Source of the DNA: Desulfobacterales bacterium
GTDB taxonomy: Bacteria > Desulfobacterota > Desulfobacteria > Desulfobacterales > SURF-7
Assembly: GCA_030145525.1 (NCBI GenBank)
Contig: JAQYVL010000047.1
Location: 1 to 32,847, forward strand
Reading direction: 5' to 3'
Length of the DNA stretch: 32,847 bases
Shown one piece after another: positions 1-32,847 of the stretch. Both the position numbers and the translations under genes were made by a program. The number at the start of each line of letters is the position of its first letter. Position 1 is the first letter of the stretch. The notes beneath the pieces were generated by a model. It saw only the letters and a program-made list of their open reading frames with translations, was not told where the DNA came from and searched no databases.

Positions 1-573
1 TGATGTCGTTTGAAAGCAGGGCCGATGAATTGAATGGAGAATAATGGACACGGCATCGACCACATCCATGGTATCCAGATGCAACGTCATGTCATAAAAC
101 CGCTGGTCCCACGTGTCCAGGCCGTAAAGCGACATACTCCATTTGCGCCGCTCGGCATCATCCTTCACCAAAATATGGCGAGCCTGTTCGCTGGAAATAT
201 TTTCACGCTTCATTTCTTCTCTTATCCGGTCTTCCAGATCCGCAATGATGCGTACTTTTATCACATGAGGAATCTTTTGCAAAAAAGAATGCCCGGCCAG
301 GCCATGATAAATCAGATTATCTTTCTCTAACCTTTTTAACAGCGCCGCACGGAAAAAAGCGATGTATCTCTCTTTACCGGAGGTGAACCGATCAAAAACC
401 GAAGGCGCATCATGTATGGCCCTGACCAGTTTTATCTCGGGTATGTTGAATTGCTCAGAAGCCTCGAGAACAATTTCACGGGAAAGGCATTCGTAGTCCA
501 TTGCGGCGGATAGTTTTTCAGCCACTTCCTTACCCCTGCTGTAAGATCCCCTGGAAATAGTCACAATTGTCAT
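1..573 (-). CDS. Cytidylate kinase-like family protein (Cytidylate_kin2), 3' end outside the window; paralog of 685..1518
   Basis: Not in the ORF track. Hand translation from ATG 573 (RBS GAGGAG upstream) gives MTIVTISRGSYSRGKEVAEKLSAAMDYECLSREIVLEASEQFNIPEIKLVRAIHDAPS..., open to position 1 and colinear with the neighbouring gene. Confidence 0.9.
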   Translation of the reverse strand, partial: MTIVTISRGSYSRGKEVAEKLSAAMDYECLSREIVLEASEQFNIPEIKLVRAIHDAPSVFDRFTSGKERYIAFFRAALLKRLEKDNLIYHGLAGHSFLQKIPHVIKVRIIADLEDRIREEMKRENISSEQARHILVKDDAERRKWSMSLYGLDTWDQRFYDMTLHLDTMDVVDAVSIILHSIHRPCFQTTS

Positions 574-684
574 GATGCTCCTCATTGTCCGATACCGGCA
601 TGACCAGCACTATTTGAAACGAATTGATTTTATATTAATCAAGGACTATCGGATAGGCTCAGCCCCTTGCGGTCAGGACGCCCG

Positions 685-1518
685 TTAAATATTATGAAAG
701 GGGTTAACGGCATGACGTTCTTCATTTTTATGCACCGCAACGACCACTTTTTTAACGCCGTCCACTTCTTCTGCAAGTTTTTTTATTTCATTAATGACGT
801 TTTGTTTTGCGGTTACCGGTGCCTCAGCATTCCCAATCATGGCGACGCCGTTATCGGTCGCAACCTTAACTATCGGCGCAATTTTTACCAGCGCTGCTTT
901 TACTTTCGCGGCAAGAAGCGAGTCATCTAAAATCTTTTGGGATTCCGGCGTTGTTTTGAAAACCGGAGTCTGGACAGTCTGATAAATCATTTCAATAGCA
1001 TCTTCCGTCTTTATAGTTTTAATATGCAACACCATATCATACAGCCTGCTGTCCCATGTATCAATGCCATAAAGCTGAAGGCCCCATTTGCGGCGTTCGT
1101 CATCATCCTTTTTCAGAATATAAAGAGCCTTTTCCGCAGAAATATTTTCCCTTAGGATTTCTTCTTTCACGCGCTCCTCCATATCTGCGATAATTCTGAT
1201 TTTGAGAACATGGGGAATATCTGTTAGAAAAAAATGACCGGCCAGGCCGTGGTATACGACATTGTCTTTCTGTACATGCTGGAGTAACGCTTTTTTTATA
1301 TAGGAAATATACCGTTCCTTACCGTGCATGTAGCGTTCAAGCACTGACGGAGAATCGTGGATGGCCCTCACCAGCTTGATTTCCGGGATATTGAATTCTT
1401 TCGATGCTTCCAGCAGGATATCACGGGAAATACACTCATATCCTAATTTTAAAGCCAGTTTTTCGGCCACTTCCTTGCCGCGACTGTAAGAACCTCGGGA
1501 GATAGTGATAATAGCCAT
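685..1518 (-). CDS. Cytidylate kinase-like family protein with a probable C-terminal BON-like domain
   Basis: N-terminal IITISRGSYSRGKEVA, plus VLKIRIIA, DDDERRKW and YDMVLH motifs. C-terminal DDSLLAAKVKAAL...VDGVKKV resembles BON. RBS AAGGAG. Confidence 0.85.
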   Translation of the reverse strand: MAIITISRGSYSRGKEVAEKLALKLGYECISRDILLEASKEFNIPEIKLVRAIHDSPSVLERYMHGKERYISYIKKALLQHVQKDNVVYHGLAGHFFLTDIPHVLKIRIIADMEERVKEEILRENISAEKALYILKKDDDERRKWGLQLYGIDTWDSRLYDMVLHIKTIKTEDAIEMIYQTVQTPVFKTTPESQKILDDSLLAAKVKAALVKIAPIVKVATDNGVAMIGNAEAPVTAKQNVINEIKKLAEEVDGVKKVVVAVHKNEERHAVNPFHNI

Positions 1519-1842
1519 ATAACTCCTTAAATTTATTTAAAATGTTTAAACCATATTAAGCCGGCATGTTTCTGCTTTATTACGGCATTGCCAATACTAT
1601 TATTCAATCAACTATTTTATTGACATTAAACCATCTTTTCCCCATATTTAAAAAACTTCACACAAATTTTTTCGTTTCGGTTTGTTGGGTCTCACCGGAA
1701 GTACACCAACAAAAAATGAATTACTCAGCTAATACCAATTGTAAGAATCACAATCAAGAATTCTTTTTTTTCGGCGGGGTTATCATGGCCTGTCGTTTGA
1801 TAATGAGTTAAGACGCGCTTATTTTTTCACAAAGGAGGTGTG

Positions 1843-2301
1843 ATGTCAAAAGTAATTCATACGTCTCATATCACCATTACCCCGGAAGAGGGGCCAACCC
1901 GAAAAGCAATGATCAAAGGTTTTTCCGAGCCTGTTTTTTACGGCGTTCATGGCGGAATAAAAAAATTTTACGGATTGGAACCGAAAAAGGAGCATGCTGC
2001 TACCCTTGATCACATTATTGGAGGAGTCGGCGGGTGAATGATGGGAACTCTGGCGGCGGTGCTTGCCGGTAAAAAAATTGTAACATCTCAAGATCGATAC
2101 CATGCGGAAGTTAAAGGTGACATCGAGAATGTTGATGGCGTGCTGAAAATTACCAGCATTCATGTTAACTATTTTTTAAAGGTGAATCGTGAGCAGGAAA
2201 AAGATGCGGAAGATGCCCTGAATACATATCTTCCTTTTTGTCCGGGGGCACAAAGTGTGATCGGCTGTATAAAAATCAATCACGAAATCACTTTTACCTG
2301 A
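1843..2301 (+). CDS. OsmC/Ohr-like protein with selenocysteine (UGA 2035-2037, residue 65 of 152)
   Basis: RBS AAGGAGGT 1832-1839, ATG 1843. The two track ORFs are in the same frame and separated only by one TGA: TLDHIIGGVGG-U-MMGTL matches the OsmC first-Cys helix, and CPGAQS is the second Cys motif. A SECIS-like hairpin follows. Confidence 0.85.
2050..2069 (+). promoter_or_regulatory. Candidate bacterial SECIS element
   Basis: CUGGC-GGC-[GGU]-GCU-U-GCCGG: 8-bp stem with a bulged U and a G-initiated GGU apical loop, with 20 nt between the UGA and the loop. Confidence 0.7.
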
Positions 2302-2346
2302 ATCTGCCGGGAAAGAGTTGAAAAAGAAAGCAACTGAACCGAAACG

Positions 2347-3273
2347 ATGATTATTGAAAAACGAAATCGAAAAAGCATCCTGACAGTCTATATAGGATTG
2401 GCTGCAAATTTCATTTTAGCTATCCTGAAAACGAGTATCGGTATTCTGGGGCATAGCCCTGCCTTACTCGCCGACGGCATCAATTCCACATCTGATGTCG
2501 CATACGGGATTGTTGTGAGTATATTTATTCGCCTTTCAGGAAAGCCGCCTGATGAAGATCACCCCTATGGTCATGACCAGATGGAAAGTGTCGCTGCCCT
2601 TGTTGTGGGCTCGTTTGTAATAACCACAGCCATTGCCATTTTCTGGAATTCAATTAACAGTGTGTATGATCTTTATATAGGGGAAGGTGATTTCAGCGGC
2701 GCCACGATTACCGCATTATGGGTCGCCTTGTTCACTGTGGCGGCAAAATTGTTGCTGACGATTTGGACACTGAAAGTAGGGCGGCAGACTCAAAACTCAG
2801 CCATACTTGCTCTGGCTTTTGATCATCGAAACGACATATTCTCAGCCATGGCTGCCTCTATCGGCATTTTTTTCGGCCGGTTCGGCTATCCCTGGGTTGA
2901 CCCTATGGCCGGAGCAATTGTTTCGATGATCATCCTGGGAACGGGCATTGAGATTTTACGCGAATCAACGGCAGATTTGATGGATACGCTGCCGGGCAAA
3001 ACCCTTGCACAACAAATTGCCGGCTTCTTGAATTCCATCCAAGGCGTAAAAGAAATAGAAGAGATCCATGCTCACCGATTCGGACCATATCTGGTTGCTA
3101 ATGTCACAATCGGCGTGGACGGTTTTCTAAGTGTAGCCGAAGGTGATAAAATTGCCACACTGGTAGAAGATATCCTGATCGAAAATATTGATCTTATGCG
3201 TAAGGTCCACGTTCATTACCATCCTGTAGCCACAACCGAAGAGATTCCAATCGTATTCCCCGGCAAAGTATGA
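2347..3273 (+). CDS. Cation diffusion facilitator (FieF/YiiP-like) transporter
   Basis: SPALLADGINSTSD, PPDEDHPYGH, DHRND and WVDP motifs, six hydrophobic segments, C-terminal VHVHYHP. Confidence 0.93.
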   Translation: MIIEKRNRKSILTVYIGLAANFILAILKTSIGILGHSPALLADGINSTSDVAYGIVVSIFIRLSGKPPDEDHPYGHDQMESVAALVVGSFVITTAIAIFWNSINSVYDLYIGEGDFSGATITALWVALFTVAAKLLLTIWTLKVGRQTQNSAILALAFDHRNDIFSAMAASIGIFFGRFGYPWVDPMAGAIVSMIILGTGIEILRESTADLMDTLPGKTLAQQIAGFLNSIQGVKEIEEIHAHRFGPYLVANVTIGVDGFLSVAEGDKIATLVEDILIENIDLMRKVHVHYHPVATTEEIPIVFPGKV

Positions 3274-3333
3274 TATATGCTCCAGAAATACTGAACTTTA
3301 TAAAATCTCCGATCTGATGAAAGAGTTTAAAAA

Positions 3334-4749
3334 GTGTCCCCTATTGAAAATATGCTGTCCAAATGGATAGCCCCTGTGAAGGATGCCATGCCGCCTCTGT
3401 ATCTTGTTGGCGGTGCTGTGCGGGATCATCTCCTTTCCAGGCAAATAAAAGACATTGATCTGGCCTGTGGCAACCCGGAAAAGGCCGCTGCAATTCTGGC
3501 AAAATATCACAAAGCTGCAATTGTACCTCTGGGGAGGGGGAAAAAAACGGTTTGCCATCGTGTGGTTAACCGGAAAAACACGGATGATTTTCTTGATGTT
3601 GTTGAACTTCAGAACGGATCAATAGAAAATGATCTTAAGATGCGGGATTTTACAATAAACGCCATCGCAATTCAAATCACAAAACAAGGCAAATTAGGCC
3701 GAGTTATTGATCCTCTGGCCGGTATGCATGACCTTAAACATAATTCAATCCGTATTACCGGCCCGGATGTTTTCAAATCCGACCCATTGAGAACCCTGCG
3801 AGCCTTTCGTTTTGCTGCTGAACTCAAATTCACGATTGAAGAGTTTACCATCAGGTCAATCAGAGAAAACTGTCTACTGCTTTCTGAAATATCTGCCGAA
3901 CGCATCCTGGTAGAACTTCTAAACCTGCTCAAAACAAATCCGGCAGCTTCAAGTATTCGCATGATGGACGAACTGGGACTTCTTGAAGTTATATTTCCAG
4001 AGATCAGGACAATGAAGAACTGCCTTCAGAATGGATTTCATCATCTGGATGTCTGGAATCACTCCCTGGCCGTACTTGAAACGTGTGAATATATTGCAGC
4101 CAATTTGAAAAACTATTTTTCAGAGGCATCACGGCATGTAGAGGATAACCTTAGTGAAGGCAATCGACTTCCTCTGATGAAAATGGCAGCGCTGCTCCAC
4201 GATGTAGGAAAACCCGCAAAAAAAAAGGCCCGCGGAGAATCCCGTGAAATAAATTTTCACGATCATGACAGGGAGGGGGGAAAAATCGCTTCCGCTATCT
4301 CCGTAAGGCTGAAAATGTCCAACCGGGATAGGGAGTTTCTTCGAACAATGATAACAGAACATATGCACATCCTTTATCTTTCAAGACCTGGTGTAAAAGA
4401 AAAAACAATTCTGAAATGGTTCGGAAAGCTGAATGATGATATAATTCCACTCATTATCATTGAGATGGCGGATTCCATGAGTACCCGCGGACCAGCCTCA
4501 AAAAAATCCGAACGGGAAGCTCACCTGGCCTGGTCCAAAAAAATGGTCATGGAGTATTACAGTGAAATCAGAACAAAGTTAAAACGGAAAAATGTTATCA
4601 GCGGGAACGATTTGATCTCACTGGGGATGAAGCCCGGTCCTGAACTGGGACGAGCGCTTGAAAAAATCAGGGAAGCCCAGGATACAGGACGCATCCTGGA
4701 CCGCAGCGCCGGTTTCGCCATGGCTGAAAAACTTGTAAAGAGCCGTTAA
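3334..4749 (+). CDS. Class II tRNA nucleotidyltransferase with HD domain, probably CC-adding type
   Basis: YLVGGAVRD..DIDL, RDFTINAIA, DPLRTLRAFRF, SAERILVEL, HHLDVWNH...LLHDVGK. The flexible loop before motif B is missing. Start codon uncertain. Confidence 0.9.
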   Translation: MSPIENMLSKWIAPVKDAMPPLYLVGGAVRDHLLSRQIKDIDLACGNPEKAAAILAKYHKAAIVPLGRGKKTVCHRVVNRKNTDDFLDVVELQNGSIENDLKMRDFTINAIAIQITKQGKLGRVIDPLAGMHDLKHNSIRITGPDVFKSDPLRTLRAFRFAAELKFTIEEFTIRSIRENCLLLSEISAERILVELLNLLKTNPAASSIRMMDELGLLEVIFPEIRTMKNCLQNGFHHLDVWNHSLAVLETCEYIAANLKNYFSEASRHVEDNLSEGNRLPLMKMAALLHDVGKPAKKKARGESREINFHDHDREGGKIASAISVRLKMSNRDREFLRTMITEHMHILYLSRPGVKEKTILKWFGKLNDDIIPLIIIEMADSMSTRGPASKKSEREAHLAWSKKMVMEYYSEIRTKLKRKNVISGNDLISLGMKPGPELGRALEKIREAQDTGRILDRSAGFAMAEKLVKSR

Positions 4750-5017
4750 AAAATTCACCTTAACAAAATCGAAAGAATTAATATTTTTTTCATCTAATAG
4801 GGTGTGAACCTGATTTTTATAACAAATTTCAATGGTTCGTCAAAAATAACGCACAAGTTACCGGGAAATTCGGCCTTTGACAAATTCATAATATAACGTT
4901 ATCTACAATGCAAAATACAATTTAATTCGGACGCTATTCATAAAGGAACTAGAGATTTTCGTTATCGGAAAATCTTTTTTTTTCGATTTTTCGATAACAG
5001 TGTAAAAGGAGAAACGC

Positions 5018-5956
5018 ATGATCCGTGTGGAAAACCTGACAAAGTATTACAATGAATTTTGCGCGGTGGATCAGATCAACCTTCACATACGGAAGGGAGA
5101 AATTTTAGGGCTCTTAGGACCGAACGGAGCCGGAAAAACCACCGTTCTCAGGATGCTGACAGGTTTTTTTCTGCCAACTTCGGGTGACATCCATATCAAA
5201 GAGTATTCGATTCGAGAGGATTCCCTTGATATCAAAAGGCTGCTGGGATATCTGCCGGAATCAGCACCCCTGTACCACAGCATGCTGGTATACGACTACC
5301 TGGACTACGTGGCAAACATTAGGGGCATCAGGCCAGACAAAAAAATTTCAAGGCTTAGAAAACTGTCTGAACTGTGCGGCTTAAGCGGTATTATGCACAG
5401 GCCCATCAGCGAGCTCTCAAAGGGACTGAAACAGCGTGTAGGCATTGCCCATGCCATGATGAGTGATCCGGAGATACTGATTCTGGACGAGCCGACTTCA
5501 GGGCTTGATCCGAATCAAATCGTCGAAATCAGGGAAATTATACGCCGGATCGGAAAGGAAAAAACCATTATCCTTTCAACTCACATACTCAGTGAGGCAG
5601 AGGCTACCTGCGATAGAGTCGTAATCATCAATAAGGGAAAAATCGTGGCCGACGGAAGTACGGAATCACTTAAACTGACGGGTAATAGGGACAATGTGAT
5701 CAACATTTCCCTCCTTAATGCTGATGAAAATGAAGTCAAAAAAGAATTTGATTCCATTGATGGTATTAAAGAAATCAGTACGGTAAATACGGACGATCCG
5801 GAAATGCTGAGCCTCCGACTTACCTGCAGGAGCACTGATGACCTTCGGAGATCAATTTACCGGAGAATAAAGCTGAAAGACTGGATTCTGATGGAATTTC
5901 ATCAGGAAAGAAAGTCATTAGAAAACATATTCCGCGAACTGACCAAGGAGAATTGA
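5018..5956 (+). CDS. ABC transporter ATP-binding protein (GldA-like)
   Basis: Walker A GPNGAGKT, signature LSKGLKQR, Walker B ILDEPTSGLDP, STH switch. Confidence 0.95.
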   Translation: MIRVENLTKYYNEFCAVDQINLHIRKGEILGLLGPNGAGKTTVLRMLTGFFLPTSGDIHIKEYSIREDSLDIKRLLGYLPESAPLYHSMLVYDYLDYVANIRGIRPDKKISRLRKLSELCGLSGIMHRPISELSKGLKQRVGIAHAMMSDPEILILDEPTSGLDPNQIVEIREIIRRIGKEKTIILSTHILSEAEATCDRVVIINKGKIVADGSTESLKLTGNRDNVINISLLNADENEVKKEFDSIDGIKEISTVNTDDPEMLSLRLTCRSTDDLRRSIYRRIKLKDWILMEFHQERKSLENIFRELTKEN

Positions 5957-5957
5957 C

Positions 5958-6662
5958 ATGCGGCAGGTAACCCATATATTCAATAAAGAGTTTAAAGACT
6001 ATTTTATATCACCCATTGCCTATATCGTCATATCTGTCTTTCTTCTGGTAACAGGGTGGTTATTTTTTTCAACCTTTTTTCTGTACAACCAGGTTACCCT
6101 CAGAAACTTTTTTTCGCTCCTTCCTCTTATTTTTTCCTTTGTAATACCGGCTATTACCATGCGCCTTTTTTCCGAAGAGCTGAACATCGGATCATATGAA
6201 ATTCTTCTCACCATGCCGGTAACCTTCAAAGATGTAATTTTAGGAAAGCTGCTTGCGGGAGTAGCCATGGTGGCAGCCATGCTGCTGCCGACCGTTGCCT
6301 ACGCCATTACCGTCGCTTTCCTGGGAGAGCTCGACTGGGGTCCGGTGATCGGTGGTTACATCGGCGCCATCCTAATGGGATCAGCCTATACAGCTATTGG
6401 TCTTTTTGCTTCATCCCTTACGCGAAACCAGATTATCGCCTTTATTGTCGGGATGGCCATCTGTTTCAGCCTCACACTGATAGACAAGATGCTGTTTCTC
6501 TTTCCGGGATCTTTTCTTGGAGTGATCGGTTACCTTGGAGCGGATTTCCATTTTCAAAACATTTCAAAAGGCATTATCGACTCCAGGGATATCATCTACT
6601 TTCTAAGCGTTGTTTTTATAGGCCTCTACGGAGCACATCTGGCCATGCAGGAAAAGGAATAA
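5958..6662 (+). CDS. ABC-2 permease (GldF-like)
   Basis: KEFKDYFISPIAY, PAITMRLFSEE..GSYEILLT, SSLTRNQI and KGIIDSRD motifs; six TM segments; starts 1 nt after the ATPase stop. Confidence 0.92.
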   Translation: MRQVTHIFNKEFKDYFISPIAYIVISVFLLVTGWLFFSTFFLYNQVTLRNFFSLLPLIFSFVIPAITMRLFSEELNIGSYEILLTMPVTFKDVILGKLLAGVAMVAAMLLPTVAYAITVAFLGELDWGPVIGGYIGAILMGSAYTAIGLFASSLTRNQIIAFIVGMAICFSLTLIDKMLFLFPGSFLGVIGYLGADFHFQNISKGIIDSRDIIYFLSVVFIGLYGAHLAMQEKE

Positions 6663-6672
6663 GGAGAATAAC

Positions 6673-8904
6673 ATGGGTAAAATAAGCAGATCCGGAAAAT
6701 ATATCAAATTTTTCATTTATCTAATCGTTATCGTTCTGATCAACATTGCCGGTATGACACTGTTTACCAGGGTTGACCTTACAAACAGTAAAATTTATTC
6801 GATATCCGACGCCAGCAAGGAAGTTGTTGCAACCCTTTCAGAGCCTTTGACCATCAATATTTTCTTTACCAAAAATCTTCCTGCCCCCTATAACAATACC
6901 GAGCAGTATCTTCATGACCTGCTGGAAGAATATGCTATCCATGCGGGTAAATATCACAATTATTTTAATTATCGATTTTATAATATCAGCCCCGAAGGAG
7001 AAGGAGTCGGGGAGAACGTTGAAGAAAATAGAACCCTTGCAAGAAATTATGGAATCAACCCTGTCCAGATCCGCCACTTTGAAAAGGATGAGATTAAATT
7101 CAAGAATGCTTTCATGGGCCTTGTGATCATCCATGGTGACATCATTGAAAAAATTCCGACCATTACTTCTACGGAAGGCCTTGAATACAAGCTGACAACA
7201 TCAATTCAGAAACTGAATAACAAAATCAGTGCGCTTCTCGCTTTAAAGCAAAAAATTCAGATTACACTATACCTGTCTTCATCCATGAAACAGGTAGCGC
7301 CTTTTATGGGCCTGAAAAGCCTCCCCCAATTACCCGAAAAAGTTGAAAAGGCTGTTGAAAAACTGAATTCAAAAAATTACGGCAAGATCGAATTTACATA
7401 TCTCGATCCTTCAGAAGACCCGAAAATTGAAGCGGAAGCAGCGGAACAGAGCCTGATGGCATTGAAATGGCCTGCCATTCCTCAAAAGAATATCGATCCG
7501 GGATCAGGTATTATCGGCCTGACAATGAGGTATGAGAAAAAAATTGTCGATGTCCCTCTTCTCAGTATCATACAGTTTCCGCTTATCGGTACACGATATG
7601 AGCTGATCGACATGGAATCTTTGGAGGAGATTTTAAATGAAAACATTGAAACCCTTATCGATATAAATGAAAATATCGGATTTCTTTCAGATCACGGCGC
7701 GCTGAGCCTTTTCGGAAGCCCGCCGGCAAACCCCATGATGGGGCCACAGGAGGAGGGACTCTCCAATTTCAATTCTCTTGTTTCGCGAAACTATTCATTT
7801 AAAAACATCAGTCTTACAGACGAAAAAATACCGGAAAGCTTGAAATGCATGATCATCGCCGGACCCACGGAGCCGTTTACCGATTATGAGCTGTACCAGA
7901 TTGACCAATATCTGATGCGGGGAAAAAGCCTTGCCGTTATTATGGATAGATTTAAAGAGGTGATGCCGCAGAGACGTCAGACGTTTTCCTTCAACCAGGG
8001 ACCTGCATATGTGCCGATAGATACAGGACTCGAAAAACTGCTGAATCATTATGGGGTTCGAGCAAAAAAATCCTATGTCATGGATGAAAACTGTTACAAA
8101 CAGACCAATGCTCCGCAATTCGGCGGTGGTGAAACGCCGATCTATTTTGCCCCGATTATTCAGCAGGAAAATATCAACCCAGAACCGACCTTTATGAAAA
8201 ACATAAAAGGCCTGATTACGTTGAAAATTTCACCGCTTGAACTTCTGGAAGACCGGATCAAGGCAGGCAATATTAAAGCCACAAACCTGTTTTCCTCATC
8301 AGACAAATCATGGGAAATGAAGGGAAGGATCAGCCTCAATCCAAGATTTATCAGGCCCCCTAAATCCGATGATGAAAAAGAGAGTATGCCCCTTTCCTTT
8401 CTGCTGGAAGGAGAGTTTCAGAGTTATTTTGACGGAAAACCGATCCCTGTGAAAAAAACCGAATCAGACGATGCGGACGAAGACGAAAAGGATATCGAGA
8501 CTATAGGTCCCAAAACCCCTGAAGAAGAAAAGCCGGAGATCGACCTGTCAAAAGTCGAGGGGCAGGGAGGATTTATTGCAAAGAGCAAACCAGCCAAAAT
8601 CTTTATGCTTGCCTCTTCAGATATGCTAAAAAATAATATTCTGGACAGCGAAGGCAAAGGCCCAAATACTACCTTCATCCTGAATGTGATCGACTACCTG
8701 AATAACAGGGAGGACACTGCCCTTATGCGCAGCAAGGAGCAAACGTTGAATCCTTTGTTTGAAACAGATGCTTTGACAAAAACCGCGGTCAAGTATTTCA
8801 ATATTGCCGGACTGCCGGTCCTTGTATCTTTTTTCGGATTTTTTGTGTGGCTCAAGCGACGCTCAAGAAAAAAACAGATCCGGATGATATTTCAGAAAAG
8901 TTAG
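6673..8904 (+). CDS. GldG-family ABC auxiliary protein
   Basis: N-terminal TM followed by RVDLT..KIYSIS, LEYKLTTSI, IIAGP..F...ELYQIDQYLMRG, N..FILNVIDYL; C-terminal TM followed by KRR. Confidence 0.9.
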   Translation: MGKISRSGKYIKFFIYLIVIVLINIAGMTLFTRVDLTNSKIYSISDASKEVVATLSEPLTINIFFTKNLPAPYNNTEQYLHDLLEEYAIHAGKYHNYFNYRFYNISPEGEGVGENVEENRTLARNYGINPVQIRHFEKDEIKFKNAFMGLVIIHGDIIEKIPTITSTEGLEYKLTTSIQKLNNKISALLALKQKIQITLYLSSSMKQVAPFMGLKSLPQLPEKVEKAVEKLNSKNYGKIEFTYLDPSEDPKIEAEAAEQSLMALKWPAIPQKNIDPGSGIIGLTMRYEKKIVDVPLLSIIQFPLIGTRYELIDMESLEEILNENIETLIDINENIGFLSDHGALSLFGSPPANPMMGPQEEGLSNFNSLVSRNYSFKNISLTDEKIPESLKCMIIAGPTEPFTDYELYQIDQYLMRGKSLAVIMDRFKEVMPQRRQTFSFNQGPAYVPIDTGLEKLLNHYGVRAKKSYVMDENCYKQTNAPQFGGGETPIYFAPIIQQENINPEPTFMKNIKGLITLKISPLELLEDRIKAGNIKATNLFSSSDKSWEMKGRISLNPRFIRPPKSDDEKESMPLSFLLEGEFQSYFDGKPIPVKKTESDDADEDEKDIETIGPKTPEEEKPEIDLSKVEGQGGFIAKSKPAKIFMLASSDMLKNNILDSEGKGPNTTFILNVIDYLNNREDTALMRSKEQTLNPLFETDALTKTAVKYFNIAGLPVLVSFFGFFVWLKRRSRKKQIRMIFQKS

Positions 8905-8916
8905 GAAAGGCGAACA

Positions 8917-9891
8917 ATGAAAATGAAAAAGGAATATATCATACTTGCGGCAATCATTGTTGGTTTGTCAGTATATCTTACGATTCACAAATCAGATAAA
9001 GTCCATTATACGCTTCCGGAAATGGCGGAGATCTCCAAAAAGGATATCACCAAAATCGAAATTTCCAAAAAAAATGAACCGATTACACTCATAAGGCAGG
9101 ATGATAAGTGGGTGATCGGTCCTGATGCATATCCGGCGGATTCCGGAAAGGTAGAAAAAATTCTTGATATCATAGATGATCTTTCCCTGACCGCACTTGT
9201 TTCAGAATCGGAAAACTATATTCGCTATGATCTGGGGGAAGATCAGCGAATTCATGTTCGCGCATTCAAAGGTGATGCCCTGAAACGAGAATTCGATATT
9301 GGTAAGGCCGCCCCCTCATTCAGGCACACCTTCATAAGAGTTGAAAAAGATCCCAAAGTTTACCACGCCCGAAAAAACTTTCGATCCCAGTTCGAACAGA
9401 CCGTTGATAATCTGAGGGACAAAACCGTTCTCTCCTTTGACGGAAATGAAATTCAGGAAATAGCCATTGCCAAGGGAGACCGCTCACTTGCTCTTTCAAA
9501 AAAACAGATACCTGTTGAAGTAAAGCCGGACAAGGATTCCGTGAAGCCGGGCAAGGATTCCAAAAAAGAAGAAAAGAGCCGGCCGCCGGAAACCAAAACA
9601 ATCTGGCAGGATGGTGACGGAAAAACCGTTGAAGACACAAAAATAAACAGCCTGCTGTCATCCCTTTCAGGCCTCAAATGTAAAAGTTATCTTCCCGGCA
9701 AAAAAGAGGATCTCAAAGAACCAGTTTATACAGTTCACCTTCGGGGTATAGATGAGCTGTCTCTTTCGATATTTAAAAAAGCCACTGATGAAAGCCGGGA
9801 ATATCCGACAATTTCCTCATGGAACAGTTACGCCTTTGTGCTCGAAGACTCAAAAGCTGATAATATTATGTCGGTTTTCGAAAAAAAATGA
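8917..9891 (+). CDS. DUF4340-like exported or membrane-anchored protein
   Basis: N-terminal anchor, W.I....YPAD...V, IGK.AP and LRDK motifs; usual position after GldG. Confidence 0.8.
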   Translation: MKMKKEYIILAAIIVGLSVYLTIHKSDKVHYTLPEMAEISKKDITKIEISKKNEPITLIRQDDKWVIGPDAYPADSGKVEKILDIIDDLSLTALVSESENYIRYDLGEDQRIHVRAFKGDALKREFDIGKAAPSFRHTFIRVEKDPKVYHARKNFRSQFEQTVDNLRDKTVLSFDGNEIQEIAIAKGDRSLALSKKQIPVEVKPDKDSVKPGKDSKKEEKSRPPETKTIWQDGDGKTVEDTKINSLLSSLSGLKCKSYLPGKKEDLKEPVYTVHLRGIDELSLSIFKKATDESREYPTISSWNSYAFVLEDSKADNIMSVFEKK

Positions 9892-11147
9892 AACTGATTC
9901 ATACGTCAGACTGGCATTTGGGCCAAAATTTCATGTTCAAAGACAGAAAAAAAGAGCATGAAAAATTTCTTGAATGGCTGGTGCTGCTGATAAAAAAAGA
10001 ATCTGCGGATGTTCTGCTTGTTGCGGGAGATATCTTTGACACAATTTCTCCGCCAAACTACGCATTAAAGATGTATTACAGCTTTTTAGCCCGTGTCTCC
10101 TCAACAACTTCATGCCATACCGTCATTGTAGGCGGAAATCATGATTCTGTGTCAACCCTGAATGCTCCAAAAAATATTCTTGAAGCGCTGAATGTTCATG
10201 TAACAGGAGGCATTTCCGTTGATATTAACGATGAAATCATCGTTATTAGAAATTCTTTGGGAGAGCCCTCAGGAATAATCTGTGCCGTGCCGTTTTTAAG
10301 AGATCGGGATATTCGGAAATCTGTTCCGGGCGAAAGCTACCAGGGAAAAAGCCGGGCTCTTTTGGAAGGGATCAAGAAACATTATTCGCTGGTGAAAGAT
10401 GCAGCCATAAAAAAGAAAGCCGACCTGACCGAAAAAAAGATTCCTGTGGTTGCAACAGGCCATCTCTTCGCGGAGGGAGGTGACGTAAAGGATGAAGAAG
10501 GTCTTCGTGAAATCCATGTGGGCTCCCTGGGGAAGGTCACTGCCGACACATTTCCAAAAGAATTTGATTACCTTGCCTTGGGCCATCTTCACCGGCCGCA
10601 AAAGGTTGGAAAATACCGAAACATAAGATACTCGGGCGCCCCCATACCCTTGAGTTTCAGCGAAGCCGATAATACAAAACAGGTTGTTTGCATAACCTTT
10701 GACCAAGGAAAAAAAGAGCCCGAAATAAAAACCATTGAGATACCTGAGTTTCAGAAACTGCGGACCGCAAAAGGCAGTCTTGACCAGGTCATTACACAGC
10801 TCAAAACTCTCCGTAAAAAAAATGTCGATGACCCAATCTGGGTTGAAGTTTCTGTTTTGGAGAAGAACTGGAAGCCCGATATTGAAAAAGCCGTAAACGA
10901 TCTGGCGAATGAGCAGAAGCTTGATATTCTGGCTATCAAAAACCTCAAAACCTCCCGGGACAGAAGATTACAAAAAACAGCTCCATCTGAAACGCTTGAC
11001 AATTTTACACCGGAGTCGGTCTTTCAAAAAAGACTGGAAAAAGAGATAGAGATCGAAGAAGATCTAAAAATTGGTCTGATGCATGCATTTCATGAAATCC
11101 TAAATGCTGTAAACGAAAGTGTTGAGGATTTTCATGAGAGTTCTTAA
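9888..11147 (+). CDS. sbcD: Exonuclease SbcCD subunit D
   Basis: HTSDWHLG, AGDIFD, GNHDS, ATGHLF, ALGHLH and YSGAPIPLSFSE motifs; ATGA overlap with the upstream gene. Confidence 0.96.
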   Translation: MKLIHTSDWHLGQNFMFKDRKKEHEKFLEWLVLLIKKESADVLLVAGDIFDTISPPNYALKMYYSFLARVSSTTSCHTVIVGGNHDSVSTLNAPKNILEALNVHVTGGISVDINDEIIVIRNSLGEPSGIICAVPFLRDRDIRKSVPGESYQGKSRALLEGIKKHYSLVKDAAIKKKADLTEKKIPVVATGHLFAEGGDVKDEEGLREIHVGSLGKVTADTFPKEFDYLALGHLHRPQKVGKYRNIRYSGAPIPLSFSEADNTKQVVCITFDQGKKEPEIKTIEIPEFQKLRTAKGSLDQVITQLKTLRKKNVDDPIWVEVSVLEKNWKPDIEKAVNDLANEQKLDILAIKNLKTSRDRRLQKTAPSETLDNFTPESVFQKRLEKEIEIEEDLKIGLMHAFHEILNAVNESVEDFHESS

Positions 11148-14100
11148 GCTGAATCTTTTGAACATTAATTCTCTAAAGGGTGAATTTAATATAAATTTTG
11201 AGGAGTCACCGCTGGGTGACTCCGGCCTCTTTGTCATCACCGGCCCCACCGGAGCGGGAAAGACAAGCATCCTTGATGCGATATGTGTTGCGCTTTACGG
11301 AAAAACCCCTCGACTTCCCAATAAAAAAGAGCTCGAACAGCTTATGACTCATCATACGGGTGAGTGCAAAGCGGAAGTTACGTTTTCTATAAGCGGAAAA
11401 AAATATCGCTCCTGGTATGCGAGATACAGGGCAAGAAATAAACCCGATGGAAAATTTCAGTCGCCAAAAATGGAGCTTGTGGAGGAAGATACCGGAAAAA
11501 TCATTGCAGATAAAATTTCACAGGTTCCGGTAAAGGTGGAAGAGCTTACCGGTTTGGATTATGAGCGCTTTTCAAGATCAATTATGCTTGCCCAGGGAAA
11601 TTTTACTGCATTTTTACAGGCTGCTGAAGATGACCGGGCGGTTCTTCTTGAAAAAATGACCGGAACGGAAATTTATACGTATATTTCAAAAACCGCTTTC
11701 AACAAAGACAAAATCGAAAAACAAAAGCTCATAAAACTGGATGCCATCCTCGAAAGTTTCAGCCTTTTGCCCGCAGAGGCTGTTCAAGAAAAAAAAGAAA
11801 AACTATTCGAAATCAGGTCCCAAATTACAGAAACCGAAAAAAACCTCGCACAGCTCTTTGAAGAAAAAAAAATTCTGGAAGACGTTCGCAGACTGGAAAC
11901 CGCCGTCACTGAATCCCGGGAAAAGCTGCTCCGGATATCCGAAGAGGAAGAAAGAGCAAAGCCTGATTTTGAAAGGCTTGAACAACATCAGAAGGCTTTG
12001 CCTGTCAGGGAATCCCATATAATTCTTCAGGGGTTTCGCTCACAAATTGAAAGGATAAACAGCAGAATCACCGATTCAGAGAAGACGATTCCCTGCCTTG
12101 AGACGGAACTCGATAATTCAGAACAAAAGAGAAAAGAAAAATCAGATAAATTTGAAATCTTCAAAGCTGAAAAAGAAAAGCTTCAGACCTCAATTACCGA
12201 AACCGTCAGGCAGGACAGTCTGATCAAAAAAGAAGAAGATATTATAACCGAGCAGAAAAAAGAACTGCTCGAAATTGAAGGAAAAGCAGAGCACGTTAAA
12301 GGTCAAAAAAAGGACAAGAAGTCAGAAATAATCAAAACGGAAAAAGAGATCAGGAACTGCAGGAAATATCTTTCAGATCATGAGCCTGACAAATCTCTTG
12401 TAAAGGATTTACCGCTCCTTCAGGAGATCACCTCTGTCTTGAAAAACCTTTCCAAAAAGAAAATTGAAAAACAAAGCCGAATCGAAAACAGCAAAAAAAA
12501 GCGCATAACCGCCTTGAAAGACAACAAAAAAGAATGGGCTCTGCTTAAAAAAATAGAAGCCCGGCTTAAGAAAAAGAGCCGTGAAAAAGAAGAAATTGCC
12601 GGAAAACTGACCGCTTTGCTATCCGGAAAGGACCTGCCGTTTTTGGAGAACAAAGAGGAGCAACTCAAAAAAAATCAGCAGAATATAAAAAACCTTATGG
12701 AAAAGGGCGCTCAGATTGAAGATATGAAAAAAAAGCAAGATGCCCTTATCTCCGAAATAAAAAAAGCTGAGAAAAATCTTTCTAAAACAAATGGTCTTAT
12801 CAGAAGTCTTGAACGAGAAAAAAAGAATAAAGAAAAAGAGATTCTGCATCTTGAAAAAGCAAAAGAACTTGAAGATGCAATTAAAAGTCTGGAAGAAAGG
12901 AGAAAAGAGCTTGTAAAGGATGGTCCCTGCCCTCTTTGCGGATCGACAGAGCACCCCTGGGCAGATCATGCGCCGGCGTCTTCCAACACGGCAGACCGGC
13001 TCCATCTATTACGAAAAGAATTAAAAAGCATCAGAAAACAGATCCAAAAAGCTGAAAAAGATGCGACAAAGCTAATTACCCAGAATGAACAAAACGAAAA
13101 AATTTTAGCCGAACAAAAGGTGTGCCTGGAAAAATTTGATACCGAGTTTAAAGGCCTGCTCGAATTCACAGATCTTGACATCTCTCCTGATCAAATGGAA
13201 AGCCTGAGCAAAAAGCTTAAAACAATCACCAAAGAGATTGCCAAAACAACCGCCGATCTTCAAAATATCAAAAAGACAAAAGATCTTCTTGCAAAGCTTA
13301 ATGAGAACATCCTTATTGAAACCCGAAGCCTTTCGGATGCTGTCGTAAAATGTGAAAAGGCGGAAAACCAGCAAAAATCCATTGAAGAAGAAGCCGCTCG
13401 CATGGAAAAAGAGCTTGAAGAAGAGGACCGCAATTATCAAAAATCGCTGTTGGGTCTGAATACGATTCTAAACCCTTATAAGGAGCAGATTACGGATGCG
13501 GATGCCGGCGGCAAACTGGTTAACCGCCTATCCATCCGATCCGACTCCTTTCAGGAGCAAGTAAAAAACCTTGAAAAACTCAACGAGAAACTCAACCCCC
13601 TTAAAGAAGAACTGGCTGTTATCAAAACCGTCTTCGAGACATATGAAAAACAGATAGAAGATGAAAAAAAGAAGATCAAAGGTTTTCAAAATACCCTCAG
13701 CGGTATGATCGAAAAACGAAAAATACTTTTTGGCGATCAGAATCCTGTAAAAATTCAGGAACACCTCAAGAAAAAAACCATCTCTTTCGAAAACGATCTG
13801 AAAAACCTTCACTCCGAAATAACGGAAATAAAAAAGCAGCTTGCCGCAAAACAGGAGACGTTGAAACAGAATCAATCCGAGCTGAAAAAAATCGCACAGG
13901 AAACAGCCCTGGCATCCGAAACATTTATCACCCGACTTGCGAAAACCGGTTTCCCCGACGAAGAAAATTTTCTCAAAGCCTTCCTTCAGGAAAAAGAGGT
14001 GGAGAAGCTTCAAAACCTGAAGAAAGACATAGAAAAAAGAAAAACTGAAAATCATTCGCTGCAAAAAGACAGCCGGGACAAACTGAACGAAATTCTAAAA

Positions 14101-14787
14101 AATCCAATCACCCGAAATAGTATGGGATCGATACTTGAAAAGATAAACACATCGGAAAAACAAAAATCTGAGTTAAACAGTGAGAAAGGAGCGGTCCGAT
14201 CCCTTTTGGAAGAGAATGAAAAACGAGTGGAGGGCCATCGACAAAAATTGGATGAAGCAAACCGTCAAAAAAAAGAGTGTCTGAGATGGAATACTTTGAA
14301 CGAACTGATCGGATCGGCAGATGGTGCTAAATTCAGAAAATTTGCCCAGGGGCTTACCCTTGAAACCCTGATCGAAAAAGCCAATATTTATCTTGATATG
14401 CTGAACCGGCGTTATCTGCTGAAACGAAGCGAATCTTCCGATCTGGCAATTGAGGTGATTGACACGTTTTATGGCGACCAGGTTCGCCCTACAGACAACC
14501 TGTCAGGCGGTGAAAGCTTTCTTGTCAGCCTCGCCCTTGCTCTTGGGCTTTCTGATTTAAGCAGCCAAAGAACCGCTGTAGAATCCCTGTTTCTCGATGA
14601 GGGATTCGGCACACTTGATTCCGAAACGCTTGAAACTGCTCTCTCCGCTCTGGACACCCTGAACGCCACCGGCAAAACCATCGGTGTCATTTCTCATGTG
14701 GAAGCACTGAAAGAGAGAATCTCCTCAAAAATTGAGGTCAGGCCTTTATCCGGCGGTATCAGCACCCTAGAAGTGACAGCCTTCTGA
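11134..14787 (+). CDS. sbcC: Exonuclease SbcCD subunit C (SMC-like ATPase)
   Basis: NINSLKGE, Walker A GPTGAGKT, LAQGNF Q-loop, long coiled coil, CPLCG zinc hook, LSGGE, LFLDEGFG, ISH. ATG 11134 (MRVLKL) preferred over the track start 11119. Confidence 0.96.
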   Translation: MRVLKLNLLNINSLKGEFNINFEESPLGDSGLFVITGPTGAGKTSILDAICVALYGKTPRLPNKKELEQLMTHHTGECKAEVTFSISGKKYRSWYARYRARNKPDGKFQSPKMELVEEDTGKIIADKISQVPVKVEELTGLDYERFSRSIMLAQGNFTAFLQAAEDDRAVLLEKMTGTEIYTYISKTAFNKDKIEKQKLIKLDAILESFSLLPAEAVQEKKEKLFEIRSQITETEKNLAQLFEEKKILEDVRRLETAVTESREKLLRISEEEERAKPDFERLEQHQKALPVRESHIILQGFRSQIERINSRITDSEKTIPCLETELDNSEQKRKEKSDKFEIFKAEKEKLQTSITETVRQDSLIKKEEDIITEQKKELLEIEGKAEHVKGQKKDKKSEIIKTEKEIRNCRKYLSDHEPDKSLVKDLPLLQEITSVLKNLSKKKIEKQSRIENSKKKRITALKDNKKEWALLKKIEARLKKKSREKEEIAGKLTALLSGKDLPFLENKEEQLKKNQQNIKNLMEKGAQIEDMKKKQDALISEIKKAEKNLSKTNGLIRSLEREKKNKEKEILHLEKAKELEDAIKSLEERRKELVKDGPCPLCGSTEHPWADHAPASSNTADRLHLLRKELKSIRKQIQKAEKDATKLITQNEQNEKILAEQKVCLEKFDTEFKGLLEFTDLDISPDQMESLSKKLKTITKEIAKTTADLQNIKKTKDLLAKLNENILIETRSLSDAVVKCEKAENQQKSIEEEAARMEKELEEEDRNYQKSLLGLNTILNPYKEQITDADAGGKLVNRLSIRSDSFQEQVKNLEKLNEKLNPLKEELAVIKTVFETYEKQIEDEKKKIKGFQNTLSGMIEKRKILFGDQNPVKIQEHLKKKTISFENDLKNLHSEITEIKKQLAAKQETLKQNQSELKKIAQETALASETFITRLAKTGFPDEENFLKAFLQEKEVEKLQNLKKDIEKRKTENHSLQKDSRDKLNEILKNPITRNSMGSILEKINTSEKQKSELNSEKGAVRSLLEENEKRVEGHRQKLDEANRQKKECLRWNTLNELIGSADGAKFRKFAQGLTLETLIEKANIYLDMLNRRYLLKRSESSDLAIEVIDTFYGDQVRPTDNLSGGESFLVSLALALGLSDLSSQRTAVESLFLDEGFGTLDSETLETALSALDTLNATGKTIGVISHVEALKERISSKIEVRPLSGGISTLEVTAF

Positions 14788-14842
14788 TTCAAGCAAAAAT
14801 GAGCAATCCGGTATAAAATGAAAAGGGGTGTTGCTATGAAAA

Positions 14843-14877
14843 AAAAGCAGGCGCTTCAGAATGAAACGCCTGCTTTT
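14843..14877. terminator. Bidirectional intrinsic terminator between convergent sbcC and the aminotransferase gene
   Basis: AAAAGCAGGCG...CGCCTGCTTTT inverted repeat with an A-tract on the left and a T-tract on the right. Confidence 0.85.
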
Positions 14878-14892
14878 CTGTAGTTTCCCGAC

Positions 14893-16377
14893 TTAATCTG
14901 CAATAATAATATCCGGATTTTTTCTTCCCGGTTCGCTGGGATATTTTTTAATGGTCTCCTGCAGCGCCTCTACAACTCTTTGAATTTTCGAATCAGACAG
15001 GCCGTGTTTAATTCGAATCACCTCCACAGGCTGGTTGTCTTTTCCGATGAGGTTCTGATTCCGAGCCGGAACGACATATATCCCGTATTCCTCCCCCAGC
15101 TTATCCGAACCTTCATGGGTGATGTTTACCATGTCGAACATTCCGAATCTCTTCTTCATCCAGTTCCAGGACAGCGCTTCCGATAATTTTTTCCTGGAAT
15201 TATTTACAATCTCCACAAATATCCGGTTATCCTTTTTATGCGCCTCCTTAAGGGACGGGTCGCGGGCGATTTCAGTCAGATGCATCCATGTGTCCGGCAT
15301 GGCAAGGAAGGTATTTCTGTTCTCGGTTATAAAATGGCTGAAAATTTCAGCACGCTGTTCTCCGGAACCGAGGTACAAATGGTGAAACGCCAGCCTGGAA
15401 GCATACTTGTCTTTTTTGCCCCGTGAGCTTTGAACACCATGCGGAGCACCAGCCTTCTGAAGGATCCTGTAAACCTCCCATTCTGAATCAAAGTCCGGGT
15501 CAAAATTGGGATACGCAATATCATATTCACTGTAAATGCGTTTATCGATCAAAACCTGTGCAATGTTTTCGTTATCCTCTCTTGTTCTTCGAGTCCCGAT
15601 AAAATTGTTCCCCGTACTCATGTCAAACAGAAACAACGTTGTCTGCGGATCAAACATTTCAGAAGCTTTCTGAAAGGATTTAAAATCAAAATCTCCGTTT
15701 TCATCCATATACCGGTATCGTTTTATGGAAAAATCCTTAAAAGTGGCCGGGTAAGCGCCGTAGGAATTTGTCCCCATTACAACCGTTTCAATCTGAGGAA
15801 GGTCTACTGACCTGCGAACGGAATTCAGTAACGGAAGCGTCAGATGTCTATACCCGCTGGCCATTCCAACGGTCTGGTATGAAATGGTTTTTTTCGCATC
15901 ATACTTCCCTTTGCCGTATATGTCTTCTCCGTCAAAAGCAATGGCCTCCTGAAGCGCGGGTGCCGCCGGCGTGCCGTAAGCACAGGGATTTTCCTTGATA
16001 TCATCACCAAACTGCTGCTTTCCGAAACGCTCGAGAGCCCGCTGGTGTGCAACAAACACAGCCGGTGAATGGTAAATTTTCCCTTCACTGTTCTTGAACA
16101 GATCGCATTGCTCCCGGCTGCATCCCGCTTTTTCAGCTTCTTCAACAGAATCATACCAGGCGTTATTTGCCCTGACATATACCCTTATTCGATCTTCATC
16201 ATTAAATACCATTCCCTGGGCCAGTGATACCTTATCAGGCCTCGTGTCTTTGTTATAGAGAGCCTGCCTTGCCGCAATCGGATTCTGAGGCTGTTTCTGA
16301 ACTGTTCTCCCTTTGTTTTTCCAGAAACTCTCTGAAAACCGTTGACCGTCCTTTTTCATGATCTCAATGTTAATCAT
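14893..16377 (-). CDS. Divergent fold-type I PLP aminotransferase (AspC/TyrB family)
   Basis: By-eye alignment to AspC: PQNPI..DTRPDKVSLAQG, QTVG, NNFIG, DIAYPNF, SSRGK (PLP Lys), YASR, GMF, IRI. Start could be 16389, 16377 or 16359. Confidence 0.8.
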   Translation of the reverse strand: MINIEIMKKDGQRFSESFWKNKGRTVQKQPQNPIAARQALYNKDTRPDKVSLAQGMVFNDEDRIRVYVRANNAWYDSVEEAEKAGCSREQCDLFKNSEGKIYHSPAVFVAHQRALERFGKQQFGDDIKENPCAYGTPAAPALQEAIAFDGEDIYGKGKYDAKKTISYQTVGMASGYRHLTLPLLNSVRRSVDLPQIETVVMGTNSYGAYPATFKDFSIKRYRYMDENGDFDFKSFQKASEMFDPQTTLFLFDMSTGNNFIGTRRTREDNENIAQVLIDKRIYSEYDIAYPNFDPDFDSEWEVYRILQKAGAPHGVQSSRGKKDKYASRLAFHHLYLGSGEQRAEIFSHFITENRNTFLAMPDTWMHLTEIARDPSLKEAHKKDNRIFVEIVNNSRKKLSEALSWNWMKKRFGMFDMVNITHEGSDKLGEEYGIYVVPARNQNLIGKDNQPVEVIRIKHGLSDSKIQRVVEALQETIKKYPSEPGRKNPDIIIAD

Positions 16378-16451
16378 TTTAAATTCCAAAAGCTTAGTGT
16401 TATGGGGTTTGCGTCCTGCGTCCTTAGTAAATTTTGCAGGGGATTAGATTT

Positions 16452-16634
16452 GATGAACTCGTAAAAAGTCGCAAAACAGACAGCAAAGTAAAAAGTTCAA
16501 GTTCGAGGCGCACAAATCTTGTATAATACCGTGCACAACAGTGCAGCGGTAGCCGAAGGCGTGCATAGTTAGCCTATTACGCAATTATACAAGATGAAGC
16601 GCAACAAAGAAATTGGACTTTTTACGAAGCTGTC
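16452..16634. mobile_element. MITE-like palindromic element, copy 1 (183 bp)
   Basis: Ends GATGAACTCGTAAAAAGTC and GACTTTTTACGAAGCTGTC; flanked by direct repeat AGATTT (16446-16451 and 16635-16640); colinear with copy 2. Confidence 0.85.
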
Positions 16635-16904
16635 AGATTTACTGCGCTGAAATATTGCCCATCATCTATTATTCAAAAAAAGCCGGATGTCAATAATCTG
16701 TGCCGGCAAGGCCTGTCTTTCAGGATTTGCATTCCAAAAAGTGTCCCTCCATTAATGGATGGGCACTAAAAAGGCTTCTCCGACGAAGTACCTCAATGCT
16801 TTTTCTTATAACATATTTATTTTCTTGACACAATCGCTAAAAAAACGTATTTGATAGGACGTTTTTCAGGGAAAAAAACAATTTACAAAGGAGAACATAC
16901 CGCT

Positions 16905-17186
16905 ATGGCAATTACAAAGGCTGATATCATAAATTCTATACAGGATCAGATCGGATTCCCCAAAAATCAATCATCCGAAATCGTTGAAACCCTGTTAGAG
17001 CTCATAAAGAAAGACCTTGAATCCGGAAACGATGTTCTAATATCAGGATTTGGAAAATTCTGTGTCAGGGAAAAAAAGGAAAGAAAAGGCCGCAATCCTT
17101 CAACCGGGGAAGATATGATGCTTGCACCGCGAAAGGTTGTTACCTTTCGATGCTCAAGTATTTTGTGTAATAGAGTAAACGAATAA
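16905..17186 (+). CDS. ihfA: Integration host factor subunit alpha
   Basis: MAITKADI, ISGFGKF, ERKGRNPSTGE, RKVVTFR; RBS AAGGAG before ATG 16905. Confidence 0.9.
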   Translation: MAITKADIINSIQDQIGFPKNQSSEIVETLLELIKKDLESGNDVLISGFGKFCVREKKERKGRNPSTGEDMMLAPRKVVTFRCSSILCNRVNE

Positions 17187-17203
17187 ACATAGATGAAACA
17201 AAA

Positions 17204-17232
17204 AAAGCCTCCTCCATATATGGGGAGGCTTT
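17204..17232. terminator. Hairpin, probable terminator after ihfA
   Basis: AAAGCCTCC-TCCATATATGG-GGAGGCTTT; the U-tract is longer on the minus strand. Confidence 0.6.
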
Positions 17233-17270
17233 CAAAATTTTCGGAACATACACGAAAACAAGGAGGAGAT

Positions 17271-17408
17271 GTGTCCAAACAACATCCTGAATGTCCCCTG
17301 TATGCTCACACCAACTGTAAGGAGCTGGATAATCAGAAGGTTTGCGCGATTGTGCGGAAAGATAAAACCTGCCTGAAAAAAAAGAACAAAAGCAAACGGC
17401 AAAAGTGA
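17271..17408 (+). CDS. Small (45 aa) basic four-cysteine hypothetical protein
   Basis: Strong RBS AGGAGG 17261-17266 then GTG; MSKQHPECPLYAHTNCKELDNQKVCAIVRKDKTCLKKKNKSKRQK. Confidence 0.55.
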   Translation: MSKQHPECPLYAHTNCKELDNQKVCAIVRKDKTCLKKKNKSKRQK

Positions 17409-17461
17409 TCCGCCGTTCAAAAAGCAACACCTTCTGCTCTGAAACAGAATATTCGAATTCC

Positions 17462-17860
17462 CTATACGCTCTGCAAAATCTTTTTTACAATATTCCCGTC
17501 TGCTGAAGATCCGAAGTGACTCATGATGGGCCTCATGGCCTGCATTCTGTTGTTGAACTGTGTAAAATTGACATTCTGCTGAATCCATACCCGGATTTCA
17601 TCTTCTGATGCCATGCTAGGCAGATATTTTTCAAGGGTTGTGATGAATCCTGAATCGGCTGTTTCTCCTTTTGCGTCAAGCATCTCTTTCTCAGCCTTAA
17701 TCAGCTTTTTAAGAACACTGATAACATCATCATCAGCCAGTTCCTTTTTATCAAGCCTTCCGAACTCCCCCATTACAACTCGAATAGCCGACTTCTTTTC
17801 CTCATCCCTCTCCTTCATCGCAGAGATCAAATCTTTTTTAATCAGCTCCTGAAGTCTCAT
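17462..17860 (-). CDS. GatB/YqeY domain protein
   Basis: MRLQELIKKDLISAMKERD, LEKYLP...SEDEI, M..IM..FGSSADG motifs; RBS GGAGGT. Confidence 0.92.
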   Translation of the reverse strand: MRLQELIKKDLISAMKERDEEKKSAIRVVMGEFGRLDKKELADDDVISVLKKLIKAEKEMLDAKGETADSGFITTLEKYLPSMASEDEIRVWIQQNVNFTQFNNRMQAMRPIMSHFGSSADGNIVKKILQSV

Positions 17861-17940
17861 GGCGACACCTCCATGCTCCTCTTTGTTTGTACTCGCATAC
17901 TATATATTATATGGTGATTCTCAGAATCACCTTCTGGGCA

Positions 17941-18399
17941 CTATTGTTTCTCTAAGCTATCACCCGCTTCCATCTGGTCCTGGAAAAGTGTGGATTCAAA
18001 TCCGAACAGCTTCTCATACTCCTCTTTGCTGCCGGAGCCCATTCCTAAAAATCCGATTTTGACAAGTGCGAATGGATAGCTTGGGATATAGATGTTTGCA
18101 GCCCCATTAATCTCGGGATCATCGCTGTACTCTATCTCAATGGGAGGAAGAATTAAAGGAGCCACCGGGGTCGCTGCCGTATCCGCAACAATCAATACCG
18201 CATCTGTTACAAGTCCGAAAGGCAGTGCAAGCGGTTTTAAAGCCCAATGTGAATGTTTCGTAAATTCAATTGTCGCATACCGGTAGTAGCCAAGCGTGTA
18301 ATGCCTTACAGGGCCATGGGAGCAGCCGCACAAATATGCAGTTACTGCAAACAGAATCGCAATAACACTGTTCTTTGCTGCTTTTCCTGAAACACTCAT
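17941..18399 (-). CDS. Putative lipoprotein (152 aa); native RBS displaced by MITE insertion
   Basis: MSVSGKAAKNSVIAILFAVTAYLCGC signal peptide with a lipobox-like LCGC. The extra 12 residues in the track ORF lie inside the MITE. Confidence 0.7.
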   Translation of the reverse strand: MSVSGKAAKNSVIAILFAVTAYLCGCSHGPVRHYTLGYYRYATIEFTKHSHWALKPLALPFGLVTDAVLIVADTAATPVAPLILPPIEIEYSDDPEINGAANIYIPSYPFALVKIGFLGMGSGSKEEYEKLFGFESTLFQDQMEAGDSLEKQ

Positions 18400-18400
18400 T

Positions 18401-18551
18401 GTCAATCTCGTAAAAAGTAAAAATTCTGATGGCAAAGAAAAAAGTTCAAGTTCAAGGCGCGCAAATCCCGAGGAATGAGGCGTAGTTAGCCTACTCCGCA
18501 GTGACGAGGGATGAAGCGCAACACAGAAATTGGACTTTTTACGAAGCCATC
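18401..18551. mobile_element. MITE-like palindromic element, copy 2 (151 bp)
   Basis: Ends GTCAATCTCGTAAAAAGT and ACTTTTTACGAAGCCATC; flanked by direct repeat ACTCATT (18394-18400 and 18552-18558). Confidence 0.85.
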
Positions 18552-18770
18552 ACTCATTGGCCTGCCTCTTTCTATACATTTTCGTCCAATAGTAATATCA
18601 GGATGTAAAAAATGAAAGCCTTATTTTATCATGGAAAGTATAAGGTCGAAAATGGATCTCTGGCCGAAGGACATTTTAAAGCCACATCAAAAATGAAAAC
18701 ATGGTTACCATTCGAGGGAGAGATGGTAAGAATTCGGGGGGCACAGGAGCTTAAACTTTTTACAAAACCA

Positions 18771-19421
18771 TCATTTTTGCATAAGTGTAAGATTGATAAT
18801 ATACCCGTCTACAGCTTTTTCGGAATCAAGATGAAGAATTTCAGCATATGATTTTAAAAAGTTTTTTAAATATACCAGCGACGGCAGGTCATGGAACTTA
18901 TTGTTTTCAATTGCCTTTAACATGGATATGCTTATTCTGGCCACCTCAAATATCTCTTCAAGTTCTATTCCAATTGCTTTTCTCAGCTTTTTAAGATCCT
19001 GGCCGGATATGAGTTCCTTGGCAATTATCTCTTCAGCAAGTGACTTGATATCGGATTCTTTGACTTTTTCCTGAACTTTCTTAAAAAAAATATTTTTTTC
19101 TGCCGAACTCCCGGTGCGAAATATGGGTATGGATTTGTCCTGATACCTTGTTAATCGTTCCGATGGCTTTAGTTTTCCGCTTTTTACAAGCTGCTCATCA
19201 TATTCGGACCTTTTGGTTGCATCGATCAGGATATTGAAAGCATCTTCAATTCTCTTCAGCAGTACGGCCCTTTCTTCATCGGGAAAGAGGGAATATGTGC
19301 TCAGGGAATCTTCATCATAAATTAAAAGCGCATCCCGGTAGGCATGCCGTATTTCAAAAAAAGATGCATCAACAGGCACTTCGAGCAATTCATAATAATT
19401 CAATTTTTCGCTATTATTCAT
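18771..19421 (-). CDS. J-domain-like (no HPD) plus C-terminal RodZ/XRE-type HTH protein
   Basis: NYYELLEV..DAS..EIRHAY...AF.IL.D..KR.EYD; C-terminal GQDLKKLR..GIELEEI..ARIS...L.AIE......LP..VY.K.FLKSYA. ATG 19421 overlaps the end of the upstream gene. Confidence 0.85.
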   Translation of the reverse strand: MNNSEKLNYYELLEVPVDASFFEIRHAYRDALLIYDEDSLSTYSLFPDEERAVLLKRIEDAFNILIDATKRSEYDEQLVKSGKLKPSERLTRYQDKSIPIFRTGSSAEKNIFFKKVQEKVKESDIKSLAEEIIAKELISGQDLKKLRKAIGIELEEIFEVARISISMLKAIENNKFHDLPSLVYLKNFLKSYAEILHLDSEKAVDGYIINLTLMQK

Positions 19422-20337
19422 GGCTTCCAATCGACTCCAATCTTCCGGCCAATCTGTTTTTTTCCAGCTTTTTTACAATATGGCTCAAATCAATGGCACT
19501 TACCGTATATGAATACTTGTTAATGAATATCTTTTTTGAGTAGATTGACTCATGAACCCGTTCGTCGTAGCAGACGTTTCCCAGAAAATGAAACTTTGAG
19601 TAAAAGTAGCGGTTGCAGACCTTCTCGATTTTTTCTCCGAGCTTTGCATCGACTGTTTTTCTGAACTGGTTAATGATGAATTTAAACTGGTATTCCGTTA
19701 ACTGCTTTCGCAGCAGTTCCCCTTTCTCCGGATCATTCTCAGCTACCGCATCAATTATTCTGGCCGTCATTTCAATTGCGTTATCGTTGCCGGTAATACA
19801 ATCGGTAACAGATTTGAATTCTCTCTGGTTGAGAATCTGCCTCACCTTCCGCAAATAAACCGCCTTGATGAATTTAAAAGCATTTTCGATTGAAGTGGGT
19901 TCGGGTGTCAGAAGCAGGATACCCTCATTAGATGACAGGAAAAAATCAAGCGTATTATAATTCGTTCCTGCGCCCAAATCCAGGAGAATATAATCAAAAG
20001 GTAATTTTTGAATGGCTTTTATAATTTTAAGTTTTTGGGCTGCAAACAGGTTGGCAATTTCCATGGAACAGTTAACGGAGCTGATAATGGAAAGATTATT
20101 GATTTCAGTTGGAACTGCAACCTGGGTGAGATCAATTACGGTTTTGTCCAGAAACTTTTCGATTCCGGTTTTTACACTTGGCATTCCAGTGAATGTATGA
20201 AGATTTGCCCCTCCCAGATCAAGGTCGACAAGTACAACTCGGTTTCCCTGTTTTGCCAGCAGTACGCCAAGGTTGGCCGCGATAAAACTCTTTCCGATGC
20301 CCCCTTTGCCGCCTCCTATGGGATAGATGCATGACAT
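19414..20337 (-). CDS. MinD/FlhG/ParA-family ATPase
   Basis: Deviant Walker A GGKGGIGKS, DLDLGGANLH, LDLGAG, TPEPTSIENA. Confidence 0.92.
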   Translation of the reverse strand: MSCIYPIGGGKGGIGKSFIAANLGVLLAKQGNRVVLVDLDLGGANLHTFTGMPSVKTGIEKFLDKTVIDLTQVAVPTEINNLSIISSVNCSMEIANLFAAQKLKIIKAIQKLPFDYILLDLGAGTNYNTLDFFLSSNEGILLLTPEPTSIENAFKFIKAVYLRKVRQILNQREFKSVTDCITGNDNAIEMTARIIDAVAENDPEKGELLRKQLTEYQFKFIINQFRKTVDAKLGEKIEKVCNRYFYSKFHFLGNVCYDERVHESIYSKKIFINKYSYTVSAIDLSHIVKKLEKNRLAGRLESIGSHE

Positions 20338-20568
20338 TTTATGTTTCCGCTCCCTTTGAAAAAAATGAGAGATGACTCACCGTTCTGAAAAATCAGCAGG
20401 AAGAATCATCTTCAAGCTTGCACATGATATTATTCCCGGAATTGATGAATCCCGGGGAAAAGCCATCCATGTAACCGCCTTGAAAACTATTTGAGGCCCC
20501 GTGGAGTTTCTATCAATATTCGGCACGTATAGCTGTGTTTACAATAAACGCCTCGACCCCTGAATTAT

Positions 20569-20751
20569 TTATTTTTCATGCGAGGGTTTTCCATAAACCT
20601 TTTTATAAGATCTGCATGCCGGACAGATGCCCTCTTCAAGCTTTACAAACTGATAAAGGAAGCCTTCCCCTTTTTCCCGGGCCCGTGTACACACGGGGCA
20701 TGACTTTTTGCAGAATTCCGCCATTTTCACGGTCATTTTTCCGTGCTCCAT
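20569..20751 (-). CDS. Small (60 aa) Cys-rich putative metal-binding protein
   Basis: RBS AGGAG; CKKSCPVC...CPAC..Y.KVYG. Confidence 0.65.
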   Translation of the reverse strand: MEHGKMTVKMAEFCKKSCPVCTRAREKGEGFLYQFVKLEEGICPACRSYKKVYGKPSHEK

Positions 20752-21067
20752 TGAACCCTCTCCTGGTAACTGATGTTATATCAACCCAAAAATAAACAAG
20801 AAATGTATCAGTATATTTCATTATTACGGTATGAGCAGAAAGTCAATTTTCATTTACAGATAAAATTTCCTCTTCCCAAAAAAAATCTGAAAAATGCCGC
20901 ACCCTTGATGTATAGACTCTCATTTTATTGTACTTGCATTACAATAAAAGATGGCCTATATTTCTTCCCCAACAATATCAGGATGATAAACGGGATCCCG
21001 CCTGGACAACCCTTTAATCTACTGATTCCACAAATTATATTAGAACCGGCTTTTAAGGAGGAAAGAG

Positions 21068-22072
21068 ATGAGTAAAAGCATTTATGAGCAAATGACCGAC
21101 AAGATCATGCTTACCGGATCAAAAATCGTACCGGAACTGTTTGAGATGATCGCGAGCCAGGATGAAGCCGAGCTTATGATGGCTCTGCCTGGAACCCCGA
21201 AGCAACTGGCTGAAAAACTCGGGAAGCCGTTTGAGGAGATCGATGCCATGTGCAGAGAACTTTATCATAAAGGGCTTGCCTTTAAATCATTCAAAAGCGA
21301 GACCGTTGGATACAAGATGTGCCGGGATATGATTCAGTTTCATGACGCTACAATCCTCTGGCAGGAAGCACCGAGAGAATATCTTGATCTGTGGCAGAAA
21401 TTTATGGAAGAGGAGTGGCCCGACTTTGCCCGACTTGCAGAGCAGTTTTTCCCGAAACCGTTTACACGCGTCATTCCGGTACAGGAATCCGTCGACGCCG
21501 GAGGTCAGCAGGTGCTCGAACCGGACAGCGTAAATAAAATTATCGAAGCCGCTGATATCGTGGCCGTAACAAAATGCACCTGTCGGGTGATTGCACACAA
21601 ATGTGATATGCCCCTTGAAGTATGCCTCCAGGTGAATAATGCGGCACGATACACCATCGACCGGGGTTCGGGCCGTGAGGTCACCAAAGAAGAAGCCCTG
21701 AAAATTCTGAGGGAATGTGAAGAAAAGGGGCTTGTGCATGTAACAATGAACAAAACCCATGTAGGTCATTTTATTTGTAATTGCTGCGACGACTGCTGCC
21801 AGGCACTTCCGCTTGTCATCTCTGATGGATTGAACATCTGCGATCCGAGCAGGTTCCAGGCCGAAATTGACTCCGATGCCTGCGTTGCATGCGGAACATG
21901 TCTGGAGCGCTGCTATTTTAAGGCCATTGAAGAGACAGAAAACAGTAACAATGAAACCGTAATGAGTGTCATCGCGGAAAAATGTTTTGGCTGCGGCCTG
22001 TGCAGTGTTACCTGCCCGGAAAATGCCATAAGCTTAGTTGAAGAAAGGGCTGCTGATTTCATTCCGGAGTAG
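21068..22072 (+). CDS. 4Fe-4S dicluster protein with N-terminal winged-helix-like region
   Basis: CTCR...C....EVC, ICNCCDDCC, CVACGTCLERC and CFGCGLCSVTCP; RBS AAGGAGG. Confidence 0.9.
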   Translation: MSKSIYEQMTDKIMLTGSKIVPELFEMIASQDEAELMMALPGTPKQLAEKLGKPFEEIDAMCRELYHKGLAFKSFKSETVGYKMCRDMIQFHDATILWQEAPREYLDLWQKFMEEEWPDFARLAEQFFPKPFTRVIPVQESVDAGGQQVLEPDSVNKIIEAADIVAVTKCTCRVIAHKCDMPLEVCLQVNNAARYTIDRGSGREVTKEEALKILRECEEKGLVHVTMNKTHVGHFICNCCDDCCQALPLVISDGLNICDPSRFQAEIDSDACVACGTCLERCYFKAIEETENSNNETVMSVIAEKCFGCGLCSVTCPENAISLVEERAADFIPE

Positions 22073-22219
22073 GCGTTCAGATTGCCGGTGTCATGGTATT
22101 TCGGATATAACGGGATAAAATAAATGGGCGCTCCCTCTTTTCACATAAACGATTAATTTTGAAAAACTTATAGAGTGCTGAAAGTTACATATTTTCAAAT
22201 GAACGTTCCTCTTTTTTTC

Positions 22220-23506
22220 TCAGGTAGCGACAAAAAGATTAATGGCGGAAAGTAGACCAATTACCCACATAACAGATGAAATTTTCTTAATCTCACCACT
22301 TAAGGCGGCAATGATGACAAAGGAAAGAAAGCCGATTGTCAGCCCTGTGGAGATACTGAAAGTCAGCGGCATCAGTATAATTGTAAGAAATGAAGGGACT
22401 GCAATCGTAAAATCCGAAAAATCAATCCCTTTAATATTTTTGAACATAAACACCCCGACAATTATCAGGGCAGGCGCAGTTGCGAATGCCGGAACGGCAC
22501 TGATCAGCGGCGCAAAGAACAGCGCTAAAAGAAAAAAAGAGGCTGTTACTATTGAAGACAATCCTGTTTTTGCTCCATCAGCAATACCGGATGCGGATTC
22601 AATATAGGTGGTGGTTGTACTCGTACCCAAAAGGGAACCGACAACAGTTGCCAGCGCATCTGCCTCAAGCATTTTATCAATATTCTGAATAGTACCGTCC
22701 TCTTTCACATGCCCAGCTTCGTAAGAACACGCGACAATGGTGCCAATTGAATCAAAAAGATCGACAAACATGAATGAAAAGATTGCACCAACCAGCCCCC
22801 ATTTCAAGGCACCGATAATATCAAGCTGTAATGCGACAGGGGCAATCGAAGGCGGCATCGAAACAAGGGCATCCGGCATTTTTACCTCGCCAAAAATGAT
22901 TCCAATAAAAAATGTCAAAAGGATACCGATCAAGATAGCCCCCCTGATCTTTTTTACTTCAAAGATTACAATGACAATAAGCCCTGCAAGACCAAGAAGA
23001 ACAGGCGTTGTCAGTTTACCGATTGATACAAGAGTTGCCGGGTTGTCAACAATCAGCCCAAGGTTTTTCATTCCGATAAAAGTAATAAAAAGGCCAATGC
23101 CCGCAGCTGCCGAGAACCTCAGGCCAATTGGAATGGCAGTGACAATTTTTTCCCGTATTCCAATAATCGTCAAAACCAGAAAAACAACTCCGGAAATAAA
23201 GACAACACCAAGCGCAGTCTGCCAGTTAAGTCCTTGACCAATGACCAATGTATATGTAAAAAAGGCATTCAGGCCCATGCCGGGAGCCATGGCAAAAGGT
23301 ACGTTAGCCCAAATTCCAACCAGAACAGTGCCAAAGAAAGCGGCAAGGCAGGTAACAGTGATTAATGCCGGTTTATCCATTCCGGCATCACTCAGGATGG
23401 CCGGATTGACAAAAATTATATAGGCCATGGTCATAAATGTAGTCAGACCGCCGATAAATTCATTTTTCAGATCAGTTCTTGTTTCAATATTAAAAATATG
23501 TTTCAT
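22220..23506 (-). CDS. NCS2 (AzgA/PbuG-type) purine permease
   Basis: GLTTFMTMAYIIFVNP, APGMGLNAFF, DLFDSIGT, TTYIESASG and ATAPAL motifs. Confidence 0.95.
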   Translation of the reverse strand: MKHIFNIETRTDLKNEFIGGLTTFMTMAYIIFVNPAILSDAGMDKPALITVTCLAAFFGTVLVGIWANVPFAMAPGMGLNAFFTYTLVIGQGLNWQTALGVVFISGVVFLVLTIIGIREKIVTAIPIGLRFSAAAGIGLFITFIGMKNLGLIVDNPATLVSIGKLTTPVLLGLAGLIVIVIFEVKKIRGAILIGILLTFFIGIIFGEVKMPDALVSMPPSIAPVALQLDIIGALKWGLVGAIFSFMFVDLFDSIGTIVACSYEAGHVKEDGTIQNIDKMLEADALATVVGSLLGTSTTTTYIESASGIADGAKTGLSSIVTASFFLLALFFAPLISAVPAFATAPALIIVGVFMFKNIKGIDFSDFTIAVPSFLTIILMPLTFSISTGLTIGFLSFVIIAALSGEIKKISSVMWVIGLLSAINLFVAT

Positions 23507-23800
23507 GTGGCTGCTCCTTATCCCTGCAATGCGACTTATGTCTCGACCAGTGCAGGGCGATCATATTTAAAATAAAATGTTTACAAGCAGATAAGATCTG
23601 TAACATACAGCAGGATATTTACAAAATGCATGCCCGAAAGAATCTTTTAGCAGACATACAATACGATATAGCACCGAATATCTGAGGCACTATATACCAC
23701 CTCTGTGATAGAATTATCGAATGCCCGGATAAAATTAATCTCACACTCCCATAAACGGATGACCTTTATGCTGCCTCCCAGAAGGCGTGTGTGTTATATC

Positions 23801-23927
23801 GCCGCCGTAGCCTTCACGGGGCGAGCGGCTAACAGCGACACCCTGTAAAAAACCATATTGATTTATAAAATTATAACTTTGAAAAAACGACGTCAGCAGC
23901 CCGCTCCCGTGCAAGGTATTGTTCGGC
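23801..23927 (-). repeat. attC-like imperfect palindrome with degenerate R' box
   Basis: Minus strand GCCGAAC-aatac-CTTGCACGGGAGCGG...CCGCTCGCCCCGTGAAG-gctac-GGCGGC; one extra base in L''; begins 34 nt after the higA stop. Confidence 0.6.
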
Positions 23928-23961
23928 TTTGCCGTTCTTTAATGGATGTTAAATCAAGAAA

Positions 23962-24293
23962 TTATGCATTGACCCGATTATGCACTTCGGCTTGTGGGAA
24001 ATACACTTTTACTTCTTTTTCAATTTTTTTTCCTACCTTACTTCGAGCTGTTTTCATATTGTACCGCACCTGTAGATTCAGCCAAAATTCAGGTTCTATC
24101 CCAAAATATTTACCAAGGCGTAGCGCAGTGTCAGCGGTGATTTCTCTTTTGCCATGAATAACTTGACTAACACGATTTGCCGGTACATTAATGTCTTTTG
24201 ATAGCTGACTCTGGGTAATGTTCATTGGTCTAAGAAATTCTTCTAATAGTACATCACCCGGTGTAGTGTAATTGGAGATAATTTTTTTGTCAT
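23962..24293 (-). pseudogene. higA: HigA-family antitoxin, frameshifted
   Basis: Removing one copy of the tandem GTGTA (24261-24270) restores MTKKLSPITPGDVLLEEFLRPMNITQ...ITADTALRLGKYFG...FWLNLQ. Confidence 0.9.
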
Positions 24294-24297
24294 GATT

Positions 24298-24471
24298 TCA
24301 CCCCTTATGATAATCAACAATCTCTACTTCTGTGACGTTTTCTTCCTTCCATACGAAACAAATACGCCATTGATTATTAATTCTGATGTTATGTTGACCT
24401 TTTCTGTTGCCTTTCAATTGTTCAAGTCGATTTCCTGGAGGAGCCCGCAAACTGTTTATTTCAAATATTTT
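24298..24471 (-). pseudogene. higB: HigB (RelE/ParE family) toxin, N-terminally truncated
   Basis: Hand translation: ...EINSLRAPPGNRLEQLKGNRKGQHNIRINNQWRICFVWKEENVTEVEIVDYHKG*; in-frame TAA at 24472-24474 upstream, N-terminal half absent. Confidence 0.9.
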
Positions 24472-24744
24472 TTATATCGTTCTTGCCAAGCAGGAGCCGA
24501 AATGATTATATGTACTAATAGCTGTTTTGCTTGCGAAGTAGGTCATATGACGCAAATTGGCGGGCTATTTCCTGAAAAAGAGGAAATACCCGCAATTTTT
24601 TCTCGTATTTTTCGACTCCCGTAACATAAAGTTATCTGATTTTCCGGAGAATCTTCTTCACCCACTTCATTTTCAAGAATGAGTTGATCTCCTATCTTGC
24701 GATCATACCTTCTCCTCTTGTGCATCTCTTTTTGAGTGGTGTTT

Positions 24745-25056
24745 TCACATTCGGGGCATTGTCAGTTCTCCAAAGCCTATCATTTTGAAGTATCCGCTGT
24801 GCCTGTAATTCTTATGCATTGTAATGGCATCATCCGGACAGATGGCGGTGCAGACGCTGCAGGCCATGCACTCATTAGGGGTTTTCATTTTTGACTTTTT
24901 ATCCATCAGCTCCAGTGTATCTGCCGGGCATGCTTTAACACAGATGCCGCAGCCGCTGCATTTTTCTTCATCAAACGTGACAATGCCATACTCGATTTCA
25001 GCAGTGTCATCGTATCTTGGAATATGAATTCTTTCGGAAAAGGTCAGGTTACTCAT
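24745..25056 (-). CDS. 2[4Fe-4S] ferredoxin-like protein
   Basis: CSGCGICVKACP and CMACSVCTAICP; RBS GGAGG. Confidence 0.92.
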   Translation of the reverse strand: MSNLTFSERIHIPRYDDTAEIEYGIVTFDEEKCSGCGICVKACPADTLELMDKKSKMKTPNECMACSVCTAICPDDAITMHKNYRHSGYFKMIGFGELTMPRM

Positions 25057-25094
25057 GTTTTCCTCCCTGTGGGATAAAATGTTCGTCCCCTGCT

Positions 25095-25829
25095 CTAATA
25101 AACGGTTTTCCTGGTTCCGTTCTCATACCAGTCTGTCATATGGGTCGGCCGCGCCACCATTCCGTCCGGATCTCCCACCGGCCAGCCGATGGCCAGACTG
25201 CTGGCAAACTTGTAAGGATAGGAGATCCCCAACCGTTTTTTCCATTTGCCGGTATATTGAAAAGCCACTTTGGCAAAACCGACCCAGCAGGTGCCCAGCC
25301 CCATGCTGTGAGCCGCCAGCACCATGTTCTGCCCGGCAATCCCGCAATCCAGATCCGGATTGGAAATGCCGCGAACATCCTTGAAAATAAGGATCACCGT
25401 CGGAGCATCGTGATACAGGCCCAGCTTGCCGTCTGCAATGAGCGTTACGGCACCGAACGGCATTGGATGCAGGTCATTTGGCTTGAGACGAATATTCAGA
25501 TTTGCATTTAAACGCCGCCAGAGAGACCCGGTATACCGGTAGTCGATCAGCCATTTGAAAATTTTGCAGACGGTTACGGTCGTCCTTGTGATTCCCTCAA
25601 TAAGTTCCGGTTCACGCAGAACCACAAACTTCCAAGGCTGACAGTTCCCGGCCGACGGTGCAAAGCGGCCTGCCTCCAGAATTCGTTTGATCATGAATTC
25701 CGGAACCTGTTTTTTTTTATAAAGACGGTTGCTTCGCCTTTTTAAAATCACATTTTCTGTTTCCGTACGCTGGGATTGGAGCTGCTCAACTCGTTCCGTC
25801 ATTTCCTTTTGTTCGTTTTCCATTGGCAT
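25095..25829 (-). CDS. Nitroreductase family protein
   Basis: RRSNR, APSAGNCQPW and DCGIAGQNMVLAAHSMGLGTCW motifs. Confidence 0.93.
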   Translation of the reverse strand: MPMENEQKEMTERVEQLQSQRTETENVILKRRSNRLYKKKQVPEFMIKRILEAGRFAPSAGNCQPWKFVVLREPELIEGITRTTVTVCKIFKWLIDYRYTGSLWRRLNANLNIRLKPNDLHPMPFGAVTLIADGKLGLYHDAPTVILIFKDVRGISNPDLDCGIAGQNMVLAAHSMGLGTCWVGFAKVAFQYTGKWKKRLGISYPYKFASSLAIGWPVGDPDGMVARPTHMTDWYENGTRKTVY

Positions 25830-25843
25830 CTTCTCCCCTTTTA

Positions 25844-26356
25844 TTATGAAACAGCCTTTTTCAGGCCGTCGTAATTCTCATTAGACAACCTGTTGGCAGG
25901 ATCACCTTCATCAGACATCTGTTTCAGAAGCTCCCGCTCCGGGTTCAGAGGAACACGCCCTGTCAGTTGGGCACAGCAGACTTTCTCGCCATCCTGATTC
26001 GTAAAAAAAGCCTCGGCCTCGGCGTAGCCATTATCCGCTATCTTCGTTATCGTAACGGCGCAACAAATCGTATCACCAAAATAGACAGGTTTTATGAATT
26101 TAAAATTCATGCCTGTTGCCAGCCAACCTACCTGGCCTCCAAACTCGCAAAGCATCGACCCAACGAGAAGACCGTGGCAGATAAGATCTTTAAAGCCTTT
26201 TAATTCAGACCATCGCAAATCATAATGAACGGGATTATAATCCCTTGTCATATCTCCAAAAGATGAAGTTTCCTCTCTAGTGAATTCACGTGTATAAGAA
26301 AACGAATCTCCTTCCGTTAGCCCCTGAATCGCCCTTATCCGAATCGGATTTGCCAT
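25844..26356 (-). CDS. MaoC family dehydratase
   Basis: FGDMTRDYNPVH, ICHGLL, FIKPVYFGD; purine-rich RBS before ATG 26356. Confidence 0.9.
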   Translation of the reverse strand: MANPIRIRAIQGLTEGDSFSYTREFTREETSSFGDMTRDYNPVHYDLRWSELKGFKDLICHGLLVGSMLCEFGGQVGWLATGMNFKFIKPVYFGDTICCAVTITKIADNGYAEAEAFFTNQDGEKVCCAQLTGRVPLNPERELLKQMSDEGDPANRLSNENYDGLKKAVS

Positions 26357-26433
26357 TTCCCCTCTTCCTTCTGAAATATAAAACCCCCAAAGCCGCCCTG
26401 CTTCAGGCGACGGCTTCAAAACTTTTGTAAAAA

Positions 26434-26820
26434 CTATTGCACCACTTTATTGGGTTTGAATATTGAATAACTGCCGCTCGCTTTAGCGACCATAACACCA
26501 TGATTGAAAATTACAGACTCCAGGCTTGCAACGGTTTTACCTTTATTTATCAATGTTGTCCTGCATTCAAGAGTGCCTTCACGGACAGGCTTGAAATAAC
26601 TGATCTTGATTTCTATTGTTGCACAGTACTCATCGCTTTTCAGTAATGGATACAGCGCTCCTCCCATCCCGGTATCAGCCAGCGAGTAAAGCACGCCGCC
26701 ATGAACAACATTCTGCGGATTATAAAACTTCTCGCTTACACTTAATTTGCAAACACTCCTGCCTTTATCCCGACTTTCAAAGGCCAGACCGATCAACTTT
26801 GCAAATGGATGCTTCAACAT
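26434..26820 (-). CDS. PaaI family thioesterase
   Basis: NPQNVVHGGVLYSLADTGMG, TIEIKISYFKP; RBS AAGGGG before ATG 26820. Confidence 0.92.
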   Translation of the reverse strand: MLKHPFAKLIGLAFESRDKGRSVCKLSVSEKFYNPQNVVHGGVLYSLADTGMGGALYPLLKSDEYCATIEIKISYFKPVREGTLECRTTLINKGKTVASLESVIFNHGVMVAKASGSYSIFKPNKVVQ

Positions 26821-27068
26821 AGTCCCCTTTTCTTTATCATAATTTAAAACAATACGAATTAGGCAGCGGTATAAATGCCTTTCAAGGCAGTACAACGGTC
26901 TTAAATGAACACAAGGGATCTCGAAAGAATGAATTTGTTTGGGTGAGACCCTGTCTGAAACGAACCAGCGGCAGCATTACACCATGAGAATAGAGAAACA
27001 CGCTTTTGATCATGGTTTGAAAAACTTCCAGCTGTCGCCGATTTCTTCTTTTGTAAGAGAGGTTCATT

Positions 27069-28697
27069 TTACCCCAAAATGGCTTTCAAATCCTCATCCG
27101 GCGTAGAAATAGGCTTGATGTCAAAAGTTTTCACCAGCGTATCCAGCACATTAGGCGTCAAAAAAGCCGGCAGTGACGGCCCGAGACGGATGCCCTTGAT
27201 ACCCAAATGCAGGAGTGACAGTAAAATGGCAACGGCCTTCTGCTCGTACCAGGAAAGCACCATGGATAGCGGCAACTGGTTTACATCTACATCAAACGCT
27301 TTGGCAAGGGCAATTGCGATCTGTACTGCCGAATAGGCATCGTTGCACTGGCCTGCATCCAGAAGCCTCGGGATACCGCCGATATCGCCAAGATCCTTGT
27401 CAAAAAAACGGTATTTCCCGCATGCCAGGGTCAGGATGACACAATCCTTTGGAACCTTTTCTACGAATTCCGTATAATAGTTGCGCCCGGGTTTTGCCCC
27501 GTCACAGCCGGCCACCAGGAAGAAATGCCGGATTGCGCCGCTTTTAACCCCTTCAATCACTTTATCCGCAACACTCAGAACCGAGTTTCTGGCAAAGCCT
27601 ACGGTGACCTCCCGGCCTTTTTCATCTTCCGGGAATCCGGGAAGTGCCAATGCTCTTTCAATTACCGGCTGAAAATTCAAATCCGATATATGGGGAATGC
27701 CGGGCCACCCGACCATTCCCGAGGTAAAAAGGTTTTCGCTGTATTTGTCGCTGGGTCTCTGGATACAGTTTGTGGTCATCAGGATCGCACCGGGGAAATC
27801 CCCGAATTCTTTGGTCTGCTTTTGCCAGGCCGTACCAAACTGACCGTAGAAATGCTCATGCTGTTTCAGCTTCGGGTACCCGTGCGTTGACAGCATCTCA
27901 CCATGGGTATATACATCGATTCCTTTTCCCTGGGTCTGTTTTAACAGCTCTTCAAGGTCTTTCAGGTCATGCCCTGAAACAAGAATGGCTTTTCCCTTTC
28001 TGTGTCCCAGGGGAACCCGGGTTGGAACAGGGTGGCCGTAAATGCCCGTATTCCCGGCATCCAGCAGCTCCATTGCTTTCAGCGCAGCCCCGCCGCATTT
28101 TAGAGTCAGGGCAACCCATTCATCCAGGTTCAAACCGTCTTTCTGTATTTCCGACAGCCCTTCATGGACAAAGGAATACACTTCGTCATCCTCCTGCCCC
28201 AAAATCTGGGCGTGGTCTGCATAGGCGCTCACTCCTTTAATGCCGTAGAGAACGGTGTGCTTCAGAGAAAGAATATCCGGGTTGTCACCTGGGTAGGATT
28301 TCACACCGACTTTCTCTCCCTGCCTGATCAATTCTTCCAGCGTATCTTGAGGATTATATGCAGCAGGACCATCAGGCAGATCGACGTTTCCGCCGGCAGC
28401 CTTAACCTTTTCTTTCAGTTGATCGCGATTCTCTGCCGCGTGATGGATTAACTCCTGGAACCGATCCGGATCAAAATCCACATTGGTCAAAGTCGAAAAA
28501 GCTGCTTTAACCGTAAAAACATCAATATCCCGATCAATAACACCCACCTTTCGACCTTCAACCGCAACCCGGGACAACCCCATTAACGTATAAAGAAGGA
28601 GGTCCTGCAGTGCCGCCACCTCGGGTTTTTTGCCGCATACTCCCTGAATTGTACACCCTGTGCCTTTTGCTGTCTGTTCACACTGATAACAAAACAT
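27069..28697 (-). CDS. hcp: Hybrid cluster protein (hydroxylamine/NO reductase)
   Basis: MFCYQCEQT..GC...GVCGK, SGHD, YTHGEM, TTNC, GCDG, LACGK, GQCNDAYS, SWYEQKA motifs. Confidence 0.98.
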   Translation of the reverse strand: MFCYQCEQTAKGTGCTIQGVCGKKPEVAALQDLLLYTLMGLSRVAVEGRKVGVIDRDIDVFTVKAAFSTLTNVDFDPDRFQELIHHAAENRDQLKEKVKAAGGNVDLPDGPAAYNPQDTLEELIRQGEKVGVKSYPGDNPDILSLKHTVLYGIKGVSAYADHAQILGQEDDEVYSFVHEGLSEIQKDGLNLDEWVALTLKCGGAALKAMELLDAGNTGIYGHPVPTRVPLGHRKGKAILVSGHDLKDLEELLKQTQGKGIDVYTHGEMLSTHGYPKLKQHEHFYGQFGTAWQKQTKEFGDFPGAILMTTNCIQRPSDKYSENLFTSGMVGWPGIPHISDLNFQPVIERALALPGFPEDEKGREVTVGFARNSVLSVADKVIEGVKSGAIRHFFLVAGCDGAKPGRNYYTEFVEKVPKDCVILTLACGKYRFFDKDLGDIGGIPRLLDAGQCNDAYSAVQIAIALAKAFDVDVNQLPLSMVLSWYEQKAVAILLSLLHLGIKGIRLGPSLPAFLTPNVLDTLVKTFDIKPISTPDEDLKAILG

Positions 28698-28931
28698 GTT
28701 TATCCTCCTTTTCCATAAAAAAGCACATCCATCGATGGTCGGATGGCGTTTGAAATTTCCAATCCTGTATATCGATACATTTCAAACTGTTGAAAAATCA
28801 AAACATAACATACAGTTTAATTTTCAACAAAAAAATTCTCTGCTAAAAATTAGGGAGATAAGAAAATAATGGGGCCAAATTTGCTATCTTAAACTTATTA
28901 CCTTTTGCCATATCATAAAATCAAAACGGCC

Positions 28932-29567
28932 TCAAAGTTCAAAGCATTTACGACAATCTTCATCCCAGTAATCATCCCCGTAACTGATAAAAAGCTGTTC
29001 ATTTTTTAGAATATCTCTTGCAGCCTTGAAAAAAATGATCCAATGTCCGTCATGAATCGTATGCTCGACATCCACGTTAAAATTATCGCTATGGTTCACA
29101 AAACGCATTTCATTCCCTTCAAACCTCCCGTTTATTTCAAGTTCGGGGCCCCCTTCAATCTTATCAAGATAATACCATGAGAAATCAGACTCATATCCGC
29201 CTTTTTCCACTTCTTCACCAGCATCTTTTTCAGGAATTTGGACCACACCGGCATACTCACCGATAAAATCATCCTTTTTGATCTCATCAGCGGCAAAAAC
29301 CCCAAATCCGAGTTTTTCATTTATCCTTTTGATATACACGGGCGCCAGATTTCCCTTTTCAATATCCTCATGGTATCTTGTGGAAAGCTCCTGAAACAAC
29401 TCTTTGTTTTCCAGATAGTAGGGACTGTTTTCCAGATTCATTTTACGAAGCGGCTCCCAGCCGATCTGTGTCCTTTTTAAATAAACAATATGCTGATCCC
29501 TGAAAAATTTCAGAATCTCATCCTTTTTTCTGTAAATCTTTTTATTGCTCTGTCTCATAAAAAACAA
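28932..29567 (-). CDS. SET domain protein (putative lysine methyltransferase)
   Basis: GFGVFA, FIGEYAG, RFVNHS, EQLFISYG..YW motifs. Start TTG 29567 or ATG 29558. Confidence 0.9.
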   Translation of the reverse strand: MFFMRQSNKKIYRKKDEILKFFRDQHIVYLKRTQIGWEPLRKMNLENSPYYLENKELFQELSTRYHEDIEKGNLAPVYIKRINEKLGFGVFAADEIKKDDFIGEYAGVVQIPEKDAGEEVEKGGYESDFSWYYLDKIEGGPELEINGRFEGNEMRFVNHSDNFNVDVEHTIHDGHWIIFFKAARDILKNEQLFISYGDDYWDEDCRKCFEL

Positions 29568-29687
29568 TCAAACCCCTTCAAATAAACGGCTGCCTGTAAC
29601 ACTTCTTAAAGTCATTAAAACTCTATTATATTTTACCCGCCGATACGACGCATTCATCTTTTTCAGAAAAAAATAAACTGCAGGTTA

Positions 29688-30512
29688 TCAAAAGGCAGAA
29701 GGCGGAGGCATTTCTTCCATTTCCGCCTGAATGTAGAAAAGTTCCCTGCTTTTTTTAACGGCTTCCGCTATAAACCCGTTCCCGAAAGAACGCCCGACCA
29801 CCGCTATGGTAAAATTATCAAAACCGCCCTTTTCAAAACTGGCTGTTTTTAGTCTGTCGACAACCTGATCCGGGTTCCTGAAAGTAGAAAGGATTTCTGA
29901 AAGGATTTCCGGTTCATCTCGATAGGCCATTCCGTCTGTTCCAAGTATAAAAACCTGTCTTGAGTTCCATCTCCCTGAATTAATTCCCACCTTGAGCCTT
30001 TCATCCCCAATCCCGACCACTCTGCTTAACATATGCCTGTCAGGATGAACCTTTGCTTCCTCTTCCGTAACTGCACCCCAGTCCAGGAGCTGTCTCACAA
30101 CCGTATGATCACGGGTTACCTGCCGACTTTTGCTTCTCTCATAAAGCCAGACCCTTGTATCGCCAACCCAGGCGACTTCCCATTTCCTGCCGGAAATATA
30201 AAGGGCTGCGACTGTAGTACCTGGATTCCCGGATACATTGGAACGCTCTGCCTCCATCTTTTTGACAGCCTCATGAGCGCACTGAACAGAATCTTCAAGC
30301 GTTTTGCCGTGCATGACGTTTTTCATTACGGCTTCTGCGCATACGCGGCTCGCCAGTGCGCCCTTTGCATGTCCACCCAATCCGTCGCACAAAACCCATA
30401 GCCCAAGGGAGGGACGGGCAATATAATAATCCTCATTGTGCTGCCGGATAAGACCGGAACTCGTTTCAACCGCCCAGAGAACCCTATTCTGATTGTAATG
30501 AGATCTTTTCAA
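29688..30512 (-). CDS. PP2C-family Ser/Thr protein phosphatase
   Basis: G..RQHNED, LCDGLGGH, GTT, VGDTR, TRDH, TDG and DNFT motifs. Confidence 0.93.
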   Translation of the reverse strand: MKRSHYNQNRVLWAVETSSGLIRQHNEDYYIARPSLGLWVLCDGLGGHAKGALASRVCAEAVMKNVMHGKTLEDSVQCAHEAVKKMEAERSNVSGNPGTTVAALYISGRKWEVAWVGDTRVWLYERSKSRQVTRDHTVVRQLLDWGAVTEEEAKVHPDRHMLSRVVGIGDERLKVGINSGRWNSRQVFILGTDGMAYRDEPEILSEILSTFRNPDQVVDRLKTASFEKGGFDNFTIAVVGRSFGNGFIAEAVKKSRELFYIQAEMEEMPPPSAF

Positions 30513-30526
30513 GAGTGAAACAATAC

Positions 30527-32847
30527 CTATGATTTTTTTATGATGCGAAAACCAAGATTGTAATTTCTGCTGTTTTCAAAATAATAGCTGCGATTTGAAG
30601 ATCGACACTCTTTCTCCGAAAGAAGCCAGCTCCCCCCCCTGCAAACTCTATAATTACCCTCTCCTTTATATAACGGATTAAAACGTTTATGCCGAATATA
30701 TGCATCAGTCATATACACATCCTCTACCCATTCAAAAACATTTCCGCTCATGTCAAACAGGCCTATGCCGTTGGGCCTTCTGCGGCCAACAGGATGAGTG
30801 ACCTCCTTACTGTTTCCCTTATACCATGCCACGGCATCGACATCTTCACCACCGGAATACTCTTCCGTCTTTCCGCCGCTCCTGCAGGCATACTCCCACT
30901 CCGCTTCCGTGGGAAGGCGGTAAATCGCTTTACCCTTATTGATCATATTTAACTTTCGAATAAATCCCTGTGAATCTTCCCAGGATACATTTTCTAAAGG
31001 ATAATCATCCCCCTTTTGAAAAAAGGATAAATTCTCTCCCATTACCTTCTTCCACTGCCCCTGGGTTACTTCATATTTTCCAATCCACATTCCATCAACG
31101 CATACTTCATGAACAGGGCTCTCATCAGATCCTATTCCGCTCTTTTCTAAAGGGCTCCCCATGTTAAAGCATCCTTTTTCAACCCAGACAAATTCCATTC
31201 CGGTAACAGTGTCACGATATAAATTTTCGGCAACGCTCACGATCTCTTCAAGAGAGACAATCACCGATTCTTTTTTACCGGAATGAATATCGATTGCCAC
31301 TTCCCAGTCTAAATAGTTATCCTTTTTTACTTTGATTTTATATACACCTTTTTTCAATATACCGGAGTCTCCGGGCGTCTTCCCCATCAATCGGCCATCT
31401 AAATACCAGTCAGCACCTTTCGGAACACTATTGATCGAAAAACTTCCACAAACGGATTTCAAAAAAAATTTGGTTTTTTTTACTCTCAAGGCTGAAGCCA
31501 TAATTGTTTTTTCGGAAGGCTCGTAACACTCCTTCCTGACTTCGACCAATATTTTTCCTTTTTGAATTCCTTCTATTCTCGTGGGAGTCCGGCCGCGCTT
31601 TTTGCCGGAGATATACACAACTGCATCACTGGGATCACTTGTAATATATAATTTTCCGAGAAGAGGCGTCAGCGCTGCTGTAACTTCAGCTACTTTATCT
31701 GCCGTAATATCAACTTCCTTTTTCCAGGAACTAAATCCGTCTTTTTTAATCTCAACCTGCTGCAGCCTTTTTTCCACCATATCTATCGTCAGCGGTGTAC
31801 TCCCAAACTTTTTTCCGCCTATGTAAACATCGGCATCCTCCGGCACACTCTTTATTTCAAGTTTTCCGTACAGAGGCACCAGATCAACTCCTACTTCTGA
31901 AATTTCTAAAGGAACAATTGCGATCTCATCCTGCCATGTCTCAAATCCTTCCTTCTTCAGCTTCAGTATATAACTGCCTCCCGCTAAATCTTTTAATATC
32001 GCAGGCGTAATTCCTTTCCCGATATCATTGATATATATTTCAGCCTGTGAAGGTGAGCTGATCACTGCAAGCTCTCCGGTGGGCGGCGGCTCCGGTTTGC
32101 TTGGCGGAACCATTTTCGCTTCTTCAATGGGCTTCCCTTTATCAATCTCCGAAACTTCTTTCCCCCCGAAAAAATCAGGTATTTTGAACATCCCGTTGTC
32201 TGGAGCCAGTCCATCTCTGCCATCGTATTTAAATACATTCGCTATATATTCTGTTATTTTACTGCCCAACAGATCCTGACTGTATATTATCCATCCAAGC
32301 TCCCCCAAGACAATCAGACATAAAAAAGCAATAATCGCATATATGGATACCGGTCTCTTTTGAGATTTTCCGTCTCTTTCTTTATGCTTTTTTATTTTTT
32401 TCTTTGCAGAATCCGCTGTCGTTTTTTCAAATTCCTGAACTTCCGCTTCGGCATTGATTTCAGGAGCAGACTTTTCACCTGCGAGCATCTCAACAAGTTC
32501 TCCGGCGCTTCCAGGGCGCAGGGTTTTATCCTTTGCCAAACCGGACAACAGCGCTTTATTGACGTGCTCCGATACGCCCTCGATCATATCTACTTTTTCG
32601 TGCATAATCTGCCAGCGCAAATCTCCGGTGTAAAAAGGCGGATGTCCGGAAATCACTTCATAGGCAACCGCTGCGAGTGCATAAATATCTGTCCATTTTC
32701 CTATTCCTTTACCCCTTATCTGTTCCGGCGCCATATATGCCAGTGAACCGGCTGCCTCCCAAGCGGAGACACGTGTTGCAAGATCCCGCAAAACGCGGGC
32801 AAGACCGAAATCTGCAATTTTAGGGACCGCACCATCCATGAAAATAT
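30527..32847 (-). CDS. Hanks-type Ser/Thr kinase - TM - 4x PEGA - FGE-sulfatase domain protein, 5' end outside the window
   Basis: KIADFGLAR, GSLAYMAPEQ, DIYAL, GHPPF; one TM segment; four G.L.I.S.P..A.VY repeats; RLPTEAEWEYACR, DMSGNVFEW, RGGSW, LGFR. The frame is open to the window edge. Confidence 0.93.
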   Translation of the reverse strand, partial: IFMDGAVPKIADFGLARVLRDLATRVSAWEAAGSLAYMAPEQIRGKGIGKWTDIYALAAVAYEVISGHPPFYTGDLRWQIMHEKVDMIEGVSEHVNKALLSGLAKDKTLRPGSAGELVEMLAGEKSAPEINAEAEVQEFEKTTADSAKKKIKKHKERDGKSQKRPVSIYAIIAFLCLIVLGELGWIIYSQDLLGSKITEYIANVFKYDGRDGLAPDNGMFKIPDFFGGKEVSEIDKGKPIEEAKMVPPSKPEPPPTGELAVISSPSQAEIYINDIGKGITPAILKDLAGGSYILKLKKEGFETWQDEIAIVPLEISEVGVDLVPLYGKLEIKSVPEDADVYIGGKKFGSTPLTIDMVEKRLQQVEIKKDGFSSWKKEVDITADKVAEVTAALTPLLGKLYITSDPSDAVVYISGKKRGRTPTRIEGIQKGKILVEVRKECYEPSEKTIMASALRVKKTKFFLKSVCGSFSINSVPKGADWYLDGRLMGKTPGDSGILKKGVYKIKVKKDNYLDWEVAIDIHSGKKESVIVSLEEIVSVAENLYRDTVTGMEFVWVEKGCFNMGSPLEKSGIGSDESPVHEVCVDGMWIGKYEVTQGQWKKVMGENLSFFQKGDDYPLENVSWEDSQGFIRKLNMINKGKAIYRLPTEAEWEYACRSGGKTEEYSGGEDVDAVAWYKGNSKEVTHPVGRRRPNGIGLFDMSGNVFEWVEDVYMTDAYIRHKRFNPLYKGEGNYRVCRGGSWLLSEKECRSSNRSYYFENSRNYNLGFRIIKKS

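Follow-up and report, generated by a model that had tools for sequence, protein, structure and literature searches.

An OsmC/Ohr-superfamily selenoprotein gene with an in-frame UGA at the first catalytic cysteine column in a Desulfobacterales bacterium

The window, that is, the whole stretch of 32,847 nucleotides analysed here from a Desulfobacterales bacterium, contains on its forward strand two open reading frames (ORFs; 1840/1843-2037 and 2038-2301) that share one frame and meet at a TGA (2035-2037). Read-through translation gives a single coding sequence (1843-2301, with the true stop TGA at 2299-2301) for a protein of 152 residues, ...TLDHIIGGVGG-U-MMGTL...FCPGAQS..., so that both the abutting same-frame ORFs and the 152-residue product of the preliminary description were borne out by the ORF listing and translation. 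A putative Shine-Dalgarno motif, GGAGG at 1834-1838 on the same strand, can be read in the sequence 4 nt ahead of the start ATG. The in-frame TGA, interpreted here as selenocysteine (Sec), is codon 65; its residue aligns with the Cys of solved OsmC chains and falls in the column that holds the first conserved Cys in OsmC/Ohr. The second, resolving-type conserved Cys is Cys133 (TGT, 2239-2241, forward strand), which lies in a CPGAQS motif. Downstream on the forward strand is a CDF metal-efflux gene (2347-3273; Pfam Cation_efflux, 141 bits; ZT_dimer, 46.7 bits), which serves as context only. No second convincing candidate emerged when the window was scanned for further ORF pairs joined by a TGA, and no tRNAs were found in it.

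Domain searches and structure prediction were consistent in treating the two halves as one protein. The read-through product matched Pfam OsmC (PF02566) with 36.5 bits (cut-off 27.5) over residues 56-147, across the TGA; taken alone, the C-terminal half scored 27.4 bits, under the cut-off, and the N-terminal half matched nothing. AlphaFold2 returned one compact OsmC/Ohr domain (pLDDT 97.3, pTM 0.89) with a predicted helix (residues 54-76) passing through residue 65. Foldseek gave 63 PDB matches at E <= 0.001, with about 150 columns aligned, and the best listed matches were OsmC, Ohr, or OsmC-like chains (including 2onf, E 4e-9, TM 0.79, as well as 1lql). U65 and C133 aligned with both Cys of Thermus thermophilus OsmC (1ukk) and Escherichia coli OsmC (1nye), the column of Cys133 being near-invariant and corresponding to the Cys of CPVS in these proteins. 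By sequence the relationship is weak, with E 1.5e-6 for the best solved relative using a family profile and 0.1 using the single sequence. None of the curated NCBIfam subfamily models for OsmC, Ohr, and SACOL1771 fitted (best, TIGR03563, 15 bits versus a cut-off of 166), and pipelines that rely on such models thus have no means to recognise the protein. The N-terminal half had initially been considered atypical for OsmC; it does mark a distinct subfamily by sequence, since the Pfam match is confined to residues 56-147 and none of the NCBIfam models fits, whereas the whole chain is predicted to take the ordinary OsmC/Ohr fold. A six-frame PF02566 search of the bacterium's own genome gave no match, missing even the gene at 1843-2301, and has little bearing on paralogs.

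Relatives of the gene revealed strong conservation of the UGA codon. At the residue-65 column, 35 of 36 other genome loci had TGA and the 36th (L038) had TGC, encoding Cys, giving 36 TGA, with the window's own, and one TGC among the 37 loci that reach the column. TGA was also found in 80 of 80 metagenome loci (79 located by motif and L098 by eye) and in 80 of 80 species-genome loci, the three locus sets overlapping. Cys occurs in one form only among all DNA loci examined, the TGC locus, and in four close database proteins. Neither TAA nor TAG occupied the column in the DNA of any relative examined (genome, metagenome, or species-genome loci), which agrees with the earlier prediction that homologs would carry TGA or Cys there. 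Within a phylum sample of 401 genomes, 49 had a match, and 51 of the 53 match rows contained exactly one TGA; the remaining two were a Cys form without TGA and a fragment short of the column. TGA was retained at identities as low as 34% (locus L027). Further out, distant full-length database relatives that span the column have Cys in 40 of 51 cases and R, G, A, D, L, or S in 10 of 51, so that peroxidatic chemistry cannot be available to all members of the wider clade.

The distance between the two halves was equally regular. The start ATG lay exactly 64 codons ahead of the TGA in 33 of 36 genome loci (the window's own included), in all 79 metagenome loci located by motif, and in 79 of 80 species-genome loci; variable spacing, which the preliminary description had named as a point against a single gene, was not what these loci displayed. 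That description had also raised the possibility that the TGA was a sequencing error, and here the codon was kept both in an independent assembly and in the two same-genus genomes, each with the identical TGA. The independent sequence, a contig from another study's run that is about 91% identical and covers 1927-2067, had no difference at 2035-2037, and of the 11 differences listed between it and the window, 10 fell at third codon positions of the read-through frame. One relative (G039) retains the gene only as a pair of fragments on separate contigs; a TAA is found close to the N-terminus, and the Sec region is missing.

Immediately 3' of the UGA, RNAfold reproduced the hairpin noted earlier at 2050-2069 (forward strand), with its bulged U and a GGU apical loop 20 nt past the UGA. 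It consists of an 8-bp stem (2050-2057 with 2061-2062 and 2064-2069), a bulged U2063, and the apical loop GGU (2058-2060), and begins 12 nt from the UGA; RNAalifold on 34 relatives gave the same helix. Considered by itself, the hairpin of the window is no more stable than expected by chance (z = -0.35; equal or better folding in 74 of 200 shuffles). Across the 34 relatives, pairing was maintained in 97.5% of cells, which none of 500 shuffles matched, the loci being kin to each other so that the shuffle statistics overstate their independence. Both sides were altered in three of seven pairs (11 cells); for instance, pair 16-35 was CG in 24 relatives and UA in 7. A wider set of 90 distinct sequences gave the same picture, with CG in 70 and UA in 13 at this pair, an overall pairing of 97.6%, and a G at the loop start (column 24 or 25) in 88. 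The bases brought together by pairs 18-33 and 21-30 are third positions of Leu and Ala codons, and in pair 16-35 the first base of a Leu codon (CUG/UUG, synonymous) meets the codon next after Ala; protein coding does not account for the covariation. Most relatives lack the bulge and form an uninterrupted 7-bp stem closed by a loop of 4 to 6 nt. L026 and L027, which are distant Sec forms, carry another hairpin, rich in G+C and located a few nucleotides farther on, and the sole Cys form among the loci has no such hairpin. Rfam gave no match to the hairpin at E <= 10 within 1700-2500, and its gathering score was reached nowhere in the whole window. Comparative sequence data support a conserved, covarying SECIS stem-loop with a G in its apical loop.

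Most of the machinery for Sec insertion was identified in the genome. Scores above the cut-off were obtained for selA (631 bits), selD (341 bits, with its own in-frame TGA), and tRNA-Sec (71.8 bits). The proposed check for selA, selB, selC, and selD thus came out positive for selA, selD, and tRNA-Sec and partial for selB, of which no more than the C-terminal 35 residues were recovered, at the edge of a contig (C5, bases 4-108; SelB-wing_3, 55.5 bits). SelB-wing_2 was not found in this genome, the assembly of which is fragmented (308 contigs, 91% complete); both same-genus genomes encode complete selB (370 and 368 bits). TGA conservation, the covarying hairpin, and the Sec machinery uphold the original proposal of a Sec-for-Cys OsmC-family redox protein cut in two by gene callers, and 1843-2301 is confirmed as one OsmC/Ohr-superfamily selenoprotein gene in which a TGA stands in frame at the column of the first catalytic Cys.

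The gene neighbourhood was examined across relatives by tblastn with the window's CDF protein, its cytidylate-kinase-like protein, and its CCA-enzyme as queries. The OsmC gene is separated from the CDF gene by 45 nt with no terminator-like site, and this adjacency recurs in both same-genus genomes (loci L021 and L022). Among the 38 other loci searched, CDF was absent near the gene in the other 36 (34 of them with the full gene). The operon with the CDF transporter that had been proposed therefore stands within the genus (2/2 genomes) and falls as a feature of the family (0/36 other loci). A CDF operon as a family trait was rejected on these tblastn results, CDF being found at L021 and L022 only. 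No neighbour was universal: the commonest cluster reached at most 4 of 39 loci in 1.5-kb flanks and at most 16 of 80 loci in 3-kb flanks. Of the 80 loci, 15 have rubrerythrin as the next gene downstream (median gap, 15 nt), 14 have an Rrf2 regulator as the next gene upstream (gap, 16 nt), and 12 have a flavodoxin nearby; in some relatives the gene sits between the Rrf2 regulator and rubrerythrin. The loci with rubrerythrin or Rrf2 are a minority and are probably related to one another, and neither neighbour is found in the window. Four of 39 loci have beside the gene an ORF that appeared MarR-like by eye. Two metatranscriptome runs were also searched; one had no contig on the stretch, and the other contained a 41-nt piece from a relative over 2035-2075 and a related contig in which the same flanks are joined and the OsmC gene is left out.

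In public databases, the family is largely present in pieces. Of the 120 best hits of a word search, 104 were C-terminal halves starting right past column 65, and the 150 best representatives included 41 N-terminal and 23 C-terminal halves. Source names, given for some hits, were 'OsmC family protein', 'organic hydroperoxide reductase OsmC/OhrA', and 'hypothetical protein'. Nine of the 13 full-length database relatives from the word search have W at column 65. Exact matching of the W-form proteins to fetched DNA succeeded for 0 of 13, and for every W protein the closest relatives with verified DNA have TGA; judging from these relatives, the W is most likely the product of gene callers changing the genetic code on short contigs.

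These database entries bear on three other accounts of the TGA. The locus might consist of two small genes, one of 64 residues closed by TGA 2037 and one for an 87-residue OsmC fragment initiated at ATG 2038, as the table 11 reading splits it and as most database relatives are kept. Two ATG codons do follow the TGA, and a GGAGG at 2020-2024, 13 nt upstream, had been pointed out as a possible ribosome-binding site for the second gene; the motif is present, yet a Shine-Dalgarno-like motif occurs within the 17 nt before the TGA in just 20 of 159 relatives, which argues against that role. Further, neither half is a domain alone, the predicted helix spans the junction, the halves invariably lie side by side in one frame at a constant distance, and the Cys forms (L038 and the four database proteins) are continuous and retain the same Met-Met, so that we regard two genes as very improbable. 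A pseudogene or an assembly error, with TGC or TGT mutated or misread as TGA, would be in keeping with a fragmented assembly and with the broken copy in G039, and is scarcely credible given the TGA at column 65 in more than 100 distinct genome and metagenome loci and in an independent run, and given purifying selection on both halves, evident in the third-position differences and in conservation down to 34% identity. It is likewise extremely improbable that TGA is generally reassigned (to Trp or Gly, as in codes 4 and 25) and residue 65 is not Sec. The W-form proteins speak for such a reassignment, but TGG was at column 65 in no DNA locus examined, the genome has dedicated Sec machinery, and TGA closes 8 of the 20 long ORFs in the window and also the gene at 1843-2301 itself. 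TGA also serves as an ordinary stop in the family, whose own stops in the 80 species-genome loci are TAA in 46, TGA in 21, and TAG in 13.

A different question is what a genuine selenoprotein of this type would act on. A selenol/thiol oxidoreductase whose substrates would be protein or low-molecular disulfides, persulfides, or metal(loid) species, as has been suggested for OsmC branches that are poorly understood, YhfA among them, is a rather unlikely reading for which there are nonetheless several points. The clade fits no curated OsmC/Ohr model and lies at roughly the same distance from OsmC, Ohr, YhfA, and structural-genomics OsmC-like chains; in the genus, the gene is placed immediately ahead of a metal exporter; and the published OsmC-like selenoprotein family is itself listed just as a 'predicted redox protein' (PMC1088965). 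Against it, both OsmC redox residues are retained in their usual contexts, the conserved neighbourhood, where present, consists of rubrerythrin, flavodoxin, and Rrf2, a peroxide and oxidative-stress setting, and the CDF link is genus-specific, with the related RNA-library contig joining the flanks without the OsmC gene. By analogy with OsmC and Ohr, a thiol/selenol-dependent hydroperoxide reductase cycle is most likely.

Taken as a whole, the explanation that we consider highly probable is that of a 152-residue OsmC/Ohr selenoprotein with a SECIS-decoded UGA, most likely a hydroperoxide reductase. We infer selenium insertion, the peroxide substrate, the reductant, and the roles of both residues as follows. 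During translation of the mRNA, the hairpin at 2050-2069, inside the coding sequence, would bring in SelB bound to Sec-tRNA(Sec), by which the UGA at 2035-2037 would be read as selenocysteine. Sec65, in the long first helix, would take the place of the first (peroxidatic-type) Cys of OsmC/Ohr, and Cys133 (CPGAQS) that of the second (resolving-type) Cys. The selenolate would attack the peroxide, Cys133 would resolve the resulting selenenic acid to a selenenylsulfide, and a cellular dithiol reductant would regenerate the enzyme.

Such an enzyme would give the oxidative-stress defences of strict anaerobes a further, selenium-dependent component, and the TGA clade and the TGC clade together offer a natural Sec/Cys pair for asking what Sec gives an OsmC-type active site. 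Known Sec decoding and OsmC chemistry are unchanged by the finding. In practical terms, a family model together with a SECIS consensus would allow hundreds of genes to be called correctly in anaerobic sediment bacteria.

Compared with OsmC peroxiredoxins (E. coli 1nye/1qwi; T. thermophilus 1ukk), the protein shares the full-length fold, the size of about 140-150 residues, and both Cys columns (AGC... and CPV.R.L). It differs in that Sec replaces the first Cys, in the N-terminal 55 residues with their own motif, EPV.YGVHGGI..FY, and in reaching the cut-off of none of the curated NCBIfam models of OsmC type. Ohr proteins (6eb4, 9jxc, 1zb9, 1n2f) also share the fold (TM 0.70-0.76) and have two redox residues at equivalent places, whereas sequence similarity is marginal (OhrB 2bjo, E 8e-4 with the profile) and the HMM alignments stop short of the N-terminus. 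In the ohr-ohrR gene pair a regulator is found beside ohr, and in some relatives of the present gene there is likewise an adjoining regulator (Rrf2 or, by eye, MarR-like, in the loci counted above). Bacterial SECIS elements of the E. coli fdhF type are coding-region hairpins about 11-12 nt past the UGA with a GGU or GU apical loop and a bulged U. The hairpin described here is alike in its coding-region position 12 nt past the UGA, its GGU loop, and its bulged U, and unlike in that the bulged U of the window is on the 3' side, most relatives have no bulge, and Rfam has no match.

OsmC-like selenoproteins had been described as a known class at the outset, rightly so, as an 'OsmC-like protein' selenoprotein family has been in print since the Sargasso Sea study of Zhang, Fomenko and Gladyshev in 2005 (PMC1088965). 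The family is listed again in the Olavius symbiont study, with three 'OsmC-like' sequences and deltaproteobacterial occurrence (PMC1976440), and in two reviews (PMC9312934, PMC13188914). As described there, it belongs to COG1765 (YhfA) and has the redox motif UxxT. The present protein resembles it in the PF02566 domain, Sec in place of the redox Cys, a SECIS just past the UGA with a loop G, and the existence of Cys homologs. In place of UxxT, as given in the published tables, the window has U-M-M-G-T, with Thr at +4, and the distant Sec members have U-L-T-G-T; the published sequences may nevertheless include the present clade. The family profile gives a stronger score to OsmC proper (1ukk, 1.5e-6) than to YhfA (1ml8, 0.0056). 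We tentatively raise the possibility, which we consider less likely than not, that there is a second OsmC clade apart from the UxxT/YhfA type, defined by EPV.YGVHGGI..FY ... GG-U-MMGTL ... CP.AQS. Such a clade might be almost wholly Sec-dependent, with its own coding-embedded SECIS, widespread in sulfate-reducing and syntrophic Thermodesulfobacteriota and also in Nitrospirota and NC10, and missed by annotation, and it might form a selenoperoxidase module with rubrerythrin and flavodoxin under an Rrf2 sensor. OsmC-like selenoproteins are thus already known, and what is new is another member, whose subfamily departs from the UxxT motif as tabulated for the published family.

Two open reading frames on the forward strand, at 1840/1843-2037 (65/64 aa) and 2038-2301 (87 aa), share one frame under translation table 11, and the TGA at 2035-2037 is their sole separator. 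Translation through this TGA yields 152 residues, ...TLDHIIGGVGG-U-MMGTLAAVLAGK...FCPGAQSVIGC..., and both the abutting frames and the read-through protein are as reported in the preliminary description. The Pfam OsmC model (cut-off, 27.5 bits) matched the read-through protein at 36.5 bits over residues 56-147, with the TGA inside the match. By itself, the C-terminal half scored 27.4 bits, slightly below the cut-off, and a Pfam search with the N-terminal half alone returned zero matches. The core of the earlier reading, a Sec-bearing OsmC gene split in two by gene callers, holds, and we regard a real, SECIS-dependent selenoprotein as very probable.

Six-frame searches with stops read through, run on 61 genomes of close relatives with the window's own among them, recovered the gene from nine; eight of these matches had one TGA each, and the ninth, in genome G039, comprised two fragments only. 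An even sample of the phylum gave a match in 49 of 401 genomes, with exactly one TGA in 51 of 53 match rows, none in one, and a fragment short of the column in the last. Homologs had been expected to show TGA or Cys, never TAA or TAG, and the 37 fetched loci covering the column carried TGA (36, own counted) or TGC (one, L038), with no TAA or TAG among them. TGA was also found in 80 of 80 metagenome loci (79 by motif and one, L098, by eye) and in 80 of 80 species-genome loci, the latter being 80 of 467 relative-encoding stretches on one-genome-per-species contigs; the phylum, metagenome, and species-genome sets overlap and consist of loci related to one another. The codon was retained even at 46% and 34% identity, in the distant Sec forms L026 and L027. 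In G039, the gene survives only as N-terminal and C-terminal fragments on two contigs (L028, 774-947, and L029, 1504-1683), both mid-contig with unrelated flanks and with the Sec region missing; these pieces reflect either decay of the gene or chimerism in the assembly.

Could the halves be separate genes, with GGAGG at 2020-2024 serving as the ribosome-binding site of a gene starting at ATG 2038? Only 20 of 159 relatives have an SD-like motif ahead of the TGA; the GGAGG is thus a by-product of Gly-Gly codons. The start ATG stands exactly 64 codons 5' of the TGA in 33 of 36 genome loci (own counted), 79 of 79 metagenome loci, and 79 of 80 species-genome loci. The prospect that the TGA is a sequencing error is opposed by the same TGA in both same-genus genomes (89% protein identity) and by a 221-nt contig from another study's run, which covers 1927-2067 with 13 differences from the window; among the differences listed, none falls at 2035-2037 and 10 of 11 are on third codon positions of the frame. 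TGA is a normal stop in these organisms, since the family's true stop codons are mixed (TAA 46, TGA 21, and TAG 13 in the species-genome loci) and TGA terminates 8 of 20 long open reading frames in the window. Database entries reflect the split: the best 120 matches of a word-index search included 104 proteins of ~86 to 98 aa starting directly after column 65, two N-terminal halves, and 13 proteins covering the column (9 W, 4 C). Among the best 150 cluster representatives, 41 were N-terminal halves stopping at the column, 23 were C-terminal halves, and 51 covered it (40 C, 1 W, 10 other). The nearest DNA-verified relative of every W protein has TGA, so we infer that W is TGA called under an alternative code; for three of the four C proteins, the nearest relative is the TGC locus.

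RNAfold recovered the proposed hairpin at 2050-2069 (+) in full, with a GGU loop at 2058-2060 that begins 20 nt past the UGA and a bulged U2063. Judged alone, this hairpin does not exceed chance expectation: z was -0.35, and 74 of 200 shuffles folded equally well. Its reality must therefore rest on comparison with relatives. Across 34 ungapped relatives, excluding L026 and L027 (shifted hairpin) and L038 (Cys form), RNAalifold found a single helix, in which columns 16-22 pair with 29-35 (numbered from the U of UGA). In this helix 97.5% of cells were paired, with both-side changes in three of seven pairs (11 cells), and 0 of 500 shuffles matched the observed pairing or covariation, a statistic inflated by kinship. 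Shifting the partner by 1 to 3 columns lowered pairing to 7-50%. Pairing was 97.6% in a wider set of 90 distinct sequences out of 112 Sec loci, of which 70 had C-G and 13 had U-A at pair 16-35, and 88 had a G at loop column 24 or 25; in the 67 distinct species-genome sequences, 456 of 469 cells were paired. Third positions of Leu and Ala codons meet in pairs 18-33 and 21-30 (the latter carrying a double change, C-G to G·U, in the window), and at pair 16-35 a synonymous CUG/UUG choice is tied to the residue after Ala (Gly or Lys). Such covariation does not reflect constraint on the protein. The single Cys form no longer has the helix, and the distant Sec forms have another, G+C-rich hairpin a few bases further 3'. 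Though inflated by kinship, these sequence statistics are clear in direction.

The genome's own Sec machinery was recovered in part from an assembly that is 91% complete in 308 contigs. A search for selA, selB, selC, and selD had been suggested; selA (631 bits), tRNA-Sec (71.8 bits), and selD (contig C306, 22769-23698, -; 341 bits) were found, but selB is represented only by its last 35 residues (contig C5, bases 4-108; SelB-wing_3, 55.5 bits versus a cut-off of 23.2), with no other piece above cut-off in this genome. Since both same-genus genomes have a complete selB (370 and 368 bits versus a cut-off of 242), the gap is likely due to assembly. The selD gene has one in-frame TGA, making selenophosphate synthetase here itself a selenoprotein.

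The suggested operon with the CDF transporter gene (2347-3273, +) is compatible with a 45-nt gap that has no terminator-like site, but the adjacency recurs only in two same-genus genomes. A promoter-like match lies at 1797-1825; such matches are not commoner here than in shuffles. In a 717-nt contig from another study's metatranscriptome run (90-95% identical), window 1700-1770 is joined to 2341-2700, with 133 unrelated letters where the window has 570 nt containing the OsmC gene; in a close relative, the gene thus seems to be missing from this locus. Around the 80 species-genome loci (3-kb flanks), rubrerythrin was immediately 3' in 15 (median gap, 15 nt), an Rrf2 regulator immediately 5' in 14 (gap, 16 nt), and flavodoxin a recurrent neighbor in 12, each Pfam-confirmed on one example. 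The row Rrf2 regulator, Sec-OsmC, rubrerythrin, flavodoxin occurs in a subset, with gaps of 15-16 nt on each side of the OsmC gene (L178, 3494-3988; L168, 1878-2315; L155, 4142-4582). These neighbors make up a peroxide-stress setting, which is confined to a minority of the loci and probably to a few clades. Going by record titles, most carriers are Thermodesulfobacteriota MAGs (Desulfobacterales, Desulfobacteraceae, Syntrophobacterales, and others), and a few belong to Nitrospirota (Ca. Sulfobium) and NC10/Methylomirabilota.

Elsewhere in the window, tandem paralogous cytidylate-kinase-like genes lie at 685-1518 (-; PF13189, 154.8 bits) and 1-585 (-; running off the window, paralogy judged by eye), and a distant copy adjoins the OsmC fragment in L029. 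A same-strand gene run at 5018-14787 (+) opens with an ABC ATPase and an ABC-2 permease and later includes large frames of 743, 324, 419, and 1222 aa. By eye, we take 24298-24450 (-), probably longer upstream, to be a candidate HigB/RelE-type toxin gene, followed by what is presumably an HTH antitoxin gene at 23962-24225 (-).

An AlphaFold2 model built from a 45-row alignment of relatives predicted one compact domain (mean pLDDT, 97.3; pTM, 0.89) with residue 65 mid-way along a long helix, 54-76. Foldseek aligned ~150 columns to solved OsmC, Ohr, and OsmC-like chains (top, 2onf, E 4e-9, TM 0.79; then 1lql, 9jxc, 6eb4, 1nye, 1vla, 1ml8, and 1ukk). The N-terminal half, earlier called atypical, is therefore ordinary by predicted fold but distinctive by sequence: none of the curated NCBIfam OsmC, Ohr, and SACOL1771 models came near its cut-off on the read-through protein. 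SelB and Sec-tRNA(Sec) would decode the UGA at 2035-2037, steered by the hairpin; Sec65 would then make the nucleophilic attack in an OsmC/Ohr-type peroxide reductase, with Cys133 as its resolving partner and hydroperoxides as the likely substrate. What results is a solid correction to the annotation, together with a SECIS that is well supported at the family level.

In alignments with solved OsmC chains, the first Cys pairs with U65 and the Cys of CPV with C133. The clade profile is roughly equidistant from all solved OsmC/Ohr branches (1ukk OsmC, 1.5e-6; 2onf, 4e-5; 2opl, 2e-4; E. coli OsmC, 3e-4; OhrB, 8e-4; YhfA, 6e-3), and the protein is not clearly a member of the YhfA branch (COG1765). 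Lists of prokaryotic selenoproteins have included an 'OsmC-like protein' family ever since the Sargasso Sea study, which gave three sequences, COG1765, a UXXT motif, and a SECIS figure (PMC1088965); the Olavius symbiont study (PMC1976440) counts it too, and two reviews tabulate it (PMC9312934, PMC13188914). The window protein lacks the UxxT motif given in those tables, and the table passages and legends on OsmC-like selenoproteins did not contain the clade's motif. The clade may be a separate, second branch of OsmC proteins with Sec, or it may belong to the published family as a portion not yet described; under either reading an OsmC-like selenoprotein is a kind already known.
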